A stretch of DNA of 64,000 nucleotides, from positions 96,001 to 160,000 of IMG/VR virus record IMGVR_UViG_3300009082_000016. One strand, written 5' to 3'. The number at the start of each line of letters is the position of its first letter. The stretch's first letter is position 1. Below the pieces are notes generated by a model. The model worked only from the letters and a program-made list of their open reading frames with translations, did not search any database and was not told the origin of the DNA. This DNA comes from a virus. Both the position numbers and the translations under genes were made by a program. Of this stretch, positions 1 through 64,000 are shown in pieces.

Positions 1-66
1 ACTCGTTGTGCCGGCGCACCTCTCGGAGCGCCTCCTCCAGCTCACGGTACCGGGTCAGTTCCGGGC

Positions 67-678
67 TCACTCGGGCTTGTTCTCCTCCGGCGGACCATCC
101 TGACGATCCACCCACTCCTGCTCGGGATCGGGCTCCGGCTCGTCGTTCTCCTCCTCCGGGTTCTGCTGCCGGTTCAACCCGCAGGACGCCTCCCTGACGA
201 CCTTCTTGAGCTCCTGCCCGACGGCCATGAACTTCTCCACCAGCTTGAGCTTCTCGCTCGCGTGGATGACCCGCTCCTGGATGGTGGACAGCGGGCAGCC
301 GAAGTCCAGCATCGTGAGGACCACCTGGTCGAGCTGGTTGTTCAGCATCTTCTGCACGAAGACGCAAGGCTGACGCGGGAGCCAGGTGAAGCCGCCGGCG
401 TCGCGCTCCTTGTGCGACTGGATGATGTCGAGCTCCTCCAGAATCTCCACCGGCGGGAGCTCGGCCGCCTTCATCTCGTCCAGGCACAGGGAGTCCGGAT
501 GCACGAGCCACGCCTCGGGGCGATTCCTGCGGTAGGTGTCGACCGCCGACTCCCAGGTCTGGTCCTTGTCCTTCATCTGCCAGAGCATCGTATCCCTGTT
601 GTCGCTCCAGATCCGGGCCCAGATCGTTCCCTTGTTGTCTTCCACGAACGACAGCTTCGACAACTCGTCGTACTTCAT
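67..678 (-). CDS. hypothetical protein, acidic C-terminus
   Basis: 203-aa ORF with GC3-rich codons, co-oriented with neighbours. Confidence 0.7.
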   Translation of the reverse strand: MKYDELSKLSFVEDNKGTIWARIWSDNRDTMLWQMKDKDQTWESAVDTYRRNRPEAWLVHPDSLCLDEMKAAELPPVEILEELDIIQSHKERDAGGFTWLPRQPCVFVQKMLNNQLDQVVLTMLDFGCPLSTIQERVIHASEKLKLVEKFMAVGQELKKVVREASCGLNRQQNPEEENDEPEPDPEQEWVDRQDGPPEENKPE

Positions 679-691
679 GTTGATGTCCTTT

Positions 692-1417
692 CTACGCCCG
701 CAGCAGGCTGCGGAAGTAGTGCTCGAGCGCCGTACCCTTCGCCAGGTCGCGGGCCAGATCGTCCGCGAAGATGTACGCCGCCTCCTTGTTGTTCACCATC
801 ACAGCCTTCCAGAACCGGTCCTCGGCGCCCTGTTCGCCCTGCAGGACGGACTCGACCCGCGGGGCCATGTTCAGGCGCAGCACGCGATAGAGCACGTCGG
901 CCGCCTCGGGGGCGGTGATCGTGTCCGCGAACGTCTTGTCGTCCGCCACCCGACGCATCATCACCCTGCGAAGCTGGTTGTACCGCCAACCCAGGTGGGC
1001 ACCGATCGAATCGTACGTCCCGGGGTAGGTGTGGTTGTCGACCATGAGCCGGCGCGGAAACTGCCGGTTGCAGTTCACGCAGACCACCCACTGCTCGGGG
1101 CGACGTCGAGGGCCCGTCGACGGAATCTTCGTGAAGGACCGGGTGGGGGGCAGGAAGACCTCGTTGCAGTACGGGCAGGTCTTCATCAGCTCGTCGATAT
1201 TCTTGCGGACGATGCCCGTCTGATCGGGCAGGGACGCCGAGCCGGTGAGCCAGAGGAAGGACCGGACGAACACGTTGATCTGGTTGTCCGGTTTCTCGTA
1301 GCGCCAGATCTCCAGCATGAACGGGGCCCGCTCCTTCTTGAACTTGGCGAGCGGGCGCTGGACGATCTTGCTACCTTCGTAGGTCTGGACCCACTCCTGG
1401 CTCGGCGTATCAGTCAC
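692..1417 (-). CDS. hypothetical Zn-ribbon protein
   Basis: CPYC...CVNC pairs; coupled to upstream gene. Confidence 0.7.
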   Translation of the reverse strand: MTDTPSQEWVQTYEGSKIVQRPLAKFKKERAPFMLEIWRYEKPDNQINVFVRSFLWLTGSASLPDQTGIVRKNIDELMKTCPYCNEVFLPPTRSFTKIPSTGPRRRPEQWVVCVNCNRQFPRRLMVDNHTYPGTYDSIGAHLGWRYNQLRRVMMRRVADDKTFADTITAPEAADVLYRVLRLNMAPRVESVLQGEQGAEDRFWKAVMVNNKEAAYIFADDLARDLAKGTALEHYFRSLLRA

Positions 1418-2271
1418 TTCCGCTTCTCCGGGTTCTCCAGCATCTCGCGGGTGATCTCACCCGTCTTCGACATGTCGATGCCGGGCACGTAGCAGGCGCC
1501 CTCGGGGTTGAACAGCACGACCTTGGTCACGCGCCCGTACGGGTCGAGCGGCACACGCCACTTCCCGTCGTCCCCCTGCGTCATGCCGTGCCGCTGGCGA
1601 TACATCTCCCGCGCCTTCTCGGTCGCCAGCCGGTTGGCCTCCTCGAGGTCGGAAGCCGAACGCTGCAGCAGGTCGACCTCCTTGTGGATGTCCCGCCTCG
1701 GCGCTTCGGGCCGCGGCGGCATCTTTGCCTCGGGCTTCCAGGCCACCCGCCAGACGTGCTTCACCTTCCCGTCGGTGTCGTCGACGAAGTAGACCTTCGC
1801 CACGTCGAGCGCCCGGCCCGACGCCAGCAGGCCTTCGACCACGTCCTTCCACGGGAGGGTGCCCTTGGGCAACCCGTAGACGATCTGCTCGCCCGAGTCG
1901 ACCGCCTCGACCATGAACACGTTCATCACGTCGTCGAAGCCGGGGCAGGGGACGACCTCATGCCCGTCGAGCGCCTTGGGATCTTCCTCCGGCGGGCCGG
2001 GGCGCTGGTAGCCCTTGAGCGCCTCCAGCAGGTGCGACGGGTGGAACACGGACAGCCGCCAGGTGAAGGTCGGCCGACCGTTGCGCCCCATCGTGATCTG
2101 CTTGGCGATCTCGAGGCCGCCCATCGCGCCGCGGCGGATGAACTTCACCCAGTCCGTCTTCGGCTTGGGGAATCCCAGGATCACGGCCATCTGGTTGTCG
2201 GCCGTGTGGCCTGTGATCCGCATCAGCAGCCCGAGGGACTGCAGCTGCTGGGGCGTGATCTGCGCCTTCAT
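1414..2271 (-). CDS. hypothetical protein
   Basis: Start MKAQITP overlaps upstream stop (TGATG). Confidence 0.65.
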   Translation of the reverse strand: MKAQITPQQLQSLGLLMRITGHTADNQMAVILGFPKPKTDWVKFIRRGAMGGLEIAKQITMGRNGRPTFTWRLSVFHPSHLLEALKGYQRPGPPEEDPKALDGHEVVPCPGFDDVMNVFMVEAVDSGEQIVYGLPKGTLPWKDVVEGLLASGRALDVAKVYFVDDTDGKVKHVWRVAWKPEAKMPPRPEAPRRDIHKEVDLLQRSASDLEEANRLATEKAREMYRQRHGMTQGDDGKWRVPLDPYGRVTKVVLFNPEGACYVPGIDMSKTGEITREMLENPEKRK

Positions 2272-2489
2272 CAGTTCCTCCAGGTGTCGTTCGGAATCAG
2301 CGGAAACTCTCCGTAGGACCCAGGATAGTGGGCCCCGTTCGGGTTCTCCGTGAGCAGAGCGAGCACCATCTTCCGCCGGTAGGGAGGCCAGACCCGCATG
2401 AGCATCCGGCGCCACCACGGAAGCTGTTTGACCATGTCGCCCAACAGGCACTGCACCAGGTTCTCGTAGCCCTTGGGGATGCCCAACAT
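2271..2489 (-). CDS. small hypothetical protein
   Basis: 72-aa ORF with TGATG junctions on both sides. Confidence 0.55.
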   Translation of the reverse strand: MLGIPKGYENLVQCLLGDMVKQLPWWRRMLMRVWPPYRRKMVLALLTENPNGAHYPGSYGEFPLIPNDTWRN

Positions 2490-3010
2490 CAGTCGCTCCC
2501 TTCCAGCCGGATGGCGGCAGTGACTTCGCCGATGCTACCCCCGCGCCGCGGGCCGGCGCAGAGGAAGAGGGTGCCCTCCTCCAACTCCGCGTCCGCCACC
2601 ACCTCCCAGCCGAACGTCGTGCGCCCGTCCACGAGCCCACCCTCTCCCGGCCTGGGCAGCATGAGCAGCTCACACAGCTCGGCCTTCGAGTGGCAGAGGA
2701 AGTGGGTCGGGAACAGGCCGCTGCGATCGTAGAACGCCATCGCCACCATCAGCGCGTCGCGCCGGTTGGGGGCGGCGATGTGGCCCATGCCGAACCCCTG
2801 CCCGCCTGTGCGGATGCGCTCGAGCAGGTTGTCGCTGGGCAACGAGGGCATCGGCTCGAGCGGCGTGTCGTTCTCGATGCCGGTGCGGTGGACCTTCACC
2901 CTGCCGGGCTCGATCGAGATCCCGAACACCCCCTTCAGCTCCATCGCCCAGCGCACGATCACAAGGGCGTCGTCGATGCCGCGGTAGGGAACGTGGTCGC
3001 TGGTCGCCAC
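2489..3010 (-). CDS. hypothetical protein
   Basis: 173-aa ORF, coupled to next gene. Confidence 0.65.
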   Translation of the reverse strand: MATSDHVPYRGIDDALVIVRWAMELKGVFGISIEPGRVKVHRTGIENDTPLEPMPSLPSDNLLERIRTGGQGFGMGHIAAPNRRDALMVAMAFYDRSGLFPTHFLCHSKAELCELLMLPRPGEGGLVDGRTTFGWEVVADAELEEGTLFLCAGPRRGGSIGEVTAAIRLEGSD

Positions 3011-3020
3011 GGCTCCCCCC

Positions 3021-3305
3021 CTAGCGCGGGCGAACCGGGATGGGCTTCCCCACGAACCTGCCCGGCTTCAGGCTGAACACCATCGGCTTGCGCCCCATAC
3101 CCGGCCGCGGGTAGACGTAGGTGAACAGCTTGCGCTGCTTCACCATCTTCTTCACGTGCCGGCGGATCTTCTCCCGGCCGTACGGGGTGTTCATGCCCAG
3201 GTCCTCGGCGAGACCGATCGTCGTTCGCGTCCGACCGGCGCCCAGGGCCTTGACGATCATCTCGTCGTTCACGATGCGGGGAGTCCGCACCTGCTTCTTC
3301 TTCAC
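3021..3305 (-). CDS. basic winged-HTH-like DNA-binding protein
   Basis: TTIGLAEDLGM...IRRHVKKMVKQRKL followed by wing-like beta hairpin. Confidence 0.5.
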   Translation of the reverse strand: MKKKQVRTPRIVNDEMIVKALGAGRTRTTIGLAEDLGMNTPYGREKIRRHVKKMVKQRKLFTYVYPRPGMGRKPMVFSLKPGRFVGKPIPVRPR

Positions 3306-3697
3306 GCGGCACTCTCCTCGCCGACCATCGGCGCGTCATGGAAAATCTGCACCTTGGGGATCTCCTCGTCGACGAACAGGATGTCGTTCTCCTGCAAGAA
3401 CAGGTAGCCCTCGCCGACTTCCGCCTGCATGGCCTTCTGGGTGGCGGTGACCTCGTGGATGCGGACCACCTGGACCACGTCGCCCTCGGAGACGTCGTGC
3501 GGGATGACACGGTTCTTCCGGGTCATCCCGTAGCCCGTCGACACGATGACGGCGTAGTCCTCCGCCTGGATGTAGGTCTTCTGCGGCAGGTAGAGGGATC
3601 CCACCTTGTCGATGCGCGGGACCAGCTTCACCAGGATCCACTTCCCCAGCGCCCTCACGGGCGGGGCGTGGATGACGCTCGGGATGCGGCTGTCCAT
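3302..3697 (-). CDS. groES: co-chaperonin GroES-like protein
   Basis: VRALGKWILVK...GSLYLP...AVIVSTGYG...DVSEGDVV...YLFLQENDIL matches Cpn10 pattern. Confidence 0.8.
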   Translation of the reverse strand: MDSRIPSVIHAPPVRALGKWILVKLVPRIDKVGSLYLPQKTYIQAEDYAVIVSTGYGMTRKNRVIPHDVSEGDVVQVVRIHEVTATQKAMQAEVGEGYLFLQENDILFVDEEIPKVQIFHDAPMVGEESAA

Positions 3698-4021
3698 CTA
3701 CCGACCCTTCAACTTCGCCGGGATGCCGGGGTTGGGCCGGGGCGCGTCCGAGGGCGACTCGGTGCCGGGCACCGGAACCTGCCCGGGCTCCAGCAGGTCG
3801 GGCGCCACGCGCCGGATGAACTCCGTCTCCAGCTCCTTCGGCAACGTGCCGAACGCGGAGCCGCCGCTCTGCGCCTTCTCGACCCGGCTCTTGGAGATGA
3901 CGATCACCCGCCTGAGCGCCGGCACGAGCCCCAGCGTCGCGATCTGATCGCCCTCCTGGTCGTCCGAGACCGTGGCGTAGAACACTTTCACGTCGAACAG
4001 CTTCCCGAGCTTCATGGCCAT
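3698..4021 (-). CDS. hypothetical protein
   Basis: 107-aa ORF abutting GroES. Confidence 0.6.
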   Translation of the reverse strand: MAMKLGKLFDVKVFYATVSDDQEGDQIATLGLVPALRRVIVISKSRVEKAQSGGSAFGTLPKELETEFIRRVAPDLLEPGQVPVPGTESPSDAPRPNPGIPAKLKGR

Positions 4022-4067
4022 CGTGGGCCTCCTTTCGATCGCCCTCTATCGGGGTCGCATCGAAATG

Positions 4068-4472
4068 TCACTCGTCGTCGTCGGCGCTCGGCCCGAACCC
4101 GTCCTCGTCCACGTCCGTCTCGTCGGGCTCCGGGTCGGCGGGCGCCCCGCCCCGACTGCCAGCCGCCGCCATGGCCCGATCGACGTAGGTCGCCTCGGGC
4201 GGGGAGGCGGGCTCGGGATCGGCGACCGACCCGTCCGGCTCGGGGGCCAGCCCGTCCAGGACGCGGTCGAAACCGGGCGGGACGCCCTGCCCGTCCAGCC
4301 TGGCCGGCTGCTGAAGGACACCGCCGACCGCCGCCCAGACGGCGTCGAACGACTCCTTGGTGAGCTGGGCCTCGATGATGCCCCCGCTGTCCAGCTTCAG
4401 GAAGGCCACGTGGACCACGTTGCCCGTCGCCACGTCCCGGTGAACACCCAGTTCGACGACCTCGAGTCGCAT
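4068..4472 (-). CDS. hypothetical protein, acidic tail
   Basis: Start MRLEVV preceded by GGAGG. Confidence 0.6.
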   Translation of the reverse strand: MRLEVVELGVHRDVATGNVVHVAFLKLDSGGIIEAQLTKESFDAVWAAVGGVLQQPARLDGQGVPPGFDRVLDGLAPEPDGSVADPEPASPPEATYVDRAMAAAGSRGGAPADPEPDETDVDEDGFGPSADDDE

Positions 4473-4474
4473 CC

Positions 4475-4801
4475 CTACCTCCCCGGCCTCGGACGGGCCG
4501 AATCCTCGAACCGCTTCTCCAGCACGATCCGGATCTGCTTCAGTTCGGAGGCGATGACCTGCGCGGCCTGCTCCAGGGGCGTGGCCTCCGGCGTCTCCGG
4601 CTTCGGCAACTCCGGCGTGGCCGTCTCCGTCTCCACGAGCCCGAACGCCTCCTCCAGCTTGGCCATGCACTCCCCGAACGTCTTCAGCGTCTTGCGGACG
4701 TTGTCCCGGGTGTCCGTGCTGAACAAGACCCGCACCTGGGCGTACGAACGTCGCAACTCCTCGAGGGCTTCCTCAGCCTTCGTCGGGTCCTTCACCACCA
4801 T
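4475..4801 (-). CDS. coiled-coil hypothetical protein
   Basis: Start MVVKDPT after GAGGAGG. Confidence 0.55.
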   Translation of the reverse strand: MVVKDPTKAEEALEELRRSYAQVRVLFSTDTRDNVRKTLKTFGECMAKLEEAFGLVETETATPELPKPETPEATPLEQAAQVIASELKQIRIVLEKRFEDSARPRPGR

Positions 4802-5330
4802 CAGCGTCCTCCTCATCCGCCACCGAGCAGCGGGCCACGACGCAGTCGCCAAGTTCCTTCATGACCACGGCGACGCTCTCCACCAGCTCGGGGCTTCCCG
4901 GCTCGACGACCTTGAGCTGGATCAGGCGTTCGGCAAGGCCGACGCCCACGCGCTCGATGAGGTCGTCAAGTTCAATCATCTCGGGGGCGACAGGCTCCTC
5001 ATCTCCCCCCAGGCAGTACTGCAGAACACCAGAGGCCATGCGGCCGACCACGCGGGCGGTCACCATCCGCATCTGCTCTTCCTCGTCCGGGTCCACGATG
5101 CCCCAGCGAGCGAGGAAAAAACCAAGCTCATCCCCCATTTTCACGCTGAAGAACTGCAGGAGGTCCTGGGTGAGCTTGGACACCCTGTCCTCCAGCGTCA
5201 GGCCTTCGGACGCCACTCCCAGCAGCTGGTCCCGGTAGCCCTGCCAGGTGCAGACCTGGCACCGGCAGACCTCCATCCCAACCAGGATGGCACTGGAGAA
5301 GCAGCGGGGGCAGACGTTCGGGATGCTCAG
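4773..5330 (-). CDS. hypothetical protein with N-terminal Zn ribbon (start uncertain)
   Basis: CPRC...CQVC then helical region. Confidence 0.5.
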   Translation of the reverse strand: MSIPNVCPRCFSSAILVGMEVCRCQVCTWQGYRDQLLGVASEGLTLEDRVSKLTQDLLQFFSVKMGDELGFFLARWGIVDPDEEEQMRMVTARVVGRMASGVLQYCLGGDEEPVAPEMIELDDLIERVGVGLAERLIQLKVVEPGSPELVESVAVVMKELGDCVVARCSVADEEDADGGEGPDEG

Positions 5331-5704
5331 GTCGTCCGCTTGGCCAAGGCCTCCGCGTACTGCCGGCTCTGGAAGAGCGACGACCGCACAGGGGCGACCT
5401 TCACCGGCCCCATCTTGTACAGGAGCTCCAGGCGTTCCCGGGTCTTCTCGTCCTTCCGCTTCCGGTCCGACCCCAGCGACGGGTTCCGGGCTTCCATCCA
5501 CTCCTGGAACGTGTTCGCCGCCTGCCGTCCCGTCGAGTCGTAGTGCGACTCCACCCCCACCAACACCTGCAGGAGCTTCGCCTCGTTCCGGGCCTCCTGC
5601 ACCGCGAGAAGAATCCGCCATGCCGCACCATCCCTCAGCGGAGGCAGTCGGGGGGTCCTGTCGAAGAAGAGGTTGGCCAGGACCCACCCGGCCCGCGTCC
5701 GCAT
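5327..5704 (-). CDS. hypothetical; possible +1 frameshift extension of upstream gene
   Basis: Lies in +1 frame directly after CCC-TTT-TGA; no convincing SD. Confidence 0.55.
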   Translation of the reverse strand: MRTRAGWVLANLFFDRTPRLPPLRDGAAWRILLAVQEARNEAKLLQVLVGVESHYDSTGRQAANTFQEWMEARNPSLGSDRKRKDEKTRERLELLYKMGPVKVAPVRSSLFQSRQYAEALAKRTT

Positions 5705-5711
5705 CCACCGA

Positions 5712-6479
5712 TCAAAAGGGCGCGTCGGCCCCGTACGTCGCCCTCCGGATACGACCCTGGAACCAGAGGACGTTGATGTAGATGTCCCAGAGCATGACCC
5801 AGCTCATCTTCGCCATCTTGACGCACTCGGCGAAGATCTTCTTCCGGGCCTCGTAGTCGCAGTCGCCCGCCGGCAGCTCGGGGAACACCTTGTCCCCGAT
5901 CCGCACGACGCTCGCCGCCACGGTCAGCAGCGCCAGCGTCAGGTCGGAGTTGTTGGTGCCGGAGTACTTGCCCGCCTGGTACTCGCGGATGATCAGCTCG
6001 TCGTCGACGTGCGTCGACCGGAACTCGACCACCGGGCGCCCCTTCTCCTGCGGGCCCCAGATGTAGACCTTCTGCCGCCACTCCCCGCGCAGGATGTAGT
6101 CGGTGAAGTCGAGCTCGACCGGGTCGCAGCGGGCCTCGATCTTCTTCCGCCGGTCTTCCGAATCGAGGTAGGACATCCGCCGGGCGAACTCCACGTCCTT
6201 GATGCCGTAGGGGTTCTCCCGGATCGAGTCCTGCAAGCTGGCAAACGCATCCTTCTTCGACGGAAGGATGTCGTCCTTCTCCTCGGGCGACGTTTCGGGC
6301 GGGACGGGCGGGGGCGCTTCGGTGGACTGCGCCGCCTGCGCCGCCATCGCCTCGATGGCCTGCGCCTTCTCGGGCGAGATCACTCGCCCGCCAACAGGTC
6401 CCACCTTCTCCATCCCCATGGGGGGCATGCCGGGCTGCCTTCGGGTCGGGTCGCTCATGTCGGATTCTCCTTCCGACAT
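5712..6479 (-). CDS. putative tail assembly chaperone / baseplate-associated protein
   Basis: VVEFRST.VDDEL...LTVAASVVRIGD..FP...LWDIY..WFQGRIRR pattern resembles myophage TAC-like proteins; ends in shifty-stop site. Confidence 0.4.
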   Translation of the reverse strand: MSEGESDMSDPTRRQPGMPPMGMEKVGPVGGRVISPEKAQAIEAMAAQAAQSTEAPPPVPPETSPEEKDDILPSKKDAFASLQDSIRENPYGIKDVEFARRMSYLDSEDRRKKIEARCDPVELDFTDYILRGEWRQKVYIWGPQEKGRPVVEFRSTHVDDELIIREYQAGKYSGTNNSDLTLALLTVAASVVRIGDKVFPELPAGDCDYEARKKIFAECVKMAKMSWVMLWDIYINVLWFQGRIRRATYGADAPF

Positions 6480-6506
6480 GCCCCCTATCCGGGATGGTCC
6501 GAAACG

Positions 6507-6719
6507 TCAACTGACCTTCGTACGCAGGACCCCCGCGAGCAGGCTGAACAGGAGCAACGTGCCCCACACCTGCCAGAACGTGAGCGCCGGACCGCCCAGC
6601 ACGCTGACCCCGATCCAGTTCCAGAGCAGCCACACAGGCAGTACCAGAACGAGGCTGAGACCAAACGTAAGCGCGACCAGTCCCAGCACGATACCGAGAA
6701 CCGCGCGGATGAGTATCAC
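6507..6719 (-). CDS. small membrane protein
   Basis: Two hydrophobic helices, LTFWQVWG motif. Confidence 0.7.
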   Translation of the reverse strand: MILIRAVLGIVLGLVALTFGLSLVLVLPVWLLWNWIGVSVLGGPALTFWQVWGTLLLFSLLAGVLRTKVS

Positions 6720-6728
6720 GTTTTCCTC

Positions 6729-7700
6729 CTAGACGTCGATCAGCCGCCCCTTCGGCGGCGGCTCGTCCTTCTTTGACTTCTTCGGCTCGTCGGGCTCATC
6801 AGGGTCAGCCAGCAGCATCTTCTTCGCAAAGTCGATGCTGTCAAGCGGCGCCTTCTTCGGCACCGCCGCGGCCTTCACGACCTTCATCACGGCCTTGGTC
6901 GACAGGGACTCCGACGACAGCGAGACCCAGACCTTGTACATCGCCTCGACATTGGGGTCATCGTAGTTGTCGAGATTCACGCCGTCCTCCAAGCACGCCT
7001 TGACGAACTCGTCCATCTGGTTCTGGCCCAGAACCCCGCCCTTCTTCTGCGTGACCTTGGCCTTGACCGGACCCGCCGTCTGCAACACCGCGTTCACCAC
7101 GTCGGACGGCACCAGGATGGGGTCGTCCTTGATCGCCCCCCAGATGTTCAGCATCGCGAGTTTCTGGCTCGTGGAGTACAGCTGGAGCTTGATCCCGTTC
7201 TCCTTGCAGAAGCCGGCGAACGTGGTGCTGTCCTGCTGCCCGGTGACCGCCTCGATGACCGATTTCGCGCTGGCAGAGGGCATCTTGTACTTGGCTGCGT
7301 GCTTCAGGTAGATGTCCCGCATCCAGGTGGGCAACTCGCCGACGCCTAGCATGCTGGCGACCGTCGTGGGGAGGTCCGTCGCAGCCGCCCGGGCTTGATC
7401 CCAGTTGATCAGCTCCTCCAGGCACAGCGTCACCAGGGGCGGGCGCTGACTCGGCGCTATCCACTGCTTCCAGAACTCGGCCTCCGTCAGCACAATGGAC
7501 TCCCGCTTCTTGGCCGCGGTCAGCTTCGCGGCGCCCGGCTTGCGCCCCACGATGAGCAGGCTCGAGGTCGACCGCGGCTTGTCGTCCAGGTACGAGTCAT
7601 GGAGCTTCAGGAACCTGCCCATCATCTCGCGGGGGAAGATGAGCGTGCCGGTGATGCAGACGCTTCGCCCCGAGAGGGCCGTGATGGCTTGCCCGGGCAT
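6729..7700 (-). CDS. BRCT-domain protein
   Basis: LSGRSVCITGTL...LLIVGRKPGAAKLTAAKK..IVLTEAEF = ligase/RFC-type BRCT. Confidence 0.75.
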   Translation of the reverse strand: MPGQAITALSGRSVCITGTLIFPREMMGRFLKLHDSYLDDKPRSTSSLLIVGRKPGAAKLTAAKKRESIVLTEAEFWKQWIAPSQRPPLVTLCLEELINWDQARAAATDLPTTVASMLGVGELPTWMRDIYLKHAAKYKMPSASAKSVIEAVTGQQDSTTFAGFCKENGIKLQLYSTSQKLAMLNIWGAIKDDPILVPSDVVNAVLQTAGPVKAKVTQKKGGVLGQNQMDEFVKACLEDGVNLDNYDDPNVEAMYKVWVSLSSESLSTKAVMKVVKAAAVPKKAPLDSIDFAKKMLLADPDEPDEPKKSKKDEPPPKGRLIDV

Positions 7701-7969
7701 TTCTTCCTCCTTTCTTTCAGGGCGTCGATGGCCCGTGTGCAGAGGTAGTTGCGACAGATGGACGGCCGCTTGTTCCTGGGAAGAAGGCAGCCGCCCTCAC
7801 GAAGGAACAGGCACTCGGGCCTGTTCCAAGCCTCCTCGATCGTGCCCGTCCAACCCGCCTCGGTCTGCTCGCGCAGCTTCCGGCCGTACTCGAGGATGTC
7901 CTCCTTGAACAGGAAGACCCACTCGTCGTGCTTGCAGCACTCGCCGCAGCGGAATGGGCAGACCGGCAT
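7622..7969 (-). CDS. YkgJ-family Cys-cluster protein
   Basis: CPFRCGECC...CLFL...C......RPSICRNYLC. Confidence 0.7.
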   Translation of the reverse strand: MPVCPFRCGECCKHDEWVFLFKEDILEYGRKLREQTEAGWTGTIEEAWNRPECLFLREGGCLLPRNKRPSICRNYLCTRAIDALKERRKKCPGKPSRPSRGEASASPARSSSPAR

Positions 7970-7982
7970 CGGTACCGAAACC

Positions 7983-8492
7983 CTAGCGGTCGGACGATAG
8001 CAAGTCGGTGACGGTGATCTGTACGAACAGGTACTTGCGGGGGTCCGTCTCTCCCGACACCCAGCAGATCATCGTCTTCGCCCGCTGCTGGCAGAGGAAG
8101 TTGTCCGCGTCCGGCACGGCTACAGTGCCGACGTTCATCGGACTGCGCCGGATGGCCTTGAGCATCTCGATGCCCACGAAGTCGGCGGCCAACTCCCCCT
8201 CGGGCGACTCCGGTCCCGCCTGCGTGGCCTTTCCGACCTGACGCCAGTGGCCGCTGCGGAAAACCGCGCTGGAGGACATGAAAGTCTCCGGACCGCTCCG
8301 GCTCGTCGTCAGGAGCACGCCCGAAGCGACGGCCTCCACCGGCGCCGGGCACGTCGGGCAGACCTCGCACACCGGGCACGCCGGGCAGGTCGGGCACTCC
8401 GGGCAGGTCTCGCACACCTTCTCGGGCGGGCAATCCTTCGAGCAACCCGCGAACGTCACGAGCAGCACGAACAGCACCATGAATCGCGTCAT
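7983..8492 (-). CDS. lipoprotein with CPxC repeats
   Basis: Signal peptide with FAGC lipobox; CETCPECPTCPACPVCEVCPTCP. Confidence 0.7.
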   Translation of the reverse strand: MTRFMVLFVLLVTFAGCSKDCPPEKVCETCPECPTCPACPVCEVCPTCPAPVEAVASGVLLTTSRSGPETFMSSSAVFRSGHWRQVGKATQAGPESPEGELAADFVGIEMLKAIRRSPMNVGTVAVPDADNFLCQQRAKTMICWVSGETDPRKYLFVQITVTDLLSSDR

Positions 8493-8510
8493 TTTTTCCT
8501 CCTCCCAGCC

Positions 8511-8951
8511 CTACGCGGGCTCCGGGGCTGCCTTCGACTCCGGCAGACTGTAGCCGACGAACTTGATCTGTGTCTCGGAGAACTCGAGCTCCACGAACGT
8601 CCGGCCGGCGTTCTTGCCCAGCCAGTCCTTGCAGGTCAGAAGGCTGAGCCGCTCGGCGAAGTCGTCGCCACCCACAAGCTCGCGGGCGGTCCCGTGCCAA
8701 TCGGCATCCTTCTTCGGGTCCGTGCCTTGCGCTTGCGCGACGAACGAGCGGGCGTTCTTCTTGTCCTTCGTCTCCGGGTCTTCGAGCAGCCGCGGCTCGC
8801 CCGACGACATCAGGTAGATGCCATCGTCGTGGACCAGGAACAGCCCCGGCTTCCCCTTCTTCTCGCCGTACCCGCAGCGGTGCTTCTTCGACTTCTCGGC
8901 GTGCTCGATCAGCTTCTGGACCTGGGCGCGGTAGAACTTCAGGATGCTCAT
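8511..8951 (-). CDS. DUF3085-like protein
   Basis: LFLVHDDGIYLMS...A.G.DP...W......VGGDDFAE motif. Confidence 0.7.
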   Translation of the reverse strand: MSILKFYRAQVQKLIEHAEKSKKHRCGYGEKKGKPGLFLVHDDGIYLMSSGEPRLLEDPETKDKKNARSFVAQAQGTDPKKDADWHGTARELVGGDDFAERLSLLTCKDWLGKNAGRTFVELEFSETQIKFVGYSLPESKAAPEPA

Positions 8952-9057
8952 CCCTTCTCCTCCTTCTTCTGCTGCTCACGGGACATCGTGATGAACCGGG
9001 ACATCACCCGCTTCGCCGCCTCGTACAGCGGCTTGGACATGGCCTTGAGGACGATCT

Positions 9058-9255
9058 TCACGGCGTCACCACAGCCCTGGCATGGCAGTAGGCGCACGTC
9101 CAGGTGTTGCCGGCGTCAGGGCCGTGAACCGTCTCGAGGCACTCGTTCCCGCTCTCCAGGTAGTTGCCCGCGGCGTCCACGGTCCATTCGTGCAGCTCGT
9201 GGACGACCGTCCGGAACTTGTCGTGGTCGGGGTTGTTGGGGCAGACGGCCTTCAT
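9058..9255 (-). CDS. small Zn-ribbon protein
   Basis: CPNNPDH...WTCAYC; TGATG coupling. Confidence 0.6.
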   Translation of the reverse strand: MKAVCPNNPDHDKFRTVVHELHEWTVDAAGNYLESGNECLETVHGPDAGNTWTCAYCHARAVVTP

Positions 9256-9797
9256 CAGTTCACCCCATCCGGATTGTTCTTCTTGGTTACGTCCGTCAGC
9301 TCCGCCAGCTTCGCCGCCTTCGCCGCCTCGAACAGCGTCTGGCCGATCGTCTTCAGCCGCGACGACTGGTCGTAGAGGTCGACCAGCACCTCGTGGACGT
9401 GGGCGATCAGATCGTGCATCAACACCGGGCCGTGGATGCGGACCATCGTGCGGACCAGGGTGAGCGCGAAGCTGAGCATGCGATCGGGATTCGCCTCCAG
9501 CAGGGAGAGCGCCCACTGCTCGACCTTCGGCTCGCCCAGGAACATGGTGAGCACCATCCCGTACTCCTTCCGGTTCATCGATTCGAGCATCCACGGCGGT
9601 GCCATCGCCATGCTCACGATCGAGATACCGCCGTTGGCGTCCAGGAACTGCTGGGTCGCTGCCTTCTCGGCGTCCGGAAGATCTCTCAGCTGCTTGATGA
9701 CCGAATCGAGCCGCACGTTGTTGTCCAACAACGTGCCCAACAGCTGGACGAGGAGGATCCGCGCCCGCTCCGACAGCTGCTTCATCTCATCGCCCAC
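9255..9797 (-). CDS. hypothetical helical protein
   Basis: 180-aa ORF. Confidence 0.6.
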   Translation of the reverse strand: MGDEMKQLSERARILLVQLLGTLLDNNVRLDSVIKQLRDLPDAEKAATQQFLDANGGISIVSMAMAPPWMLESMNRKEYGMVLTMFLGEPKVEQWALSLLEANPDRMLSFALTLVRTMVRIHGPVLMHDLIAHVHEVLVDLYDQSSRLKTIGQTLFEAAKAAKLAELTDVTKKNNPDGVN

Positions 9798-9983
9798 CAG
9801 GGTTCCCCTTTCCGGGCTGTTTGGGCCCGAGGTTGAGAATACGGATGCGCGGGAAGTCCGAAAGCGGTCCGGGAGACGGGAAGATTCCCAGCAGGCGCAT
9901 GTCGTCCAGCAGCTGAAAGCAGTCCTTCAGCCGCAGCGGGAAGCGGTGTTCGTCCACCACGAGTACCAGGCGTGTTCTGCTCA

Positions 9984-10316
9984 TCACGTTCCGCCTTCGA
10001 AGACATGGTAGACCAGCATGGACGGCATCCCCAACAGCGGACCGATGTTCGGATCCGACGGGGTGAAGAACGTGCCGATGTACCGGCCGAGCTCGTAGTC
10101 GACCTTCCACCCGGTCCCCACGACCCGGAACGTCCGCTTCTCCCTGAGAGGATGCGGCTCGCCGGCGGCATCGAGAGGGATGAGCGCCCAGAGGCACGCC
10201 TCGCCGGTCACGAAGCTGACCGTCAGCGGGTCCGCCCCCCTGGGCATCTCGATCTGGCACAGGCCCCGGTCATCCGGCGAAGGCCTGAGCGGGTACTTCC
10301 AGACCGCATTCTTCAT
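9984..10316 (-). CDS. conserved phage hypothetical protein
   Basis: VWKYPL...IEMPRGA..L.V......LWA...FRVVGTG...YIGT...LVYHVFE, a common phage family. Confidence 0.65.
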   Translation of the reverse strand: MKNAVWKYPLRPSPDDRGLCQIEMPRGADPLTVSFVTGEACLWALIPLDAAGEPHPLREKRTFRVVGTGWKVDYELGRYIGTFFTPSDPNIGPLLGMPSMLVYHVFEGGT

Positions 10317-10502
10317 CTGTCACCTCCTCCTTGGCTGGTAGCTGCAGGAGCTCAGCAGTACTAACACCAGCGTCAGCATCTTCGTCACGGCCCACCGTCC
10401 CTTCCCCGGTCGCAGCCCAGCAGCCTGTACTCCATCGCCGCGTTGCACTCCGGACACTCGGCGCACTTGCAGATCTCCGGTGCCGTTCCCTGCGCCTCCC
10501 AA

Positions 10503-10817
10503 TCACAGCTTCTTCCCCTTCGGCGGGGTGACCTTCCCGCCCAGCGCCTCGATGATCTGCTGCGACCGCACGCGCAACCACCGCAGGCACACCGCGCGTG
10601 CCCCGCGCATGGTGCGCCGGAAGCCGCCAGGCCCGCCCGCGATGTCGAAGTGGAACGTCTCCGGCTGCCCGGTCGACGGAACCCCGCGCAGGCGCGTGAT
10701 CTTGGCAAGCCACTCCGTATCGCGGGGCCACGGCCGGCGCGGGAAGACCAGTTCGAGCCGGGAGCGCCACGGCTTCCCGTCGTCATCCAGGTCGTCCTTC
10801 CAACGGAGGGTGCTCAC
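10503..10817 (-). CDS. hypothetical protein
   Basis: 104-aa ORF with GTGA coupling. Confidence 0.5.
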   Translation of the reverse strand: MSTLRWKDDLDDDGKPWRSRLELVFPRRPWPRDTEWLAKITRLRGVPSTGQPETFHFDIAGGPGGFRRTMRGARAVCLRWLRVRSQQIIEALGGKVTPPKGKKL

Positions 10818-11233
10818 GATCGCTCCTTCACCACGTCCGCGATCATCATCACGAAGTTCGCCACGTCGGCGGCCTCCTCGATGACATCCGCGGCGAGCCG
10901 GCGGATCCTGTCCCCCGAGCAGAAGTCCCTCTTCGCCATCCAGCTGTCCAGCGCATTTCGCAGCTCAACCAGCTCCTCGTGCGCCCGGCCCAGCAGCCAC
11001 CACGTGCTGCAAGTCTTCCAGCCGCCCTTCTCGTTGTTCTCGCGGAGCTTCCGCTCCATGATCTTCGCGAACTCGAGCACCTCGGGGCGCAGCGCGTCTT
11101 CGACCCAACAGCCGTCGGCGGACTCCTCCTCCTGCCACCGCTTCGTATTCTCCCGGATGTCGGAGACGATCCTGGCGGCCTCAGAGTCGGCGTACTCCAG
11201 CTTCGGGTAGTCGAACACCACCAGTACCTTCAT
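10814..11233 (-). CDS. MazG-like nucleotide pyrophosphohydrolase
   Basis: FAKIMERKL..N..KGGW...EELVEL...EEAADVANFVMMIAD. Confidence 0.65.
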   Translation of the reverse strand: MKVLVVFDYPKLEYADSEAARIVSDIRENTKRWQEEESADGCWVEDALRPEVLEFAKIMERKLRENNEKGGWKTCSTWWLLGRAHEELVELRNALDSWMAKRDFCSGDRIRRLAADVIEEAADVANFVMMIADVVKERS

Positions 11234-12309
11234 CGCTTCCTCCTCACGACAAGAGCCGCCGCAGCTGCTCCTGCGCCTCTTCGATCAGCTTCCGCGCACC
11301 ATCGAGCAATGCCTGCGGGGCGCTCAGCTCCACGAAGCGGGCAAGACGTCCCTCCCGCACCTCCAGCAGCCAACGCCACCGCTCTTCGAAAGTCTCGCAC
11401 GAGGGCTCGCACTGCTTGAGGCAGTCCAGGCACGGACCAGGGCAGGGGCCGGCCCGGTCGAGGTAGTCGTAACCAACCTCGCTGGTCTTCATGCTGGCTT
11501 CCGCTTCCGCCAACGGGTCACGACCCAGTCCGCGGCCAGAAAGATGGTGAACAGGGCACCGAACCCCAGGGCGGTCAGCACACGGACCTGCGATGTCGTC
11601 ATCCCACGGGCTCCTTCACCAAGATCGCACCGTTCCAGTCGCCTGACGGGTAGTGGTACGGTCCGATCTGCACCGGGTGGCCACCGAGGAGCACCACGTC
11701 ACCCTCGCGCAGGAACGGAGAATCGTGGTGATCTGCTCGCGCCTGGTCGCCTTCCTGCTTCCCCGCCTCGGGCTCCACGCCCCTGGCGTGGCCCTCCAAC
11801 ACCTCAACGCGGGCGGCGAGGTCCGTGACGCGCTTCGCCATGCGGTCAACCTCGGCCGTCGCGTTCGCACACAACGCCTCGTGGCGCTCCACCTCTGCGG
11901 CGAGCGGCGAACCGGAGACGATGGTGGCAAACGGGCAGTCCTCGCCGTGCTTGTGCCAGCAGTTCGGTGGCGCCTCCAGGTCACCAGTCAGCACAAACAC
12001 CATTCCGCAATAGGAGTACCCGCTGCGCTTGCTGTCGCTCCCCGCCGGGCACCCCGCGTGACACTTGCCGTTCTCATCGGCCTTCCAGGTCATCTCCTCT
12101 CCTCGCTTTCCCCGCATCCTCGCCACTCCAGGCGCACGACGGGTCGAACGGCCACCTCCTTGAGGTTCCTGATCTTGTCGTTGCCGTAGGGCCGCCGGCA
12201 GCTTCCCCTTCGGCACCGTCATCTGCCGGGCGCCGCGAGAAGTGCAGGTGGAAGTCCCAGCCCCATGCACCCTCCACGCGCCCCGGATCCTCGCCCCAAC
12301 GCCAGCGCA

Positions 12310-12882
12310 TCACTTCCTCCCGCGTCGGAGCAGCTCGATCAGGATGCCCGCGATGTTCCAGGCGTCGTCTCCGCCCCGGTGGTGCGTACCCTCCAGCGGC
12401 AGGCCCAGGCGCTTGAGCGCCTCGTCCATTCCGACTTCCCGGTCCCACCCGAGCATCAGCGCACACAGGTTCTTCACGTTGATGTGCCGGGGGCCGAACG
12501 GATACTCCGCCCCCCACTTCGACTTGGCCTTGGTATGCCACGTCTGCTTGTCGAACATCTTGCGGTCGTAGTCACCGTAGCTGGCCCAGGTGATGTTCTT
12601 CGATCCGAGCGCACGCAGGTCGTTGCAGACGGCAGCGAACGGGCCACCATCGCGGTCGAGCAGCTCCTGCGTCAGCGTCGTCAGCTTCGTGCAGAACGGA
12701 CTGACCTTCGACACGACAGGCTTGACGAGGTAGGTGCCGTGTACCTCCGGCTTCAGGTCTGACGTACGCAGGACGCAGAACCCGACCTCGATGATCTCGC
12801 TCTCCTGACCGGACGGTGGATCACCCTCCCAGCAGGTGGATTCCACGTCCACGACCAGCACCCGGTTCAGCTTGATCGGCAT
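12310..12882 (-). CDS. DEDDh 3'-5' exonuclease (ERI-1/KapD-like)
   Basis: VVDVESTCW, EIIEVG, WGDYD-like (YGDYD), GTHHRGGDDAWNIA. Confidence 0.9.
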   Translation of the reverse strand: MPIKLNRVLVVDVESTCWEGDPPSGQESEIIEVGFCVLRTSDLKPEVHGTYLVKPVVSKVSPFCTKLTTLTQELLDRDGGPFAAVCNDLRALGSKNITWASYGDYDRKMFDKQTWHTKAKSKWGAEYPFGPRHINVKNLCALMLGWDREVGMDEALKRLGLPLEGTHHRGGDDAWNIAGILIELLRRGRK

Positions 12883-13122
12883 CAGAACTCCATCACCTGC
12901 TCCAGCACGCGATCGACAGCTCGTCCAGGGTGTTCGCCATCCGCCGCAGGTCCTTCGACGAGAGGACACAGCCGAGACCCTGGTCCAGGGCCAGGTGCCC
13001 GTCGGTCAACTCGCCGCGGACGTCACCGATGAACGCCTTCGCCTTCTCCCGGCTGTCCGCCACGACGTAGTCCAGGAAGAGTTCGTCGTCGCTCGAATCC
13101 GCCGAGACCACGAGGTACTTCT

Positions 13123-13461
13123 TCACCGATCCTCCAGGAAACCCCAATAGAAGCGGGGCCAGTGCTGGAACGTCAGCGTCCCCCGCTTGCCATCCGAGCG
13201 CCGGCGCACAACGACGTAGGGGGCCATGAACCCCTCGACCTCGAAATCGCGCTGCATCTCGGTGACGTCCCAGACCTGGTCGTGCTCCTTCTCGAGCGCC
13301 TCCCGCTGGGCCTGCTTCGCGTTGATCTCGTCGACCGCCTTCATCCGGGCGTCCTCCGAGGTGTCCTGCCCCGTGCTGACGGGGTCCGGGTTGAAGTTGA
13401 TGACCTCCACGTTGGGGCCGAACACCTTCTTCAGCTGTTCTCCGAGCTTGCTGTTGTTCAT
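13123..13461 (-). CDS. conserved hypothetical protein
   Basis: DFEVEGFMAPYVVVRRRSDGKRGTLTFQHWPRFYWGF motif. Confidence 0.65.
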   Translation of the reverse strand: MNNSKLGEQLKKVFGPNVEVINFNPDPVSTGQDTSEDARMKAVDEINAKQAQREALEKEHDQVWDVTEMQRDFEVEGFMAPYVVVRRRSDGKRGTLTFQHWPRFYWGFLEDR

Positions 13462-13787
13462 CCCTTCCTCCCTTGGGGGGTGCCGGTGTGGCGCCCCTTC
13501 AACGACGCGAAGTACTTGCCTGCCTTGTTGACCGCCGTCTCCAAGTGCCGACATGCTCTCTCCCCCCAGCGAATCCGCTCCGCCAGGCGCTCCTTTCGCG
13601 GCACCTCCACGTCGGACCAGGGCGGCAGCGTGTTCAGGGCCTTCTGCGCCCGGATGCCGTCCAGCACGCCGACCGCCTGATCGGCCATCTCCTGCAGGAT
13701 CAGCCGTAGGAAAACGAGGTCGGTTTCGGGGGAAGTCGGAAGAGGCAGCTCCGCAATGTTGGGGGGGTCATCGTCGTCCCGCATCAC
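13458..13787 (-). CDS. hypothetical protein
   Basis: 109-aa ORF, coupled both sides. Confidence 0.5.
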   Translation of the reverse strand: MMRDDDDPPNIAELPLPTSPETDLVFLRLILQEMADQAVGVLDGIRAQKALNTLPPWSDVEVPRKERLAERIRWGERACRHLETAVNKAGKYFASLKGRHTGTPQGRKG

Positions 13788-14285
13788 GTCTCCTCGTCCA
13801 GGGGCAGGATGGCGTAGTTGGCCACGAAGGCCACTTCCCGTTTCGCTCGCTCGAGCTGCTGGATCACCTTGGACTGGGCCTTCATGAACATGATCCGATG
13901 GTTGCTCTCGACGACTTCCACCGTCTCCAGGTACCAGGTGTGGTCCATGCGACCAACGGCGATCTCCACCCGCCGCTTCCGGCCGCGCATCAACCCGCCT
14001 TCACCTTCCGGTGGGACTTCTTGACACCACCCTTCGGCTTCACCGGAATCCTGGCCACGTGTCGGAAACGCTTGTAGCTCGTCTCGATACGCCACCGCGT
14101 CCTTGTCCCGACCTTCCCGTAGGGCTGGAGCGGGTCGGGAACGACGCACGACGCCTCGCCATGGTCGGCATCCTCTTCACCAGACCCACTCGCACCCCAG
14201 CAGAACGCCTTGAGCGGCACGCCGTTGTACCAGTGCTTCTTGCGCCCGCATACGGGGCAAGGACCGATCACGTCGTCGTACTTCT

Positions 14286-14507
14286 TCATCCCGTCTCCTT
14301 CTTGCCCTTCTCCTGGAACGCACCGACCGTGCCGGCGTGGTTGCATTCCTGGCAGATGATGCCGGACTTGTCGTCCCACTCGACCTCGTGGAACTCATCC
14401 GCCCCGTCGTCGTGGAAGTTGAACCACGCCACGCCGCGGATACGGAAGTACTTCTCCTGCCCGCATTCGGGGCAGCGGATTCCTGCCAGGCAGTTGGTGT
14501 TCGGCAT
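14286..14507 (-). CDS. small Zn-ribbon protein
   Basis: NTNCLAGIRCPECG...ICQECNH. Confidence 0.6.
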   Translation of the reverse strand: MPNTNCLAGIRCPECGQEKYFRIRGVAWFNFHDDGADEFHEVEWDDKSGIICQECNHAGTVGAFQEKGKKETG

Positions 14508-16337
14508 CAGCCCTCCTCCACGCTAGAACCGCCATCCATTGCGGACGCAGTTTTCAAGATGCTTCACCTGCGCGTTGAGGATCTCCACGCGGGCAGACAG
14601 ACACAACACGCCGACCCCCAGCAGGATGACGGCCAGCGTCACGGCTTGCCCTCCACCGGGAACAGCGCGTCAGTCGCATCCGGCCACGTCTGATCGCACA
14701 CCTTGCGCGGCGTGTTCCATGCACACTGGTCGCCCTCACCGTAGATGCTCGTTCCGTTCGAGGCACGTTCGCAGCAATAGAGAACGCGGGCTTCGTCGAG
14801 CTCACGCATCGTGGCCTTGCACTTCGTCTCCCACTCCATCGAGGCGTTCGACCTGAGAACGCAGAGTTGCCGCGATTGCGAAAGATCGGCTTCCGCCTTC
14901 TGACGCAGCGTTTCTTCGATGCACAGTTTCTCGTGATCTTCTCTGAGCGATGCGGACAACTCGTCGCGCTCACGCTCGGCCTTCTCGGCGCGGGCAGTGG
15001 CGGCGTGGTACTCGTTGCGGAACGTGTCCCTGTAGCTCCGCATCTCGTCCCTCTCGGCAAACGCACCGAGCGCCTCTTGCTCGATGCCGGCGAGCCGCGA
15101 CACCTCGGCACGGAGGGCTTCGCAGGTGTCACACAGGTCCGCCACCGACACTGGCAACACCGCACCGCCAGCGCCTAGCGCGTTGCACGACACGTTGCCC
15201 ATCATGTTGCGGGCTGCTCGCACGAGTTCTTTCGTCAGCGTGGTCACCAGTCCATCTCCTCTTCCATCTCCACGACCTCCTCCACGATCTCTTCCTCGTC
15301 GTCCTCGATTCTGGTCCAACCGTATGCGTACACAGGCCACCCGCTGAAGAACACCCAGGTCATGAACTCGCCATTCCACGCGCCGGCCACGCTCGTCACC
15401 ATACCAAGCCACGTCAGCACCCAGAACGACACCGATCTTGCCAGCGCACTACCGAAGACCCAAGTCGGCAGCGTCATCGGGCCACCCGCAACTGCTTGCA
15501 GTCCGCCGCGCTCTCTGCCGCATCTTTGTCCCCGAACATTGCATTGTAGTTCAGCCAGTCGCAGTAGTGATCCTTCCACGTTGCGATGTTCGGATCGACC
15601 AGAACGCAGACAGGGCATGTCGCCCAGCCAGCCTCCCCGCTCCATTCGTGACCGCACGCACGGCAGCGATACCGCGCAGCCATTTTCACTTCGCCACCTT
15701 GGTTCGTTCCTTCGTCAGCGCGGTCATCGGCCCTACCCCTTCTCTCCCAGGTCCCGCCGGATGACAATCCGCTCCAGCCGATGGCAGGGCTTGCAGCGGA
15801 CGTAGTACGCCCGCCCCACGAGCGTCTTCCGCTTGTACTCGCAGCTCAGGCACCACTTCGTGCCCGTGAGCAGGACGCAGTCGCCGGTGTCCTTGAACAG
15901 CGGGCACTTCGTCGAGCAGTGCCGGTCACCCAGCGTCCGGATCCGAACCCCGTCGATCAGCCGGTTCCGCGCTCTCGTCGAGGGAGATCTCCCCATACTG
16001 GAGCGCGAGGAAATGGTAGTCGCACGACCGGCAGAACGCCCCCCTCTCGGTGATGTACGTTTCATGTCCCGTCTCCCTTCGATGCTGAGCGGCATCTTCC
16101 TTCGCGTCCCGCAGGCTGCCGAAGTCAGTGCCCATCAGACCTCGGACCCCACGCCGCCCTGGCGCTTCGACCCGGACTCAGGCACGACCACGGTCTGCAA
16201 CTGCGGCTCCGGCGGCACGGGGAGCCTTCCCGTACCGCCACATCGCGGGCAGACCGTCATCGACAGGACATCGTCACCCGACTCGTCCTCCAGCTTCCCT
16301 GCCCCGTCACAGATGTCGCAAGTCACCCAGTACTGGC

Positions 16338-16856
16338 TCACGGTTCCCTCCTGCAGGCCCTCTCGGCCTTGGCATTCTGGATCGCACGCTCCCACCCCCG
16401 GCGCCGGCCGATGTGCGGCGGGTCCGCGTAGTACCCCAGCTTCTCCTCCTTCGCCGTGAGCAACGCCCACTCCGCGTAGCGCGGATCGCCCTTCCCGATC
16501 ATCAGCTCCTTGCGGTGAAGGATGCTGGGGTTCTCCTGGGCCTCGCGGTGGAACTTCTTCCTCCCCGTCGCCAGGTTGTAGATCGTCGAGTGCAACAGGG
16601 CCGGGTGGGAGTGGTCGACAAACCGCGGGTACCACAGGAAGCTGACGATCGGCTGGTGCAGGTGGATCTTCAGCACGTTCCAAGGCGGGCTTGGCTCGGG
16701 CAGCGCCAGCTTCAACGCCCCCGTCACGTAGAACCGCAACTCGGTGGGCAGCCGCGGGATCGACAGCCGGTGGACGTAGAGCGCGTTGCCCGTGCTCTTC
16801 CCCACCTCGGACCGCCGGGATGCGGCCCGGAGGGCAGCCAGGTCGAGGTGTGCCAT
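16338..16856 (-). CDS. stand-alone domain resembling the C-terminal repeat of DNA-phosphorothioation-associated putative methyltransferases
   Basis: VGK...ALYVH...VSFLWYP.F....HPAL..S...ENPSILHRKELM...Y.EWA.LT..EE..G...IG.R.GW. Confidence 0.6.
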   Translation of the reverse strand: MAHLDLAALRAASRRSEVGKSTGNALYVHRLSIPRLPTELRFYVTGALKLALPEPSPPWNVLKIHLHQPIVSFLWYPRFVDHSHPALLHSTIYNLATGRKKFHREAQENPSILHRKELMIGKGDPRYAEWALLTAKEEKLGYYADPPHIGRRRGWERAIQNAKAERACRREP

Positions 16857-16859
16857 CCG

Positions 16860-17258
16860 CTACTTCTCCGGAAGCTCGAGCCAGCGATGGCAGTGGTTCT
16901 CGACCCAGGTCTCAAACAGGTACCGTTGTGGATCGTCCACCCCGGGCCAGCCCCACGAGGTGATCTCGGCCAGCCGCTTCTCGAGCGACTGGATCTCGTT
17001 CGAGTGCCGGGACATCTCGAGGTGGAAGAACCGGGTCAGCACCTGCCGCTGACCGTTCTCCTGCATTGAGTCCAACCGCTTCAGGTCGTCCACGATGCCC
17101 ACGATGTCCCGCCGATGGGCGCGGATCTGGTGGCGGCACAGCCAGTACTCCAACGCCCGCGGGATCCAATCGGCCATCGTCTGGTCCAGCGGGACACGCC
17201 CGGCAGCCTCACGGACCAGCTCAGCGTAGCGAATCGTCTTCCGTGGCTTCGTGCTCAC
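16860..17258 (-). CDS. hypothetical protein
   Basis: 132-aa ORF. Confidence 0.5.
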   Translation of the reverse strand: MSTKPRKTIRYAELVREAAGRVPLDQTMADWIPRALEYWLCRHQIRAHRRDIVGIVDDLKRLDSMQENGQRQVLTRFFHLEMSRHSNEIQSLEKRLAEITSWGWPGVDDPQRYLFETWVENHCHRWLELPEK

Positions 17259-18124
17259 TTCACCTTCTCCGTTTCCTCCCCCGTCTCCTTTTCCGTCGCC
17301 TTCAACCGCTCGCGGGCCAGCTCGCGCATCCTGTTCGACAGCGCCCCCTGGTCCGGCGTCGACACCTCATAGGGCAGCCAGTCGCGCTCGATGCGCTTGC
17401 GGAACGACGACCACGTCTCCCGCGTGTACCAGTTGCGCCCCAGCGCCCAGATGCCACCCGGCAGCGTGGTCGTCGGCGTGCTGCCCAGATCGAGGCTGCC
17501 GGCGATGCCAAGCACCACATCGATCGACGCGGCACGCATCTTCACCAGCGTGGTGTCGAGGCAGTGGATCTCCGGGTCGTGGGCTTCGCACTGCTCGGGC
17601 GTCGCCCGCACGTAGTACGCCCGGCACGACGTCGGGCGGGCCTCGTAGATCGAGCACTTCCCATCCTGGAGGAACAGGCAGGGCACCCGCCGCTCGTACC
17701 ACTCGGTGTGCGACACCTTCGCCTGCTCGTCGTGCCGTTGCCGGCACTGCTCCAGGAAGTCGCGCTTGAGCAGGTTGTGGTAGTCCAGGTACGCCGTGGC
17801 GATCAGCGCGTCGAGCGGGGAGACCACCACGGGGATGGTGCAGCAGCTGCCCGTGTGGCAGTCCTTGCAGGCCGGCTTGATGCCCTCCTTCTCGGCCGCT
17901 TCGAGAATCTTCGCGACCAGCTCATCGACGCCCTCGAGCATCACGATCGCCATGGACATCATCTTCCGGAAGGTGAGCGGCCCGCTCTTCCGGACTTCCT
18001 GGACCCCCTTCCGGACGGTCTTGTCCATCCGCTCGAGCTCCTCCTTGGCAATCGCGTCGAGAGTTGCTTGCTCCAATCCCATCCCGAAAACCTCCTCTTG
18101 GTCTGCTCCACCCGCGGATACCAT
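17255..18124 (-). CDS. YkgJ-family Cys-cluster protein
   Basis: ACKDCHTGSCC...CLFLQDGKCSIYEARPTSCRAY. Confidence 0.85.
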   Translation of the reverse strand: MVSAGGADQEEVFGMGLEQATLDAIAKEELERMDKTVRKGVQEVRKSGPLTFRKMMSMAIVMLEGVDELVAKILEAAEKEGIKPACKDCHTGSCCTIPVVVSPLDALIATAYLDYHNLLKRDFLEQCRQRHDEQAKVSHTEWYERRVPCLFLQDGKCSIYEARPTSCRAYYVRATPEQCEAHDPEIHCLDTTLVKMRAASIDVVLGIAGSLDLGSTPTTTLPGGIWALGRNWYTRETWSSFRKRIERDWLPYEVSTPDQGALSNRMRELARERLKATEKETGEETEKVK

Positions 18125-18128
18125 GGCT

Positions 18129-18701
18129 CTACCACTTCTTCCGGGGATCGGCCTTGAGGCCCGTCATCCCGAAGATTCCGTGGGCCTGCACCGTTTGCGG
18201 ACACCAGCGGGTACTGCCCGGTGCCCCAATCGAATCGATCTGCTGGGTGTGGAGCACCCAATGCTGTTCCAGACGCTCGGCGGACACCGTAGTTCTGCAT
18301 CGCACACAGCAACACGGCCGCATCAAGGTAACCGGCGTCAACAGCTGATGCAACCCGGCGTTGTAGAACTCCTGACTGGAGTGCCGAAGTTCCTTGTCGA
18401 TCCCGTCCGACAGGCCCTTTCTTGCCGCCGCCAACGACGCCTCCCCGTCGTCTCTCCCCCCCGTGCGAGCTCCGGAAGTCAGCCCACTTCTTCTTGCCGC
18501 CCAGACGGACAGCAGCTGCAGTCTTCCTACCGCTCGACGCGCAACGACGGCATAGCGACCAGCCCTGCTAAACCTGGTCGCCTCGCGACAGCACCACTCC
18601 ACGGCCGACACGGACCCGTAAACCGTTTCCACCATCGTGTCCGCCGACAGCTGCTGGGTCACCTGCACCAGTCCGTCCTCCCTGGCTTCCTCCGGAGTCA
18701 T
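18129..18701 (-). CDS. hypothetical protein
   Basis: 190-aa ORF, atypical codon usage. Confidence 0.4.
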   Translation of the reverse strand: MTPEEAREDGLVQVTQQLSADTMVETVYGSVSAVEWCCREATRFSRAGRYAVVARRAVGRLQLLSVWAARRSGLTSGARTGGRDDGEASLAAARKGLSDGIDKELRHSSQEFYNAGLHQLLTPVTLMRPCCCVRCRTTVSAERLEQHWVLHTQQIDSIGAPGSTRWCPQTVQAHGIFGMTGLKADPRKKW

Positions 18702-18705
18702 GCTC

Positions 18706-19068
18706 TCACCAGGGCTTCCCGGAGCGGCACACCTTCCTTCTATCCCACGGGCGCATGCCGGGCAAGAACTCGGCCCAGGCCACCCGCGGCGGCGCCACGT
18801 GCTTCATGTCGAATGGCGCCTTGCCGATGCGCCGGTCGACCTGCCGCAGGATGCGGGCGATCGTCTCGCGGCTGACGCCCACCATCCGCGCCACCCGACT
18901 CGCCGTCAAGCCGAACATGTAGACGGTGCGGAACACGAACTGCTCCCGCGGCGGCATCGAACAGAGCGCGGCGCAGAGCCCCACCTGGAACTCGAGGGGC
19001 ATGTTCTGGACCCACGGGGCGAGGGAACCACGCCGGCCGCGCTGCTTGGCGCCAAACATGTTCGTCAT
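18706..19068 (-). CDS. sigma-70 region-4-like HTH protein
   Basis: ALCSMPPREQFVF....FGLTASRVARMVGVSRETIARILRQ. Confidence 0.7.
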   Translation of the reverse strand: MTNMFGAKQRGRRGSLAPWVQNMPLEFQVGLCAALCSMPPREQFVFRTVYMFGLTASRVARMVGVSRETIARILRQVDRRIGKAPFDMKHVAPPRVAWAEFLPGMRPWDRRKVCRSGKPW

Positions 19069-19430
19069 CCTCCACCTGCCAGCTTCTTCCCCTCTTCGCA
19101 GTCGCAGAGGATGTCGTTGGAGATGTGCCCCGTGTCGAGGCACTTCTCGCACTCCATGATCAGGAACTCCTTCCGGCCCCTCACGTCGGCGAGGTAGTCG
19201 GTGACCGCGTCCAGGAAGTTGGTCAGCCCCTCCATGCAGTCGTCATCGTCCTTGCTGAACTGGATCAGCTCCGGCCCCGGCGTCCCGTACTCCACGCCCC
19301 GGGCCATCTGGGCGCGGCGGAACCGGCCCGATAGCTCCAGCAGGCAGAGCCGCTGCTTCTTCCAGAGCTCAGGGTCGAGCTTCTTGAGAATGTCCTCGAT
19401 GGTCGCGAATCCAAGATCTCCACAAGCCAT
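19065..19430 (-). CDS. hypothetical protein
   Basis: 121-aa ORF with AAAGGAG SD; C-terminal CxxC..CxC. Confidence 0.6.
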   Translation of the reverse strand: MACGDLGFATIEDILKKLDPELWKKQRLCLLELSGRFRRAQMARGVEYGTPGPELIQFSKDDDDCMEGLTNFLDAVTDYLADVRGRKEFLIMECEKCLDTGHISNDILCDCEEGKKLAGGG

Positions 19431-19448
19431 GTGCTTCTCCTTTCCTAT

Positions 19449-19892
19449 GGTGGCTTCCAGCAGGGACCGGCCGAAGCCGATCCCTGCGACCTGGTGGCGT
19501 CAGTCAGAGGCTAGTCCGATTCCTGTCGCAGCTAGCCGTAACGATCCAGGGCATGCCGGAGTCCCACGTCAGCGGGCCCCTGCTGGAAACCACCTTCTGG
19601 ATCACAGGAGGGACCGGCCGAAGCCGATCCCGCATCCGAGACGCTAACCTTGCTAGCACGGCCACGCCTAAACGTGACTAGTGGAGCCCGTACCAGCCTT
19701 GCCGGAGTCCCACGTCAGCGGGCCCCTCCTGTGATCCAGAACGTCCCCTCCCCGAGGGACCGGCCGAGGTCTAAACCACGGTCGGTCCCGCGGGCTTGCC
19801 GGAACTAGGCGGGCCACACCTGCCCTTGCCTTGTTGAGGCCTTCCCCGAGATGCCGGAGTCCCGCATCAGCGGGCCCCTCGGGGAGGGGACG
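19449..19892 (-). ncRNA. array of three structured RNA units (19449-19594, 19595-19741, 19742-19892), putative guide RNAs for the adjacent RAMP-like protein
   Basis: Each unit has a unit-specific ~14-17 bp closing inverted repeat, conserved GGGGCCCGCTGAYGYGGGACTCC, a 66-73 nt variable pentamer-periodic core and a GGGAYCG...CGGTCCC hairpin (cUUCGg loop in two units); G-U wobbles favour the minus strand. Confidence 0.8.
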
Positions 19893-19897
19893 TCGAT

Positions 19898-20530
19898 CTA
19901 CGCGGCCTCTTCCAGGATCCTGTTGAGCCGGTTCCGGATCCGCGTGAGCGCGGTGCGAAGCACGGGCAGCACCGTTCCCAGGAGCTCGGCCGCCCTGCGG
20001 TTGTTCTCGTACTTGTTGAGCAGGCCCTCGATGTCGTCGATGATCTCCCGGAGAAGGAGGGTGCCGGTGTTCCGCCTGCGGAGCCGTTCCACCGTGTGCT
20101 GGTAGGACTTCTTGCTCGTGGCCGAGGTCCGAACCGACACATTGCCGGTGACGACAATCTGGACCTTCTTGATCTTCACGACCCAGGCATAGCCCCGGGC
20201 CATGAGCCGCGCTTCCTGCTTCCACTGCTTCTCGGCCGCCTCGCTCCGGTTGGCCGTGAAGCCGACGGAGAGGTTCTCCTTCACCCACGCGGGGACGGGC
20301 TCACCATCGAATCGGCCGTCGCGCCAGGCCGCCACGATGTGGTCGGTCTCGACGGATCCGTTCGCCTGGGTGTTCAACCAGTCGATCGCCCTTCCGTAGA
20401 GCATAGCCTGCGCGTCGGTGTACACCGGCGTCCGTGACTGGTAACCGACGAGCGTCGCCCCTTCCGGCAGCTGGCCCGGCTGAACGACGTCCTCCTCGTA
20501 GCTGATGATCTCCTTCTTCTCCTGGGCCAT
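19898..20530 (-). CDS. partner protein of RAMP-like gene
   Basis: 210 aa; TGATG coupling to RAMP gene; AAEKQWKQEARLMAR motif; stop lies 5 nt before RNA array. Confidence 0.7.
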   Translation of the reverse strand: MAQEKKEIISYEEDVVQPGQLPEGATLVGYQSRTPVYTDAQAMLYGRAIDWLNTQANGSVETDHIVAAWRDGRFDGEPVPAWVKENLSVGFTANRSEAAEKQWKQEARLMARGYAWVVKIKKVQIVVTGNVSVRTSATSKKSYQHTVERLRRRNTGTLLLREIIDDIEGLLNKYENNRRAAELLGTVLPVLRTALTRIRNRLNRILEEAA

Positions 20531-21198
20531 CAGCCTTCCTTCACCAGGCGCTTCGCTCCGGCGATCGTGAAAACGCCGTTGGCCTCGTGGCATCCCCGTC
20601 CCGGGCGCCCCTGACCCAACCCGATGAACTGGCCGGCATGCTGCACGATGCTCGCCAGGAGATCGAGGCTGACGACGTCCGGCTTGTGGATGACCGTCAC
20701 CCTCGTGTACCACGGCGGATTGAAGTGTGGACGGTACACGGTGGCGGGGAAGTGGGTGCGCGTCTCCTCCTTCTTGTCCTTGTTCCCACGGAACACGATG
20801 TCCTTGCTGCACATCTCGATGTCCTCACAGATGATCGGGTACACCCCACTCGGCACGCGAAACAGCCGGATGTTCTCGGCCGGAAGGTGGAGGATCTCCG
20901 TCGCCGCCTGGACGAAGCATCCATGGAACGCACCCGAAGGGATCCCGAACGGGTGCTTCTTGTCCCCCGTCAGATGCAGGCAGCCCTTCGCCTCATCCTT
21001 CGGGTCCAGCTTGGCCGGCTTGGGAGGGTAGGGCTCTCCCTTGCCGCGCTCGCTCATCGCACGCATGAAATCGGCCAGGGCTGCCCGCGGCTTCCCCGGA
21101 ATGAAAGGGGCCTCTCCCACGAGATCGAAGGCGGTATACCAGAGCTCGAGGGGCTTCAACTTGATCTCCACCTCTTCGGCCTGCATCTTCTTCGTCAT
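20530..21198 (-). CDS. stand-alone RAMP/Cas7-like RNA-binding protein (Vipr-like)
   Basis: FDLVGEAPFI (beta1), FGIPSGAFHGCFVQAA (cf. IPGSSxKG), YRPHF..W, Gly-rich loop AGQFIGLGQGRPGRG...NGVF. Confidence 0.7.
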   Translation of the reverse strand: MTKKMQAEEVEIKLKPLELWYTAFDLVGEAPFIPGKPRAALADFMRAMSERGKGEPYPPKPAKLDPKDEAKGCLHLTGDKKHPFGIPSGAFHGCFVQAATEILHLPAENIRLFRVPSGVYPIICEDIEMCSKDIVFRGNKDKKEETRTHFPATVYRPHFNPPWYTRVTVIHKPDVVSLDLLASIVQHAGQFIGLGQGRPGRGCHEANGVFTIAGAKRLVKEG

Positions 21199-21206
21199 GT
21201 CCTCTC

Positions 21207-21491
21207 CTAGTCTTCGAGGTTGGCGATCCAGACGAGGCCATCCTCGAAGTGCTGCTCCCTCGCGATGCGGCAGATCTCCTGCCACACATCCTCGGGAATG
21301 CTGTCACGGTCCGACCCCTCTTCGTGGTCGAACGTAATGAACACGTCGCTGTACTCGCCTGGGACTTCGCCCTTCCGGTGCCACGTCGCGATCGGCTTGC
21401 CGGAGTTGAGCCAGTCCATGAAGTCCTTGCGCTGGTACCACTCGGAGGCGTCGATGCGGAGCACCCGCCCGACATACTTGAACACGGCCAT
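21207..21491 (-). CDS. hypothetical protein
   Basis: Start MAVFKY, TGATG coupled. Confidence 0.55.
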   Translation of the reverse strand: MAVFKYVGRVLRIDASEWYQRKDFMDWLNSGKPIATWHRKGEVPGEYSDVFITFDHEEGSDRDSIPEDVWQEICRIAREQHFEDGLVWIANLED

Positions 21492-21708
21492 CAGCGATCC
21501 TTCCCGTAGTACTCGAGGCACTCCTTGCACCGCAGGAACCCGGCATCGTCATCCTCCGGGTCGCCCTCGAGCACCGCGCCTCCCTGATCGATCTGGAAGG
21601 CACCGCAGACCGTGTCCTGGTCGTTGGACCCCTCGAACTCGCAGTCCTTGCCGCCGGCGCCGCAGTGCTTCCCCTCGAACCGGATGGTCCGCTTGGTCTC
21701 AATCTCCA

Positions 21709-22077
21709 TTAGCCCTCCTCATGCCACACCACCTTGATGCGGTATGTGGTCCCCTCAGGGGTCTCTGCCTCCAGGAAGGAAGGCCACCCATCGAGGGGCA
21801 CGGACTCGAAAATGAGCCGGCCGTCCAAGCTGATCTCGAAGGAGCCCCAGTAGTTGTGCTGACCCGAGCAGAGTTTGACGGACACGAAGGCCCCATCGTC
21901 CAACCTGACCGCCGGAGCCTCCCGGGTATCATCGTAGTACGCCCGGGTGCTCCCGTCCCTGGGGGCCGGACCCTTCCGCACCCCCTTCAGGTTCTCCGGG
22001 AACACGATGTCGATCAGCTTCTTCCAGGAACTCGGCAGGACAATCTCACCCCGAACGGGCTGGGTCTTCTTGCCCAT
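21709..22077 (-). CDS. hypothetical protein
   Basis: 122-aa ORF, coupled both sides. Confidence 0.6.
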   Translation of the reverse strand: MGKKTQPVRGEIVLPSSWKKLIDIVFPENLKGVRKGPAPRDGSTRAYYDDTREAPAVRLDDGAFVSVKLCSGQHNYWGSFEISLDGRLIFESVPLDGWPSFLEAETPEGTTYRIKVVWHEEG

Positions 22078-22736
22078 CAGCCCTCCTCCGCGTCGTCGTG
22101 GATGAAACCGGAGCCGGCCGCCATCCCCAGCGTCACGTGGGCGCCGGAGTCGACCATCGCCCGCATCGCCTGGCCGAGCTCGAAGCTGCGGCGCACGTTG
22201 GCCTTCGCCTTCTCCCGGTCAGGGCCGGGGGAGTGGAACGCGAGCCGGATGTCGACCTCGCCGCTCGTACAGCGAGCACAACAGGCGGGCATCTTCAGCG
22301 TCGGCTCCGGGATGACGTCCAGCAGGAACCAGACGTCGTCCAGGCCCATCCCGTTGAACCCCGCCATGATCAGGGACGAGCCGATGCACTTGAGCTGCGA
22401 CTCGCGGTCAGCCGGGGGGATCGGCGCGGGCTCGGTCCTGTCGACCTTCTTGCCCATCATCTCCTCGAAGTAGCTGTCGGCCATCGCGGCGCCCATCGCC
22501 ACGTTGTCCACCAGCTTCTGCTTCCCCTCGGCGATCGCCGCGGCGGCCTCGCTCTCCAGCTCCACCTCGCGCTCCGCACCGGCACCGTAGAGCACCACGG
22601 TGATCCCGGCGTCCGCCAGGACGCCCTCCCACCGGAGTCCGTCCCTGATGCCTTTCCGCTGGAAGTCGAAGCCACACAGGGCGGCGTGCTCCAGGATCGA
22701 CATCGCCCCCTGCGTCGGGTCCTTCTTCTCCACCAT
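22077..22736 (-). CDS. hypothetical protein
   Basis: 219-aa ORF, GGAGG SD. Confidence 0.6.
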   Translation of the reverse strand: MVEKKDPTQGAMSILEHAALCGFDFQRKGIRDGLRWEGVLADAGITVVLYGAGAEREVELESEAAAAIAEGKQKLVDNVAMGAAMADSYFEEMMGKKVDRTEPAPIPPADRESQLKCIGSSLIMAGFNGMGLDDVWFLLDVIPEPTLKMPACCARCTSGEVDIRLAFHSPGPDREKAKANVRRSFELGQAMRAMVDSGAHVTLGMAAGSGFIHDDAEEG

Positions 22737-22938
22737 CAGCCCTCCTCGAACAGCGCCGCGACGTCATCGTGCGCGTTCCGGTCCAGGATCACCTGCTTCC
22801 GGGTCTGCTCTTCGACACGGAGCCGGTAGCCGTAGCCTCCTGCGGCCTCCGCCAGGCTGGCGAAGTCCCGGCAGAGCCCACGAGGCTCTTCCTTCGGCAG
22901 CCACAGGACGAACGTGTGCTTCCACAGCTTCTTCGCCA

Positions 22939-23538
22939 TCAGCCTACCCCCCCTGGCACTACGAAAGTCGGATCGAACAGGGCCAGGTACAGGAACACAG
23001 CGTCCACGATCGGTGCCGCTGTCTTCGGTTCGCGGATGTACCACTCCCAGCCGCAGTAGCCGAGGACGCACAAGCACCCTTCGGCCAGGTCCTTCTTCTC
23101 CAGGTACTCGCTGAACGCGAAGTACTTGCGGTCGATCTCGCCGGTGCGGTTGCTGATCACCCGCACGAGCAGGCCCTCCCAGTGGTCGTGGGTTCCATGC
23201 TCGGACAGCTCGATCACCGCAACGCGGTTGTTGTCCATGGGGATGAAGCCCTGCGGCCCGATCCACATGACGCACCCGGGCCACGGGAACGCCTCCCGCG
23301 TGAACCGCTGGCGTGAGCCTTCGGGTTCCCTCACGGCCCCCTTCTTCTCCTTCACGACCCCCTTCTTCTCCTTCACGAGGTACGACAAGGCCCCGCACTC
23401 GGGGCACTCGCAGGCAGGCACTTCCCCGCCGGGCTCGGTGCGCTGCTCGAGATCGGGGATGACGGCGTTCGCGGGGACATTGAACACCTTGCCACAGTCG
23501 GCGCACTCCGCCCGCTCCGGCTTCTTCTCCTTGCCCAT
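22939..23538 (-). CDS. Zn-ribbon protein
   Basis: CADCG...PGGEVPACECPECGAL. Confidence 0.65.
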   Translation of the reverse strand: MGKEKKPERAECADCGKVFNVPANAVIPDLEQRTEPGGEVPACECPECGALSYLVKEKKGVVKEKKGAVREPEGSRQRFTREAFPWPGCVMWIGPQGFIPMDNNRVAVIELSEHGTHDHWEGLLVRVISNRTGEIDRKYFAFSEYLEKKDLAEGCLCVLGYCGWEWYIREPKTAAPIVDAVFLYLALFDPTFVVPGGVG

Positions 23539-24002
23539 CAGCGCACCCCGATCACGGTGAGCAGGCCGAGATCGTCCATGAGGGCAGCCAAGCCCCAGGC
23601 ACTGTCATCGTCGGGCCCGTCCCCGCAGGTCCTCTCCCCCACGAACAGCAGCTGCTGGGACTTGTCGTCCGGGTCGTCCCGGCGAACCATGTCCCGGTAG
23701 TCGCCGTTGGCCCACATGTCGACGAACCGGTCCACGAGCTTGGGCGGCATCTGCTTCACCTTCTCCCGAACTTCCTCCAGCTCATCTGCTTCGGACTTCG
23801 GCCCGATACCGAGAGTCACGTAGCACCGGGCGGCGGAGCTGCTCGTGGCCTTCCCCCACTGGACCAGGAACTCCTTGAACTTCTCCGTCGAACCTCCCAG
23901 GTGCATCCGGAGCTCGGTGTAGAGCTTCTTCGCCTGACGGATCTTCACCCTATGCAGCTTGGCCGGGCCCTTGAGCAGGAACCCGCACAGGTCAGCTCCC
24001 AT
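23538..24002 (-). CDS. hypothetical protein
   Basis: Start MGADL after AAGGAG; GERTCGDGP near C-terminus. Confidence 0.6.
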   Translation of the reverse strand: MGADLCGFLLKGPAKLHRVKIRQAKKLYTELRMHLGGSTEKFKEFLVQWGKATSSSAARCYVTLGIGPKSEADELEEVREKVKQMPPKLVDRFVDMWANGDYRDMVRRDDPDDKSQQLLFVGERTCGDGPDDDSAWGLAALMDDLGLLTVIGVR

Positions 24003-24437
24003 CTCAGTTCTCCTTCCTGCCGAATGCGGCGGTTGCAATCAGGATACCGGTCCCGATCTCGCGGACCTGCATCTGCCAGTGGCCGCGGCCCCACTTCTCC
24101 TTGGCCCGGCCGCGGGCGCCTGCCCAGGCGTGGGCCAGGACCTGGTGGGCCAGGCCGAGACGCCCCTTGTACCGGACGTCCCTCTCATCGATGGCCCAGT
24201 ACTCGATGATGGGCCCGCCGATCGCCTCCTTCAGCGAACAGAGGAAGGGCCCGTAGGTCTCCCCCGGCATCGACCAGAACGCCTCCGCCCCCACGGGCTC
24301 GAGGTCGATGCGCCGCTCCTGCTGCTCCTTCTGCGCGATTTCCGCCCGCTGCGGGCAGGGCACGCTCGGATCCTGCGGCGGGGCGCACTTGTACTGCCCG
24401 TTGTACGGGCAGCCGCTGCACTGCTCCCGCGCTGTCA

Positions 24438-24674
24438 TCAACCGCCGGCCTCGTCGATGCCGAAGCGGCATCCGCACTCGCAGGTGTAGAGGTCGATGTT
24501 CGTCTCGTAGTCGTACGAGCTGTAGCGGTACTCGCCACATTCGAGGAAGCCGGCCCTGAACGTCTTCCTCTTCGCCTTGGCGGCAGTATCCGAGTTGTCA
24601 TCGGGGACCACCATCCGCCAGCTTCGCTGCGTGATGTTCACCCTGCAACGGGGGCAATAGACAGGCTTCTTCAT
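24438..24674 (-). CDS. small Zn-ribbon protein
   Basis: CPRC...CECGC. Confidence 0.55.
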   Translation of the reverse strand: MKKPVYCPRCRVNITQRSWRMVVPDDNSDTAAKAKRKTFRAGFLECGEYRYSSYDYETNIDLYTCECGCRFGIDEAGG

Positions 24675-25003
24675 GCCGTGCCCTCTCCTTCCTCGGAATC
24701 GACGTTCTCATCATCGCCGGATTGGAACGGACGGTAGGGGTACAACGGGCAGGCCGGGCTGGTGCAGAGCCGGATCTCGGACCGCACCCAGCACACGCAC
24801 TCCAAGCAGAACGCCTTCATCGCCGCCGTGCGGCTCTCGCCGGACATCGCCCGGGCGTAGTTGTTCACGGCGGAAGGTGCCCGCTTCTCCAACTCCAGGA
24901 TGCGGTCCTGAACCTTCGGGTGGTCCAGCATGTTCTCCCGCTTCCTGACGCTGCGTCCCTTCTCGGCCAGCGCCTTCCGTGCAGCCTCGAGTGACTTGCT
25001 CAT
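24671..25003 (-). CDS. Cys4 Zn-finger hypothetical protein
   Basis: AMKAFCLECV...EIRLCTSPACPLYPYRP. Confidence 0.7.
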   Translation of the reverse strand: MSKSLEAARKALAEKGRSVRKRENMLDHPKVQDRILELEKRAPSAVNNYARAMSGESRTAAMKAFCLECVCWVRSEIRLCTSPACPLYPYRPFQSGDDENVDSEEGEGTA

Positions 25004-27027
25004 AGGTCGATCAGCCTTCCTTTCTTCGGCGGCGGCTCCTGCTCGTGCTCGGGCTCATCCTGCTCGAAACTCGGGCCATAGTCGATTGCAACGAAGTCCG
25101 CTTTCACCCCTTGCACCTCGAGCGAACCCGAGATCTTGCCGGGTGGCACATAGTTCGGGGGGAAGTACTCCGCCGGCACGGCCGTCTTCTTGAAGATCTC
25201 CTTGTTGATCGCCGACGTGATCGTGTCCTTGGGCGGCACCACGAACGTCGAGAACGCCTTCTCCTTCAAGACGTCGAAACCGTTCAGAACGCTCGCGTCG
25301 TACCAATCGGCCAAGCTCTGTGAGTACATCCACAACTTGTTATCCCCGCGGTTGAGGCGCACTTCGCGATCGTCGCCGGGGGCTGAAGGCACCCAGTCCA
25401 ACGCGGGCTTCCACACCCACGGCTTGGCCCCCAGCACCCAGCTCCAGCCCGACGACGTGCCCCCCGCATCACCGGGGAACGGGTTGCTCGGGTTCACGCC
25501 GCCCCCCAGCCACCCCTTCGCATACGACTGCACCATCTGGAAGAAGGTGCCGCCGATGTCGAACTCCGCCAACCACTTCTCGAGCACGCCCTTCGGGATG
25601 GCAGCGTAGTTGCTGATACCTGGGCCGAGGTTGTTCACCACCAGTCGGCACCAGTTCAGGAACTTGACGGGGTGAATGTCCATCCGGTACACGTCCCGGA
25701 ACATCGCCCAGTAGAAGAGCGTCAAGACCCGGCGGTCGACGAAGACGGAAGACAACTTCATCACCCCTTCCACGACGTAGGAAACGGCGACCTCGTACGG
25801 CCCGTCGATCTTCACCTTTGGCCGGCGATGGAACGCCACGTTGTCGTAGCCGTCGTAGTCTTGCGTGCAGTCGTACCACTCGGTATGCAAAGACGCACCG
25901 CTCTCCACCGCCTTTGCCACTTCGCCCTTCCACTTGAGCCAGCGATCGATCAGCTCCGGAACCGAGAACCCGGTGACCAGCAGGGACTCGGTGTCCACCG
26001 ACTGCACCGAGTAGGTGATCAGGTCCATCAAGTCGACGGGCGTCGGGACGTCCGGCATCCCAAGCAGGTACTGGCAACGCTGCCAGAGCTCGTAGTGGCG
26101 CAGGCTGATGTTCCAGGTGTACTCGCGGATGTGCCCCAGCGAGTCCCGCCACCGGTACTCCAGGTTGTAGGTGCCCTCACCCAAGGGGGTGGGCTTGGCC
26201 AACAGGATGTGCGTCAGGAACAAACTGCCCGCGACTTCATCCACGTCGTCGGAGTCGCTGGTCCTCCACTCGTCGTAGACACTACGCAGCCACGAGAACG
26301 ACAGGTCCCGACTTCCCATGCCGCACGTCTGGCAATACTCGATCAGCGCGTAGACGAACTCGGGCTCGGGGGTGTTCGTGGCCCCGGACGACTTCACCCG
26401 GTTGTAGAAGGGCGCCACCTTCGGTGTCACCCACCCCACCGATGTGCCCGTCTTCTTGTGCTGGAACGCATTCCACAGCCCTAACAGCGAGTTCTTGGGC
26501 AGGTCACCCAGGCCGGTCATCCCACGGGAGACCGACTCCTTGACGAACTCGTCCACCAGCTGCTCCAGGTTCTCCGGGATCGTGCCGCCGAGCGCCTTCA
26601 TCATCGCCATCCGACCGGAGGTGATCGACTGCCAGAAGGCCTTCTTCGGGTTGTCGTCGATCGCGCCCCAGTCGGCGTCCGTCTGGTCACCGAGATTGAC
26701 GACCTCGTCCAGCTCCTCCATCGTCGGCAGGATCTTGCACTTCGAGTCGAGCCACAGGTGGAGATAGCTGATCTCAGTCCCAGACCCGGACATATCTGCC
26801 GTGTGGGTCAGCTGGTTCAGGACCGAGAGCGTGAACATCGGCCACTTCGCCTCGTACAAGCGGCACTCGACACGGCCGTAGGCGATCTTGCCATCGGGGA
26901 AGTGGACATGCGCCTCCTTCCCCGAGTTGAAGTAGGAGGCGAAGCGTGTGTCGAGCTTCTCGACCGAACGGCCCTCCTCCTTCATCTTGAGCAGGAGGGC
27001 CTGAAACTTGGACAACTCCAGGCCCAT
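25000..27027 (-). CDS. large hypothetical protein (675 aa)
   Basis: Long ORF with AAAGGAGG SD; ends KKGRLIDL. Confidence 0.75.
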   Translation of the reverse strand: MGLELSKFQALLLKMKEEGRSVEKLDTRFASYFNSGKEAHVHFPDGKIAYGRVECRLYEAKWPMFTLSVLNQLTHTADMSGSGTEISYLHLWLDSKCKILPTMEELDEVVNLGDQTDADWGAIDDNPKKAFWQSITSGRMAMMKALGGTIPENLEQLVDEFVKESVSRGMTGLGDLPKNSLLGLWNAFQHKKTGTSVGWVTPKVAPFYNRVKSSGATNTPEPEFVYALIEYCQTCGMGSRDLSFSWLRSVYDEWRTSDSDDVDEVAGSLFLTHILLAKPTPLGEGTYNLEYRWRDSLGHIREYTWNISLRHYELWQRCQYLLGMPDVPTPVDLMDLITYSVQSVDTESLLVTGFSVPELIDRWLKWKGEVAKAVESGASLHTEWYDCTQDYDGYDNVAFHRRPKVKIDGPYEVAVSYVVEGVMKLSSVFVDRRVLTLFYWAMFRDVYRMDIHPVKFLNWCRLVVNNLGPGISNYAAIPKGVLEKWLAEFDIGGTFFQMVQSYAKGWLGGGVNPSNPFPGDAGGTSSGWSWVLGAKPWVWKPALDWVPSAPGDDREVRLNRGDNKLWMYSQSLADWYDASVLNGFDVLKEKAFSTFVVPPKDTITSAINKEIFKKTAVPAEYFPPNYVPPGKISGSLEVQGVKADFVAIDYGPSFEQDEPEHEQEPPPKKGRLIDL

Positions 27028-27039
27028 CGGCCCTCCTTT

Positions 27040-27654
27040 CTACATGCGCCTCCGGTCTTCCTGCATCGTGAGAGGCAGCACGGACACCCGTCCCTGGACG
27101 CGGGACCTGGTCTCCTCCGGCGGCCAGACCATCCAGGCGTAGGTCGTTGCGTCCGTGCCATGGAACTTGAAGCTGGGCCGGTTGGGCAGCACGTACAGGT
27201 CGGGCGGGTGCTCCCGTAGCAACGCGTTCCGTTGCAGACCCTCGAGGAAACCGACACGCAACAGGAGGGCGATCCACTCCGCCCGCTTGAACAGCATCTC
27301 CAGGATGCGCTGGGCCTGCCGGTACGGCGGGTTGGTGATGGCCACGTCGAACACCTGGAGAAACAACTGGCTCACCGCCAGGCTGCCGCATACGTCGGCG
27401 ACGAGCAGGCGGTCGCAGGGCGCCTTAGCCAGATCGTCCCGGTGGCTGGGATCGATCTCCACCGCGGTCCAGTGGATGGGGTCCTTCCGGACTTCGTTGA
27501 CCGCCCGGATGATCGCCCCCTTGCCGGCGCACGGCTCGAGCCATGCGCCCCCCGGCAGCTGCGGCACCGCCTCGAGCAGTCGGTGAACACACCATGCCGG
27601 CGTCTCGTAGAAGTCGTGCTCGTCCCGCTCCCTGCCCCTACCCGTCGCGGACAT
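27040..27654 (-). CDS. DNA N6-adenine methyltransferase
   Basis: DFYETP, LEPCAGKGAI (motif I), ITNPPY (motif IV). Confidence 0.9.
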   Translation of the reverse strand: MSATGRGRERDEHDFYETPAWCVHRLLEAVPQLPGGAWLEPCAGKGAIIRAVNEVRKDPIHWTAVEIDPSHRDDLAKAPCDRLLVADVCGSLAVSQLFLQVFDVAITNPPYRQAQRILEMLFKRAEWIALLLRVGFLEGLQRNALLREHPPDLYVLPNRPSFKFHGTDATTYAWMVWPPEETRSRVQGRVSVLPLTMQEDRRRM

Positions 27655-27666
27655 CCGTCACCTCCA

Positions 27667-28065
27667 TCAGACCTTGCCCCGCATCGCCACCCCGAGGAAC
27701 TCGAGGGCCCGACGCAGCTGGAACCCGGACGCGTCCAGCCACGCCCGCTGGAACACGGTGAGTTGCTGGTTGCCCGCCACCTTGCCGGACAGGAACGCGC
27801 GGAAGTCCGTCTCCACGCCCGTGAGGGCCTCGTGGAAACCGGCCGCCTCGTCCAGCACCTCCTTCTGCCGGGCCAGCTCATCCTTCGTCGGCGGCTCGCC
27901 GGGGGGCAGGACCAGACGGGTGCCCAACAGGTCGTCGGTCACCACCTGGCGCATCGGGGAGTCGGACGGCAGCGGCGGGGGCGTCGGCTTGCGCTGTGCC
28001 TTCGCCCTCTTCGCCTTCTTCCCGCCCTGCATCTCCTTCTCGAGGTCATCGTATTCGTCAGCCAT
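27667..28065 (-). CDS. hypothetical protein
   Basis: 132-aa ORF. Confidence 0.6.
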   Translation of the reverse strand: MADEYDDLEKEMQGGKKAKRAKAQRKPTPPPLPSDSPMRQVVTDDLLGTRLVLPPGEPPTKDELARQKEVLDEAAGFHEALTGVETDFRAFLSGKVAGNQQLTVFQRAWLDASGFQLRRALEFLGVAMRGKV

Positions 28066-28579
28066 GTCGTTTTCGCGCCTCCATCAGCGCCTTCACTGCC
28101 AGCTTGCGGACGGACTCGAGCTCCGACCGCTTCGGAGGCCGCTTGCCCGTCACGCAGGCGATGAGGTCGCGCAGCGCCAGCTCGCCATCCCTCCGGCTTG
28201 CCTGCACCAGCACGCGTACTTCGCCGCTCGGGTCGGCATAAAGGTTGGCCCCCGAGGCGAGCATCTCGAGCCCGCCCTCGGGGTGCCACCGCGTCTGCAT
28301 GCCCGCCTTCTGGGCGGCACGCTCGATCTCAGAGAGGGTCATCGGGTTCCTGCGAGCGGTCGAGATCGCCCATCTGCGAGGCAATCTCTTCCCACATCGA
28401 ATACTGCGTGCTGTCGATCTCGTCGTCCCGGACAGCATCGAGTGTCAGGCCCTCGTGACTGCAACCGACGTGGACCTGGTCCTTCCCGCCCTCGCCGAGG
28501 CCTTCGACGATCACCTTCACGCTGTTGCGAGGAGAGGCGCCGAGCGGCTCCCCGTCGACGAGGACCTTCAACCGCACCA

Positions 28580-29500
28580 TCAGAGCTTCCTCCCGGCGAA
28601 CGACTCCCGGCCTGGCCACTTCTGAACCTTCGGGTAGAGCCGCGGGGCCTTCTTCGACAGCGGCTCCTGCCACACCAGGACCGGCAGCTGGGACCTGCCC
28701 AGCATGCCGACCCACAGCTCGCTCAGAACGTCCAGCGGCAGTACCGCCCGATCCGTCGACGCCCCGGTCTCGGGGTAGTTCGCCGCGGCGAGCGCCGTCT
28801 CGGGCGACGGCGCCACCACCACCTCGGCCATCATCCCCTTCGGTGACCGGGAGATCACCAGCCACTTCGGCGGCGCCTTCTCCGTCTGCGCCTTCTCCTC
28901 GGCCAAAGCGTCCGCGATGATCTTGTCGTACGCCTTCTTCTGGGCATCCGGCGTCGTCGCCGCCGCGACCATCAGCCCCTTGGCGTAGATGATCATGTTG
29001 GTCGACGACGTCAGCGGCCAGCAGTCGTGGACCCCGCGGTGCAGGAGCCGGTTCAGGACTTCCAACTTCCAGGCCGCGGACTCTTCACACAACGTGAGCA
29101 GCTTGTAGGTCGCCCCGATCCCGACCGTGCAGGCCGGGTCCAGGTTCTCGAAGAACCCGATCGCGTCACGGAACCGCTGCCCGTTGTTCCCAATGCGCCC
29201 CAGGAAACGGTCGAAGACCTCGCTCTCCCAGGTGTACGGATTGAGCGTCGGACCCAGGACCGAAAACGCGACGCGGCCGACTGCCAGGGTCCACATGACG
29301 GACTCGTCCCCCCGGCCCAGCTTGATCTCGCGGTCCTCTTCGTTCAACAGGGTGCCGTAGACCGACGCCCGACGCCGCGGGTCCGCGTGCAGAAGCGAAG
29401 GGAAGTAGCCCGCGCTCGCAATGCCGTACGGCCGGCGCACGAGCTGCTGGATGAAGGCCTCCACGAACTTGGGGTCCTGGACGTCGTCGAAGGTGCTCAT
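28580..29500 (-). CDS. hypothetical protein
   Basis: Start MSTFDD, TGATG coupled. Confidence 0.65.
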   Translation of the reverse strand: MSTFDDVQDPKFVEAFIQQLVRRPYGIASAGYFPSLLHADPRRRASVYGTLLNEEDREIKLGRGDESVMWTLAVGRVAFSVLGPTLNPYTWESEVFDRFLGRIGNNGQRFRDAIGFFENLDPACTVGIGATYKLLTLCEESAAWKLEVLNRLLHRGVHDCWPLTSSTNMIIYAKGLMVAAATTPDAQKKAYDKIIADALAEEKAQTEKAPPKWLVISRSPKGMMAEVVVAPSPETALAAANYPETGASTDRAVLPLDVLSELWVGMLGRSQLPVLVWQEPLSKKAPRLYPKVQKWPGRESFAGRKL

Positions 29501-29898
29501 CAGTGTTCCCCGGGGAGGAGGACGACCCAGACGGGCTCCCCACCGACCTCGCCCGGCTCGACCCAGAGCTTGATCTCCGGCAGATCGAAGTCGACGAAGT
29601 CGAACTTCTGCGTGACCACGGGCTTCTTGTCGCTGTCGGGGATGCAGGTCAGCAGCGCCGACTTGTTGGCCTTCACCTTCAGCTCCCAGACCTGGAAGTC
29701 CCGACACATCTCGTCCGCGGCCGCGGCCTTCTCGACCTGGCTGGCGATGGCGTTGATCAGCCAGAAGGCGCCATTCTTCCCGCCCTTCTCGGCGACGTAG
29801 TGCGCCCCGTCCGTGAGCACGACCTTGGGGAACAGCGGGCGCAGGCTGTAGTAGGCCTCCGTCCCGCAGAAGCCGTCGAGCGTCCTTTGGTCGATCAT
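29500..29898 (-). CDS. DUF6876-like protein
   Basis: F.GTE.YY...LTDGA.YVAE....FWL..AIAS...FQVW.LKV...DF.LPEIKLW...LLPGEH. Confidence 0.7.
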   Translation of the reverse strand: MIDQRTLDGFCGTEAYYSLRPLFPKVVLTDGAHYVAEKGGKNGAFWLINAIASQVEKAAAADEMCRDFQVWELKVKANKSALLTCIPDSDKKPVVTQKFDFVDFDLPEIKLWVEPGEVGGEPVWVVLLPGEH

Positions 29899-30614
29899 TC
29901 TGGTCCTCCTGCCTCCGGAGCCAGGCTTCCCGGCTCCTGGATGAACTGCCAGAGCAGCTCGCTGCAGACGACGATATCCGCGTCGCTGCCCTGGGGAAAG
30001 ACGTGGTAGCTCATGTTGCCCTGCCGGTCGGACCGCCACTCCATCCTGTCAAACAGCGGGTTGCCACCCCGATGCCGCAGGAAGTTGCGGTCGCCAGGGC
30101 CCAGGTGCATCCCCATGTTGTAGTCGAACCTGAGCCCGTTCGGCGTCCAGTCGGGCGTCGCCAGCCAACCTCGTCCAGGCACGTGGAACGACACCCGGAT
30201 GTTGAAGTACGTGGCCGGCGCGGACGAGTTGAAGTCGATGCACATCGCGTCGGGGATTTCGGCGTCGACCGGCGGGCAGCCCTGGCCCTTCAGCTCATCC
30301 AGCTTGTCCTCCGCTTGGCGCAGATCCCGCGAGCATCCATCCAGGTTGGCCTCGATGACGACGGTGGACCGCCGGCACTCGATGACGTCGTTCAGCGCCC
30401 GGAGATGGGCCGCCTTCAACTCTTCGACGCGCGTCTCGGCGACCGAACGCGCCGGCCGGCACTCGACAAACTGATCCCGGTACCGCTCCTTCTCCTGCGC
30501 GATCCGGGTCATGTCGCTGGAGACGAATCCCAACGCCACGCAGGTCAGCATCAGGCCGGAGCCGAAAAGCACGAGCGCCACGAACAGGATGTTGCGCTTC
30601 GTCTTGTCGATCAT
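29895..30614 (-). CDS. membrane-anchored coiled-coil protein
   Basis: N-terminal TM helix then Cys-containing coiled coil. Confidence 0.6.
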   Translation of the reverse strand: MIDKTKRNILFVALVLFGSGLMLTCVALGFVSSDMTRIAQEKERYRDQFVECRPARSVAETRVEELKAAHLRALNDVIECRRSTVVIEANLDGCSRDLRQAEDKLDELKGQGCPPVDAEIPDAMCIDFNSSAPATYFNIRVSFHVPGRGWLATPDWTPNGLRFDYNMGMHLGPGDRNFLRHRGGNPLFDRMEWRSDRQGNMSYHVFPQGSDADIVVCSELLWQFIQEPGSLAPEAGGPE

Positions 30615-31466
30615 GCGGGGTTGCGGAACACGCGCTTGCAGTCCGCACAGAGGAAGCGGTTGCGGGGCAGCGCCACCTCAACCCGCTTCCACTGCTTCTT
30701 CTGCGTTGCCTTCTGGATCGGCTTCCGCTCGGAGATGTTCTTGCTGCTACAGAACGGACATTTCATCGTCTGCTCCTCCTACTCGGTCGCATAGGCGTGT
30801 ACCAGCCGGCCGGCGCTGAACTGGAACACGACGAACATTCCCGGCCACGCCTCTTCGGGCTGCCAGGGCTTGCCTTCGCTGCCCACGGCAGCGCGATGCC
30901 GCTCGACATCATCGTTCTGGATGACGATATGCTCGCCGAGGCAGCCATGTGGGTGCTCCGTCAGGAACGGGATGTCCGCCCGCCGGAGCATCTCCATTAG
31001 CAGCTCACGATCGGTCATTCGTCCTCCAACTGGTACTCGCCGGGCGCCAGGCCAAGCATCCCGAAACGCTGCCAGAGCAGATCCAGGATGAGCTTGGCCG
31101 ACAAGACGGCCATCTTCTTGGTGGCTTCGGACATCTCTCCCCAGGTGGGGATCGTCCTGTTCCCACACTCGCTGCAGGCAACCACGTTGGCGGAATGGAC
31201 CAGAGCCGCGAACGTCTCGATGTGGGGCCAGTTGAACTCGACACTGTTGAACCGTCGCTCCCAGTAGGTCGCTGCCTCGTCCTCGATCTGCGGCTGGCTC
31301 CTGTCCTTCTCGGCCTGATCGAAGATGGCGGCCTCTTCCGACTTCACACGGAACTCGTACCGGTCGTCCGGCAACGGCGTCATCTCGAACCAGCAGCTGC
31401 GCCACAGGAGGTACTCGCACACGGCCCGGGCTCTCCGGGCCCCGACGATCACCTTGGTTCCTTCCA

Positions 31467-31982
31467 TCAGCTCTTCAACCACCTTCCCTTGGAATCCCGG
31501 GGCCACTTCTTCATCTCCTCCCGCAGGGAGGACCGCTCGGCCTCCGTCATCGGGTAAAGCTGGCTCGACGAGATCCACGGCACGAGCGACTTCGGCCGCT
31601 TCAGCTCCCCCGTCCGGGTGTTGAAGAACGGCGGGCCTGGGTAGAGCTCAAGGTTGTGGTGGTTGTGCAACTCCACCGGCACGAGTATCTCGAGGTCTTC
31701 CTCGAACACCGGCCGCTCCACCGACCGCATCGCCGGCCGCACCAGCCAGATCGGGACCGCCTTGAGACCGCGGAACGAACGGCCTTCACCGTAGTAGGTA
31801 CTCACGCCCTCCCAGCGGACGCTGGCGCCCGTCACCGCGGCCCGGTAGTACAGGCTCTCCAGAAGCGGGACGCGCTTGATGGTGCGCTGATCCTTGTTTC
31901 GGTTCCCATCAACAGGCTGGTACTCGATCTCGATCCGGCCCCGGACCAGGACCACGTCACCGATTCGGAACTTCGGCTGCAT
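31467..31982 (-). CDS. hypothetical protein
   Basis: MQPKFRIGDVVLV start after GGAGG. Confidence 0.55.
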   Translation of the reverse strand: MQPKFRIGDVVLVRGRIEIEYQPVDGNRNKDQRTIKRVPLLESLYYRAAVTGASVRWEGVSTYYGEGRSFRGLKAVPIWLVRPAMRSVERPVFEEDLEILVPVELHNHHNLELYPGPPFFNTRTGELKRPKSLVPWISSSQLYPMTEAERSSLREEMKKWPRDSKGRWLKS

Positions 31983-31996
31983 CAGACCTCCTTCCC

Positions 31997-33013
31997 TCAA
32001 GACTCGCCGAGCAGCTGCTCGAGCTCACGCTCGGCGGCCTTCTGGGCCACCAGGAGCGCGTCGACCCGCTCACGATACCGACCCACGGATTTCCGCAGGT
32101 CGCTCAGATCCGGCTCTTCACCGCCGTCCACCCAGCGGGTGAACAGCTTCATCAGCTCCGAGCGCGTCAACACCGGGGCCTCCGGAACCGACGGCTCGAT
32201 GGCGGGCATAGGAGGGGCCGATGGCCCGGCAAACGCCGGCGCCTCGATCCGCTCATCGGCACCTGGCGCTTCCGGCACGACCGGGACGGGCACCGCGGCG
32301 GGCTTCTTCACAGCCACCATCTTCTCGGCGATCTCAGCCAGATCATCGAGCTTCGACCAGGGCCACGCCTTGCCGCCGTTCGGGCCGGCCCCCAGGTCGA
32401 TGGTCGGCGCCGGGAACGAGCCGTTCTTGATCCAGTTGGTCAGCGTTGTGCGATGCACGCCGATGAGCGAAGCCAGGGCCTGGATCTTCACGTACTCGCC
32501 AGCCTTCGAATCTTCCTCGTCGGCCTTCGGCTCTTCTGCCGCCTCGCAGGCAGGCGCAGGCGCCGGAACCTGCGGCTCGGCCTCGATCGGGTCCGGATCC
32601 CACTCCCGGATGGTCAGCCAGTTGAGCGCGAGGCACTCGCCCCGCAGCTGCTGGGCCTTGTGAACTTCGCGCTCTTCCTCCCGCGAGATCGACTTGTCCT
32701 TCACCCAGCCGCTCAGGATCGCGAGGCGTGTCGGGGCTCCCGATGGGTAGGGAACCTGGGTTGCGAACAGCCGATGGTCGTGCTCCTTGAAACACCACAG
32801 GCCCTTCCCGCCGTTGCCCATGGGCTTGAACGAGTCGTGCGACGCAGAACCCATCCCCTCTCTGGCGAACCGCTGCCACGACCGCTCGAAGCGTTTGAAC
32901 AGCACCTCGGGCACCGACTCGATGAACTCGCGCCCGGGTATCCGGCCGCTCCGCACGAACAGCCAGATCTCACCCCGGGGGCCGGACAGGAACTTCACTG
33001 CGCCGTTCGCCAT
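31997..33013 (-). CDS. RelE/HigB(Gp49)-like domain fused to AlpA-type HTH
   Basis: SGRIPGREFI...FKPMG..KGLWCFKEHDHRLF...ILSGWVK; later IQALASLIGVHRTTLTNWIKNGSFPAP. Confidence 0.65.
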   Translation of the reverse strand: MANGAVKFLSGPRGEIWLFVRSGRIPGREFIESVPEVLFKRFERSWQRFAREGMGSASHDSFKPMGNGGKGLWCFKEHDHRLFATQVPYPSGAPTRLAILSGWVKDKSISREEEREVHKAQQLRGECLALNWLTIREWDPDPIEAEPQVPAPAPACEAAEEPKADEEDSKAGEYVKIQALASLIGVHRTTLTNWIKNGSFPAPTIDLGAGPNGGKAWPWSKLDDLAEIAEKMVAVKKPAAVPVPVVPEAPGADERIEAPAFAGPSAPPMPAIEPSVPEAPVLTRSELMKLFTRWVDGGEEPDLSDLRKSVGRYRERVDALLVAQKAAERELEQLLGES

Positions 33014-33039
33014 GTCCTTCTCCTGGGCCGACTCCACCA

Positions 33040-33543
33040 CTAGCCGGGCTTCTCGGCGTCCTTCAACTCGTCCAGCAGCTCGTACGCCTGGGTGGACGTC
33101 GTCGGAATCACCTTGCGGAGCAGCCTCAGCAGTGCCTGCAGCGTGGGGATGTCCTTCGCGGTCACCCAGAACTTCAGGCTGCTGTCGTTCAGCTGATCGA
33201 TGTCGGGCGACTGCTCCTCGACCCACAGGTCCTTCGTGCCCTCGGACATCTTCTTCCCGAAGACGCTGAAGGCGACCTTCACCTGGACGCGGTACGCCGG
33301 GTGGTCCTTGTCGACGATCAGGACCGGGTCCTCGAAGTCCTCGCCGCACGAGCTGCACGTGAACCCGTTCGAGTCCTCGACGTCGTCGACCTCCTCGGGC
33401 TCGAACGACTCCTCGAAGTCCTCGTTGACCTCGTAGTCGGCGGAATCAGGGCCGCTGAACCGGACCTCGATGTTCCCGCCCAGCGTCGCCTTCGCCCGGG
33501 CCTTCTCGTGCCCGCAGTGCGGGCAACCGTACTTCTTGCTCAT
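33040..33543 (-). CDS. Zn-ribbon protein
   Basis: CPHCG...FTCSSCG. Confidence 0.6.
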   Translation of the reverse strand: MSKKYGCPHCGHEKARAKATLGGNIEVRFSGPDSADYEVNEDFEESFEPEEVDDVEDSNGFTCSSCGEDFEDPVLIVDKDHPAYRVQVKVAFSVFGKKMSEGTKDLWVEEQSPDIDQLNDSSLKFWVTAKDIPTLQALLRLLRKVIPTTSTQAYELLDELKDAEKPG

Positions 33544-34578
33544 CGCTGCTCCTCCTTCTCCATCCGCCTCCAGATCCGGCTCACCCAGAGCAGGAAGCGG
33601 CGCTCGCTCAACCCGCAGCCACGCATCAGCGTGACCGCCCAGAAGATGCACGCGCCGGCCACGACCCGCACCGAGCGGGAGGCCTTCTCGCCGCGAAGGA
33701 TGCGCGACACCGAGTTGCCCACGTACACGCGGGCGCTCGCGTCGGTGATCGGCTTATCCTTCATCATCGTCCTCCAACATGAACTGGGACAGGGGGTCGG
33801 TCTCCTCGCCGGAATCGAAGTCCAGCTCAGCGAACGGGTCGGGCGCGGCGCATGCCGCGCAGGCCCGGAGCTCCCGGTCCCCGAAGAACGCGACGATCGC
33901 CCTGGCTTCCTCCCCGTCCTCGAGGTGCGGGTGGTACGGGAACAGGACGCGACCGCTTGCCTGCGTGAGGTCGTCGGTGATGGCCCGCCTCTCGAACACC
34001 CCCTTGAGGAGAATCCTGCCGAACTCGTGCAGGAAGCTCTCCGAGGGGATTCCCCTCTTCCCGCACAGGCAGCAGACCCTGCTCCAATCCTGTGGGACAT
34101 CTCGTTGAAGGAACCAGACGTACCACAGGGGTGACTTCCCCTCGTAGACCGGCATGACCACCTCCCACTGCGGCTTCGACGTTGGCTCGCAGGCACCACA
34201 CCTGGAGTAGCTGGTGAACGAGCGGACGCGCGTGCATCCGCTCGAGTTTCTTGATGGCAGCACGAACCTCCTCCAGGAATCGTGATCCGCGGCTGGTCAG
34301 CTTTCCGTCCTTCACGAACGGAAGCCCCAGCGGTGGAAGTCGAACCACGCTTTCCCCGAACTCAACTCCGATCAGGTACCGGAGGAAACCGAGTACCTGA
34401 CCGATTCGAACTCCCCTCCCTACCCACCTTCCCACGACGGGTACGAGTAGCGGGTCGAGCGCAGCTCGACCCAGCACCAGCGCCCTCTTCGCGTCCTTCC
34501 TGTTCACCTACACCCTCCTACACGACGACTTCTCGCTTCTGTGGTGGCAGTTCTGGACCCTTCTATGCTCTGAGAACT

Positions 34579-34824
34579 CTGTTGTCCTATCGAAGGGTCT
34601 CTGTTGTCCTAGTCGGTGGGACCCTATTGTCCTAGTGGGGGTCCCTGTTGTCCTAGTGCCACGTTTTCGTGATCTTGGTAGGACAATAGGACCCCTCTGC
34701 GCCGAAATACAGAGGACTTACGCTTGGTTTACCCCACACAGACGATAGGACAATAGGGTCCCAGGGACTCTGTTGTCCTAGTGAGGGTCTCTATTGTCCT
34801 AGTCGGTGGGACCCTGTTGTCCTA
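34579..34824. repeat. nine copies of CTRTTGTCCTA (7 direct, 2 inverted), iteron-like; putative replication origin or parS
   Basis: Direct copies start at 34579, 34601, 34624, 34645, 34770, 34791, 34814; inverted at 34679, 34746; 21-23 bp spacing; non-coding, lower GC. Confidence 0.8.
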
Positions 34825-35205
34825 CCGGTGGAACGTCTCGAGGGTGGCCCGGACGTGCGCCCGGGTCAGTTTTGCCAGCTCGACGAACTGGAGCCGGCAG
34901 AAGCCGCACAGGTGGCTGTACTCGAGGTGCTCGTCCTCGCCGGCGGCTTTGAGGCTGATGCGGAAGCCGCCGCGCACCCGCCGGGCAGCGGTCGGCTCGT
35001 GGCAGCGGTCGCAGCGTGGGGTGTTCGAACGCACCCGGAAGAGGACGACCATCGGCTTCCCGTCGGGGCCGGCGATGACGTCCCTGGCCAGCAGTCCCTT
35101 CTTCACCATCTGCTGCGTCTGGCTGAGGATGACGGACGCCCCATCGAACATGCGACGGAAGCCGTCGATCTCGGGGGACGGTTCCCCTGGCTTTTTTCCT
35201 GCCAT
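34822..35205 (-). CDS. hypothetical Zn-finger protein
   Basis: CDRC...LCGFC; AAAGGAG SD. Confidence 0.6.
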   Translation of the reverse strand: MAGKKPGEPSPEIDGFRRMFDGASVILSQTQQMVKKGLLARDVIAGPDGKPMVVLFRVRSNTPRCDRCHEPTAARRVRGGFRISLKAAGEDEHLEYSHLCGFCRLQFVELAKLTRAHVRATLETFHR

Positions 35206-35887
35206 GGCTCTCCTTTTTTCTCAGCGGGAGGCCCAGACGAGCCCCGCCGCAAGGGTGAGAACGACGCCCAGGAAAGCGGGCATCGCTCCGTACTCGATCA
35301 GCTTTTCCCCGACTGCAAAGGACAGGAGGACTGCCACGCTGATTCCCAGCACGGCACGCCCCGGGTCGAGGCGCATCTATCCCGAGATGTCCCCGCCCCC
35401 GATGACCCCGCCGCCGGAGACCTTCGCCAGAGCGGCAAGAGCCAGGGCGACGTGCCGGTGGGCTGCGATCGTTTCGTTCAGCGCGGTCTGCGAGAAGGCG
35501 CCAGGCCGATCGGGAGGACCGCCGCGGGGAAAAGAGACGGGCCTACTCGAGCTCTTCTTCAGAGCGAACAGGCGGCTCTGGGCCTGGCCCAGGTTCTTCA
35601 GCGCGTCCTTCAGGAGCGTGGCCGGACTTGCGGTTCTGGTAGGCACAGTTTTCCGTCGCCTCCTCCCACGATGCCCGCTTCTGCGCGTGCATCATGCCCA
35701 GGATAGTACCACGCCTCTTGTACCTGTAGCGAGAGTCCCCTTGCTCGATCTTGACCTTGAGATAGTAGTAGATTTCGTAGAACGAGGGGATCGGTGGATC
35801 GGGGCGGAAGTCCCGGTAGCGGCACGCCCGCTCGCAGCCGTCGCAGCGAACGTGCCGCCAGTACCAGGTCTTGTCACGCCGGGACAC

Positions 35888-36181
35888 CTACGGCTCCGGG
35901 AGGTACTCGTCCGGATCCAACTTCGCCTTCTCCCGCATGCCAAGCGCCTCGAACATCGCCGTGAGCGCCCGGACCGCGTCGAGCTCCGTCACGCCGTCGG
36001 GGACGCGGAAGTAGCGCCCGCTGTCCTCCTTCTCGAGCTGGATGCCGACGTGCCCGTTGCCCAGGTCGGTGATGCCCAGGACCTTCACCTTCTTGGAGGC
36101 GCCGCCGACGCGGCGGATCACCAGGGCCATGAACTTCGTCCAGGCGACGATCAACCCGGGCGTCGTGTCGGATTTCACCAT
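35888..36181 (-). CDS. hypothetical protein
   Basis: 97-aa ORF. Confidence 0.55.
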   Translation of the reverse strand: MVKSDTTPGLIVAWTKFMALVIRRVGGASKKVKVLGITDLGNGHVGIQLEKEDSGRYFRVPDGVTELDAVRALTAMFEALGMREKAKLDPDEYLPEP

Positions 36182-36471
36182 GTGTGCCTGCTCCTCGCCC
36201 TCGGCTCCGTGCCGAGCTCCTTCTTCTCGATCCTGGTGGCCACATCGTTCCGACGCTCGAGCTCCAACTGCTCCTGCATGTCGATCGGAACGACGATCCG
36301 TTCGAACGCCCAGTCGGCACCGTCCTGGATCTGGTCACCCAGCTCGAGGGCGATCGCCCTGCTGTCACCGAAGGAGAACTTCTCCAGCTGGTCGCGGTCG
36401 ACGGGGTACGCGGCCGCCTTGCGGCGGACCAGGGCGATCTCGCCCGCCCGCAGGAACCCGATGACCCTCAC
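36175..36471 (-). CDS. hypothetical protein
   Basis: 98-aa ORF, GTGA coupled. Confidence 0.55.
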   Translation of the reverse strand: MRVIGFLRAGEIALVRRKAAAYPVDRDQLEKFSFGDSRAIALELGDQIQDGADWAFERIVVPIDMQEQLELERRNDVATRIEKKELGTEPRARSRHTW

Positions 36472-36989
36472 CCCTTCTCCTCCGGGGGCTTCACCTCGGC
36501 ATCCTGCGCCGCCTTCTGGCTCTCGAGGTGCTTGCGGATCATCGCCTCCATCTCCTTCGAACGAATCTGGGCCACCGCGTGGGCGTTCTCCAGGATCCGC
36601 ATCGCGACGCGGGCGCCCAGGCCGACCGGGTCGGCCTTGATGCCCCAGACCGAGCTGACCATCACCGTCTCGATGACCGCCAGCACCTTCTGCGGCTCCA
36701 TGCCCGAGAAGAGACGGGCCAGGAAGATGGCGTTCGGCGACAGCGCCGTGTCGTGGTCGCCGCCCATCGGGAACGTGAGCAGGGCCATGTGGTGCTTGTC
36801 CCGCACCGCCTCCCCGGCCGGCGACGTGGACAGGTAGAGGCAGCCGATCGGCGCAGCCCCGACCAGCTCCTGCAGTGCCTCCTGTTCGCCCCCGGGCAGG
36901 GTTTCGAGCTCCTTCTGCAGCCGGGCGATCTCGTCGGAGATGTGCTCGCAGACCTTGTTGTACTCGACCAGGAACTCCTTGGCGTTCAT
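36468..36989 (-). CDS. hypothetical protein
   Basis: 173-aa ORF, ATGA coupled. Confidence 0.6.
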   Translation of the reverse strand: MNAKEFLVEYNKVCEHISDEIARLQKELETLPGGEQEALQELVGAAPIGCLYLSTSPAGEAVRDKHHMALLTFPMGGDHDTALSPNAIFLARLFSGMEPQKVLAVIETVMVSSVWGIKADPVGLGARVAMRILENAHAVAQIRSKEMEAMIRKHLESQKAAQDAEVKPPEEKG

Positions 36990-38416
36990 TCGTCGACTCC
37001 CTTCTTCAGCTGGATGCGGTAGTAGGTCAGCACCCAGCCTGGTGTGAACCCCACCCTCTCGGCGCGGGGGTTTTCACGCGCATCCTCTCCGGCCTCCTCG
37101 ATGATCTCGACCAGCTTGCGCCGGACGGCATCCTCCTCTTCGGCAACATGCAGCGGCAGCCGCCCGACCTTGTGGAACTCCTCCCGCAGCTTGATGAGGC
37201 TCTTCCGCATCGCCACCGTGTAGACGGCCTTCGCCGGCGCCCACAAGCGGTTGTACGTCGCCTCCCACGTCTTCCGGATGAAGGTGTCCCAGGTCCGCGC
37301 TTGATCGCGGCTCAGATGGTACACCTCGTCCGGCGGTGTCCTCTTCGGCTCGGGCTTCCCCTGATAGGTGCCCACCGACACCACGGCCATCGATTTCGGC
37401 CGTGCGTCGGACAGATGCCGCAACCGGACCTGGTAGAACGCCTTCTCGGGCGGCGTGAGATCGCGCTGTAGCGACTCCCGCAGCGCGGTCGAGCTCTCGA
37501 ACGAGTCGAGCAGGTCGATCTGCTCGTCCGTGTAGTCCCGGAAGCGGGAGCGCAAGGTTGCTGCGGCGTCCGGGGGGAGAGCTTCCAGGACGTCGCGGAC
37601 CCGGACGAGTTTCGCCACGCGTTCGTTGTAGCGGTAGATCAGGATGTTGGCCGCGTTCGTCACGGACAGGTCGTCCGACCGCTTCATCTCCAGAATCTGT
37701 GCCCGCAGCGCCTGCAGCGGCAGGTCATCAAAAGCACGGACGGCCTCCAGCGGGAGCTCCGACGCCGCGGCGACGGGTTCGACCTGCCCCTCCGGTTCGA
37801 CCTGCCCCTCCGGTTCGGCCTTCTTCTTCGACTCTTCCATCCTCAGGTCCCTCGGCTTCGGGCGGGACAGGTACGTTTCGCCATACCCGTTGTCGCCCTT
37901 CTCTCGAAGGAGACGCAAATCCCGCAGGCGCGTCAACCACCTACGGATCTTCTTCCACTTCATGCCGGTCTGCTGGACCATCGAGTGCCGGAACAGGCGG
38001 TCGACGGCCACCTCCGGCGATCCGGGTCGCACGAACGTGAGGGCGGAGACCAGCACCAGGGCGGCCTGGCAGCTGCCCGTCCGGCGTGTAAGCTCGGCGA
38101 GCGTCGCCAAGTCGTACTCGGCGTAGAACTTCCCCGGCGCGTCGGGGCGGGCGTCCTTCGGGTCATCCACGACCCCGTCGTCAAGCATCCCCAACATCTG
38201 GAGCTGGCGGAGATTCCGGGTGACCGTGCGGTAGTGCTGACCGGTCGCCCTGGCGACTTCCACGGGCAGGGGGAGCTCGGGCCTCCCGTTCCGAATGACC
38301 AGCAACGACCGGACGCCCAGGAAGGTGTAACGGCCTGCCCATTCCACACGCGCCGGCTGCCCGTGCCCAGCAAGCATCATGAGCAGCCTCACCGAGATGG
38401 TCGGGGCGTCCGGCAT
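36986..38416 (-). CDS. putative replication initiator (tandem wHTH)
   Basis: VARATGQHYRTVTRNLRQLQMLGML and QTGMKWKKIRRWLTRLRDLRLL; in operon with ParB and DnaB, 2 kb from iterons. Confidence 0.5.
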   Translation of the reverse strand: MPDAPTISVRLLMMLAGHGQPARVEWAGRYTFLGVRSLLVIRNGRPELPLPVEVARATGQHYRTVTRNLRQLQMLGMLDDGVVDDPKDARPDAPGKFYAEYDLATLAELTRRTGSCQAALVLVSALTFVRPGSPEVAVDRLFRHSMVQQTGMKWKKIRRWLTRLRDLRLLREKGDNGYGETYLSRPKPRDLRMEESKKKAEPEGQVEPEGQVEPVAAASELPLEAVRAFDDLPLQALRAQILEMKRSDDLSVTNAANILIYRYNERVAKLVRVRDVLEALPPDAAATLRSRFRDYTDEQIDLLDSFESSTALRESLQRDLTPPEKAFYQVRLRHLSDARPKSMAVVSVGTYQGKPEPKRTPPDEVYHLSRDQARTWDTFIRKTWEATYNRLWAPAKAVYTVAMRKSLIKLREEFHKVGRLPLHVAEEEDAVRRKLVEIIEEAGEDARENPRAERVGFTPGWVLTYYRIQLKKGVDE

Positions 38417-38419
38417 GGC

Positions 38420-39268
38420 CTACTCCGCGGAGGCACCCTTCTTCGGGCGCATGCCGCGGACGCGGGCCTTGGCCGCCTCGATCTCCTTCTGCAGATCCTT
38501 GGGCACGTCCTTCTTCTGGATCGCCACCGCGATCCCGTCCGACATGCCCTTGTGGTACTCGCTCTCATGCACCTTCGGAGCGAGCACATCGAGCATCAGG
38601 GCCAGCGGCTTGTAGCCGAGCACCTTGAAGGCGCCGGCCTCCTTGCTGGCCTTCTTCTTGGCGCCCTTGTCGCCCTTCGCCGCCTCCAGCGTCTCGAGGT
38701 ACCGCTTCAGGGCGGACTCGAGCCTGGCCTCCGTCCAGCCGTCGGAGATCCACTGCTCGGCCGTCGAGAAGGGGAACTTCCCCTCGTCGATGGCGCGGAG
38801 CATGGATTCCGGGGCCTTGTTGCGGACGGCCAGCACGCGACTGGCCCGGGACGCCGTGATGCCGCACCGCTTGGCGACCTCGCCGAGCTTGTGCCCGCGT
38901 CCGACCATCATGCGGAGGTAGTCCGCCTCGTCGAGCGGGCCGTGCTCGTGCCGCTGGTCGTTCGCGATGAAGCTCATCACGAGGGCGTCGGTCTCGTTGC
39001 CCTCGTACAACTTGACCTCGACCTCCGCGAACGCCTTCGGGTCGCTCTCGCGGATGGCCTGGATGGCCTCGAAGCGATGCCGGCCGTCGACGACGTCGTA
39101 CGTCGTCGTGTCCTTCCCGCCCACCCGGCTGCGGACGGGACGAACGAGCAGCGGGACCTGCAACCCTTCGGTCGCGATGGACTTCGACAGCCCGACGATG
39201 TCGCCCTGGGTGCGGCGGTAGCTGGGCAGTCGATCGACGTGCAACGACTCGAACGGAACCTTTGCCAT
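38420..39268 (-). CDS. parB: ParB/Spo0J-family protein
   Basis: SIATEGLQVPLLVRP...VVDGRHRFEA...ANDQRH..PLDEA plus HTH EVAKRCGITASRASRVL. Confidence 0.85.
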   Translation of the reverse strand: MAKVPFESLHVDRLPSYRRTQGDIVGLSKSIATEGLQVPLLVRPVRSRVGGKDTTTYDVVDGRHRFEAIQAIRESDPKAFAEVEVKLYEGNETDALVMSFIANDQRHEHGPLDEADYLRMMVGRGHKLGEVAKRCGITASRASRVLAVRNKAPESMLRAIDEGKFPFSTAEQWISDGWTEARLESALKRYLETLEAAKGDKGAKKKASKEAGAFKVLGYKPLALMLDVLAPKVHESEYHKGMSDGIAVAIQKKDVPKDLQKEIEAAKARVRGMRPKKGASAE

Positions 39269-40608
39269 CAGTCCTCCTCCTTCCGACTCGTTTTGTCTGC
39301 ATATTCGGAGATGCCGCTCTTGTCGGTCATCCTCCGAGCCTTCTTGCCGCGGTTGGCGATTTTCAGAAGCTCGACCTCAACCGCGGCGGTGTTCTTGAGC
39401 AACATGAGCTCGCGGTAGTCCCCGAACGGCGGCGGATTGATCAGCAGCCCACCCAGCGGGAACTCCCGGGACTTCGCGACGTGGATCAGCAACTTCGTGC
39501 TGTCGTCATCGTCGATGTAGATGTGGGTGCGGTACAGGATGTCCGCCCTCTGGGAGACGACGTCGCTTCCGTACAGGTCGTCTCCGCCTCCACCACCGCT
39601 GCTCTGCTCGGACTTCTTCCGGCTGGCATGCAGCGTGGCGACCACGGGGATCTTGTGCTCCCGCGACATCTGCTGGAGCAGCTTGATGCCCTTGGTCAGC
39701 GACTTCCGGTCCTCCGGGTCGATCTTCGGGTCCATCTCGAGGTAGGCGCTGTCGATGAACAACGCGTCCGGCTTCGCCAGATCGACCTTCCGCTGGACCT
39801 CCGACCCCTTGATGGAGTCGGGACCGACCAGGTGCAGGTTGGCATACTCGCCGGCGCCGCCCATCGAGATCAGCTCCATGACCTGGAGCAGGGCGCTGCG
39901 CTGGTCGTCGTTCATGTTGTCCTGGCGCACCCGCTCGTAGGGCACGCCCGCGATGAGCGACGCCAGCCGCTGGCAGATGATGTTGAGCGGCAGCTCGCAG
40001 GACACGAGCATCAGGTTCAGGTCGGTCCGCTCCTTCATCAGGTGGGCGATGATCGACAGCAGCGCCCAGGTCTTCATCGTCCCCGGGCGCCCGTAGATGA
40101 TGCTGACCTCCGAGCCCATCAGGCCCAGCGAGGCTGTGGTCAACGAGTCCCACGGGAACGGCAGACCCTTTGGGACGGCACGACCTTTCTCCAGCCGCTC
40201 GGCCAGCTCCCGCATCGGAAGCCTCACCGGCACGACCGACTTGTCCCCGTGCCCGATGAGCGCCTCCCGCATCTGCTCGTAGGCCTTGCGCCCCACGTTG
40301 TGCGGGTCCTTCCGAAGGTCGAGCGGGTCGGGCAACGCCTGCTCCAACTCCCGCGCCAGGGAGAGCTTGATGATCTCCTCGGCCAGCGTCTTCACCCCCA
40401 AACCCGTAGGGATGTCGATCCACTCGGTGAACCCCGACCGCTCCATGAAGATGTCCTTGGTCGGGATGTCCCCGTTGTGCGACTCGGCGAAGCGGAGCAG
40501 GAACTCGTAACCGGCCCGCTCCCGCGGGTTGCCGAAGTGCTCCGGGTCGAGCCCCAACTTCTTCGCCGTTTCCAGATCCCGCTGCTCGACGATGGCAGTC
40601 AGGACCAT
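39268..40608 (-). CDS. dnaB: DnaB-like replicative helicase
   Basis: IIYGRPGTMKT (Walker A), VSCELP, LFIDSAYL, IPVVATLH, SDVVSQRAD, AKSRE. Confidence 0.85.
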   Translation of the reverse strand: MVLTAIVEQRDLETAKKLGLDPEHFGNPRERAGYEFLLRFAESHNGDIPTKDIFMERSGFTEWIDIPTGLGVKTLAEEIIKLSLARELEQALPDPLDLRKDPHNVGRKAYEQMREALIGHGDKSVVPVRLPMRELAERLEKGRAVPKGLPFPWDSLTTASLGLMGSEVSIIYGRPGTMKTWALLSIIAHLMKERTDLNLMLVSCELPLNIICQRLASLIAGVPYERVRQDNMNDDQRSALLQVMELISMGGAGEYANLHLVGPDSIKGSEVQRKVDLAKPDALFIDSAYLEMDPKIDPEDRKSLTKGIKLLQQMSREHKIPVVATLHASRKKSEQSSGGGGGDDLYGSDVVSQRADILYRTHIYIDDDDSTKLLIHVAKSREFPLGGLLINPPPFGDYRELMLLKNTAAVEVELLKIANRGKKARRMTDKSGISEYADKTSRKEED

Positions 40609-40767
40609 GCTTTCCTCGTGGATGGTACACCTCCCTTCCCAGGCCTCGGACAGCGGTAAGAACGGGCCGGAAACCCGCTGGGAGGTCCGAGGCGAGGGTG
40701 ATCGTCGTGCTGATCAGGCACGCCGCCGGCCCGGCAGCCCTCTATCGGGGTTGTGGCCGTTCGTCAA

Positions 40768-41643
40768 CTAGACATCGATGACGCGACCGAGCTTCTCGGC
40801 CTGCGGCACAACGTCCTCGAGCACCGCGAGCGCCATCGAGAGGTCGCCCTTGAAGTTCTTGAAGTCGTCCGCGGTCTTGCCCGCCAGGATCTTCCCGACC
40901 TCCGTCACCAGCGGCGCCAGCGGCGGGTCGTCCTGCTCGTGGAACTCCGCGCAGTAGAGCTGCAGGCCGGCGACGACGGACTGGTAGATGCGCTTGCCCT
41001 TCTGGAGCTCGGACAGGAGCGTCTTCGCGCCGTCGATGAACTCGTCCCGCTTCTCCTGCTGGCCGAGCTTGTCCGCCTTTTCCAGCGTCTCCTGCAGCTG
41101 CTTCACCTGCGCCGCCTTCACCTCGGCGGGGACGTTCGGGTCGTCGATGATGACGACGTGCAGGTCGGACAGGCGGATCTTGAACCGGTCGAGGATGGCT
41201 TCCCGCGTCTTGGGGAAGTCCTCGTCGTTGTACAGGTTCTGCAGGTCGTCCTTCGCCGCGGCCTTGATCTCGCCGATGTTGTCGGCGAACACCTCGGCGA
41301 GGGCCTCGCGCTTCTGCTCGTAGTCCTTCACGTACTTGAGCAGCTCGTTCGCGTCGTACCGCGGCTGGCGCTCGCCGGGCGTCTCGCTCGGGCTGGGCTT
41401 GGTCCGCTTCCAGTAGGTCGACTTGAACTCGGAGTCCAGGGCGTTGATGTCCGCCAGGAACTCCTTCCGGATGAACTGCTTCTGGAGCGACAACTTGTCC
41501 CGGGCGACCTTCTTGCCGCCGTTGTCGTCCTCCCCCTTGACCTCCTTCACGAGGTCGCCGGAGATCGTCTTCTGCGTGCCGATCATCGACACGCGGAGCC
41601 GGAACGCGCGGTAGCCGGCGAGGATCTTCACCTCCTTGATCAC
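40768..41643 (-). CDS. DUF3150-like helical protein
   Basis: AKDDLQNLYNDEDFP....DRF motif; GTG start overlapping upstream TGA; ends GRVIDV. Confidence 0.5.
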   Translation of the reverse strand: MIKEVKILAGYRAFRLRVSMIGTQKTISGDLVKEVKGEDDNGGKKVARDKLSLQKQFIRKEFLADINALDSEFKSTYWKRTKPSPSETPGERQPRYDANELLKYVKDYEQKREALAEVFADNIGEIKAAAKDDLQNLYNDEDFPKTREAILDRFKIRLSDLHVVIIDDPNVPAEVKAAQVKQLQETLEKADKLGQQEKRDEFIDGAKTLLSELQKGKRIYQSVVAGLQLYCAEFHEQDDPPLAPLVTEVGKILAGKTADDFKNFKGDLSMALAVLEDVVPQAEKLGRVIDV

Positions 41644-42233
41644 GGCGACTCCGCCGCGGCGCCCGACCGCTGGACCGATTGCTGGGCCCACCGCTCGACC
41701 GTCGTCTCGACAACCTGGTTCACCACGCTCCGCCACGACTCGGCCTGGTAGTACTTGTGGATCGACCCCGCGTGCCAGAACACCCGGAGCTCGTGCCGGT
41801 CCAGCTGCGTGTCGCTGCAGACGATCTGGTGCCGGATGCCGATCAGCCGACCCTGCAGGTCGTCGCGGATGAGCTCGAGCAGCATCAGGGCATGTACGCG
41901 GTCGGGGAGAAGGGGGTTCTCATCGTCCTCCGTGCGGAACGTGGCTTCGATGACGGCCGCGAGCCACTTGACTCCGTGGTAGACGAAGCTCCGATCGAAG
42001 CAGACGCGACACGGTCTGAACTGCCGAGCGCCCTCGGCGTTGATGTAGTCCGACTCCGCCTCCGTGAGGGGCCAGAACTCCGGGTGACCGGTGTCGTCGT
42101 CGATGTAGCCGTGGTCCAGGGACAGGATCGCAAAGTCGCGAGCGCAGAAGTTCCCGGCATCCTTCCCGTCCCTCGTCAGGATGACGGGCGTCCCCGAGGC
42201 CTGCGCGTTGCGCGAATCTTGGCTCATTGGCAC
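41640..42233 (-). CDS. hypothetical protein
   Basis: 197-aa ORF. Confidence 0.55.
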   Translation of the reverse strand: MPMSQDSRNAQASGTPVILTRDGKDAGNFCARDFAILSLDHGYIDDDTGHPEFWPLTEAESDYINAEGARQFRPCRVCFDRSFVYHGVKWLAAVIEATFRTEDDENPLLPDRVHALMLLELIRDDLQGRLIGIRHQIVCSDTQLDRHELRVFWHAGSIHKYYQAESWRSVVNQVVETTVERWAQQSVQRSGAAAESP

Positions 42234-42514
42234 TTCTCCTCTCTCAGCCTGAGCGTGCAGCGGTCACGCCCGGGCTTGCAGCAGTACCGCTCTCGTACGT
42301 CGATCGAATACCGCCCCCGACAGCGGTCGGACTCGAACTGCGTCGTCGGGCGGCGGTAGAACACCTCCCAGGCGTCCTCCCCCGAATCGCAGGGGAACGA
42401 CCCGACGGTCGCCGGGTCCAGCGGCCGGCGGAACCCGCCGTCGGGGACGTCGGGAACCGGGGCGCTACAGCCCAGGAACGCCGATGCCAGTACGAACCAG
42501 ATCGTCGTTTTCAT
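42224..42514 (-). CDS. small Cys-rich lipoprotein
   Basis: MKTTIWFVLASAFLGC lipobox. Confidence 0.55.
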   Translation of the reverse strand: MKTTIWFVLASAFLGCSAPVPDVPDGGFRRPLDPATVGSFPCDSGEDAWEVFYRRPTTQFESDRCRGRYSIDVRERYCCKPGRDRCTLRLREEKCQ

Positions 42515-43019
42515 CCAACAGGAACTCGACCTCGGGGATATCCTCGAGGTCCTCCCGGGTGATGCGCCCCGTGGGGAAGCGCAGCTCCTGGTTCTTCGAG
42601 GACAGGAGCGGGGGGTCGCCCTCGGTCCGCGGGCAGGTCTTGTCGTACGGGCCGGCGACGATGAGGTCGAAGAGGCCCATGACGGGCCCCATCAAGAGGT
42701 GGAGTGCTGCCGCACTGTATCCCGTGAACAGCACCCAACGCAGATCCGGCCGCTGGTCGGTCACCGCCGCGACCAGCAACTCGACCCAGCCTTCCTGCTC
42801 CAACGGCTCGCCGCCGGAGAGGACGACCGTGTCGATGTCCGGCGTGGCGAGAATCCTATCGACGAGATCCAACAGAAGGATTTCCGTCCCGCCGGCGGGG
42901 TCCCACGTCTCCGGGTTGCAGCAGCCCTCGCAGTGCCTGCTGCAGCCTTGGAACCAGACGACGAATGATCGGCCGGGCCCGTTGGCGAGCGAGCCCGAGA
43001 GCGTGGCATGGATTCGCAT
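42465..43019 (-). CDS. radical SAM protein, NrdG-like activase family
   Basis: NGPG...WFQGCSRHCEGCCNPETW, LSGGEPLEQ, FTGY, SSKNQ. Confidence 0.9.
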   Translation of the reverse strand: MRIHATLSGSLANGPGRSFVVWFQGCSRHCEGCCNPETWDPAGGTEILLLDLVDRILATPDIDTVVLSGGEPLEQEGWVELLVAAVTDQRPDLRWVLFTGYSAAALHLLMGPVMGLFDLIVAGPYDKTCPRTEGDPPLLSSKNQELRFPTGRITREDLEDIPEVEFLLDENDDLVRTGIGVPGL

Positions 43020-43024
43020 CTGCC

Positions 43025-43216
43025 TCAGTGCTTCAGGCCGATCTTCTGCTGCTGGTGGGCGGTGTACTCGATCGTCTTGTGGGACGAGACGACCTTCCCG
43101 CCCAGCGCCGCCTGCAGGTCCTTCAGCTCGTGCGTGCAGCTGGGGCCCTTGATGCCCTCGACGGTGAACTCGGTCGTCCCCTCCTCGAAGTCGACCTCGA
43201 TGATGACCTTCTTCAT
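43025..43216 (-). CDS. DUF2997-family protein
   Basis: TVEGIKGPSC......ALG....KTIEY; typical position after DUF1257. Confidence 0.75.
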   Translation of the reverse strand: MKKVIIEVDFEEGTTEFTVEGIKGPSCTHELKDLQAALGGKVVSSHKTIEYTAHQQQKIGLKH

Positions 43217-43226
43217 GCCCGTCCTC

Positions 43227-43670
43227 CTACTTCACCCAGATCATGCGCTTCTTCGTCGCGCTGACCGGGATCGTCTGCTGCAGCCGGTAGCCCTTCCGCA
43301 GCATCACCTTCTCCTGGACGTGCATGCCGTAGTGGCCGGACAGCTTCTTCAGGAACCTGCCGTCGTACGACATCCCGACCTTGCTGGCGCTCGGGTCGAT
43401 GTGCTGGTCGTACTCCGACACCCGCATCTCGTAGCTGCCGTCCGGCATCCGCTCGAACCCGATGTCGTTCGAACCGACACCGACGTGCTCCTTGCGGACG
43501 ATGATGTTGGCCTTCTGCACGCGGCGGTCACCGCGGTAGCCGCGCAGGTTCTCGGCCTGCTCGTGGACCTCGATGTGCTTCCGGTCGAAACCCACGTCCA
43601 CGAGCGCCTTGACCAGGCTCTCCTCCTCCGCCGAAACGAAGGAGGTCTGCATCTTGTGGTACTCGCTCAT
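43227..43670 (-). CDS. DUF1257 (Ycf35-like) protein
   Basis: LVKALVDVGF...LRGYRGD...ANIIVR...NDIGFER..DGSYE. Confidence 0.8.
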   Translation of the reverse strand: MSEYHKMQTSFVSAEEESLVKALVDVGFDRKHIEVHEQAENLRGYRGDRRVQKANIIVRKEHVGVGSNDIGFERMPDGSYEMRVSEYDQHIDPSASKVGMSYDGRFLKKLSGHYGMHVQEKVMLRKGYRLQQTIPVSATKKRMIWVK

Positions 43671-45310
43671 GCCTCTGCCACTCCTCCGCCGCCGCCCAGG
43701 TCCATCAACCGACCGACCTGTTCGTACGACGTCGCCCCGTCCTGGGGGCCCTGGTACAGACCGGGATACGACGCCGAGCACCAGCAGCCCTTGGCCGCCG
43801 CACGCATCGCGTCGATCTCCATCATGCGGGAAATGCCCGTGGGCACCATGCCCATCGCGGCCGCATCGACCAGCGTGAGACCGCGGTCCTGCGCCTTGCG
43901 GCAGCAGTTGCGGATGTCCGCCCCGCTCCAGCGGGTATCCTCCGGCAACGGCTGCGGGGCCAGCCCGTGCGCCTGCATCTGCTTCTGCCAGATGACGGCC
44001 TTCTCCTCGGCCGACGGCAGGTCGACGTAGTACTTGCCCTCGGAGCTGAACCGGCGGTCCATCTCCGCGGGAATGTTTGCCTCGCGGTTGCTGTCGCCGA
44101 TGAACACCGGGTCGTCGCCGATCGCGGCGAGAATCTTCATCACCATGGCGGACCGCTCTTCGGACACGCCGACGAAGCGGTTCATCATGCCGCCGACGCG
44201 GACGACCAGGAACAGCACGCCCAGCTTGTTGCCCAGGGCGCGGATGATGTGCGTCTTGCCGGTGCCGGGCGGGCCCTGCAGCCGGTAGCCGCGCACCTTC
44301 TTGTTCTCCATGAGCTCGAGCAGGTCGGCGATGATGTGGTCCGTGATGCCGGTGTTGTCGCCGCCGCCGGCGCCCATCATCTGCTTGTCGATCTCGGGGA
44401 ACTGGGCGATGTAACCGACCCGGCGCTTCGACTTCCCGAGCGAGTCGAACTCGGCGATCAGCTGGGTGATACCGCCCAGGTCGGAGATCAGTTCCTTGCC
44501 GTCGCGGTAGACCTCGATGCCCGCGGCCTCCTTGATCCACTGGATCTTGCGGACCCAGAGGCGGCCGATCTCGATGCCCGTCGGCGTGAGCGCCATGGCG
44601 ACCACCTGGTCGATGATCTTCCCGGGCAGGGCGCGGCACGCGTTCACGGCGTGCCACATCTGGTCATCGGTCAGCTCCGGCGCCGCCGGCTTGCCGGCCT
44701 TCTTGAGCCCGTACTGCAGGTCGTTGAACCGGTCCTGGATGATGCCCTTGATCTCCTCCGGACCGGGCAGCGGCTCATCAATCACCGAGATCTCGTTGAC
44801 CTCGGGAGGGAAGGCCGGGAACACCGGCGAGAGCAGCACGACGCTGCACCCCTGCGCCTTCAGCTGGCTGCTGATCAGCTGCAGGGCCTGCACGGTGTCG
44901 TTCGCGGCGTTCGGCTGCTCGACGCCCAGCTGCCGGTGCATGTTGAGCATGAACAGGACGCCGCGCTTCGGCAGCTTCAACGCCCCGAACAGGGCGGAAA
45001 CAGGGTTCACGAACTGGACCGGGTCGGGGAAGATCTTCTTCACCGCCTGCGACCAGGCGCCGTTGTGCTTCGCGAGATCCGGCTCTGCGGAAACGAAAGC
45101 GGTCACGCCGCGCAGGGAGTCCCACACGGCGATGGGGGTGTCGGCGCTGACGCCCGACTTCGCCGGGAGTCCGGCGCGGAACTCCAGGAGCTTCCGCACG
45201 ACCTTGTCCTGGGTCGTGAACGGACAGGGGCACGACACCGCGATGACCGGCGTCGAAACGGCGTGGGCCCGCACGACCTCGGCGCCCACGTCGAGAACCG
45301 TCGTGTTCAC
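43667..45310 (-). CDS. Ycf46-like AAA+ ATPase with permuted motif order
   Basis: Ycf46-like N-domain, LGGITQL, GPPGTGKT, FVGVSE, YVDLPS..E...IW, WSGADIRNCC. Confidence 0.85.
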   Translation of the reverse strand: MNTTVLDVGAEVVRAHAVSTPVIAVSCPCPFTTQDKVVRKLLEFRAGLPAKSGVSADTPIAVWDSLRGVTAFVSAEPDLAKHNGAWSQAVKKIFPDPVQFVNPVSALFGALKLPKRGVLFMLNMHRQLGVEQPNAANDTVQALQLISSQLKAQGCSVVLLSPVFPAFPPEVNEISVIDEPLPGPEEIKGIIQDRFNDLQYGLKKAGKPAAPELTDDQMWHAVNACRALPGKIIDQVVAMALTPTGIEIGRLWVRKIQWIKEAAGIEVYRDGKELISDLGGITQLIAEFDSLGKSKRRVGYIAQFPEIDKQMMGAGGGDNTGITDHIIADLLELMENKKVRGYRLQGPPGTGKTHIIRALGNKLGVLFLVVRVGGMMNRFVGVSEERSAMVMKILAAIGDDPVFIGDSNREANIPAEMDRRFSSEGKYYVDLPSAEEKAVIWQKQMQAHGLAPQPLPEDTRWSGADIRNCCRKAQDRGLTLVDAAAMGMVPTGISRMMEIDAMRAAAKGCWCSASYPGLYQGPQDGATSYEQVGRLMDLGGGGGVAEA

Positions 45311-45810
45311 TACTTCCTCCTCAGGAACTCGGCGATCTTCCCGTCGACGATCAGCTCGCGCTTCTCCAGGTCCGTGATGGCCCTGAAAACGGCGCTGGGC
45401 TTCAGTCCGGAATAGACCGCCATCTGTGTGGCTCCCTTGGTCACCCGCCCCTCCTGGTCCGCGAAACCGAGGATGTAGAACAGGAACACCTGGAGCCGAT
45501 CGGGAACCTGCATCTCGTACAGCGTGTTGAGTGCCGCCACCGAGATCCAGGATTTGCGGGACGAGTCATTCGGCTGGTACCCCAGCCAGTCCGACGTCAC
45601 CATTCCCAGCCTGCGGAGCTGGGCCAACCGCTCGGCCACCGAGCCAAGTTTGCGCTTCGAGATGCGGGCGATGCGCTCCGCCTCGGCCGGATGGGTCGCA
45701 TCCTTCGTCAGGGCCCGCAGGTAGACAAAGATGATGACGGCGTACGGGTCGAGCTCGATCAGCTGGTTGAGGGCGCGAGTGCTGACCCACGCCGCGTACT
45801 CGCCAGCCAC
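45310..45810 (-). CDS. tandem wHTH protein
   Basis: Two repeats of WVS/WIS..ALN.L.E...HTH...L.+LG/EL. Confidence 0.65.
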   Translation of the reverse strand: MAGEYAAWVSTRALNQLIELDPYAVIIFVYLRALTKDATHPAEAERIARISKRKLGSVAERLAQLRRLGMVTSDWLGYQPNDSSRKSWISVAALNTLYEMQVPDRLQVFLFYILGFADQEGRVTKGATQMAVYSGLKPSAVFRAITDLEKRELIVDGKIAEFLRRK

Positions 45811-46517
45811 TGCTCGAGCTCCTTGATGCGGTTGAGCGACCGTTGGATCGCCATTTCGACCCGGACCCGGTTGAACTCGACCGGCGTCATGTTCGACGTC
45901 GGCCGCAGCACCGGCTGGGTCGGTTCGGTCACCTTCGAGGCGACCAGACCGGAAATCGAGCCGATGCCGGCGCCGAACATCGGGTCAGCGCCGGAGAGCA
46001 GGGCCCCCGTCGGAGCGCCGGCCAGGATGGCCGACATCGGACGGACTCCTTCACCACTGCGGACGTCCCGCAGGACGCGGGCACCACCGCCCGTGGCGAG
46101 GCCGGTGAGGACGGCCTTGAACATGGGGTTGAAGTCGGTCGGCAAGACCTTCTCCCCACGCGCCACCCGCTGGGAGTACTCCTTCTGGGCCATGGACGCC
46201 ATGCCGGCGCCCAGCAGCGCACCGATGGCACTCGCCTTCCCGCGCTGGTCCCCCGGCGCCGTGATGGCAGAGGCCAGCGCCGAGAACGGCATGTACAAGA
46301 GGGGGTCGAGGATACCGCTGCGCTTCTGCATTCGAGCCTCTTCCACGAGCCTCGCGGGGTCGGCGTTCTTCCAGTTCCCGTATCTCCGGTCCCCAACCCT
46401 TTCAAACGCATCCTGATCCCGGAAGTCCCTACGCCGGCGCCTGTCCTTCGCACCTTTCACGGCCAGGTAGGTACCACCCACGATTCCAGTAGCCGCCAAG
46501 GCGGGAAGTAGGTTCAC
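45759..46517 (-). CDS. glycine-zipper membrane-associated protein
   Basis: GALLGAG, GAPTGALLSG, GAGIGSISG segments; GTG start. Confidence 0.55.
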   Translation of the reverse strand: MNLLPALAATGIVGGTYLAVKGAKDRRRRRDFRDQDAFERVGDRRYGNWKNADPARLVEEARMQKRSGILDPLLYMPFSALASAITAPGDQRGKASAIGALLGAGMASMAQKEYSQRVARGEKVLPTDFNPMFKAVLTGLATGGGARVLRDVRSGEGVRPMSAILAGAPTGALLSGADPMFGAGIGSISGLVASKVTEPTQPVLRPTSNMTPVEFNRVRVEMAIQRSLNRIKELEQWLASTRRGSALAPSTS

Positions 46518-46879
46518 AGGTCCTCCACCTTCTTCCAGCCGACCAGGCCGGCCGGGTCCTGCGTCACCCAGATGCCGGCGGGGTTGCGGGTGCGCTGGGC
46601 CACGAACTCCTCCACCGTCGTGCGGGTGATGGGGACCGTCTTCGTGATCTGCGCCGAGAGCGTCGGCGGCCAGTCCTGCGGGTTGTCGTCCGACCGCGGG
46701 TGGGGGCTGTTCGCGTCCCGCCACCGCACCCACATGACGTACGTCACGATGCCGTTGGCCCGCTCGATGTCCGTGATGAGCTGCTCGATTTCCAGGTGCT
46801 TTCCCTGGAAAACCGATTCCGACAGCCGCAGGTTCGCCGCGACGGCCTTCCACTGCTGATCGGTGAGCGAGATGGTCAC
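46514..46879 (-). CDS. hypothetical protein
   Basis: 121-aa ORF, strong GC3 bias. Confidence 0.65.
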   Translation of the reverse strand: MTISLTDQQWKAVAANLRLSESVFQGKHLEIEQLITDIERANGIVTYVMWVRWRDANSPHPRSDDNPQDWPPTLSAQITKTVPITRTTVEEFVAQRTRNPAGIWVTQDPAGLVGWKKVEDL

Positions 46880-46888
46880 GGGGACATC

Positions 46889-47308
46889 CTACTCCTTCGG
46901 CTTTTCCTGGACAACCCTCTCGCGCAGCCGCTCCAGGTCCTTCTGGATGTTGCCCGCCACCTTCTTCACCCGCCGCTCGAACCCTTTCTCGTTCGCCACC
47001 GTTTTCCCGATCGTCAGATCGGACGGGGCGTGGGACGGGGTGATGTTCATCCCGCCCTTCACCAGACGGGCCAAAGCCGTCCGTTCCACCGAGCGGGCGG
47101 ACAGGTGATCGTAGGTCCCGGCCTTGCGCTTCCGCTTCGCCGTGCGACGGATCGCGTCGTACGCCCAGGTCGCCGCGTGCGGGAGGTCGTTCTCCATCAG
47201 GTCGCGGACGAGGTTGGCCGCCTCGGTCAACTCGGAGTCGGTGAGGTTGCGCTGGATGGCGAAGCTCTGAAGCTGCCTCGCCCGGGTCTGATCCTGCTCG
47301 TGGGCCAC
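46889..47308 (-). CDS. hypothetical basic protein
   Basis: 139-aa ORF after ThiF. Confidence 0.55.
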   Translation of the reverse strand: MAHEQDQTRARQLQSFAIQRNLTDSELTEAANLVRDLMENDLPHAATWAYDAIRRTAKRKRKAGTYDHLSARSVERTALARLVKGGMNITPSHAPSDLTIGKTVANEKGFERRVKKVAGNIQKDLERLRERVVQEKPKE

Positions 47309-47309
47309 T

Positions 47310-47984
47310 CTACATCACCTCCATCGTTCCCCAGTGGACGGTCGTCTCGAAGGGGATGGGCTCGTTGCGAAGGAACCGGAACAAGAGCGACCCGATGACG
47401 GCGCTGATGCCGGCGCCGGTGAAGAAGGTCGCCCGCGCCGTGCAAGGCTCGTTCACCGTGCCCTCGTTCGGCAGCGTCTGCTCGTACCGCTCCGCCTGCT
47501 CGGGCGTCACGGCGAAAATGCGGGACACGAGCGCCCCCATGCGCCCGTCGATGTACAGCTTCGGGGGAAGCACCTTCATGCCGGCCCAAATCTCCTGCCG
47601 GGCCTCCATGCTGTCAACCCCGGAGATGTAGACGGCGTCGATGTCCACCGGCGGGGCCCACCGCCTCTGGTTCACCTGGATGTTCGCTCCGATGAACTGG
47701 CGAATCATCTCCTTGAGGGCCTGCACCTTCGGACGACCGACGTCGTCCAGACGGTAGAGCTGGGTCGGGATGTTGTGGGGTTCAACGATGTCCGGGTCCC
47801 ACACCTCCATCCTCGAAATCCCCATCTTCGCCGCTGTAAGGGCACTGACTCCACCGATGCCCCCCGTTCCGATCAAGACCACGGAGGTCGCACTGACCGC
47901 AGACGGTGAAATGAGCCCGCTCTGCCGCAGAAAGTCCGGCTGCACAGTCTCCCGCGTCCCCCGCATCCCTCGCGAATCCCGCAT
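47310..47984 (-). CDS. E1/ThiF-family adenylyltransferase
   Basis: LIGTGGIGG, WDPDIVEPHNIPTQ, GRPKV, GVDSMEAR, YIDGRMG, EPCTA; AAGGAGG SD. Confidence 0.9.
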   Translation of the reverse strand: MRDSRGMRGTRETVQPDFLRQSGLISPSAVSATSVVLIGTGGIGGVSALTAAKMGISRMEVWDPDIVEPHNIPTQLYRLDDVGRPKVQALKEMIRQFIGANIQVNQRRWAPPVDIDAVYISGVDSMEARQEIWAGMKVLPPKLYIDGRMGALVSRIFAVTPEQAERYEQTLPNEGTVNEPCTARATFFTGAGISAVIGSLLFRFLRNEPIPFETTVHWGTMEVM

Positions 47985-48699
47985 CCTGTGCCTCCTTCTT
48001 GAAGTACTCCTGCATGTCGTACGTCTCACTCGGTCCGTGCATGCCGTACAGTTCAATCGGGCCGTGCATGCCGTACCCGCCGTACCCGCCGTAGGACCCG
48101 TAGAACTGCTCGACCACGTCCTCGGCCAACTCCTTCTTCAGCCGGTCGTAGTCGATCGGCTCCGGCTGGCCAAAGGTGAAGATGGGCAGTTCGTAGTCGA
48201 GCGGCACCGGTCGGCTGGTCACCAGCGAGCACTTCCACTCGCCCCGATGGTTGATCACCAGGGCGACGCCCCAGTCACGGAAGAGCGACCGTTTGGTCGC
48301 CTCGTCGGTGCCGGACCAGAACGCGCTCATCGAGTTGTGGCTGTGCCACCAGAGCCGCGGGTCGACTCCGTATTCGGCGTAGCAGTCCCGCAGGACCTGA
48401 TGGGTCCGCGGCGACGTCTGATCGACGTCGGTGTTCGCACCAGTACAGCTCTGCGGCACCCGGTACAGCTTCTTCAACACCAGGTCCCCCTTCTCGACCA
48501 CGACCGCGCCGAACCCCGAGCACTCGCAGCTCAGGAGCCGGCAGCGGGCCTGGATGTCGTCCCACAAGGGGCGCGGGACCAGCAGTCTCGGCGCACTGTC
48601 CGGCGGATCGTCGGGATTTCGGAACAGGGGGGTCCTCGAACAGACCGTGAGCTCCGTCTTGTCCTTCACGATCTCGATCGACTTCTTCTCATCCGGCAT
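47782..48699 (-). CDS. JAB/MPN metallopeptidase (deubiquitinase-like)
   Basis: ECSGFG...VPQ...WWHSHNSMSAFWSGTD (E...HxH...S..D). Confidence 0.9.
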   Translation of the reverse strand: MPDEKKSIEIVKDKTELTVCSRTPLFRNPDDPPDSAPRLLVPRPLWDDIQARCRLLSCECSGFGAVVVEKGDLVLKKLYRVPQSCTGANTDVDQTSPRTHQVLRDCYAEYGVDPRLWWHSHNSMSAFWSGTDEATKRSLFRDWGVALVINHRGEWKCSLVTSRPVPLDYELPIFTFGQPEPIDYDRLKKELAEDVVEQFYGSYGGYGGYGMHGPIELYGMHGPSETYDMQEYFKKEAQDAGFARDAGDAGDCAAGLSAAERAHFTVCGQCDLRGLDRNGGHRWSQCPYSGEDGDFEDGGVGPGHR

Positions 48700-50002
48700 C
48701 GCGGTCCTCCTTCTTGCTGCAGTAGACGGTCGCCGGGCAGTTCGCGCACTCCGGCGACAGGGACTCGATCACGCGCGGCGCGAGCCGGCTCTCGCACGCC
48801 GTGCGAGGGCACTCGGCGCAGATCGACTCCGTCGCGTGCTCGGTCGCGCAGGTCTCCTCCGTCAAGGCGTGTTCGCAATCCGTATTTTCGCAGTCGACAC
48901 AGTTCCAGAAGGTCTGGTCGTTCGTCTGCGAGCGCCAGCACCGGTTGCGTTCGCGATCACGATAGATGCAATCCGCGTTGCACTCCAGGCAGTCCGCCTG
49001 ATCGTGATCGTCGTGGCACCGGGTGGCAGCATCCTCCCGGAACGGACAATCATCCTCGTCGCAGCAGACACAGTCACGGGCACTGGCCGTATCGTAGCAG
49101 CGGTCGTACCGGTTGTTCCCCTCGTCGTCGCTCTCCTCGTCCATCCGACGGTAGGACCCCTCCGGGTAGTAGGACTCGAGGAACTCGCGGATCAACGCGC
49201 AGCATTCGCCGATGCGGCCGGCTGCCAACGTGGCGTGTACCCGGGCACCGATGTTGCCCCAGCACGGGCGGCCGTCGCTCGAGATGTGCGGATGGTAGTA
49301 CGACTCCGATCCCGGGAGGTACTTGCCGTTGCCGGCAGAGTGGATGGTGATGTCGAGGGTCTCGAAATCCATCTCGACATCGTACGGCCCCAGCACGTAG
49401 GTGCTGCGGGGGCTGTTGATGTTGTGCATCTCGATGGTGCCGGTCCGGATGACCATCTGGGATCCCGTGATCGGGCGTGGTGTGCCGAGCCGCAAAACCA
49501 GGCCCACCTCGAACTCGATATCGATCTTCTCGTCGTTGAGGCTCTCGAACAACACCCGAGCCCCGAGCATGTTCCGGTACTTCTCGGCCAGGGCGGCCTC
49601 TGTTTGGCCGATTTCCGCTGCAATCGACCTCGCCCGTTCCCCCGCGGCCTGGCAGAACGCCTTCCGGTACTCCTTCCAGTTCCGGGAGAGCTGGCCGGAG
49701 TCGCTCAACTCCTCCGGCGGATACATGCTCCCGACGACTGCAAAGAACGTGTCGACCTTCGCCGGGTTGATCCGGCTGTGCAGCGTGATCTGGAGCGGGA
49801 ACGAGGTGCTGATCCAGCCCAGCAGTCCCAGGTCGTCCGGGTCCTCGACTACCACGCCCCGATTCGGTCGGTAATCTCCGATCGAAACGGAGACCGTACC
49901 GGTCGCCGAAGGGTTCGCGACCTTGTTGGCGATCGAGGTCTTCCATTTCGACGCGTACCACAGGCACGCGTCGCGAACAGCACTTTGGAGATCCATGTGC
50001 AT
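48689..50002 (-). CDS. prokaryotic E2-like protein with coiled coil and Cys-rich C-terminus
   Basis: YYHPHISSDGRPCWGN (UBC HPN..C-like), FLESY..E; more than 20 Cys in tail. Confidence 0.75.
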   Translation of the reverse strand: MHMDLQSAVRDACLWYASKWKTSIANKVANPSATGTVSVSIGDYRPNRGVVVEDPDDLGLLGWISTSFPLQITLHSRINPAKVDTFFAVVGSMYPPEELSDSGQLSRNWKEYRKAFCQAAGERARSIAAEIGQTEAALAEKYRNMLGARVLFESLNDEKIDIEFEVGLVLRLGTPRPITGSQMVIRTGTIEMHNINSPRSTYVLGPYDVEMDFETLDITIHSAGNGKYLPGSESYYHPHISSDGRPCWGNIGARVHATLAAGRIGECCALIREFLESYYPEGSYRRMDEESDDEGNNRYDRCYDTASARDCVCCDEDDCPFREDAATRCHDDHDQADCLECNADCIYRDRERNRCWRSQTNDQTFWNCVDCENTDCEHALTEETCATEHATESICAECPRTACESRLAPRVIESLSPECANCPATVYCSKKEDRDAG

Positions 50003-50015
50003 GCGCGAGAGAAGA

Positions 50016-50041
50016 GGGAGCCGGACCGAAGTCCGGCCCCC
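50016..50041 (-). terminator. UUCG hairpin between Ubl and E2 genes (weak terminator or stabiliser)
   Basis: GGGGGCCGGAC-TTCG-GTCCGGCTCCC followed by TCTTCTCTC. Confidence 0.55.
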
Positions 50042-50053
50042 CCTCCGCTCGTC

Positions 50054-50275
50054 CTACGACCGGCCGCCCACGACGTTCGGGACGCCGGTGACCAGGATGA
50101 CGCTTCCGTCATCCTTCAGGATCGTGTCGGGGTAAACGACGTGGTCGTTCCCGAACTTCAGCGACAGCTTGTTGAGGCTGACGCCGGCCTTGTCGGCCGC
50201 GTCCTGCATGGAGGAGTCGGCCGGCACCTCGACCTCGTGCTCACCCCCGCCGAACACCATGATCCTGACCTTCAT
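50054..50275 (-). CDS. ubiquitin-like beta-grasp protein (C-terminal GG-RS)
   Basis: 73 aa: MKVRIMVFGG..HEVEVP..S...ILKDD..VILV...VVGGRS; first gene of E2/JAB/E1 operon. Confidence 0.85.
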   Translation of the reverse strand: MKVRIMVFGGGEHEVEVPADSSMQDAADKAGVSLNKLSLKFGNDHVVYPDTILKDDGSVILVTGVPNVVGGRS

Positions 50276-50397
50276 GCGAACCTACCTTTCTTGGCGGGTG
50301 CTACCCGCCGTTCCCGGGAACAAAAAGGCTGCGGCCCTGCCGGCACCATGCCGGAGCGCCGCCCGTAGTCGAACAAAGAAGGGACCGACAAACGGGA

Positions 50398-51156
50398 CTA
50401 GGACCAGAAGGCGAGGTTGAAGGCGGCACTCAGCGCCGCGGGGAGGTCAACTCCCCAGACCTCGAGCTTGTCCGGCACGTCGGCGCCGGCGAACTCTTCG
50501 ATGGAAATCCCCGGCGTGGGCGCCAGGGAGAACGTGATGGGGGCGATCACCTCCCGGAGGACGTTGCCGCGCAAGGCACCGACGAACTCGACGAGTCCGT
50601 CGCCGTAGTCGCCGTGACGCTCGAACGAGACGCCCACGGCCATCTCACCCCGGAGCACCCGCCCGAGGCGCGGGTGCTCGATGGTGGGGAACATGCGCCC
50701 GTCCGGGTCGACCCAGACACGGGTCTCCCCGTTCCGCCCCTCGATGGGCGCGGAGCGGCGCAGCAAAAGGTGCGGGTAAACCCGCACCGGCGAGTCGTCT
50801 CCCCCGAAGAGGCGGATGAACTCCGCCGCCTCCTCCATCACCCCGTCGATCGGGGCGGTGATCACCGCGGACACGAGTCCGCGGATCCTTCCGGTGCCCC
50901 GGCAGACGGGGCAGGGGACCAGGGCCGCGGTACTGCCACGGTCCTGCCTGAGGTACTTGTGCCCCAGGCATTCCGTGCAGGTGGTCTCCCGGACCCGGCT
51001 GTCGCCGGGGTCCCGAGGCTCGAAAGCCTCGAGACGCACCCCCGAGACCACCAGGTCGGGGGGAATCGGCGACGTTGTCATTTCCAAGAACGCCGCCTCG
51101 CGATCGAGACGGGCGTCCAGTGCCTCCGGCAGTACGATCCGCAGTTCCTTCGCCAT
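50398..51156 (-). CDS. hypothetical protein with RHH-like N-terminus and DnaJ-type Zn finger
   Basis: ELRIVLPEALDARLDREA; CTECLG...CPVCRGTG; GGAGGT SD. Confidence 0.6.
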   Translation of the reverse strand: MAKELRIVLPEALDARLDREAAFLEMTTSPIPPDLVVSGVRLEAFEPRDPGDSRVRETTCTECLGHKYLRQDRGSTAALVPCPVCRGTGRIRGLVSAVITAPIDGVMEEAAEFIRLFGGDDSPVRVYPHLLLRRSAPIEGRNGETRVWVDPDGRMFPTIEHPRLGRVLRGEMAVGVSFERHGDYGDGLVEFVGALRGNVLREVIAPITFSLAPTPGISIEEFAGADVPDKLEVWGVDLPAALSAAFNLAFWS

Positions 51157-51297
51157 GCTGACCTCCGCGCTATCGGGCCTTGCGTAGAACTTCCCCTTCT
51201 CCGGCCCAAAAAGAGGGGAAAGAACCGGCCGAACGTCGTTCGGGATTCCAGATGCCTTATAGCGGAAGGCGCCCCACTTTTTGCAGAGCATGCTAGG

Positions 51298-51711
51298 ATG
51301 GGCTCGATGAAGGAGCTTTTCGAGGATCTGCTGGGCGTGGAGGCGCAGGAAATCCTGGTCGACACGCTCCAGCGCCGAGCCGAAGTGATGGCCCCGGGCG
51401 AGGTCGACGCCGTTCACCGGTTTTCAGCCGGCGAACCCCTCACGGAGATGGACAAGCTGTCGCTCAACGAGCTCGTCACGGCCATGGCGGACGATTTCGG
51501 CACCCGCCGGCGCTCCCAGGAGCTCCAGCGCATGATGCGGGAGGCCACCCCCCCGCCCGTGGAAGACGAAGAGGACTGGCTTCCCGAGGACGAGGAGGAG
51601 GTCCTGGGGGGCCCGGACGGCTCGGTAGGCCCGTTGATGGGGGAAATGCTCGAAGATCTCAAGGAAAATGAACCGGAAATGCCCGGGGACGACGACTTCG
51701 AGGACTTCTAG
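51298..51711 (+). CDS. highly acidic small protein (only plus-strand gene)
   Basis: GC3-rich codons on plus strand; D/E-rich tail ending GDDDFEDF. Confidence 0.65.
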   Translation: MGSMKELFEDLLGVEAQEILVDTLQRRAEVMAPGEVDAVHRFSAGEPLTEMDKLSLNELVTAMADDFGTRRRSQELQRMMREATPPPVEDEEDWLPEDEEEVLGGPDGSVGPLMGEMLEDLKENEPEMPGDDDFEDF

Positions 51712-51956
51712 TAGCGCCTGCCGCGGGCTTCCATCATCTTCCAGATCGAGGTCGGGCTGGCGTAGGAGTATCGGGGGAACTTGGTGGCCCCGGCGAGCAT
51801 CGCGGCGAGGCCGCCATAGCCCTGGACCATGGCGGGGTCGACGCCCGACTGGGCCATCAGGACGTCGGCGGCGGACGGGGCGCCCTGGGCGTACTTCCGA
51901 AAGGCGTCCTGGAAGGCGGCCTCGTGGACGAGAGCGATGGCGTTCCCCTGGGTCAC
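51708..51956 (-). CDS. small hypothetical protein
   Basis: GGAGG SD, follows tail tube gene. Confidence 0.6.
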   Translation of the reverse strand: MTQGNAIALVHEAAFQDAFRKYAQGAPSAADVLMAQSGVDPAMVQGYGGLAAMLAGATKFPRYSYASPTSIWKMMEARGRRY

Positions 51957-51966
51957 GGGACCTCCG

Positions 51967-52689
51967 CTACTCGGCCATCACCTCGGGCGGCGGGCGCAGG
52001 AACTCGTTGGTGCCCGTCATCAGCGGGATGACCTTCGTCTTGATCGGGACCAGCAGCTCGTACTGGATGCCGACCGACTCCTGGACGATGGTGCCCATGG
52101 CATCGGTGGCCCAGGTGTGGGTCGGGACCACGCAGTGCTCGAGGTAGAACGCCCCGAGCGTCTGCAGGTTGCTGTCCTTCAGGAAGAAGGCGAGCCCGAC
52201 CGGCTGGTTGAACAGGTCGGACGCGAGGTTGAGGAAGAGGTTCTCGAAGCCCGGCGGGACGATGACGTCGTGCGGGTTCGCCATCACCGTCGCGCCGAGG
52301 TTCGGCCACATCCACTTCACCGTGGTCGGGCGCAGCACGTCCTGGTAGTAGGCGTAGACCATCCGCAGGAGCGACGCGCCGTGGTAGTGGATGCGCGAGA
52401 GGCCGACCTGGCCCACCGTCCGGCCCGGGATGAAGTAGCTGCGGTCGCTCCCAAGCTCGAAGATGCGGCTGAAGTTCTTGTTCTGGCCCAGGTTGAAGTT
52501 CTGGATGATGCCGATCGGGTAGACGATGTCATCCAGCTGGACCGAGCCGCCGCCCAGCACGGAACTGCCGACGACGGAGAGCCGCGGCGGGCCGGCGGAG
52601 ACGGAGAAGAAGTTGCCCGCAACAAATTGCCCATCTCTCAGGCCGCGTTGAACATACGAAGTGTACGGGTTCTGATCCGAAAAGCTCAT
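51967..52689 (-). CDS. putative tail tube protein
   Basis: IGIIQNFNLGQNK...IFELGS.RSYFIPGRT...LSR...YLEHC...IVQESVGIQYE; downstream of sheath. Confidence 0.75.
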   Translation of the reverse strand: MSFSDQNPYTSYVQRGLRDGQFVAGNFFSVSAGPPRLSVVGSSVLGGGSVQLDDIVYPIGIIQNFNLGQNKNFSRIFELGSDRSYFIPGRTVGQVGLSRIHYHGASLLRMVYAYYQDVLRPTTVKWMWPNLGATVMANPHDVIVPPGFENLFLNLASDLFNQPVGLAFFLKDSNLQTLGAFYLEHCVVPTHTWATDAMGTIVQESVGIQYELLVPIKTKVIPLMTGTNEFLRPPPEVMAE

Positions 52690-53348
52690 TGATTCCGCTC
52701 CTTTCCGGTCTCATCCTTCACGATATGGACGAGATTCCGGAGCTCACGTTCCTTCTCGTGCGGGCAGTACCCGTAGAAACCTCTGGACAGGTTGCAGTTG
52801 TGGCACAGGACGCGGAAGCCGACCGGGTAGCCGTGCTTCTTGATCCAGCTGTAGATGGTCCGGGCCCCACTGGCCTTGATCTCCTGGCGGTGCTGTGCCC
52901 CGTCATTGTTCTCGTGGTCCATCGACAGGAACTCGATCCTGGCTTCCCCGCAGCACGCGCACTTGGGCGGGTCACCGCCATAGTGCTTCAGGACTTCTAC
53001 CCGAAGCTGGTGGGTCCACTTGCGGTGCAGTTCATTCCAGCAGGGCTTGCAGTAAGACTGCGTCGTCCTGTACCGCTTGTCCTGATGGAAGAACTCGATC
53101 GTGTTGGGGTAGACCTTACTGCAACGCCGGCAGGTCTTCATCCCTTCGGGAGCATCGTCGATCATCTGGGCGCTGTAGTCAGATCCTCTCTTCGCCGCGT
53201 AGGCCGCCGTAGCCCGCTTCGTCCAGCAGGCCTTGCAGGTGTTTCGCCGGCCTTCACCCAGCTTCACAAACTCCTCCGCCCCCTTCGTCTCCCCGCACTT
53301 GCGGCAGGTACGAACGGTCGGAGGGTTCTTGGCCGGGCGTCCCGTCAC
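52686..53348 (-). CDS. HNH/EndoVII-like homing endonuclease
   Basis: CxxC Zn knuckles, CACCGE....LSMDH...G..HR, RVLCHNCN. Confidence 0.8.
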   Translation of the reverse strand: MTGRPAKNPPTVRTCRKCGETKGAEEFVKLGEGRRNTCKACWTKRATAAYAAKRGSDYSAQMIDDAPEGMKTCRRCSKVYPNTIEFFHQDKRYRTTQSYCKPCWNELHRKWTHQLRVEVLKHYGGDPPKCACCGEARIEFLSMDHENNDGAQHRQEIKASGARTIYSWIKKHGYPVGFRVLCHNCNLSRGFYGYCPHEKERELRNLVHIVKDETGKERNQ

Positions 53349-53356
53349 GTTCTCCC

Positions 53357-56300
53357 CTACACGACGATGCGGACCCGCACGCGGTTGAGCGGCGGCTCCA
53401 GTTCGGCGTCCAGCTCGACGAGGATCTCGTCCTCGTCGCCATCGCTCAGCCCCTCCGCCAGGTCTTCCGGCGTCGCCTTGAACGGCCCGATCGTGACCGT
53501 CGGGTCGTGGGCGCCCTTCCAGACGTGGTTCTGGACCAGGAAGTCGAGCACGCCCTGGACGATCACGGTGAGCTGCTGGACCGACTGGGTGTTGACGGTC
53601 ATCGTCCCGACCATCGGCTCCAGGGCGCTGCGGATCGCCTTCGCGCCGTAGTCGAGGGCGCAGGTCATGCTGAACTCGCGCGTCTTGACCGACGTCGGGT
53701 CCGAGGTCAGCTGCATCCGGGTGAGGACGGACCCGGTGACGTCGTCGTTCTTCCACCACCAGATGCCGTAGCCGGCCGCCTGGTCCATCTGCGCCTCGGT
53801 GAAGTAGCCGTTGGCGTTGAAGACGCGGGTGAACCCGGTGACCGGGCTCTTCGACTGCGGCTTCGACGGCAGCATCTTGCACCGCTGGGCCATGGTGGCC
53901 GCGGCGAGGTAGTAGGTCGGCAGCCGCTGGGCGATGCCGCCGACGGTCGCCTCGCAGTCGCCGGGGGCGCCGACGAGGATGCGGCGGAACTTGAAGGTGG
54001 TCGCCCGCTTGCCGATGGCCTTGGCGATCGCCTCCTTGTCCGGGAGGCCGGCGGTGTCGAGCAGCAGGTCGCCGCGCACCGAGATCGAGAACGTCTTGTC
54101 GATGATCGCCCCCGTCCACAGCGTGGGGGCGGCGGGGTTCCCGGCCCAGAACGAGTCGGTCGTGGTGTAGGTCTTGGTGCAGATGACCGTCGTACCGGCG
54201 TACGACTTGACCATGTAGTGCTTGGTGTCGCCCTCGATGCTGAGGTAGACGCCGTCCGAGCCGTCGGCCGCGAAGGACGAAGCCGTGACGCCCGCCGCCA
54301 GGAACAGGTCGGCGAGGTCGGGCAGGTTCGTCTGGAACGCGACGTCGGTGCCCGCGCCCGGATCGGCCGCGTTGCCCTGCGTCCCCGAGCCGACCAGCGC
54401 CGGCTCGTCCCGCGTCGGGATCGGGAACGTGATCATGCCCGCCCGCTCGCCCTTCTGCTTCGTGTGGCTCATGTAGACCACGTGCTGGTCGAGCAGGATG
54501 CCGACATCGAGGTCCTGCGAGAGGACGGCGATCGGGTAGGTCACGTTGTAGGACTGCAGGACGGCGAAAGCCCGGGCGTACGCCGCCGGCGTCCCCTCCG
54601 GGTAGTCGTCGGTGACCTCGTCGACGCCCAGCAGGGCGATCGGGACGATGTCCGAGTTGAGCAGGGAGAAGTACCCGGCGAGCCCCAGCGGGTTCTGGGC
54701 GTCCAGCGGGGAGAACTGGCTCTCCAGACCGGCGAAGTCGTTGCCCAGGATGAGCACCGGGCCGACGTCGCGGGTGGTCGCCTTGGCGGTGACATCGAGG
54801 CGGAGCGCCTCGTAGAACACCGGCAGCTGCGCCTTCGCGTACGTCACGTTCATCGTCGGGTACAGCGGCTGGCCGAAGTTGCCGCGCAGGGTGTCGTGCC
54901 GGAACTGGGTCAGGTACTCCGTCACGTACAGCTCGGGGCTGGCGTAGTCGGTGACCTGCTTCGCATCGGTCTGCGCCGACACGTTCTTCGAGACGATCCA
55001 CCAGGTGTGCTTCGTCGGGTTGGTGGTGATCGGGTCGTCGAAGTAGTCGATGCGGAACTCGTGGTCGAGCCGGATCTGCGCGTCCACCGAGCCGGCAACG
55101 CCACCGATGACGATCTGGCTGATCACCGCGAACAGGGAGCCGTCGACCCACAGCTCATCGCCGACGCGGACCTGCTGGTAGTTGCCGCGCCAGGTCTTCG
55201 GGTAGGTGCCCGCGCCGAACAGCCAGACGGCGTGGGTGCCCCACACCCGGACGATGCTCTCGCGCCCGAAGCGGGACGACTGGATGCGGACGGCGCCCGG
55301 GGTGACCGGATCGTCGATCGCCGTGACCGGATCGGGGCCGTAGGCCGGGAAACGGTCGTTGATGGCGTCGAGCACGTCGGCCTCGACGACGCCCGTCGCG
55401 TTGGAGATCTGGATGCGCTGGGCCGCCCAGCCGTCGATCTGGACCCAGAAGTCCAGGGCCGCGTACGTCTGCGACCAGCGGCAGGGGTTGACCTCGAAGC
55501 CCCACACGCCGGTCTCGAGGCAGCGCCAGTAGGTGCCGCCGTTCGACGTGCCGGCCAGGATGTTGACGACCGCCTTCGGGAACTCGGCCTCGAGGTCCAG
55601 GTCGCCGACGCGGGTGAGCACGAAGGGCACGCCGGGGCCGCCGGCGGTGGTCACTTCGTAGACGCCGTTGGTCACGCTGCCCGCCTCGTCCTTCACGAGC
55701 AGGCGGTTGGTGTTGACAAGCGCCACGCCGTCGATGAGCGGCAGGCCGACGCCCACGCCGTTCTCCGTCAGGGTGAACGCGGGCCCGGCCGCGTAGGTGC
55801 AGGCCGGCAGGGCGCCCGTGGTCGCCGCGTGGCAGGCCGGCTTCGCGACACCGGCGCCGCCGACCCACGGCGGGATGGTCGTGTTGACGAGGACGGCCGA
55901 GGTCGGCGCGGCGTCGAAGTCGGGGAGGTAGTCGTCCTGGGCGACCGACAGCATGTCGGCGATGTCGCTCGGGTACGCCTTCTGGGTCCCGGCGGACGCC
56001 TTGAACAGCAGGAGCGGGGTGGTCCCGTCGCCGTCACCGTCGTCCAGCATGTCCAGGAACGACTGGCCGGCGCGGCTGATCGCCTCGGTCCGGTACAGCT
56101 CCTTCTTCACCGCGGTCTCGCTGGTGAGGAAGCCGCGGACGGTGTCCTCGAGGATGTCGAGGTCGGGGCGCAAGTTCCACGGGTCGGGCAGGAGGTTCTG
56201 GGTGACGAGCAGCCGGTCGTTGCTGTACTGGTCGTAGCCCAGGGAGAACCACGCCCGCGGCAGGTGCAGGCCGTCGGCCAGCACGGTCGTCGCGCTCGTC

Positions 56301-56767
56301 CAGGTCGCCTTCAGGCTTGCCGACTCGCCCTTCGAGGTCGTGCGGATGCGGGGGAGCGAGAGCGTGGACGACACCGGCACTTCGTCGGCGATGAGCTCGA
56401 GCAGGAGGGTGGCGATCTGCTCGTTGAGGTACGTGATGAAGGAGCGGAGGGTCCAGGTGGCCGCGGTGAAGGTCACCGACTTGGACGGACCGTTGTTGAC
56501 CTCAAGGGCCAGCACCTCGGGCGCGGCCGTGATGATCGAGGCCGTCGGACTGATGCCCGCGAGGTACAGATGGGGCTGGTAGAGCGCCGGCAGCTGGATG
56601 CGGGCGTCCTCATTGAGGCTCCCGTCCGTCAGCGTGACCTCCAGCACCTTCTTGCACGGGCCGACGACCACCGGCAGAAGTACCGGGGAGCTCACGGCCG
56701 CGGGGGTGCTCCGTACGGCCTGGACGACGTCGACTCCGGGCTCACGAATCGGGGTGGGGTCGGTCAT
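53357..56767 (-). CDS. tail sheath protein
   Basis: N-terminal EPGVDVVQ, NPLGLA, HVVYMS....GER, C-terminal RMQLTSD...REFS...DY, PLNRVRVRIVV. Confidence 0.85.
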   Translation of the reverse strand: MTDPTPIREPGVDVVQAVRSTPAAVSSPVLLPVVVGPCKKVLEVTLTDGSLNEDARIQLPALYQPHLYLAGISPTASIITAAPEVLALEVNNGPSKSVTFTAATWTLRSFITYLNEQIATLLLELIADEVPVSSTLSLPRIRTTSKGESASLKATWTSATTVLADGLHLPRAWFSLGYDQYSNDRLLVTQNLLPDPWNLRPDLDILEDTVRGFLTSETAVKKELYRTEAISRAGQSFLDMLDDGDGDGTTPLLLFKASAGTQKAYPSDIADMLSVAQDDYLPDFDAAPTSAVLVNTTIPPWVGGAGVAKPACHAATTGALPACTYAAGPAFTLTENGVGVGLPLIDGVALVNTNRLLVKDEAGSVTNGVYEVTTAGGPGVPFVLTRVGDLDLEAEFPKAVVNILAGTSNGGTYWRCLETGVWGFEVNPCRWSQTYAALDFWVQIDGWAAQRIQISNATGVVEADVLDAINDRFPAYGPDPVTAIDDPVTPGAVRIQSSRFGRESIVRVWGTHAVWLFGAGTYPKTWRGNYQQVRVGDELWVDGSLFAVISQIVIGGVAGSVDAQIRLDHEFRIDYFDDPITTNPTKHTWWIVSKNVSAQTDAKQVTDYASPELYVTEYLTQFRHDTLRGNFGQPLYPTMNVTYAKAQLPVFYEALRLDVTAKATTRDVGPVLILGNDFAGLESQFSPLDAQNPLGLAGYFSLLNSDIVPIALLGVDEVTDDYPEGTPAAYARAFAVLQSYNVTYPIAVLSQDLDVGILLDQHVVYMSHTKQKGERAGMITFPIPTRDEPALVGSGTQGNAADPGAGTDVAFQTNLPDLADLFLAAGVTASSFAADGSDGVYLSIEGDTKHYMVKSYAGTTVICTKTYTTTDSFWAGNPAAPTLWTGAIIDKTFSISVRGDLLLDTAGLPDKEAIAKAIGKRATTFKFRRILVGAPGDCEATVGGIAQRLPTYYLAAATMAQRCKMLPSKPQSKSPVTGFTRVFNANGYFTEAQMDQAAGYGIWWWKNDDVTGSVLTRMQLTSDPTSVKTREFSMTCALDYGAKAIRSALEPMVGTMTVNTQSVQQLTVIVQGVLDFLVQNHVWKGAHDPTVTIGPFKATPEDLAEGLSDGDEDEILVELDAELEPPLNRVRVRIVV

Positions 56768-56775
56768 GGCTTCTC

Positions 56776-57558
56776 CTACTCCTCTTTCGGCTCAGCCGTT
56801 CGTGTCGATGATGGCATAACCGACGAATCTTGGGAAGAGGGCCGCTCCCAGCGGCGGGCGTCCTTCCCGATGTCGGCAGGGTCCAAACTGCGTGGCGCAG
56901 CCGATCCCACGTTCAACGGGGGAGGCAACTGCGCCAGTTGACCTGTGATGCGGGTGCGGATGGCCTTCAGGATCGGATCGCCGAGCGGGAGCGTTCGGGT
57001 GCGCCGCATGCAGCGGTAGGGCACGACCGCCGGCACGGCGATCAGGCCCTTGCTCTCCCCGTCGACCAGCGACCCGGCGGGGCCGGGCTGCTCGACCGTC
57101 AAACCTCCGCTCACCAGGAATCCGTAGTGCGCCAGGATCTCCTGCTGTGACCAGATCATCTCGGCGGTGAAGAAGGCCAGGTTCTCGGCCTCCGCCTCGT
57201 CCCTGGAGATGTGCTGGATGATGAACATCCCATTGAGCAGGTCTTCCCGGATGACGGAACCGTCTCGCCAGTTCCCGCCGGCGAGGGCGCCGATGCCGGT
57301 GGCGGCGAACTGCATGCCGCTACGGGAGACGACAATCGCCGGGTACGTGCCGAACGACTCCGGCTTGACCGGCGCGAACGCGCCGACGAACACCCGCGAC
57401 TTCTGCTTGTCCTCGTCCCAGTGGTACTGGTCGGTCTGCGCGTAGTAGACACCCTGCACGAACCCGGTCATCACCTGCCGGGCAAACAGCACCGGGTTGC
57501 TGGCCCAGGTGTCGGCCGACGACCACTTCTCCACAACCGGGATCTTCGGAGCAGGCAT
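56776..57558 (-). CDS. putative tail completion/terminator protein
   Basis: Position before sheath; YPAIVVSR, EAENLA motifs. Confidence 0.55.
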   Translation of the reverse strand: MPAPKIPVVEKWSSADTWASNPVLFARQVMTGFVQGVYYAQTDQYHWDEDKQKSRVFVGAFAPVKPESFGTYPAIVVSRSGMQFAATGIGALAGGNWRDGSVIREDLLNGMFIIQHISRDEAEAENLAFFTAEMIWSQQEILAHYGFLVSGGLTVEQPGPAGSLVDGESKGLIAVPAVVPYRCMRRTRTLPLGDPILKAIRTRITGQLAQLPPPLNVGSAAPRSLDPADIGKDARRWERPSSQDSSVMPSSTRTAEPKEE

Positions 57559-57962
57559 CAGTCAAACGCCGCGTGAGGCGCCGTCCGGACCGCGGTGCGC
57601 CCCGTCACCCACGGCTCCTCCTCCCAATCCTTGAGCTGCCACCGCTTCGGCGGCATCTTCCGCGCCATGTCCTGGCGGGTGACCAGCTGCCCCGGCTCGA
57701 GCAGGCTGAGCTTGCGGAGCATCGCCGCACCCTTCGCGAGTGCGTTGGACCGTTCGCCGAGCGGTTCGGTACGCGCGGTGCCACGGCCGCTGTAGTTCCA
57801 GGGCTCTTCGTCGTAGTCCCGGTCGGTGTGGGCCCGGTTGGGCAGTTTCCGGGACATGATCTCGCGGGTCAGGAGCGTGCCGGGCTCGAGCAGGCTCTGC
57901 TTCGCCATCCACGCGCCCGCGAGCTTCGTGAAGACGTGGAGCATGACCGTCTCGGGATCCAT
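57558..57962 (-). CDS. small protein with internal duplication
   Basis: Two copies of KxSLLEPG.L.TR..M.RK.P...D.-EEPW...R...RT.P. Confidence 0.65.
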   Translation of the reverse strand: MDPETVMLHVFTKLAGAWMAKQSLLEPGTLLTREIMSRKLPNRAHTDRDYDEEPWNYSGRGTARTEPLGERSNALAKGAAMLRKLSLLEPGQLVTRQDMARKMPPKRWQLKDWEEEPWVTGRTAVRTAPHAAFD

Positions 57963-57970
57963 CTGGCACC

Positions 57971-58792
57971 TCACACGGTCGTACGATACCGGTAGTTGCG
58001 CTCGGCGGCAAGCGCCAGCCGGGACAGGTCGGCGACGTTCACCGGAACGCGGAACTCGACGTCGCTCGGGGCGCACAGCGCCATCGTGATCTCCTGATGC
58101 AGCGTCGTTCCCAGGCGCTCGGTCATCTTCACGGAGGCCGCACGCCAGCGGGTGTGGTTCGCGACGACGATGAGGTCGCGGTTCTTCACGGTGGGGAAGG
58201 CGCCGGCGTAGGCCACGGTCGGTGCTTCCTGCCGGACAACCGCGCCGCCGACCTGTTCGGCGTACGGGATGGGCAGCACCTGGAGCCAGATCTCGATCGG
58301 GTGGTGGAAGCCGCGGGCGAACCCGGTGCCGTAGCACTGCTCGCAGCTCGACTGCGTCACCCGCTGCGTGATCGGGTCGTAGCAGTTCTTGCAGAGCGTG
58401 CCGTAGGTACGGATCGGGAACAGCCACGACCGGCGGCCGTTGAGCTCGTGGGTGACAACCTCCCAGTGCCGACGGACTTCGGTGGCGATGAGGTCGGGCT
58501 CATCTGCCATGGAGATCGGGCCCCAGTCCTTCACCTCTCCGGTCTTCGACGTCACGCGGAGGACGTACACGTAGTCGCGGTTCGTGTGGAGCGGCTCGAT
58601 CTGGTTGTCGAGGTAGAGGAAGCGGTCGACGAACGGCCCCGTCACGGGGGTCCAGGGTCCGCCCTCGCTCTCACCGCGCAGGATCTGGAACGTGTAGTCC
58701 AGCGTCTCCTCGGGGGTCGGGACGACCTCCCACGAGACGATGCTCGACCGGAGGTCAAGGGTGCGGACCTTGAACTCGCGGATTTCGAGCAT
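57971..58792 (-). CDS. putative neck/head-closure protein
   Basis: FN3-like N-terminus, CKNCYD...CEQCYGTGF..GF, DLIV....RW. Confidence 0.55.
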   Translation of the reverse strand: MLEIREFKVRTLDLRSSIVSWEVVPTPEETLDYTFQILRGESEGGPWTPVTGPFVDRFLYLDNQIEPLHTNRDYVYVLRVTSKTGEVKDWGPISMADEPDLIATEVRRHWEVVTHELNGRRSWLFPIRTYGTLCKNCYDPITQRVTQSSCEQCYGTGFARGFHHPIEIWLQVLPIPYAEQVGGAVVRQEAPTVAYAGAFPTVKNRDLIVVANHTRWRAASVKMTERLGTTLHQEITMALCAPSDVEFRVPVNVADLSRLALAAERNYRYRTTV

Positions 58793-58795
58793 GGA

Positions 58796-60265
58796 TCAGT
58801 ATCCGGGGGTCGGCTGAGTGGCCCCGCCCCACGCCGCACGGGAAACCCCCATGCGGGAACGGAACCGGTTGACGGCCCCGGCCTGGGCGGCGTTCATGAG
58901 CTCGCCGCCGGTGATGCTGGCATCGCCCATCGTGTTGCGCCGCGGCTTGACCCCGGGTGGCAGGTTCCGGGCCTGCTCCTGCTCGCGCCGCTGGAAGTAG
59001 CGGTGCGCCAGGAGTCCACCCAGGAGCAGGCCGCCACCGACCATGACGACCTTGCCCGGGCTGACTTTCATCGCGGCGAGACCGCCGCGGATGAGACCGC
59101 GCGGAACGTGCTTCGGGATGGTGACGGCCGCCTTCTCGAACGAGGCCTTCTTGGACTTCCCGATCAGGAGGTCCGACAGCCCCTTCTCGGCGTCGTGCAG
59201 GAGGTCGCCGGCGGCCGTTCCCTCGAGGTCCTTCGCGATCCGATCGACCGCGGCGCCCGTCGGGGAGCGCGGGAGGGACGCGTGGACTTCCTGGGCGACG
59301 CTGATCGCCTGTCCGAGATCGGGCGTCGCGGCCGTCTTGTGCATCGCCAGCTTGAGGGCGAGCGCCCCGTCCGAACGGGAACGCCGGCGGCCCGCGGCAA
59401 GCGCCGCGGTGACCTGCATCCCCGGCTGACCGCCCTGCTGCTGAGCCGCCATCTGCTGCATCACGGCCAGCTCCTGCGGACTCGGACCACCTTGCTGACC
59501 GCCCTGCTGCTGAGCCGCCATCTGCTGCATCATGGCCAGCTCCTGCGGACTCGGACCACCTTGCTGACCGCCCTGCTGACCGCCCTGCTGACCGCCCTGC
59601 TGACCGCCCTGCTGCTCCGGCCCGCCCGGCTGCTGGCCCTGCATCTGCATCTGCTGCATCTGCTGCATCTGCTGCATCTGCATCGCCTGAGCCTGCATCG
59701 CCTGCTGCGTCGGGTCCATCTCGATCGCCTGGAGCAGCTGCTGCTTGTACTGCTGCCAGGCCATCTCCTTCTGCTGCGCGGAGCGGGTCGCCGCGGCGGC
59801 CTCCATCTTCGCGCCGATCGCTTCCTGGCCGGCCTGCATGGCCTGCATGGTCGCCTGGCTGACCTGGGCGCCAAGTTGCTGCTGCATCTGCTGGGCCTGC
59901 TGCGTGACCTGCTGGGTCTGCGAAGCCGCCTGCCCAAGCTGCTGGACCTGCTGCTGCAGCTGCTGGATGACCTTCTGGGCTTCCTGGCCCGCCTGGGACG
60001 CCGACATCACCTCCCGCTGCAGGCCCTGGATTTCCGCCTGTTGCTGGGAGACGACCTGCCCCATGTCCCGCATGGCCGTGTCGCGCGGGTCGTCGACGAT
60101 CTCGTCGGTGACCAGACGCTCGCGCACCGCCCTGCTGATTGCGTCGTCCGGGCGGACGAGCTGCGCCGTCTTCGCGGCGGGGAGCAGGAACTTCTTGTAC
60201 CAGCCCGCCTTCTTGACCAGCGAAGGCTGCGGACCGAGTTTCCTCAGAAGCTCGTCGTGAGTCAT
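58796..60265 (-). CDS. Gln-rich coiled-coil putative virion/head protein
   Basis: Q-rich coiled coil, QQGG repeats, KxA motifs, C-terminal Gly-rich hydrophobic helix. Confidence 0.6.
   Translation of the reverse strand: MTHDELLRKLGPQPSLVKKAGWYKKFLLPAAKTAQLVRPDDAISRAVRERLVTDEIVDDPRDTAMRDMGQVVSQQQAEIQGLQREVMSASQAGQEAQKVIQQLQQQVQQLGQAASQTQQVTQQAQQMQQQLGAQVSQATMQAMQAGQEAIGAKMEAAAATRSAQQKEMAWQQYKQQLLQAIEMDPTQQAMQAQAMQMQQMQQMQQMQMQGQQPGGPEQQGGQQGGQQGGQQGGQQGGPSPQELAMMQQMAAQQQGGQQGGPSPQELAVMQQMAAQQQGGQPGMQVTAALAAGRRRSRSDGALALKLAMHKTAATPDLGQAISVAQEVHASLPRSPTGAAVDRIAKDLEGTAAGDLLHDAEKGLSDLLIGKSKKASFEKAAVTIPKHVPRGLIRGGLAAMKVSPGKVVMVGGGLLLGGLLAHRYFQRREQEQARNLPPGVKPRRNTMGDASITGGELMNAAQAGAVNRFRSRMGVSRAAWGGATQPTPGY
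59420..59700 (-). repeat. coding low-complexity repeats (QQGG; QQM; GPSPQELAxMQQMAAQQQGG x2)
   Basis: Visible 12-, 9- and ~60-bp tandem repeats. Confidence 0.85.
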
Positions 60266-60307
60266 GGCGTCATCCTATCACAAGGACGAGGAAAGCCCCA
60301 AGCCCCC

Positions 60308-60619
60308 CTACCGGACCTTGGTGAACAGGCCCTGCTCGGCGTTGTAGTCCCACTTCTCCTTGGTATGGTCGATCCCCAGCCCGGCCGCCACGGTGTCCAC
60401 CGTCTCCTGCAGCTGCTTCCGGGCCAGTTGCACGGCCTCGATCCGCCTCTGGATGATGTCCTTCGCCGGGGCCGGGCAGATCCGCACCTCCGGCTTCGGG
60501 GGCTGCTTCAGGAGCGGGTCGTCCCCCGGAGCGAGCGGAACGACCGGGCCCGGCTTCGGAACCGCGAGATTGGGAACAGCCTTCAGTACGCCCTTCTTGG
60601 TCTTCATCTTCTTCCCCAT
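60308..60619 (-). CDS. hypothetical protein
   Basis: 103-aa ORF with GGAGG SD. Confidence 0.6.
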   Translation of the reverse strand: MGKKMKTKKGVLKAVPNLAVPKPGPVVPLAPGDDPLLKQPPKPEVRICPAPAKDIIQRRIEAVQLARKQLQETVDTVAAGLGIDHTKEKWDYNAEQGLFTKVR

Positions 60620-60628
60620 GACGACCTC

Positions 60629-60952
60629 CTAGCTCCTGCTGACTCCGACCACGTCGCTGATCTCTCCGAATGGCGGATACCCGGCCGGATAGTACGCTCC
60701 GGCCGAGTCGATGCGATCGTACGACACCCAGTAGTAGAACGTGGACGTCGACGAGTGGTAGCCCCGGTTGGTGATCTGCACCAGCGGTGTGCCCCCTCGT
60801 CTCGCCGTACGAAACGCCGGCACTCCTGCTACAAGTTCCGCGTCGAGCGGCATCGCCCTCCGGGTAATGGACTTCGCTTTCTGTGCTACCCGCACGACCG
60901 GCCTGAAGAGGTCGAAAGCAGGGTCCAAGTAGATGACGAGACGGGAGGCCAT
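60629..60952 (-). CDS. hypothetical virion-associated protein
   Basis: 107-aa ORF in structural block. Confidence 0.5.
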   Translation of the reverse strand: MASRLVIYLDPAFDLFRPVVRVAQKAKSITRRAMPLDAELVAGVPAFRTARRGGTPLVQITNRGYHSSTSTFYYWVSYDRIDSAGAYYPAGYPPFGEISDVVGVSRS

Positions 60953-60955
60953 GCT

Positions 60956-62137
60956 CTACTCGACGGTCCGGATGGCCCACAACTTGACGTCGCTCCCAGA
61001 CTCCGACTGATCCCTCGTCGCCAGCCACGCCAGAGAATCAGGACCGGCCCCCACCAGCGTATCCTCCGGGGAGATGACCGTACCGTAGGTCATGTTGCAC
61101 AGGCGCTCGAAGTAGCCGCGCAGCTGGTTGCCTCCGCTGATCGGCGACCCGTACATGCTGTAGGCACCAAAGAAAACAGCCGGGGTGACGATGAACTCGT
61201 CGTAGGAAGTAGGGTCAACGACATCCCGAGCGATCTGCCCTCCGGTATAGATACAGGCGTACGCCTGCAAAGGCATGAGGATGCCGTAGAAGCTGGCAGA
61301 CGAGTAGGCCTGAGCGGTTCCGGTAAACCTAGTGGTCGCCGGGTTGTAGAGGAACACGGCACCGTACCGGGGGCAGCCGCGGGCGTACCCACCGTACACG
61401 TTCGACCACGCCCACAGAAAGGTGGGCATCGGATCGCGCCCAACGCGAGCGTTCGCCGCGAACGTGGTCGACGTCGACGTGTCGTTGAGCACCGTCATGG
61501 CGGAGCCGTCGTCCACGGACTGCACCGTGCAGCGCAGCAACAGCCCGCTGTCTCTGTCGATGATGAAGACCTTCTGCCCCGCGTCGAACCCACTGGTGCT
61601 CACGACCGTGATCTGCTTGGTGCTCGAAGCGGGGATGGTCTCCGAACCGGCGGTGACCGTGAGCCCGGTGATGTGCCCAAGGTAGCCCAGTCGGGTGATG
61701 GTGCCGAATGCCACGGTGGAGTAGTACCCGTCCTGCTTCGTGCAGATGACGACGCCGTTCTTGTCCCCGTAGATCCATCCGATGAACGTGCCGGTCGCGT
61801 CATGCTCGAAGAGCGTCGGGACACCTGAAGACCATCCGATCTCGTTCCCGTCGTTCGCACCGGGGGTGCCGGATGACTTGTAGTAGGTCGCTGTCCGGAA
61901 GTAGACCTGCTGCTTGGGCGCCGTCTGCGCGACTTGCGTGATGCGGATGTAGATCAGCTCGTTCCCGGACTCTCCAGTGGACTTGTAGATCTTGTCCGTG
62001 ATCCCGCTCGTAGCGACGACCTCGTTGTGCAGCGTCCAGCCCATGTCCGCCAACACCTTGTAGAGGCCGTTGGTCGCATTCTCCAGAAAATCGGTGATGC
62101 TGGTGTAGGTCACCCCGTTGCGGTACTCGAACGACAT
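60956..62137 (-). CDS. putative virion structural protein (fibre/appendage-associated)
   Basis: Thr/Gly/Ser/Tyr-rich beta protein, lower GC3. Confidence 0.55.
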   Translation of the reverse strand: MSFEYRNGVTYTSITDFLENATNGLYKVLADMGWTLHNEVVATSGITDKIYKSTGESGNELIYIRITQVAQTAPKQQVYFRTATYYKSSGTPGANDGNEIGWSSGVPTLFEHDATGTFIGWIYGDKNGVVICTKQDGYYSTVAFGTITRLGYLGHITGLTVTAGSETIPASSTKQITVVSTSGFDAGQKVFIIDRDSGLLLRCTVQSVDDGSAMTVLNDTSTSTTFAANARVGRDPMPTFLWAWSNVYGGYARGCPRYGAVFLYNPATTRFTGTAQAYSSASFYGILMPLQAYACIYTGGQIARDVVDPTSYDEFIVTPAVFFGAYSMYGSPISGGNQLRGYFERLCNMTYGTVISPEDTLVGAGPDSLAWLATRDQSESGSDVKLWAIRTVE

Positions 62138-62140
62138 GGA

Positions 62141-62668
62141 TCACCTCATCTCGAGCTGGGCCCCGTACAGGATCAGGCTGTTGGCGGCACTGCCCGACTT
62201 GATCCGGACTTCGTAAACCTTCGTCCCCGAGGGCAGCGTGAGAGCGGAGCTCTCGTACCGGGTCGGCGTACCACCGGTGATGTCGAGGACGGCAACGGAC
62301 GACTCGTCGGTCAGGTTGTAGAGCTGGACGTAGCCCGTGATCGCGGAGCCGAGTTGCGCGGCCACGGCCACGAACTTGATCGTCTTCCCCGAGAAGGAAG
62401 CAGGGCTGAAGGGCACGGCGCCGACGACGTAGTAGCTCGTCTCGGTCGTGTCCCACCGCCCGGCGATCCCGGTGTTCTCGCTGCCGGCGCCGCCCGCCCC
62501 GCCTGCCGCCCACTTCCGCTTCCCCGGCGAGGCTTCGTCCTTGGTCAGGACGGAGCCGTCTGCGACGCCCGTGGGGTCGGGGATGAGCAGTTCCTGCAGG
62601 GTATCGCTGAGATCGACCTCTTCGAGGCCGCCATCCTTGATCTGGTCGCCGCCGATTCCAAGACCCAT
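62141..62668 (-). CDS. putative fibre-associated structural protein
   Basis: IGGDQIKDG N-terminus, Gly linker, beta-sandwich-like C-terminus. Confidence 0.5.
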   Translation of the reverse strand: MGLGIGGDQIKDGGLEEVDLSDTLQELLIPDPTGVADGSVLTKDEASPGKRKWAAGGAGGAGSENTGIAGRWDTTETSYYVVGAVPFSPASFSGKTIKFVAVAAQLGSAITGYVQLYNLTDESSVAVLDITGGTPTRYESSALTLPSGTKVYEVRIKSGSAANSLILYGAQLEMR

Positions 62669-62738
62669 GAGCAGGAGCTTACCAGCAGCCCAGAAAGATG
62701 ACTAGGGGGGAGGTACGGCTAGCAGAGGGACGGCTGGA

Positions 62739-64000
62739 CTAGAAGCGACCGATCACGGCCTCCAAGGTGGAGCCGGTGGTGGGCGTGAAGTCGAACTTCA
62801 CCGTGTCGGCAGCGTCGTTCATGTAGTACGTGCCCTGTCCACCACCAGTGCTGGCCGTCCGGAGCAGGCGCTGACCGTTGTAGTAGATGGCCAAGGACCC
62901 GCTGAACAGGGAGTCGTAGCCGATCTGGGCCGGAACCACGTCGAGGTCCCACGTCACGGTGGCCGCGGGCCAGCTGGTCACCGACACCTCCTCGAACTTC
63001 GTGATGTTGACGGACCACACCTCGGTGTCCGCCTTGTACGTGTACTGGGCGCCGTTGCCCCAGAACACGTTCACCAGCGTGAGAGCGCCGAAGGACGCGC
63101 TGACGGTGATCTGGTCCCCGTCGTCCGGCTGCTGGAAGCTCCAGTTGGTTCCGTCGTACCACCCGATCTCCTTCGCATGGCCGGAGAAGGTCCCGAGAGC
63201 CGTGGGGGCGATCATGGCCCGGAGACCGGTCGGGGGCTTGCCCGCTCCGGCCGTGCTGTACAGCTTCGTCCACGTTCCGCCCCCGATGGACCGGTACTGG
63301 TAGACGTCCCCGTCGGTGTAGCTGCCACCCCAGTTGTCGACGATGTAGCAGTAGCCGTTGAGGGGGTTCGACGGGACGCTGCCACCCTGATCGGCGTCCG
63401 TGGTCAGCAGAACGATGTGAACCGGCGGGTGCCACGGGAACGTCTCGTCGACGTTCACGCCGGCGGCGTTCACCTTGATGTAGTTGCCCGGCTTGACCTC
63501 CAGCGACGTACCGTCGATGGTGAGGCCGTCGGCGTACTTCACGTACACGCCGTTCGAGTCGATCTCGAGGCCGCCCTCGTTCTTCACGAGGACCTTGAGT
63601 CCGGCGTACGCCCCGGACACCTCGGCGATCTCCAAGCCACCATCGGTCTGCAGGAGGGGGGAGGCGGTCCACGTCGCGCCGGCGTAGACGTACTCGATCC
63701 CCGTACCGTACGAGGACGAGATGATGACCCCATCGCCCGACGACGGCACGACCGCGATCCAGTAGCTCGGGTCGTTGGTGTTGCTCGTGGTGACGGTCAT
63801 GATCTGCTTCTGGTACGGAGCGAACTCGTCGGCGGCGTTCGGGTGGACCACGAAACGGGTCCCATAGGCCGCGTAGCCACCGCTGCCCGGCACCAGCACG
63901 GACCAAGTGGTCCCCGTCCAGATGACGAAGTCCCCGGCGTTGACCGCCACACCGCCCCACGTACCGTTGGCCGTGGCGAGGTAGGTGACTCCCGTCACGG
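62739..64000 (-). CDS. putative fibre/head-decoration protein, DUF2793-like repeats (5'-truncated)
   Basis: TFSGHAKEIGWYDGTNWSF..P..G and GDFVIWTGTTW motifs; runs off window edge. Confidence 0.6.
   Translation of the reverse strand, partial: VTGVTYLATANGTWGGVAVNAGDFVIWTGTTWSVLVPGSGGYAAYGTRFVVHPNAADEFAPYQKQIMTVTTSNTNDPSYWIAVVPSSGDGVIISSSYGTGIEYVYAGATWTASPLLQTDGGLEIAEVSGAYAGLKVLVKNEGGLEIDSNGVYVKYADGLTIDGTSLEVKPGNYIKVNAAGVNVDETFPWHPPVHIVLLTTDADQGGSVPSNPLNGYCYIVDNWGGSYTDGDVYQYRSIGGGTWTKLYSTAGAGKPPTGLRAMIAPTALGTFSGHAKEIGWYDGTNWSFQQPDDGDQITVSASFGALTLVNVFWGNGAQYTYKADTEVWSVNITKFEEVSVTSWPAATVTWDLDVVPAQIGYDSLFSGSLAIYYNGQRLLRTASTGGGQGTYYMNDAADTVKFDFTPTTGSTLEAVIGRF

What the first reader, a model, noticed from the sequence alone, without database searches (positions are those of the whole stretch)
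19449..21198. Phage RAMP/Cas7-like gene plus partner gene plus three-unit structured RNA array: candidate non-CRISPR RNA-guided system
Seen: two coupled genes are followed 5 nt after the second stop by three abutting 146/147/151-nt units, with no cas1/cas2/cas6 or canonical CRISPR repeats in the window. On the minus strand each unit has a unit-specific closing stem, a conserved 5' hairpin (CCCGC-UGAY-GYGGG), a variable core and a conserved 3' hairpin. Knowledge: the 222-aa protein carries the RAMP/Cas7 hallmarks (beta1 G..PF, IPSxAxxG helix, C-terminal Gly-rich loop GLGQGRPG...GVF). Inference: the protein polymerises on excised units that act as programmable guides, e.g. for repression or inter-phage competition. 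From memory this resembles recently reported phage VIPR systems (RAMP protein plus GGY-NN RNAs); that link is unverified. The stem-enclosed three-way-junction layout and degenerate pentamers could mark a distinct subtype.
Basis: partly seen in the sequence, partly recalled or inferred. Interest (0 to 1): 0.95.

Follow-up and report, generated by a model that had tools for sequence, protein, structure and literature searches.

The report
Phage VIPR locus with stem-enclosed guides
A 173-kb uncultured high-GC phage carries a VIPR system (a CRISPR-like RNA-guided DNA silencer first described in 2026), but its three guide RNAs are each wrapped in their own closing helix with a conserved hairpin at both ends, a layout not seen in the relatives examined here.

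Summary

Three things are unusual:
- Each unit is enclosed by a unit-specific closing stem of 14-17 bp (11 of 14 pairs covary) and carries conserved 5' and 3' hairpins.
- The units abut inside an operon, with no room for promoters between them.
- The partner gene is an orphan.

I read the stems as processing and insulation signals, which is inferred rather than shown. No target was found in the phage itself or in public collections.

VIPR has been in preprints since April 2026, and this scan has already noted VIPR loci in more than 200 other genomes. This locus is therefore a new variant of a known kind, not a new system.

The parts
20530..21198 (-). vipr gene: 222-aa minimal RAMP protein (single RRM core, beta-hairpin thumb at about residues 127-159, G-loop 193-209)
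19898..20530 (-). Partner gene in the vap position: 210 aa, translationally coupled to gene A (TGATG), orphan
   Evidence: for position. No Pfam, PHROG, PADLOC, NCBIfam or PDB hit. No homologue in the word-indexed search of 5.8 billion proteins. No similarity to SUSP1 vap1. Weak collinear hhalign match to the phrog_15946-type partner family of other Vipr loci (E 0.0032, probability 10%).
19741..19893 (-). vrRNA unit 1: closing stem 17 bp, 5' hairpin 19878-19856, pentamer tract 19853-19789 (13 pentamers), longer 3' hairpin about 19789-19756
19596..19740 (-). vrRNA unit 2: closing stem 16 bp, 5' hairpin 19726-19704, pentamer tract 19701-19632 (14 pentamers), 3' hairpin with UUCG loop 19631-19610
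19449..19594 (-). vrRNA unit 3: closing stem 16 bp (one G-U), 5' hairpin 19580-19558, pentamer tract 19555-19485 (14 pentamers plus 1 inserted nt after pentamer 8), 3' hairpin with UUCG loop 19484-19463
19065..19430 (-). Downstream 121-aa gene. Its Shine-Dalgarno (AGGAAAGGAG) lies just after unit 3, which places the array inside a longer minus-strand transcription unit. Membership in the system is not shown.
   Evidence: No sigma-70-like promoter or intrinsic terminator on the minus strand in 18500-22500.

Best explanation
This is a VIPR system: a vipr gene, a vap-position partner gene and a three-guide vrRNA array, carried by a complete 172.7-kb, 66% GC uncultured phage.

Proposed mechanism:
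1. The two genes and the array are transcribed on the minus strand as part of a long operon.
2. Each unit folds on its own. Its unit-specific 14-17-bp closing helix pairs the unit's own 5' and 3' ends, which keeps the near-identical handles of neighbouring units from mispairing.
3. The helix, extended by the mutually complementary conserved handles to about 26 bp, probably serves as a double-strand endonuclease site (host RNase III is the obvious candidate) that excises the units.
4. Vipr protomers then polymerise one per pentamer along the 13-14 Y-N-N-G-n repeats between the 5' hairpin and the 3' hairpin. They hold the fixed G-n-Y letters and present the 26-28 variable NN letters.
5. As in SUSP1, the filament would read double-stranded DNA with one skipped base per two read, and silence a competitor element or a host gene.

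Shown here: family membership, RAMP fold, the in-phase pentamer code, the covarying stems, and the absence of CRISPR parts.

Inferred: transcription, excision, RNP formation, the skip rule, and the target.
For: - Vipr family: the single-sequence search found 54 distant homologues. The profile hits SUSP1 Vipr in the PDB at E 4.4e-16 over nearly full length. A profile lacking the window protein scores both the window protein (123 bits) and SUSP1 Vipr (62 bits). The thumb Arg (R138 to R156) and G-loop Arg (R179 to R198) are conserved.
- Guide code: period 5 is the strongest period in each core (z 3.3, 3.7 and 4.3). Across 41 pentamers in one register from the conserved anchor, Y is 80% at position 1, G 76% at position 4, and positions 2-3 are near-uniform; chi-square 77.4, p 1.3e-11. 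The two strongest 60-nt period-5 windows of the whole genome lie in the array.
- Homologue loci: Cy-LDV1, two IMG/VR contigs, Gordonia phage Ecliptus, Mycobacterium phage BobaPhett and SUSP1 all have GGY/NN tracts next to vipr.
- Stems and minus-strand RNA.
- Need for processing: the units abut and there is no promoter-like site between them.
- Geometry: the published filament has a pitch of about 66-72 Angstrom per 5-6 protomers. A 14-mer would therefore be about 170-180 Angstrom long, and its ends cannot stay joined by a closed stem.
Against: - No RNA data exist for this uncultured phage.
- Only 27% of pentamers are full YNNGG, and the second G is only 46%.
- Residues that read the two G's in SUSP1 are not kept: H17 to G35, D177 to Q196, W178 to G197.
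- No target was found under skip rules 0-3 in the phage itself, or by exact xNN scans of viral, genome and metagenome collections. The hits were chance-level and in low-GC DNA.
- The period-5 signal exceeds the genome background only modestly in any single window (3.78 against 3.44).
- The phage encodes no RNase III, and the host is unknown.
- There are no close relatives, so stem covariation rests on three paralogous units only.
- I could not see the figures or data tables of the VIPR paper, so one of its seven types may already include this layout.
Confidence: 0.8

Rival explanations
1. It is a VIPR locus, but the closing stems are not processing sites. They stay in the mature RNA as a structural clamp or folding insulator, or as a gate that holds the guide closed until Vipr or the partner protein opens it. 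The unit ends would then be made by another nuclease.
For: The MFE model keeps the stems together with both hairpins. Unit-specific arms would prevent cross-unit pairing of the complementary conserved handles. No RNase III gene is in the phage.
Against: From the published pitch, a 13-14-protomer filament is far longer than two 9-bp hairpins can bridge, so the stem must open or be cut. Abutting units still need some endonuclease.
Confidence: 0.3
2. The three units are structured non-coding RNAs that work independently of the RAMP protein (for example decoys, regulatory sRNAs or scaffold RNAs), and the 5-nt periodicity is incidental.
For: The pentamers are degenerate (27% YNNGG). Other genomic windows come close in period-5 power. 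No target was found.
Against: The same phase relative to the conserved anchor holds in all three units, with p 1e-11. The array sits 4 nt after a Vipr operon. Most examined Vipr homologues have a pentamer tract beside the gene. There is no Rfam family match.
Confidence: 0.05
3. The inverted repeats act at the DNA level, as cassette boundaries for recombination or exchange of guide modules, rather than as RNA helices.
For: Each module is bounded by its own inverted repeat. Both strands fold with z about -8. Stems and cores are diverse next to identical handles, which looks modular.
Against: G-U pairs occur in the stem of unit 3 and in both conserved hairpins. These would be A-C mismatches on the other strand. 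The minus strand is 31 kcal/mol more stable, and C(UUCG)G tetraloops appear only on the minus strand. No recombinase lies next to the locus.
Confidence: 0.05

Closest known systems
Type II VIPR of Escherichia phage SUSP1 (Vipr + vap1 + four vrRNAs; bioRxiv 10.64898/2026.04.26.720920 and .720927; PDB 36pp)
   Same: Same protein family by profile, the same RAMP fold, and conserved thumb Arg and G-loop Arg. A two-gene operon is followed by a three-guide array on a phage genome. The guides have 13-14 pentamers (published range 9-16) followed by a conserved 3' structured tail. No cas genes or CRISPR array.
   Different: Direct pairwise similarity is not significant. The partner gene is unrelated to vap1. 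SUSP1 guides are strict GGT/NN, each is preceded by an AT-rich spacer, and they have no 5' hairpin and no closing stem. Here the fixed letters are only G(76%)-n-Y(80%). The units abut and are each enclosed by a unique helix. The H17, D177 and W178 equivalents are G, Q and G.
VIPR arrays with staggered, hammerhead-interspersed or non-canonical pentamer layouts (figs S17-S19 of 10.64898/2026.04.26.720920; 21 non-canonical clusters in 10.64898/2026.10.21.760802)
   Same: These show that VIPR guide biogenesis and the fixed trinucleotide vary between types. Operon-linked arrays need a processing device. Degenerate or altered fixed letters are already reported.
   Different: There is no hammerhead or other Rfam ribozyme here. 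CUGAYG lies in a hairpin loop, and no GAA junction follows. There are no GGCAG-type staggered delimiters like those in Cy-LDV1, Ecliptus and L005. The stem-enclosed layout is not mentioned in the text of the papers I could read; their figures and data tables were not available.
CRISPR type III/VII Cas7 backbone subunits (Csm3, Cmr4)
   Different: 8-14% sequence identity. No Cas1 or CRISPR repeats in the complete phage genome, and no other cas gene recognised around the locus. The step is 5 nt, not 6.
RNase III excision of stable RNAs through helices formed by flanking sequences (rRNA precursor stems; tracrRNA:pre-crRNA duplexes in type II CRISPR). Established knowledge, cited from memory.
   Same: Long helices formed by the 5' and 3' flanks of an RNA embedded in a polycistronic precursor.
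   Different: This is only an analogy. No cleavage data exist, and the helix here is intramolecular and specific to each unit.

Membership tests
VIPR system | Vipr protein: sequence membership in the Vipr family | tested here: met
   Profile A2 against PDB sequences hits 36pp_D SUSP1 Vipr at E 4.4e-16, profile positions 22-202 of 212. A profile built without the window protein scores the window protein at 123 bits and SUSP1 Vipr at 62 bits. hhalign over the C-terminal G-loop region gives E 1.3e-15.
VIPR system | Adjacent vrRNA with at least 4 (typically 9-16) tandem pentamers YNNGG or a related consensus | tested here: met
   13, 14 and 14 in-phase pentamers. Y 80%, G 76%, second G 46%. Chi-square p 1.3e-11. 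The form is degenerate: only 27% are full YNNGG.
VIPR system | Conserved structured 3' tail after the repeat tract | tested here: met
   A conserved 3' hairpin ends in CGGCCGGUCCC in all three units, with a UUCG loop in units 2 and 3. No pseudoknot was tested.
VIPR system | Accessory vap gene of a described family (vap1-6) | tested here: inconclusive
   A coupled gene occupies the vap position. It has no similarity to SUSP1 vap1, no hit to any library, and only a weak hhalign match to the phrog_15946-type partner family (E 0.0032, probability 10%). Sequences of vap2-6 were not available.
VIPR system | Non-CRISPR context on a virus or provirus | tested here: met
   Complete virus record with direct terminal repeats. 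No Cas1. No CRISPR-like array.
VIPR system | vrRNA expressed and bound by Vipr; DNA recognised by the 1-nt-skip rule | not testable with these tools
   No RNA or binding data exist. Computational target searches under skip rules 0-3 found nothing above chance.
Hammerhead-interspersed vrRNA array (VIPR types I/V) | Hammerhead ribozyme between guides | tested here: not met
   Rfam search at E up to 10 over 19300-20000 found no ribozyme family. By inspection, CUGAYG sits in a hairpin loop and no GAA junction follows.
CRISPR-Cas | CRISPR repeat-spacer array and adaptation genes | tested here: not met
   No array and no Cas1 in the complete genome.

The most novel reading that the evidence does not exclude
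This locus represents a distinct VIPR subtype with these features:
- Guides are cut out of an operon-internal precursor through unit-specific closing helices, a host double-strand RNase route rather than own promoters, staggered cuts or ribozymes.
- Guides are capped at both ends by conserved hairpins.
- The fixed motif is relaxed to G-n-Y, read by a Vipr that lacks the SUSP1 G-reading residues.
- The system works with a new accessory protein.
Probability: 0.4. Interest if true: 0.65.

Novelty: new variant of a known kind. Interest (0 to 1): 0.5.

Why it matters
VIPR is a very recent addition to RNA-guided systems, and how its guides are made is barely described. This locus offers three things.

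- A guide enclosed by its own covarying helix, with a handle at each end, points to a further biogenesis route. It also suggests a natural design for packing several guides into one transcript without cross-folding, which is useful for multiplexed VIPR tools.
- The relaxed fixed letters, paired with a Vipr that has lost three of the SUSP1 G-contact residues, give a natural test case for how strictly the protein must read GGY.
- It extends VIPR to a large high-GC phage that, according to earlier unchecked notes of this scan, also carries its own RNA polymerase and sigma factor.

Tried and rejected
- **Single-sequence AF2 fold of gene A:** useless, pLDDT 37. It was replaced by a fold using 54 aligned homologues.
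- **Close relatives:** none found. The word-indexed search returned only the protein itself. Back-translated patterns and the 21-nt 5' handle have no match in IMG/VR.
- **Ribozyme, tRNA-like or known RNA family:** none.
- **Extra or solo guides elsewhere in the phage:** the 5' handle occurs only three times.
- **W178-to-G substitution as the cause of the weak second G:** rejected. Cy-LDV1 Vipr also has G there, as do 9 of 54 homologues, yet Cy-LDV1 uses strict GGC/NN.
- **Gene B as vap1 or a phrog_15946 member:** no, or inconclusive. The Atlas gave nothing usable.
- **Self-targeting or autoregulation:** the best matches under skip rules 0-2 equal the permuted-guide nulls.
- **Exact xNN scans of the collections:** full and partial guides returned either nothing or seed-only hits in 34-53% GC DNA that do not extend. 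The best was 22 of 28, and only under a post-hoc spacing.
- **Phage-encoded RNase III:** none.

Full report
**What is there**

On the minus strand, a 222-aa gene (21198-20530) follows the upstream gene after 8 nt and has a Shine-Dalgarno sequence. It overlaps a 210-aa gene (20530-19898) in a TGATG junction. Four nucleotides after that gene's stop codon, three abutting units begin (19893-19741, 19740-19596, 19594-19449). The Shine-Dalgarno of the next gene lies just after the last unit.

The units share a nearly invariant 5' block, GGGGCCCGCUGAYGYGGGACUCCGGCA, and a 3' block ending CGGCCGGUCCCU. Their cores and outermost arms differ.

The window lies in a complete 172,723-bp virus record with direct terminal repeats and 65.8% GC.

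**The protein is a Vipr**

- Pfam, NCBIfam and PADLOC give nothing. PHROGs gives phrog_4652 (unknown function) at E 4e-6.
- An exhaustive phmmer search of 1.84 billion representatives found 54 distant homologues of about 200 aa, at 24-35% identity.
- The profile of these homologues hits one solved structure, 36pp_D 'SUSP1 Vipr protein', at E 4.4e-16 over almost its whole length.
- I located that gene in phage SUSP1 (KT454805, 28474-29061).
- A profile built from the 53 homologues without the window protein scores the window protein at 123 bits and SUSP1 Vipr at 62 bits. Direct pairwise similarity between the two is not significant.
- With the alignment, AlphaFold gives pLDDT 91.8; the single-sequence model was useless.
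- Mapped onto the SUSP1 contacts described in bioRxiv 10.64898/2026.04.26.720927, the thumb Arg and the G-loop Arg are kept (R156, R198). The residues that read the two guanines are not: H17 to G35, D177 to Q196, W178 to G197.

**The units carry the VIPR code in a relaxed form**

- Period 5 is the strongest period in each variable core, with z 3.3, 3.7 and 4.3 against dinucleotide shuffles.
- Reading from the conserved ACUCCGG anchor, 41 pentamers show Y 80% at position 1, G 76% at position 4, G 46% at position 5, and near-uniform letters at positions 2-3. Chi-square is 77.4, p 1.3e-11. The other four registers lose the pattern.
- Unit 3 needs one inserted base after pentamer 8 to stay in register. 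I chose this after seeing the data.
- The two strongest 60-nt period-5 windows of the whole genome are in units 1 and 2, though the margin over background is modest.
- In comparison loci the vipr homologue is flanked by a pentamer tract. It is canonical GGY/NN in Cy-LDV1, L004, L005, Gordonia phage Ecliptus and SUSP1. Mycobacterium phage BobaPhett has a period-5 tract I did not read, and the AT-rich locus L006 has only a period-5 tract.
- The published definition allows 9-16 pentamers and related consensuses, and a second preprint reports non-canonical fixed letters. Degeneracy alone is therefore not new.

**What is unusual**

- Each unit is closed by its own 16-17-bp helix: 48 Watson-Crick pairs and 1 G-U out of 49.
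- In the alignment, 11 of 14 stem pairs change on both sides and every cell stays paired. No shuffle or slid control comes close.
- Inside the stem sit a conserved 9-bp 5' hairpin with a UGAY loop, then the pentamer tract, then a conserved 3' hairpin with a C(UUCG)G loop in units 2 and 3.
- G-U pairs in all three helices, and a 31 kcal/mol advantage, favour minus-strand RNA.
- The conserved 5' and 3' blocks are also complementary to each other. An alternative 26-27-bp imperfect helix is therefore possible.
- No comparison locus whose tract I read shows a closing stem or a 5' hairpin.
- The text of the VIPR papers names four layouts: tandem, staggered, hammerhead-interspersed and single-guide. 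There is no ribozyme here.

**Mechanism**

The units abut, and no promoter-like or terminator-like site lies on the minus strand in 18500-22500. This scan has a caveat: earlier unchecked notes say the phage has its own RNA polymerase and sigma factor. If the scan holds, the guides must be cut from a polycistronic transcript.

The published filament has one protomer per pentamer and a pitch of 66-72 Angstrom per 5-6 protomers. A 13-14-mer is therefore far too long for its ends to remain tied by the closing stem, so the stem must be cut or opened. My preferred reading has two parts:
- The unit-specific arms direct correct cis-pairing of each unit's handles.
- They create a double-strand RNase site; the host enzyme is the candidate, since the phage has no RNase III.

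This part is inference.

**Targets**

- Using the published rule (replace GGY by one wildcard), none of the three guides has a match in the phage genome above permuted-guide nulls.
- Exact scans of the viral, genome and metagenome collections with full or partial guides returned nothing, or only seed hits in low-GC DNA that fail to extend.
- Guides 1 and 2 share 58% of their NN letters; guide 3 shares about 25% with each. Guides 1 and 2 may read variants of one site.

**The partner gene**

Gene B is an orphan by every search and is unrelated to SUSP1 vap1. A profile of the partner family found next to other Vipr genes (phrog_15946) aligns collinearly with gene B, but only at E 0.0032 and probability 10%. 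That is inconclusive.

**Verdict**

This is a genuine VIPR locus. The class has been in print since April 2026, and this scan has already noted VIPR loci in more than 200 other genomes. It is therefore not a new kind of system.

The stem-enclosed, double-capped guide units, the relaxed fixed letters and the orphan partner make it a new variant worth a small-RNA and pull-down experiment.

Noticed in passing
window 19485-19853 (NN positions of the three guides): Guides 1 and 2 share 15 of 26 NN letters when aligned by pentamer index; guide 3 shares about 25% with either. The NN positions are about 55% A+T in a 66% GC genome.
   Followed up: partly
window 34579-34831: Two neighbouring clusters of 21-23-nt tandem repeats (consensus CTGTTGTCCTAGTCGGGGGTCC, about 3.6 and 3.1 copies). 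They look iteron-like and may be an origin or a protein-binding array.
   Followed up: no
window 59425-59681: A 69-nt unit repeated 2.2 times at 98% identity, followed by 12-nt (5 copies) and 9-nt (4 copies) tandem repeats.
   Followed up: no
window 19065-19430 (minus strand): A 121-aa gene starts just after the array and has a C-terminal Cys cluster (CEKC...CDC). It might belong to the system, but nothing ties it in.
   Followed up: no
L002 (Cyanophage Cy-LDV1, BK059895) 2977-4580: An unannotated VIPR locus next to cI and excisionase. g34 is a Vipr homologue and g33 is a phrog_15946-type partner. GGC/NN tracts lie in both intergenic regions, with GGCAGGC delimiters.
   Followed up: partly
L023 (Gordonia phage Ecliptus) 3080-3340; L024 (Mycobacterium phage BobaPhett) 2080-2330: Actinophage Vipr homologues are annotated as hypothetical proteins. 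In Ecliptus the canonical GGY/NN tract and the gene are inserted between the tail chaperone genes and the tape measure gene. In BobaPhett a period-5 tract (sequence not read) overlaps the small annotated ORF gp51. About 30 such phage records matched.
   Followed up: partly
window 63226-63300: A 75-nt window with the highest period-5 power in the genome at that window size (3.81). It is outside the VIPR locus and carries no handle motif.
   Followed up: no

What the first reader, a model, noticed from the sequence alone, without database searches (positions are those of the whole stretch)
19485..19855. In-phase 5-nt G-N-Y-N-N periodicity in the variable cores
Minus strand, read from the conserved ACTCC. 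Unit 1: GGCAT GCCCT GGATC GTTAC GGCTA GCTGC GACAG GAATC GGACT AGCCT CTGAC TGACG. Unit 2: GGCAA GGCTG GTACG GGCTC CACTA GTCAC GTTTA GGCGT GGCCG TGCTA GCAAG GTTAG. Unit 3: GGCAT CTCGG GGAAG GCCTC AACAA GGCAA GGGCA GGTGT GGCCC GCCTA GTTCC GGCAA. Across these 36 pentamers, 29 start with G and 27 have a pyrimidine at position 3, while positions 4-5 vary freely. Inference: one protein subunit binds per pentamer, and the NN positions spell a non-contiguous target code.
Basis: partly seen in the sequence, partly recalled or inferred. Interest (0 to 1): 0.85.

Follow-up and report, generated by a model that had tools for sequence, protein, structure and literature searches.

The report
VIPR guide-RNA array in a phage
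The 5-base rhythm is real: it marks three guide RNAs of a VIPR system, a CRISPR-related, phage-borne DNA-silencing system first described in 2026 preprints, so this is a new example of a known kind with an unusual RNA scaffold.

Summary
Observation confirmed. On the minus strand, the three 60-nt cores read in phase from ACTCC give G at pentamer position 1 in 29/36, G at position 2 in 19/36 and a pyrimidine at position 3 in 27/36. Positions 4-5 are near maximal entropy. No dinucleotide-preserving shuffle (0/5000) reaches the period-5 value, and the three cores are the three strongest period-5 signals in the 172.7-kb genome.

The gene two genes upstream (P0001, 222 aa) folds as a Cas7-like RAMP. 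Its family profile matches the solved SUSP1 Vipr protein (PDB 36pp, E 4e-16). Distant relatives of P0001 sit next to clean GGY-NN arrays. Published VIPR work shows one Vipr protomer per GGYNN pentamer, with the NN dinucleotides reading DNA with one skipped base (NN-x-NN).

The locus is vipr, a coupled orphan gene in the vap position, and three vrRNAs. Features not named in the paper's text are:
- ~147-nt cassettes closed by unit-specific stems
- a conserved 5' hairpin and a 3' hairpin tail
- a relaxed G-(G)-Y motif

I found no natural target and no self-target. This scan has already flagged VIPR loci in at least 171 other genomes.

The parts
20530..21198 (-). vipr gene (P0001, 222 aa): a minimal Cas7-like RAMP with a single RRM core, a thumb hairpin (about residues 127-159) and a glycine-rich loop (about 189-203)
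   Evidence: AF2 model with pLDDT 91.8. Foldseek top hits are Csm3/Cmr4/type VII Cas7, E 4e-6. The 54-member family profile matches PDB 36pp_D 'SUSP1 Vipr protein' at E 4.4e-16 over nearly the full length. phrog_4652 matches at E 4e-6.
19898..20530 (-). Gene in the vap (vipr-accessory) position (P0002, 210 aa). It is translationally coupled to vipr through a TGATG overlap and has a helical C-terminus.
   Evidence: Reading frames and overlap. No Pfam, PHROG, PADLOC or NCBIfam family and no homologue. The AF2 model is unusable, pLDDT 47.
Parts: 15-bp closing stem; 5' hairpin 19856-19878; 13 pentamers 19855-19791; 3' hairpin tail 19756-19789.
19596..19741 (-). vrRNA-2 cassette (unit 2). Parts: 14-bp closing stem; 5' hairpin 19704-19726; 12 pentamers 19703-19644; 3' UUCG hairpin 19610-19631.
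   Evidence: The minus-strand RNA folds 20 kcal/mol better than the plus strand and uses 9 G-U pairs.
19449..19594 (-). vrRNA-3 cassette (unit 1). Parts: 11-13-bp closing stem; 5' hairpin 19558-19580; 9 clean plus 3 degenerate pentamers 19557-19498; 3' UUCG hairpin 19463-19484.

Best explanation
The three periodic cores are the guide tracts of three vrRNAs of a phage-encoded VIPR (Viral Interference Programmable Repeat) system. The operon on the minus strand is vipr (20530-21198), a coupled accessory gene (19898-20530) and three ~147-nt RNA cassettes (19449-19893).

By homology with the SUSP1 and P. fulva systems, Vipr protomers polymerise along each tract, one per pentamer. They hold G1, G2 and Y3 in protein pockets and present N4N5. 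The 9-13 NN dinucleotides then pair with a DNA strand in which every third base is skipped (NN-x-NN-x). This forms a gapped R-loop that blocks transcription of a competing phage, satellite or prophage.

Shown here:
- the periodicity
- the RAMP fold and Vipr homology
- the co-occurrence of pentamer arrays with relatives of this protein
- the strong, strand-specific RNA scaffold

Inferred:
- expression and processing of the RNAs
- filament assembly
- the skip rule in this divergent member
- the biological target

The release of cassettes by a double-strand-specific RNase at the long closing helices is my own inference.
For: - Periodicity: significance and genome-wide rank are.
- Protein: P0001 gives a confident RAMP model whose nearest solved folds are Csm3/Cmr4/Cas7. 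The profile of its 54 HMMER relatives hits the SUSP1 Vipr chain of PDB 36pp at E 4.4e-16.
- Independent association: relatives found by protein sequence alone sit beside clean GGY-NN arrays on the gene-sense strand. These are cyanophage Cy-LDV1 g34 (L006, arrays at about 4708-4810 and 5431-5550) and P0004 (L007, array from 1809 to the contig end). A weaker period-5 signal lies just upstream of P0005 (L008, about 2295).
- RNA: the 471-nt region folds at -272.5 kcal/mol, z = -8.5. Closing stems differ in sequence between units but stay complementary. Units 1 and 2 fold much better as minus-strand RNA.
- Locus layout matches the published one: vipr, then vap, then a downstream array, in a virus genome.
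- No self-target reaches 80% NN match (best 18/26), as the paper reports for other systems.
- Published mechanism.
Against: - No natural target was found. Exact 16-20-base NN-x-NN seeds gave only chance-level hits in IMG/VR, JGI metagenomes and GTDB genomes.
- The motif is looser than published GGY: G2 is only 53%, and 7 of 36 pentamers lack G1.
- P0001 alone does not hit the Vipr chain by phmmer.
- Its G-loop reads Q-G-R where SUSP1 has the D177-W178-R179 residues that contact G1, G2 and Y3.
- The free cores are predicted to pair internally, which a filament would have to melt.
- The accessory gene could not be tied to any of vap1-6.
Confidence: 0.88

Rival explanations
1. It is a decaying or repurposed VIPR locus. 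The cassettes are relics or decoys that bind Vipr (their own or a rival's) but no longer guide it to any target.
For: The GGY is degenerate, with 7/36 pentamers lacking G1 and G2 at 53%. Unit 1 loses the pattern after 9 repeats. No target was found. Decoy and solo vrRNAs are described in print.
Against: vipr and its partner are intact and translationally coupled. The scaffold is strongly conserved with compensatory changes. The paper notes frequent internal degeneracy in working vrRNAs. My target search was limited to exact seeds.
Confidence: 0.08
2. The RNAs act as a sponge or regulator for a different oligomeric RNA-binding protein. The model is TRAP, in which each subunit of a ring reads one triplet spaced by 2-3 nt, and no DNA is guided.
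For: Periodic triplets with 2-nt spacers, about 12 per unit, resemble a TRAP-type site. This was my first guess.
Against: No TRAP-like or other ring RNA-binder was found next to the array. The adjacent gene is instead a Vipr homologue. The triplet is GGY, the motif Vipr is known to read.
Confidence: 0.02
3. The periodicity is a by-product of RNA or DNA structure. GNC is self-complementary, so G-C pairs every 5 bp in hairpins of a G+C-rich genome could produce it, with no protein code.
For: The cores are predicted to form internal hairpins, and G1 can pair with Y3 of the opposite arm.
Against: The predicted core hairpins differ between units and are not conserved, while the phase relative to ACTCC is identical in all three. 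No other structured or G+C-rich stretch of the genome reaches this signal. Relatives' arrays show the same motif without such hairpins.
Confidence: 0.02

Closest known systems
Type II VIPR systems of Escherichia phage SUSP1 and the Pseudomonas fulva prophage (Vipr + vap1 + vrRNAs; bioRxiv 10.64898/2026.04.26.720920, .720927 and 10.64898/2026.10.15.759431; PDB 36pp)
   Same: A small single-RRM RAMP protein. Guide RNAs of 9-16 GGY/NN pentamers on the gene-sense strand. An array of three vrRNAs downstream of vipr-vap. A conserved structured 3' end after the repeat tract. Virus-encoded, with no self-targeting.
   Different: The cassettes are about 147 nt rather than about 100 nt, each clamped by its own 11-15-bp closing stem. 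A conserved 5' hairpin directly abuts the first pentamer. The 3' tail is a simple hairpin (UUCG loop in two units) rather than the SUSP1 pseudoknot. G2 is relaxed. The G-loop reads QGR instead of DWR. The accessory protein has no detectable relatives. The virus is a 173-kb, 65.6% G+C genome of unknown host. Which of the seven VIPR types it belongs to could not be determined, because the type tables and figures are not held.
Hammerhead-interspersed and staggered vrRNA arrays (VIPR types I and V and others, same paper)
   Same: Several vrRNAs in tandem that must be separated from one transcript.
   Different: No hammerhead is present. Rfam finds none at E up to 10. The CUGAYG[U/C] in the 5' hairpin lacks the A9 of the CUGANGA core. 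The units do not overlap. Instead they are bracketed by long helices.
Class 1 CRISPR backbone subunits (Cas7: Csm3, Cmr4, type VII Cas7)
   Same: The same fold and the same use of a thumb to interrupt the guide periodically (paper).
   Different: CRISPR uses a 6-nt period with one flipped base and a contiguous guide; here the period is 5 nt with three sequestered bases and a gapped code. There is no CRISPR repeat-spacer array and there are no other cas genes.
TRAP bound to the trp leader RNA of Bacillus (11 (G/U)AG triplets with 2-3-nt spacers; own knowledge)
   Same: One protein subunit reads one triplet of a periodic RNA.
   Different: TRAP is a ring protein of unrelated fold with no guide function, its spacers carry no code, and no such gene is present here.

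Membership tests
VIPR system | Vipr protein: a minimal RAMP (one RRM core, G-loop, thumb) homologous to the characterised Vipr | tested here: met
   AF2 pLDDT 91.8. Foldseek hits Csm3/Cmr4/Cas7 at E 4e-6. The family profile matches PDB 36pp_D SUSP1 Vipr at E 4.4e-16, positions 22-202 against 2-190. The single sequence alone gives no hit.
VIPR system | vrRNA tract of tandem GGY/NN (YNNGG) pentamers, at least 4 and typically 9-16, in intergenic DNA beside vipr on the gene-sense strand | tested here: met
   There are 9-13 pentamers per unit in three units: G1 81%, G2 53%, Y3 75%. 0/5000 shuffles reach this. The consensus is looser than GGY. The paper lists related consensus variants.
VIPR system | NN positions hypervariable | tested here: met
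   Entropy is 1.90 and 1.99 bits at positions 4 and 5. However, guides 1 and 2 share 14/24 NN letters in register, p about 0.001.
VIPR system | Conserved structured 3' tail after the repeat tract (a pseudoknot in the SUSP1 clade) | tested here: inconclusive
   A conserved 3' hairpin with an invariant 3' arm (CGGCCGGUCCC) and a covarying 5' arm is present in all three units. A pseudoknot was neither found nor excluded.
VIPR system | Adjacent vap accessory gene (vap1-6) | tested here: inconclusive
   A coupled 210-aa gene sits in the vap position. It has no family, no homologue and no usable model. The vap sequences are not on hand for comparison.
VIPR system | Relatives of the protein are also flanked by pentamer arrays | tested here: met
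   L006 (Cy-LDV1) and L007 carry clean GGY-NN arrays, and L008 carries a weaker period-5 signal just upstream. Each has its strongest period-5 G signal in the gap next to the vipr homologue, on its strand.
VIPR system | Guides match natural targets by the 1-nt-skip rule, with no self-targeting | tested here: inconclusive
   No self-site reaches 80% (best 18/26). No external target was found. Exact seeds of 16-20 specified bases gave only chance-level hits that did not extend.
VIPR system | vrRNAs are expressed, processed and co-purify with Vipr | not testable with these tools
No promoter- or terminator-like site was seen in 18900-21700, which fits co-transcription with the operon.
Hammerhead-interspersed VIPR array | Hammerhead ribozyme core (CUGANGA ... 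GAAA ... UH) between vrRNAs | tested here: not met
   No Rfam hammerhead at E up to 10 in 18500-21000. The CUGA-containing loop lacks A9.
CRISPR-Cas class 1 | Repeat-spacer array, 6-nt guide periodicity, several cas genes | tested here: not met
   The period is 5, not 6. No tandem or CRISPR-type repeats were found. The neighbours have no cas families.

The most novel reading that the evidence does not exclude
This locus may represent a VIPR architecture not among those named in print. Each guide would be a closed cassette whose repeat tract is a loop held between a 5' hairpin handle and a 3' hairpin tail. Each cassette is clamped by a unit-specific stem and can switch to a nearly isoenergetic 26-33-bp helix (0.6-2.7 kcal/mol apart). 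The array would then be cut by a host double-strand RNase instead of hammerheads or overlapping ends. This would come together with a relaxed G-(G)-Y motif, a QGR G-loop and an accessory protein with no relatives.
Probability: 0.3. Interest if true: 0.5.

Novelty: new member of a known kind. Interest (0 to 1): 0.32.

Why it matters
That idea is already in print (April to October 2026 preprints), and this scan has flagged it in many genomes, so the class is not new.

What this locus adds:
- a divergent member in a very poorly annotated 173-kb high-G+C phage
- a different way of packaging and probably processing the guides
- a looser protein-binding motif
- an unknown accessory protein

These are useful for mapping how far the VIPR code and its RNA scaffolds can vary, and for engineering compact programmable repressors. 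If its targets can be found, they would show which rival this phage fights.

Tried and rejected
1. TRAP-like ring-protein sponge. This was my first guess. I dropped it once the neighbouring gene proved to be a Vipr homologue.
2. Known RNA families and tRNAs. Rfam gave none except a sub-threshold isrB hit elsewhere, and there are no tRNAs.
3. Hammerhead processing. This was rejected (and the core motif read by eye).
4. Similar DNA elsewhere. There was no blastn match in phage records and no exact handle motif in IMG/VR. The handle motifs occur only three times in the phage's own genome.
5. Natural targets under the 1-nt-skip rule.
   - Twelve collection scans with 16-20 specified bases were run: IMG/VR, metagenomes and GTDB genomes.
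   - All hits were at chance numbers, came from genomes with unrelated G+C content, and did not extend into the remaining NN positions. The best were 20/24, 21/24 and 20/26.
   - The eight metagenome hits for guide 3 lie in unrelated proteins.
6. Loss of SUSP1 W178 (Gly in P0001) as the cause of the relaxed G2. This was rejected, because P0004 has E-N-R at that site yet sits beside a clean GGY array.
7. The search for related loci with the family alignments failed because they lack a conserved stretch. Relatives cannot be drawn for a virus record.
8. P0002. No family, no homologue, the Atlas neighbours were meaningless, and the AF2 model had pLDDT 47, so no fold search was run.
9. Host assignment. 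Seven large ORFs have no Pfam family, and tblastn gave only a weak tail-fibre hit, so the host stays unknown.
10. Expression data.

Full report
**The observation.** On the minus strand, the region 19449-19893 holds three tandem units of 146-153 nt.

| Pentamer position | Composition over 36 pentamers | Entropy (bits) |
|---|---|---|
| 1 | G 29 | 1.01 |
| 2 | G 19 | 1.72 |
| 3 | C 21 + T 6 (G only 2) | 1.58 |
| 4 | near uniform | 1.90 |
| 5 | near uniform | 1.99 |

(Counts and entropies.)

- With the phase shared between units, none of 5000 dinucleotide-preserving shuffles reaches the observed period-5 G fraction.
- Only 6 of 5000 shuffles reach it at any period from 4 to 12.
- Each unit separately has its spectral maximum at period 5.
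- In sliding scans the three cores are the top three period-5 signals of the window and of the whole 172,723-bp virus genome.

So the periodicity is real. The only corrections are these:
- Position 2 is also G-biased, so the motif is a relaxed GGY.
- Unit 1 has nine clean repeats followed by three degenerate ones.
- Unit 3 runs to a thirteenth pentamer.

**What surrounds it.** The region is non-coding. It lies between the stop codon of a 210-aa gene and the ribosome-binding site of a 121-aa gene, all on the minus strand.

As RNA it folds at -272.5 kcal/mol, 8.5 standard deviations below shuffles. Each unit has four parts:
- a closing stem whose sequence is unique to the unit but stays complementary
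- a conserved 5' hairpin that ends in ACUCC directly before the first pentamer
- the periodic tract
- a 3' hairpin with an invariant 3' arm

Units 1 and 2 fold 11 and 20 kcal/mol better as minus-strand than as plus-strand RNA and use 5 and 9 G-U pairs. Rfam and ARAGORN recognise nothing in the array.

**The protein.** Upstream lie two translationally coupled genes, joined by a TGATG overlap: P0001 (222 aa, 20530-21198) and P0002 (210 aa, 19898-20530).

- P0001 has no Pfam, NCBIfam or PADLOC family and only phrog_4652, of unknown function.
- An exhaustive HMMER search found 54 distant relatives of about 200 aa.
- The profile of their alignment matches one solved structure, PDB 36pp chain D, 'SUSP1 Vipr protein', at E 4.4e-16 over nearly the full length.
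- The AlphaFold model built on that alignment is confident, with pLDDT 91.8.
- Its nearest solved folds are the Cas7-type backbone subunits Csm3, Cmr4 and type VII Cas7.

**The literature.** A search for 'Vipr' led to three 2026 preprints.

- The discovery paper (10.64898/2026.04.26.720920) describes Viral Interference Programmable Repeat systems.
  - They consist of a minimal RAMP protein (Vipr), an accessory gene (vap), and vrRNAs made of 9-16 YNNGG (that is, GGY/NN) repeats followed by a conserved tail.
  - They are mostly encoded by phages.
  - The NN dinucleotides specify double-stranded DNA targets in which one base is skipped between dinucleotides.
- The structural paper (10.64898/2026.04.26.720927) shows one protomer per repeat. 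G1, G2 and Y3 are held by the protein, and N4N5 pair with the target in a gapped R-loop.
- The third paper shows that VIPR decides competition between phage SUSP1 and a satellite.

**An independent test here.** Relatives of P0001 were found by protein sequence alone, and I scanned their loci for period-5 signals. In each case the strongest signal lies in the intergenic gap beside the vipr homologue, on its strand. In the first two it reads as clean GGY-NN runs:
- cyanophage Cy-LDV1 g34, with two arrays
- a metagenome contig carrying P0004, with more than 30 pentamers
- the contigs carrying P0005, with a weaker signal just upstream of the gene

 This ties the protein family to the RNA motif without relying on the paper.

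**How this member differs.** The paper's text names four array layouts: type II arrays of about 100-nt vrRNAs with a 3' pseudoknot tail, staggered overlapping arrays, hammerhead-interspersed arrays, and single vrRNAs. This locus differs as follows:

- Each guide is a cassette of about 147 nt, closed by its own stem and carrying a 5' hairpin handle as well as a 3' hairpin.
- No hammerhead is present.
- The conserved 5' and 3' segments are complementary to each other. Each cassette can therefore adopt either two local hairpins plus an 11-15-bp stem, or one extended helix of about 26-33 bp. The two forms differ by only 0.6-2.7 kcal/mol. I infer, without a test, that the long helices are cutting sites for a double-strand-specific RNase.
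- The G-loop of P0001 reads Q-G-R where SUSP1 has D177-W178-R179. This does not by itself explain the relaxed G2, because P0004 has E-N-R and a clean GGY array.
- P0002 has no relatives and no usable model, so it cannot be assigned to vap1-6.
- The VIPR type could not be assigned, because the paper's tables and figures are not held.

**Targets.** Under the one-base-skip rule the phage's own genome has no site with an NN match of 80% or more. The best is 18/26, which is what chance gives over 345,000 positions.

Exact seeds of 16-20 specified bases from all three guides were scanned against IMG/VR, JGI metagenomes and GTDB genomes.
- They returned either nothing or chance numbers of hits.
- The hits came from genomes with unrelated G+C content.
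- They did not extend into the remaining NN positions.
- The hits examined (the eight metagenome hits for guide 3) fell in unrelated proteins.

Guides 1 and 2 share 14 of 24 NN letters in register, p about 0.001. They are therefore either recent duplicates or aimed at variants of one site. The target and the host remain unknown. The phage is very poorly annotated.

**Verdict.**
- The locus is a new, divergent member of a kind described in 2026 preprints. This scan has already noted that kind in at least 171 other genomes.
- Its scaffold and accessory gene may define a further variant, but that needs the published type data and RNA-end mapping.

Noticed in passing
L006 (BK059895.1, Cyanophage Cy-LDV1) 3977-4603, 4708-4810, 5431-5550: Gene g34, annotated as hypothetical, is a Vipr homologue (tblastn E 1e-4, 85% coverage). 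It is followed by two intergenic arrays of clean GGCNN pentamers with 1-nt register shifts. This looks like an unannotated VIPR system in a published cyanophage genome.
   Followed up: partly
L007 (GCA_004196255.1, SDBU01148336.1) 1205-1795 and 1809-1993: The Vipr homologue P0004 is followed directly by more than 30 GGY-NN pentamers in three register blocks that run to the contig end.
   Followed up: partly
window 19796-19855 and 19644-19703: The guides of vrRNA-1 and vrRNA-2 share 14 of 24 NN letters in register (p about 0.001), while vrRNA-3 is unrelated. They are either duplicated guides or guides against two variants of one site.
   Followed up: partly
window 19449-19893: Each cassette has two nearly isoenergetic folds, 0.6-2.7 kcal/mol apart. 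One has local 5' and 3' hairpins. The other has an extended 26-33-bp helix formed by pairing the conserved GGGGCCCGCUGA with UCGGCCGGUCCC.
   Followed up: partly
window 18706-19430 and 17255-18124, minus strand: Directly downstream of the array lie three genes: a 121-aa protein with a Cys-rich C-terminus (19065-19430), an ORF with a sigma-70 region 4-type helix-turn-helix (within 18706-19152, Pfam E 3e-7), and a CxxCxxCC-domain protein. Whether any of them belongs to the VIPR operon is unknown.
   Followed up: no
window 4014-61828 (seven ORFs of 509-1243 aa): None of the seven largest ORFs tested has a Pfam family at E up to 1e-4. tblastn against 50,697 phage records gave only one weak tail-fibre hit. 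The phage is very distant from anything annotated.
   Followed up: partly
window 63223-63300: This is the next-strongest period-5 signal in the window (power 9.8-10.8 against 10.7-12.6 for the cores). It shows no recognisable GGY-NN pattern when printed and is probably chance.
   Followed up: partly
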